Made by a program: the position numbers and the translations under genes. Under the pieces are notes generated by a model. It did not search any database. It was given only the letters and a program-made list of their open reading frames with translations, and had not been told where the DNA came from. From positions 1 through 16,185 of IMG/VR virus record IMGVR_UViG_2609460125_000016: a stretch of 16,185 nt of DNA, one strand, 5' to 3'. The stretch is from a virus (Duplodnaviria > Heunggongvirae > Uroviricota > Caudoviricetes). Positions within the stretch are counted from its first letter, which is position 1; every line of letters starts with the position of its first letter. This document shows positions 1 to 16,185 of this stretch, piece by piece.

Positions 1-183
1 TTAACTCTCAAGCCTCGAGCCAAGCCTGTTTCAGAAGCCCCGTTACCTGATGAACCCATTCAGGGACACGCTGTTGCTGCAAATATCTCTGCGATTGAAA
101 AGCAGATGGAAGCGGCAGCAAACAAAGGGGATGTAGAGACGTACCGCAAGCTCAAGGCGCAACTGAATAAAGGAATTCGATAA
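1..183 (+). CDS. Scaffolding protein (P22 gp8-like), C-terminal fragment; 5-prime end lies outside the window
   Basis: Frame-1 translation ends ...[21 protein letters not shown] at TAA 181-183, overlapping the coat ATG as TAATG. The C-terminal tail resembles the coat-binding end of P22-family scaffold proteins (from memory). Synteny: immediately upstream of coat. Confidence 0.75.
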
Positions 184-1477
184 TGGCATTAAATGAAGGT
201 CAACTGGTCACGTATGCTCTGGATGAAATCATCGAAACCGTCCAGAACCTGACGCCAATGGCGTCCAAAGTGACAAAATACACCCCTCCGGCAGAATCCA
301 TGCAACGTTCAAGCAACACCGTGTGGATGCCTGTTGAGCAGGAAGCGCCAACTCAGACTGGCTGGGATTTAACTGGAAACGCTACCGGGATTCTGGAGCT
401 CTCCGTAAAATGCAACATGGGTGATCCGGATAACGATTTCTTCGAGCTTCGTGCAGATGACCTGCGTGATGAGCGTTCTTACCGTCGCCGCATCCAGGCA
501 TCCGCCAAAAACTGGCGAATAACATTGAGTCAGCGATTGCCAAACAGGCAACTGAAATGGGCTCGCTTGTTGTTCACGATACCCGCGCAATTGGTCCATC
601 TACTGGCCTGTCTGGCTGGGATTTTGTGTCTGATGCAGAGCGCCTGATGTTCTCCCGTGAGCTAAACCGCGATATGGGCATCAGTTACTTCCTGAACCCT
701 GACGATTACCGCAAAGCAGGCCGCAACCTGGTAGATGGTGACATCTTCGGGCGCGTTACTGAAGACGCGTATCGCAACGGTACTATTCAGCGTCAGATTG
801 CTGGCTTTGATGAAATTCTTCGCTCACCGAAACTTCCGGCAGTTACCAAGTCAACCGCTACTGGTGTAACTGTTTCTGGTGCGCAGAAGTTTAAGCCGCA
901 GGCATACACCCTTGATACCGATGGTAACAAAGAGAACGTCGACAACCGTGTTGCAACGGTGACCGTATCCTCCACCACCGGATTTAAGCGCGGCGACAAA
1001 ATCAGTTTCACTGGTGTGAAATTCCTGTCTCAGATGGCGAAGAACGTGCTAACTGATGATGCTACTTTCTCAATCACCCGTGTGATCGATGGTACTCACA
1101 TCGAAATCACGCCGAAGCCGATTGCACTGGATGACGCGTCACTGACAAAAGAAGAGAAGGCTTACGCTAACGTAAACACCTCTCTTGCTGATACCACTAC
1201 GGTAAACGTTCTGAACGTGGCAACAACCACCGCTAACGTGTTCTGGGCTGATGACTCAATCCGCCTGCTGTCTCAGCCGATCCCGGTAACCCATGAACTG
1301 TTTGCTGGTATGAAAACGTCTTCCTTCAGCATTCCTGGCATTGGTGTTAACGGCATCTTCGCAACGCAGGGTGATATCAACACTCTGTCTGGTAAGTGCC
1401 GTATTGCTGTGTGGTATTCAGCATGTGCTGTACGACCAGAGGCAATTGGTGTTGGTCTGCCTAACCAGACTGCGTGA
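183..1477 (+). pseudogene. Major capsid (coat) protein, P22 gp5-like, interrupted by a 1-nt frame disruption in an A5 run at 507-511
   Basis: ORF 183..647 ([18 protein letters not shown]...[10 protein letters not shown]) and ORF 557..1477 (MGSLVV...[10 protein letters not shown]...GVGLPNQTA*) are consecutive segments of one P22-type coat protein in two frames. The frame changes inside gccaaaaactggcg; one extra A would give ...[23 protein letters not shown]... in a single frame. Confidence 0.85.
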
Positions 1478-1484
1478 TAACCAG

Positions 1485-1508
1485 AGGGAGCTTCGGCTCC
1501 CTTTTTTA
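1485..1508 (+). terminator. Rho-independent terminator just downstream of the coat gene
   Basis: GC-rich 7-bp stem agggagc / gctccct with a ttcg tetraloop (1485-1502), followed directly by a T5-6 run. Confidence 0.7.
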
Positions 1509-1521
1509 TCTGGAGACAAGC

Positions 1522-1776
1522 ATGACACACATGATCTTTCGTCATGGCGACATGAAGAAATGGAAAGGCGTTGGATACGACTTTGAAATCGTGAAAGCCG
1601 AAGAGCTTCAGGAATATCTGGATGCTGGCTGGTTTGCACATCCTGATGATCTTCTGAAGGATGTTGCAGAGCCAGATCCAGATCCAGAGCCAGAGCCAGA
1701 GCAAGAAGAAAAACAGCGTAAAAAGCCTGGTCGAAAACCTAAGGCGGCAGCAGATGAACCTGACAACGAAGGGTGA
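1522..1776 (+). CDS. Small acidic hypothetical protein (84 aa) with a [10 protein letters not shown] low-complexity segment and a basic C-terminal tail
   Basis: ATG at 1522 preceded by GGAG (1512-1515) at good spacing. [41 protein letters not shown]...[34 protein letters not shown]. Sits between the coat terminator and gp4 and overlaps the gp4 start by 23 nt. I do not recognise a known function. Confidence 0.55.
1665..1706 (+). repeat. Tandem hexanucleotide repeat (NCMAGA, about 7 units) inside the small ORF
   Basis: tgcaga gccaga tccaga tccaga gccaga gccaga gcaaga read directly; encodes (E)[12 protein letters not shown] in the ORF frame. Confidence 0.9.
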
Positions 1777-2254
1777 TTTAGTTCTTGCGGCATTACGTAA
1801 GCTCGGTGTGGCATCAAATGCCACGTTAACCGATGTCGAACCGCAGTCCATGGAAGATGGCGTCAACGACCTTGAAATGATGATGGCTGAATGGCTTGGC
1901 GGTGATGTGTCACCTGGTATCAACGTTGGCTACATTTTTGCTGATGCAGATGTCGCTCCAGATCCGGGAGATGAGCACGGATTATCAAATAACGCTATAA
2001 ATGCCGTCATTTTCAACCTTGCCTGCCGCATTGCTCCAGATTATGCGCTGGAAGCGTCAGCAAAACTTATAACGACTGCCAGATACGGGAAAGAGCGACT
2101 CGTCAAACTGTCTGCAATGGACAGAGCAAAAGCCGCTAAATGTAAGTCAGGTTATCCAAACCGTATGCCTGTTGGTAGCGGTAATCAGTTGGCGAAGTGG
2201 AACGGTTGGAATTACTTCCATCGGAAGGAACCTTGCGATAACGGGAGCGAATAA
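1754..2254 (+). CDS. Head completion / tail accessory protein, P22 gp4-like
   Basis: Translation from ATG 1754: [47 protein letters not shown]...[17 protein letters not shown]..., matching the P22 gp4 N-terminus as recalled ([29 protein letters not shown]). Synteny after coat. Confidence 0.85.
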
Positions 2255-3672
2255 TGCCGATTCAGCAACTTCCGCTTATGAAAGGTGTCGGCAAAGACTT
2301 TAGAAACGCCGACTATATCGACTATCTGCCAGTGAATATGTTGGCTACACCCAAAGAAATCCTGAACAGCAGCGGATATCTTCGCTCATTCCCGGGCATT
2401 GCCAAACGCTCTGATGTAAACGGCGTATCGCGCGGAGTTGAGTACAACATGGCGCAGAGTGCTGTTTATCGCGTGTGTGGCGGCAAGCTCTACAAAGGCG
2501 AAAGTGAAGTCGGTGATGTTGCCGGAAGTGGTCGCGTATCAATGGCGCATGGTCGAACATCTCAGGCGGTAGGCGTTAACGGGCAACTGGTCGAATACCG
2601 CTATGATGGCACGGTTAAAACCGTCTCAAACTGGCCTGCAGACAGCGGGTTTACGCAGTATGAGTTAGGTTCGGTTCGTGATATTACGCGCTTACGTGGG
2701 CGTTATGCGTGGTCAAAAGACGGTACTGATTCATGGTTTATCACTGACCTTGAAGACGAATCGCACCCTGACCGCTACAGCGCACAATATCGCGCAGAAT
2801 CGCAGCCTGACGGCATCATCGGCATCGGAACATGGCGAGACTTCATCGTCTGCTTTGGTTCATCAACGATTGAATATTTCTCCCTGACTGGTGCAACCAC
2901 TGTTGGTGCCGCGTTGTATGTCGCACAGCCATCGCTGATGGTGCAGAAAGGCATTGCCGGAACTTACTGCAAAACGCCGTTTGCTGATTCCTATGCGTTT
3001 ATCAGCAATCCGGCAACAGGTGCGCCGTCTGTATATATCATCGGCTCCGGTCAGGTATCACCAATCGCCAGCGCGAGCATTGAGAAAATACTACGCTCCT
3101 ACACTGCTGATGAACTGGCTGATGGCGTGATGGAATCGTTGCGGTTTGATGCGCATGAGTTACTGATTATCCACCTTCCGCGCCATGTTCTCGTGTACGA
3201 CGCATCTTCAAGCGCCAATGGTCCGCAATGGTGTGTGCTGAAAACAGGTCTGTATGACGATGTGTACCGCGCTATCGACTTCATTTACGAAGGCAATCAG
3301 ATAACGTGCGGCGATAAGCTGGAGTCCGTGACCGGGAAATTGCAATTCGACATCAGCAGCCAGTACGACAAGCAACAGGAACATCTTCTGTTTACTCCGC
3401 TGTTCAAAGCGGATAACGCCAGAGTGTTCGACCTTGAGGTTGAATCGTCAACTGGCGTTGCTCAGTACGCTGACCGCCTTTTTCTCTCTGCAACCACTGA
3501 CGGCATAAATTACGGTCGTGAGCAGATGATTGAGCAGAATGAACCGTTCGTTTACGACAAACGTGTTTTGTGGAAGCGAGTCGGGCGCATCAGGAAAAAT
3601 GTCGGCTTCAAATTGCGCATTATCACGAAGTCACCAGTCACTCTGTCTGGCGCTCAGATAAGGATTGAGTAA
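2254..3672 (+). CDS. Tail accessory / packaged-DNA stabilisation protein, P22 gp10-like
   Basis: 472-aa ORF starting [49 protein letters not shown]..., near-colinear with P22 gp10 as recalled. RBS gggagcgaataATG; TAATG overlap with gp4. Confidence 0.9.
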
Positions 3673-4520
3673 TGGCGGATTCGAATCTCAATGTGCCGGT
3701 AATCATTCAGGCTACACGGCTCGACACATCAGTCCTTCCACGCAATATCTTCTCGCAGTCGTATCTGCTTTACGTTATCGCACAGGGCACTGATGTTGGT
3801 AACGTGGCTAACAAGGCCAACGAGGCCGGGCAGGGCGCTTATGACGCACAAGTCAGGAACGATGAGCAGGATGTGATTCTGGTCGATCACGAAATTCGAC
3901 TGGCATCAGCTGAAGCGAAGATACAGGACCACGAAACAAGGATCACTAACGCAGAAGCAGCGATAGTCAGCCTTGACTCACGATTAACGACAGCAGAAAA
4001 CGATATTGATTATCTGACGGATGAAGTTGTCGCCATTCAAAACACGCTCTCAGACCATGAAACGCGCATCGATGCTCTTGAGTATGCCACTACTCGTAAG
4101 AAATCAGAGGTTGTTTACTCTGGCGTATCAGTCACCATCCCGACAGCGCCGACTAACCTTGTTAGCCTGCTGAAAACGCTCACGCCGTCATCCGGGACGT
4201 TGGCACCATTCTTCGACACTGTTAACAACAAGATGGTTGTGTTCAACGAGAACAAAACCTTGTTCTTCAAGCTGTCGATCGTCGGGACGTGGCCCAGCGG
4301 AACCGCCAACAGGTCAATGCAGCTAACCTTTTCCGGCTCTGTTCCTGATACGCTGGTCAGCAGTCGTAATGCGGCGACAACAACCGACAACATCCTGTTA
4401 GCTACGTTCTTCAGCGTGGATAAAGACGGCTTTCTTGCCACAAATGGAAGCACGTTAACCATTCAGTCAAATGGTGCGGCGTTTACTGCCACAACCATCA
4501 AGATAATCGCGGAGCAGTAA
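3672..4520 (+). CDS. Tail needle protein (gp26-like N-terminal domain) with a divergent, probably knob-type C-terminal domain
   Basis: N-terminus [68 protein letters not shown] matches the P22 gp26 N-terminus as recalled, followed by a heptad-like coiled-coil segment. The C-terminal ~140 aa is unlike the P22 gp26 tip and resembles the knob-bearing needles of Sf6/HK620-type phages. Confidence 0.8.
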
Positions 4521-4975
4521 TGATTCAGTTCAAACCAACGCGAAACATCGACCTGATCGAAGCAGTCGGAAATCACCCTGACATTATTGCCGGGAGCAAC
4601 AACGGTGATGGATACGACTACAAGCCTGAATGCCGTTACTTTGAGGTTAACGTGCACGGTCAGTTTGGCGGCATTGTTTACTATCAGGAGATTCAGCCGC
4701 TGACATTCGATTGCCACGCCATGTACCTGCCAGAGGTTCGTGGATTCAGCAAGGAAATCGGGCTGGCGTTCTGGCGATACATTCTGACTAACACCACCGT
4801 TCAGTGCGTCACATCGTTCGCTGCACGCAAATTCCGCCACGGGCAGATGTACTGCGCAATGATTGGCCTTAAGCGTGTAGGGACCATCAAGAAATACTTC
4901 AAAGGCGTGGATGACGTGACGTTTTACAGCGCCACACGCGAAGAACTAATCGACTTCCTGAATCACGGGAGATAG
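4520..4975 (+). CDS. Virion assembly protein at the P22 gp14 position (assigned by synteny)
   Basis: 151-aa ORF with TAATG-type coupling to the needle gene, located between the needle and the ejection proteins as gene 14 is in P22-like phages. I cannot confirm sequence identity from memory. Confidence 0.5.
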   Translation: MIQFKPTRNIDLIEAVGNHPDIIAGSNNGDGYDYKPECRYFEVNVHGQFGGIVYYQEIQPLTFDCHAMYLPEVRGFSKEIGLAFWRYILTNTTVQCVTSFAARKFRHGQMYCAMIGLKRVGTIKKYFKGVDDVTFYSATREELIDFLNHGR

Positions 4976-4977
4976 CC

Positions 4978-5673
4978 ATGTTATATGCATTTAAGCTGGG
5001 CAGAAAACTGCGCGGCGAGGAACCTTATTGCCCTGAAAAAGGCGGGAAAGGTGGCAGTTCTGATAAAAGTGCAAAGTATGCCGCAGAAGCTCAGAAGTAT
5101 GCCGCAGACCTGCAGAATCAGCAGTGGCAGACGATCATGAAAAACCTTGCTCCGTTCACGCCACTCGCTCAGCAGTACGTATCACAATTGCAGAATCTTT
5201 CCTCTCTTCAGGGGCAAGGTCAGGCACTTAACCAGTATTACAACTCTCAGCAGTACAAAGATCTTGCTGGTCAGGCTCGCTATCAGAGTCTGGCGGCAGC
5301 GGAAGCAACAGGTGGATTGGGTTCCACTGCAACCGGTAATCAGTTAGCAACAATCGCACCAACGCTTGGTCAGCAATGGCTATCTGGTCAGATGAACAAC
5401 TACCAGAATCTGGCAAATATTGGTCTTGGCGCACTGCAAGGTCAGGCAAACGCCGGGCAGACATATGCCAACAACATGAGTCAGATTTCGCAGCAAAGTG
5501 CGGCTCTTGCCGCTGCTAATGCCAATAAACCATCAGGTCTTCAGACAGCAATTAGCGGCGGAGCTTCAGGGGCTATGACTGGCGCTGCTCTTGGCTCTAT
5601 TGTTCCAGGACTTGGCACTGGATTAGGTGCGGCAATTGGCGGCGGACTTGGCCTGCTTGGCTCGTTGTTTTAA
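4978..5673 (+). CDS. Ejection (internal virion) protein, P22 gp7-like
   Basis: 231 aa, N-terminus MLYAFKLGRKLRGEEPYCPEKGGKGGSS resembles P22 gp7 as recalled. Q/N/G-rich middle and Gly/Ala-rich hydrophobic C-terminus; size and position match. Confidence 0.75.
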   Translation: MLYAFKLGRKLRGEEPYCPEKGGKGGSSDKSAKYAAEAQKYAADLQNQQWQTIMKNLAPFTPLAQQYVSQLQNLSSLQGQGQALNQYYNSQQYKDLAGQARYQSLAAAEATGGLGSTATGNQLATIAPTLGQQWLSGQMNNYQNLANIGLGALQGQANAGQTYANNMSQISQQSAALAAANANKPSGLQTAISGGASGAMTGAALGSIVPGLGTGLGAAIGGGLGLLGSLF

Positions 5674-5682
5674 GGGGTAATC

Positions 5683-7089
5683 ATGGCTACTTGGCAAGGA
5701 ACAAACGGCGGATTGTTGGCTGGTATCGGCGGCGTCAACTCAAACGCTCCGAGCGTAAATGACATCGGCAATACGCTTCAGCTTATCAGGCAGAACAATG
5801 ATATTGAGCGTTCAGGCGCTAACAATGTTGGGCTGACGGCTTTGCAAGGTCTTTCAGGTATTGCGGGTGTTTTTCAGCAGGAAAAGCAGGCTCAGCGGCA
5901 GAAAGAATTTCAGCAGGCGTACGCTAATGCTTATGCGTCTGGTGATCGCGGTGCTTTGCGTCAGTTGGCTACTGAATATCCAGACCAGATTGAATCCGTT
6001 CGTAAAGGCATGGGATTCATTGATGAAGACCAGCGCAATTCCATCGGTACCTTAGCGGCTGGCGCTCGCCTTGCGGCATCGTCTCCAGAAGCGATGCAAT
6101 CATGGCTGCAAAACAACGCCAAGGAACTGGTGCGCGTCGGCGTTGACCCTAATAACGTTGCTCAGATGTATCAGCAGAACCCTTCAGGATTTGGTGAGTT
6201 TGTTGATCACCTTGGAATGGCCGCGCTTGGTCCGATTGATTACTTCAATGTTCAGGACAAGATGGCTGGTCGTGAAATTGACCGAGGCAGGCTGGCAGAG
6301 ACAATCCGCAGCAATCAGGCTGGCGAGGCACTTCAGGCGAGAGGGCAAAACCTTTCCTATCAGTCAGCAATGACTGGGCACAATATCGCAGCACAACGCT
6401 TGGCTCTGGATCAGCAAGAGTTCGTGTTTAAGATGCAGCAAGCGCAGGAAAAGGCTCAGCAGTTGATTAGCGAAGCACCTAAGCTGTCAGTAAACATGGA
6501 AAAAGGCATCGAGACGGCTGTAAACAATGCCACAGCATCATCAAACTCAGCCAATTCTATGAGTGCGCTTGCTCAACAGTTCAGAGCAGAAAAACCAACG
6601 ACAGGTTTGTTCGGTAACGCACAGAACATGTTCGCAAAACTTACCGGAAGCGATACAACATTGCGTGATTTGCGCATTCGCCAAAATGCCCTTGTTAACA
6701 GTCAGGTCCTTAAATTCCTACCTCCCGGCCCAGCAACGGATAAAGACGTTGAGATCGTTCGGCAGGGTGCGCCAACTGACATGGATAACCCTGAGACGGT
6801 CGCAAGATGGCTTGATGCAATGGCAAACCTTGAGCGACGAAACGCGCAGTTTAATGAGTTTAAAGCCGAGTGGATGAGCGCGAATGGCAACCCTGGACAA
6901 TCGCGTAATGGCGGTCAGATATTGGGGTTGGATGTTAAAAAAGGTGAATCATTGGGGAGTGCCGTTAAGCGGTATATGTCAATGAATACTGACGCAGCGC
7001 CAGCACAAGATTCGACACCTTCAGGAGAACCACGGAATCAGGTTGGATCATATACCTCAAAATCAGGCATTCAATTTACGGTGGAATGA
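5683..7089 (+). CDS. Ejection (internal virion) protein, P22 gp20-like
   Basis: 468 aa (P22 gp20 is of similar length, as recalled); RBS aaggggtaatcATG; lies between the gp7-like and gp16-like genes. Confidence 0.7.
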
Positions 7090-9350
7090 TGAAAGTAACT
7101 GCAAACGGTAAGACATTTACCTTTCCTGATGGTACAAGCACCGAAGATATTGGCACCGCCATTGATGAGTATTTTGCTGGTCAGGCTGTTCAGCAACAAA
7201 CAGTTAATCAGGCCAATAATGCACCAACACGGGAAGAACCCTCATTGATGCAACAAGCTGGCGATTGGCTCACTGGTGGTCAAAGTGCAGGGCAAATTGC
7301 AGAGCAGGCTGGTCGTGGTCTGGTAAACATACCATTCGACGTATTACAGGGCGGCGCAAGCCTGATTAATGCAATCAGTCAGGGGCTTGGTGGGCCAAAA
7401 GTATTGGATGATGTCTATCGTCCAGTCGACCGACCGACAGATCCTTACGCGCAAGCTGGAGAGTCAATAGGCGGTTATCTTGTTCCTGGAGCAGGTGTAA
7501 CTGGAAACATGGTCATTGGTTCTCTCGCTGACGCGGCGAATCAACGGGGTGATTTTGCCGAAAATGCCGCTATTAATGCCGGACTTAACATTGCTACGCA
7601 TGGCCTGATAAATGGCGTTACCCATGGTGTTCGTGGTGCATCAAATATAATTAGTGGCAATAAAACATCTGCACAGAGAGCGACCACTGCGGCAACAGAA
7701 ACATCACCATTCTCCGGTACTGCGCCAACAGAAACATCACCATTCTCCGGTGATGCCGCTGCAGCAACAAATCCTGCGGTTCATGCCGCAGAGGCAAGAG
7801 CAGCACAAGGTGTACCAATGACGCCTGCGACGAGGGACCCAGAGGAGGTCGTCCGCACAGTAGCAGCACAAAAAAGGCCAAATCTCGCTTCATCGCTTGA
7901 TGAACTAGATATCAATCCTCAGGCTGAAGTTCTGGAGTCTGCTGAAAGGCTTAATGTTGATTCATTACTCCCTTCACACTTTTCCGGGAACGAGCAATAC
8001 AAGGCAGTTGAGCAAGCAATCAAGTCCCGTGCGGGTTCTGCTCTACGGGTGCAGGAAAATGAAGCAATCAGGCAACTAGCACAGGGCGCGGGGGAGATAA
8101 TTGATCGCGTTTCCGGTGCAAAAGATGCTCTTGGTATGAGCGACAAGTTTATTGATACGATCAATGGAAGAATGTCTGCGCTGATGAAACGAAGCGACCA
8201 GCTTTATCGCAATGTTGAAAAGGCGATGCCTGCAGGTGCAAAAATTGATGCGCCATCAACAAGGTCAATGCTCAAACAGGTGGCAGAAGATCTTGGCGGG
8301 ATGAAAAACCTTGACCCTATTGAAAAGAGAGTCTTTCGGGCAGTTAATCCAGGCAAGAACGGCGCATTAACTTATGCAAATCTCAATAAGCAACGACGAC
8401 TTGTTGGTGATGCACTTCATAAGAATTCTGGACCATATAAAGATGCTGATCGCGCTGCTTTATCGAGGCTTTACGGTTCGCTCGCCGATGATCAAAAGGC
8501 GGCGCTGTCAGAGACAAATGCATTACGTGATTTTGAAGTTGCTCAGAGGCTTGTTCAGATGCGAAAAAGCATGGAAGAGCAAATGATTAATCTAACTGGC
8601 AGAACGCTGAACGGTGATGTTTCTCGCAAAGCAACTACAGCACTACAGGCAATGTCGAAAGGCGATGCCAAAGGATTTCGTGAATTGATGCAAAACACGC
8701 CGTCCAGGAAGCTAAGAACCGAGCTACTGGGAACAGGTCTTCGGGATATGCTTTCGAACGGAAAACGTGGCGCTGATTTTAATCCTGCAGGGTTTGCTGA
8801 CTGGTATCAAAACATGTTAGCAAACGGGCAGATGCGCAATCTTGCCAGACATTTACCAAAAGAGACTATGTCAGGTCTGAACGATGTATATAAGGTCGCA
8901 AAGGCTATCAAAGATGCAAAATCTTACGAGATAACTACAGGAAGACTAAACGAGTTCGTCAAACGGTTTAATCGCGTCACTGCGGCAAATGAATTTGTTG
9001 CTAACCATGCCCAACGCATTGGCACTGCGGTTGGTTCAACTGTGTCAGGACCGTTCAGTGCAGTAGGTGCTGTTGCTGGGTCAGAAATTGGGGCAAAAGT
9101 CGCCAGCAAAATCAGGGCGATGGGCGGCGCTGCATCAATGGAATCTGCAGAAAAGCTAATTAGCTCACCAGAATTCCAGAAAGCAGCAAGACTGGCAGTA
9201 AGACAAGCACCAGAAAGCATCGTTGATACAACTGTAAGACGCTCTTCTGCTTGGCGATCGTTTTACAACTCACTTCCAGAATCAGATAAGAAAACCATAT
9301 CAAGGCTAGGCATCATGTACTGGATGAACAGTGATGATAACCAGAAGTAA
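7086..9350 (+). CDS. Ejection (internal virion) protein, P22 gp16-like, enlarged with an internal low-complexity region
   Basis: 754-aa ORF overlapping the gp20-like stop (ATGATG start at 7086). Last large gene before the immI position, as gene 16 is in P22. Ala/Thr/Ser/Gly-rich segments including an 11-aa tandem duplication. Confidence 0.65.
7686..7751 (+). repeat. 33-bp in-frame tandem duplication (2 units, 32/33 identical) inside the gp16-like gene
   Basis: actgcgGcaacagaaacatcaccattctccggt followed by actgcgCcaacagaaacatcaccattctccggt; encodes [11 protein letters not shown] then [11 protein letters not shown]. Confidence 0.95.
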
Positions 9351-9367
9351 CGGAAAGCCACGGATGG

Positions 9368-9628
9368 TTAGTTGCAGTCTTTTTTATATAGCTCTTTGAG
9401 AGTATCAAAGACAATTTTCTTAACCATATCGGATTGTTGGTCTGCAATACGCTCTGCATCGTCAATGTAAACAGATGCAGAGCTTTGTTTAGCCAATGAT
9501 TCTTCAATCGCTGCAATTATCTCTGAGTTCAGCGACCTGTTATTCATCTTCGCACGCTGCTTAATTTTCGCGTGGAGTTCATGCGGAAGTCTCAAGTGAA
9601 ACTGCGCCTCGTCGTATTTGCTGTACAT
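9368..9628 (-). CDS. mnt: Mnt-like ribbon-helix-helix repressor (Arc/MetJ family)
   Basis: Minus-strand ORF from ATG (rc) at 9628 with AAGGA RBS: MYSKYDEAQFHLRLPHELHAKIKQRAKMNNRSLNSEIIAAIEESLAKQ...DDAERIADQQSDMVKKIVFDTLKELYKKDCN. Aligns over its length with P22 Mnt as recalled (...NGRSMNSELLQIV...NDAERLADEQSELVKKMVFDTLKDLYKK). Same position and orientation as mnt in P22 immI. Confidence 0.75.
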   Translation of the reverse strand: MYSKYDEAQFHLRLPHELHAKIKQRAKMNNRSLNSEIIAAIEESLAKQSSASVYIDDAERIADQQSDMVKKIVFDTLKELYKKDCN

Positions 9629-9759
9629 CCTTGATGCCTCACCAATTGGGTGGAATGGCATCGTAACTTACTGGATAAATACTCAATAGTACCATTTCGG
9701 TATGCAATCACATCATGGTTGCATCATATCATTCGTCTGGAGCAATGAAATGTCAGATA
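9629..9759 (-). promoter_or_regulatory. Putative mnt promoter/operator region (intergenic, between the HNH gene and mnt)
   Basis: 131-bp non-coding gap directly upstream of mnt containing short inverted motifs (atgcaa...ttgcat flanking catcat repeats). No P22 O-mnt-like palindrome recognised. Assignment is positional only. Confidence 0.25.
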
Positions 9760-10260
9760 TCACCTACTCAACAGATGGTCAGCAACCATGTTTGCTGCCT
9801 TATAAGCTATAGCCGCTTCATCAATGGTGTTGAATCTCCCAAGGGTTATGTTTTTACCTGAGACATTTATCTGAGCTTGCCATTGATTTCTGGCTTGACA
9901 GAAAGTTACCCCCTTGATTCCAGCATTGCTATTTCGAGGTCCGACATTTAATGCATTTACGACTCTGCTGACATCCCTAAGGTTTGAGATTGCGTTATTT
10001 CTTCTGTTTCTATCAATGTGGTCAATCTCTTGTTTGGGCCATTCGCCATATACATACAGCCAGGCAAGTCTATGTGCAAAATATCTTACGCCATCAATAT
10101 TAATTGCGTTATATCCATAAGAAATTGTGCCAGCAACTTTCCCAACAGCACCTCTGGCGCTTAATTTCTTTTTCCAAGTGAAAATTCCTGTTTCTTTATT
10201 GTAATCGAGAACCTCCATAAGGCGCTCCCGAGTTACTACCTCGTGACGTCTCTTACTCAT
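9760..10260 (-). CDS. HNH homing-type endonuclease with C-terminal AP2-like DNA-binding domain
   Basis: Start ATG (rc) at 10260 with RBS ggagaaaataATG. Protein MSKRRHEVV...[32 protein letters not shown] (HNH motif) ...[45 protein letters not shown] (AP2-like). The in-frame ATG at 10302 lacks an RBS. Confidence 0.8.

Positions 10261-16185: not shown

Follow-up and report, generated by a model that had tools for sequence, protein, structure and literature searches.

The gp16 protein of phage P22 is packaged in the virion, is ejected before the DNA, and associates with the inner membrane (PMC10461980). The gp16 protein of T7 combines an N-terminal transglycosylase with an extended, nonglobular "molecular tape" (residues 157 to 228) and a large C-terminal part (PMC8954989). 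Nearest to the locus described here are phages Sf101 and APC_JM3.2, whose proteins gp13 and gp29 (911 aa; variously annotated as "transglycosylase" and "lytic tail fiber protein") carry an SLT lytic-transglycosylase domain (PF01464, E 3e-25) at their N terminus. Such fusions of an SLT domain to a gp16-type body occur at L001 7397-10132 (Sf101), at L008 397-3165, and in proteins P0025-P0071, and the SLT-bearing relatives come from P22-like phages and prophages of E. coli, Shigella, Serratia, Klebsiella, and Pluralibacter. The protein that we consider here, a predicted ejection protein, has 754 aa.

This protein is encoded by an intact open reading frame (ORF; positions 7086 to 9350, plus strand, from the ORF list and its translation) in the 16,185-nt stretch of viral DNA that we analyzed (the window), and two NCBI E. 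coli assemblies contain the identical protein. A sibling contig, L018 (GCA_047852145.1 ABXVTY010000093.1), corresponds to positions 70 to 15322 of the window with 0 mismatches and a single 1-nt gap. Gene calls and Pfam labels on L018 give a late region consisting of scaffold, coat, gp4, gp10, needle, gp14, gp7, gp20, the 754-aa gene, arc/mnt, an HNH gene, and tailspike, followed at the right end by a cluster of gtrA, gtrB, and a 421-aa gene and then by the integrase. Because this late region is P22-like, the window is, by its gene content, an E. coli Lederbergvirus-type (P22-like) prophage. The local order is gp14–gp7–gp20–754-aa gene–arc/mnt–tailspike, with precomputed Pfam matches on L018 to P22_gp7, Inj_translocase, and Phage_P22_gp16 (PF26808); the gene fills the third slot of the gp7–gp20–gp16 block, whose order is identical in P22 and Sf101, and by its place corresponds to P22 gene 16, i.e., the gene for the third ejection protein.

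Several other features of the window were recorded along the way. The sole difference from L018 over 15.25 kb is at positions 507 to 511, where the window has an A5 run and L018 has A6; the P22-type major coat gene, a single 431-aa gene in L018, is split by the A5 run into overlapping ORFs at 183..647 and 557..1477 in the window, which may reflect either a sequencing error in the homopolymer or a genuine frameshift that inactivates the gene. An HNH_3/AP2-domain gene (~9760 to 10218, minus strand) separates the tailspike from the arc/mnt immunity genes, and the O-antigen-modification cluster of gtrA, gtrB, and the 421-aa gene (the last without a Pfam match) occupies positions 12062 to 14616 (minus strand) and adjoins the integrase (both sets of coordinates are those of L018 plus 68). 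Tandem Repeats Finder reports an imperfect hexanucleotide repeat, CAGAGC/CAGATC, of 6.7 copies at positions 1667 to 1706, which encodes an acidic 12-residue run near the C terminus of a small gene that ends at 1776, between the coat and gp4 genes. At positions 5070 to 5117, in the gp7-like ejection-protein gene, a 21- to 22-nt repeat of 2.3 copies with indels encodes AKYAAEAQKYAADLQ.

Similarity to known phage proteins divides the 754-aa protein into segments. BLASTP against P22 gp16 yields 77% identity over aa 2 to 177, with the remainder at E > 0.7. By tblastn against 50,697 phage records, aa 1 to 177/178 match gp16 of P22 and epsilon34 at 77 to 82%, and aa ~257 to 754 match "transglycosylase / DNA transfer" proteins of other podophages (Ralstonia RSK1 and Firinga, Lumpael, IME_EC2, and sortkaff) at 28 to 32%; in the same search, aa 178 to 256 align with no phage homologue apart from Sf101 and APC_JM3.2, which match over nearly the full length. 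Since the BLASTP and tblastn similarity splits at aa ~177 and ~257, the alignments mark the protein as a mosaic, composed (all on the plus strand) of an N-terminal module of the P22/epsilon34 gp16 type (aa 1 to 177; 7086..7616), an intermodule linker (aa 178 to 256; 7617..7853), and a different, alpha-helical C-terminal module (aa 257 to 754; 7854..9347), which agrees with the extreme mosaicism known for P22-like ejection proteins (PMC10461980). The C-terminal module is not P22-gp16-like by BLASTP, is present in the transglycosylase-carrying ejection protein of Sf101, and is well conserved among homologues; an AlphaFold2 model (66 input sequences) predicts aa ~270 to 620 as confidently helical (pLDDT 70 to 93). 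At the profile level, phrog_770 ("DNA transfer protein") matches aa 1 to 707 (E 5.9e-161).

Other searches with the whole protein came back empty. Local Pfam-A and NCBIfam scans return no family match, PF26808 being known only as a precomputed match, and the SLT domain (PF01464) is absent by the Pfam and NCBIfam scans that detect it in the Sf101 homologue at E 3.3e-25. A PDB sequence search has as its best result a chance match at E 0.74, leaving no solved relative, the P22-like N terminus included, and Foldseek of the AlphaFold2 model against the PDB gives zero matches at E ≤ 0.001. These results refine two statements of an earlier sequence-only reading of the window. The protein had been called gp16-like, which is apt for its gene position, its N-terminal 177 aa, and its profile match, but not, by BLASTP, for the C-terminal three quarters; and it had been put at about 145 aa longer than P22 gp16, for which the arithmetic is right (754 versus 609 aa), but the extra length comes from the different module and from neither the repeat nor an extension. 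As a separate length variant, a 16-residue in-frame insertion (IGTAAKVAGAPAKLAGD-like) is located after aa 134 (~7487), within the conserved N-terminal module, in L007, L009, and L012, which are porcine O139/ETEC-type prophages.

The linker is rich in Ala, Thr, Ser, and Pro, is predicted to be unstructured, and holds a tandem array at positions 7686 to 7751 (Tandem Repeats Finder on the window: period 33, 2.0 copies, 96% matches, zero indels, score 125). Both copies of the repeated unit, which we term unit A, are on the plus strand and encode 11 residues: copy 1 (7686-7718; ACTGCGGCAACAGAAACATCACCATTCTCCGGT) is the "A" allele, with G at 7692, and copy 2 (7719-7751; ACTGCGCCAACAGAAACATCACCATTCTCCGGT) is the "P" allele, with C at 7725. 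Read directly, the copies are ACTGCG[G/C]CAACAGAAACATCACCATTCTCCGGT, with G7692 versus C7725 as the sole mismatch. The first base of the array is the start of codon 201 in ORF 7086-9350, so the array is in frame and encodes 22 residues; it is thus an in-frame tandem repeat in the usual sense, head-to-tail, with a period that is a multiple of 3 and within a coding frame. Adjacent 33-mers with at most one mismatch are expected by chance at ~2e-14 per 16 kb under uniform base composition. When the junction was inspected for support for slippage, the repeat could not be extended by even one base on either flank, i.e., flanking microhomology is absent. The 33-bp tandem duplication, in frame and with a one-base difference, had been proposed from the letters of the window, and Tandem Repeats Finder, direct reading, and the ORF frame all confirm it; relative to the one-copy state, it is a true duplication.

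The number of unit A copies varies among relatives, a check that the sequence-only reading had asked for. One copy is present in Sf101 and APC_JM3.2, which share 98% DNA identity with the 754-aa gene from gene nucleotide 101 to its end and 96% protein identity. The gene segment occurs in 50 of 5426 complete E. coli genomes, with one copy of unit A in 44 and two in the other 6 (CFSAN064035, FDN-24, FDN-9, 203740, WCHEC050613, and PK8217), although these frequencies are rough, as the 50 genomes include clonal series (ETEC isolates). The junction between copies was also detected in 3 IMG/VR contigs and 2 metagenome contigs, with 0 matches among GTDB species-representative genomes, and two-copy protein variants with a length of 922 aa are recorded on 19 and 12 contigs. 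As such, unit A differs in copy number among alleles that are otherwise near-identical.

A second variable repeat starts three bases past the unit A array. Unit B (7755..7784, plus strand; 30 bp, 10 residues; GCCGCTGCAGCAACAAATCCTGCGGTTCAT) is single in the window and present in 2 to 3 copies in other prophages, and it is flanked by a 5-bp direct repeat, GCCGC (7755-7759 and 7785-7789). This is the classic configuration; unit A, without flanking microhomology, is less typical of simple slippage. The unit B junction is found in 6 complete E. coli genomes, different from the six with the unit A duplication (the DNA of L006 has three copies), with 0 matches in the IMG/VR scan. Across 41 proteins, the combinations of unit A and unit B copies are (1,1) in 17, (2,1) in 12, (1,2) in 10, and (1,3) in 1; the remaining protein was tallied as (1,0), its lone unit B copy having evaded the search pattern through a Thr-to-Ser change. 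Neither joint expansion of both units nor more than two copies of unit A was found in these 41 proteins. A common descent of units A and B from one ancient repeat was considered and set aside: 10 of the first 12 nt agree between them, which is weak for Ala/Thr codons, and the remainder is unalignable. On the annotation side, many complete genomes (L005, L006, and L009-L013) have the gene labeled by RefSeq/PGAP as a partial pseudogene ("incomplete; partial in the middle of a contig"); in every one of them, the frame is open throughout the compared region, from the equivalent of window position 7270 to the terminal stop; the labels likely stem from a reference model that expects the SLT-bearing form.

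Units A and B sit in the part of the protein that varies most. Residues 190 to 250 include 16 Ala, 11 Thr, 6 Ser, and 6 Pro among 61 positions. In a conservation profile of 59 homologues, each of <90% identity, aa 196 to 240 have an alignment occupancy of 0.13 to 0.64 and an identity to the query of 0.02 to 0.11, which is the protein-wide minimum, with well-conserved blocks on either side; in homologues of 60 to 70% identity, the linker stretch is unalignable and variable in length, with a similar abundance of Ala, Pro, Ser, Thr, and Gln. In the AlphaFold2 model, aa 172 to 229 are devoid of secondary structure, and the lowest pLDDT of the protein (23 to 31) is in the block at aa 181 to 230. 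However, pLDDT is <50 across all of aa 34 to 270, beyond the linker, and because low confidence is not limited to the linker, low pLDDT by itself is weak evidence for disorder, supportive without being specific. Low conservation, frequent indels, biased composition, and the lack of predicted structure are together what is looked for in a disordered linker, and the best reading of aa 178 to 256 is a predicted disordered interdomain tether that forms the least constrained segment of the protein. The earlier suggestion that this flexible region may tolerate length change thus holds up: unit B occurs one to three times in relatives, and the region is lowest in conservation, occupancy, and model confidence.

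The flanks of the array bear on its origin. Two linked SNPs, G7836 and G7847 (7836..7847, plus strand), 85 to 96 bp downstream of the array, are private to all examined two-copy alleles: among 14 aligned loci, all four two-copy alleles have them and none of the ten one-copy alleles does, and their states are the same in L015-L020 (three IMG/VR contigs, two metagenome contigs, and L018). Over positions 7752 to 7860, the set of complete genomes with at least 99% identity to the window coincides with the set of six that carry the duplication, and the remaining 42 reach at most 96.3% identity; for an association of 6/6 versus 0/42 in 48 genomes, the chance is 1 in C(48,6), or ~8e-8 (calculated by hand). 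Because all two-copy alleles share this private downstream haplotype, the duplication, on the aligned sequences, has one origin and is identical by descent. It has nevertheless traveled: the two-copy linker is found behind three N-terminal heads (that of the 754-aa protein, an SLT head beginning MANYRDLL in a 922-aa protein, and a head beginning MAYSREQL in a 749-aa protein), and two-copy isolates have been recorded in the UK, China, and Pakistan, from chickens, humans, and sewage. The duplication is therefore young relative to the gene family and not a recent event private to the source genome. "Recent," as it had been described, applies in this relative sense only, the duplication being inherited and common to prophages from several countries and hosts behind three N-terminal modules.

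The single mismatch between copies had been taken to indicate recency, and as a clock this does not hold. At the mismatch codon, one-copy alleles have GCA (Ala), CCA (Pro), or CTA (Leu), and two-copy alleles come as A-P (the window, CFSAN064035, L015, and L018), P-P (PK8217, WCHEC050613, L016, L017, L019, and L020), and A-A (P0127). Since the site is polymorphic in the population and exchangeable by recombination or conversion between copies, the mismatch, judged from these alleles, neither dates the duplication nor can be read as divergence after it. At the variable sites of the 14 loci, the A-P sublineage has private changes at 7500, 7624, and 7853. Derivation of A-P by unequal crossover between A-type and P-type one-copy alleles would call for an A-type left flank, which is unsupported; the window has the private changes G7500A and G7624A. 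G7692 may have come from a point mutation or within a short stretch of imported sequence, and the A-P arrangement may also reflect a short conversion tract.

Taking these observations together, the array is probably an inherited, in-frame 33-bp length variant of single origin, near-neutral, in the predicted disordered linker of the third ejection protein. Under this explanation, the unit A duplication arose once, probably through replication slippage or unequal exchange, and was then carried by descent and modular recombination onto three different N-terminal heads. The linker accepts several independent in-frame length changes (one to two copies of unit A, one to three of unit B), and the effect of the duplication would be a flexible tether lengthened by 11 residues, with neither folded nor conserved modules touched. 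As the segment is poorly conserved and predicted to be disordered, we infer that the two-copy state is most likely neutral or nearly so.

Were the change adaptive instead, the unit would be a functional motif or part of a tuned linker length that affects how the trans-envelope DNA conduit is assembled or how far it reaches, or that evades exclusion by the host or a prophage. We regard this as unlikely. It would fit with gp16 and gp20 being targets of SieA exclusion and highly mosaic (PMC10461980) and with the spread of the two-copy linker onto three N-terminal backgrounds; it would also fit with the several nonsynonymous alleles at one unit A codon, as repeated variation of this kind (Ala/Pro/Leu) could reflect selection rather than relaxed constraint. 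But the TETSPFSG motif is missing from homologues of 60 to 70% identity, in which the stretch is unalignable and variable in length, the changes through which P22 gp16 is known to escape SieA fall within the C-terminal region of that protein, not in a linker (PMC10461980), and one-copy alleles are the large majority.

Improbable, to a somewhat greater degree, is a hypermutable minisatellite or contingency locus, at which copy number would change frequently and recurrently and the two-copy state would have arisen independently in the source genome. Adjacent units A and B do both vary, one or the other being expanded in 12 of 50 complete genomes, and unit B reaches as many as three copies; yet the unit A duplication is fully linked to the private downstream haplotype in all loci checked, unit A has two copies at most, and A and B are never both expanded in the 41 proteins. 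Moreover, in-frame changes cannot switch expression, and neither recurrent independent changes nor expression switching, the marks of such loci, is what we find at unit A.

Slightly more doubtful again is the idea that units A and B are both short linear motifs or length-setting tether elements under selection, which would tune the spacing of the N- and C-terminal parts in the conduit or alter recognition by exclusion or defense systems; if so, copy number would set the spacing of the N-terminal part (whether or not it bears a transglycosylase head) relative to the C-terminal membrane or cytoplasmic part. Finally, that an assembler turned a single 33-bp unit into two is effectively excluded, even though the source assembly is imperfect (an indel resembling a homopolymer-length error lies elsewhere, relative to L018), because the same unit-unit junction recurs in independent assemblies (the NCBI assembly L018, 6 complete E. 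coli genomes, 3 IMG/VR contigs, and 2 metagenome contigs), two-copy proteins are recorded on dozens of contigs, and the array, at 66 bp in total, is shorter than a standard short read, such that single reads should span it.

As an inherited length variant of the linker, the duplication is an ordinary in-frame repeat polymorphism in a predicted disordered segment, with little wider biological consequence, and its two-copy allele was already in public assemblies, unremarked. Its use is rather as a marker: it identifies one lineage of the ejection-protein gene and could serve for typing and for following recombination among P22-like prophages. Units A and B also amount to a natural experiment in which the intermodule tether tolerates an additional 10 to 20 residues, which would be useful for engineering or modeling ejection proteins of the P22 type. 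There is a caution as well, in that divergence between copies is unreliable for dating if the position at which they differ also varies across the population.

Compared with known systems, the 754-aa protein is like P22 gp16 in its slot in the gp7–gp20–gp16 block, in the 77% identity of its N-terminal 177 aa, and in its matches to phrog_770 and, as precomputed, PF26808; it differs in lacking BLASTP-level similarity past aa 177, in its different and longer C-terminal module, and in its TETSPFSG and ATNPAVH units, which P22 gp16 is without. Sf101 gp13 and APC_JM3.2 gp29 have the same linker and C-terminal module but a single unit A copy and the extra SLT domain at the N terminus. The layout of T7 gp16 is comparable, by analogy, to that of the SLT-bearing relatives, whereas the 754-aa protein is without a transglycosylase domain, and PDB sequence and fold searches gave no relationship to T7 gp16. 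A further parallel is with in-frame tandem repeats that form or lengthen disordered stretches of proteins, such as the repeats of Borg elements (PMC9879509). The array described here differs from these in having only two copies, a single origin, and a low frequency, with no sign of a genome-wide repeat-generating process; it resembles them in its near-perfect head-to-tail units, in a period divisible by 3, in its position in a low-complexity, predicted disordered segment, and in its variability among close relatives.
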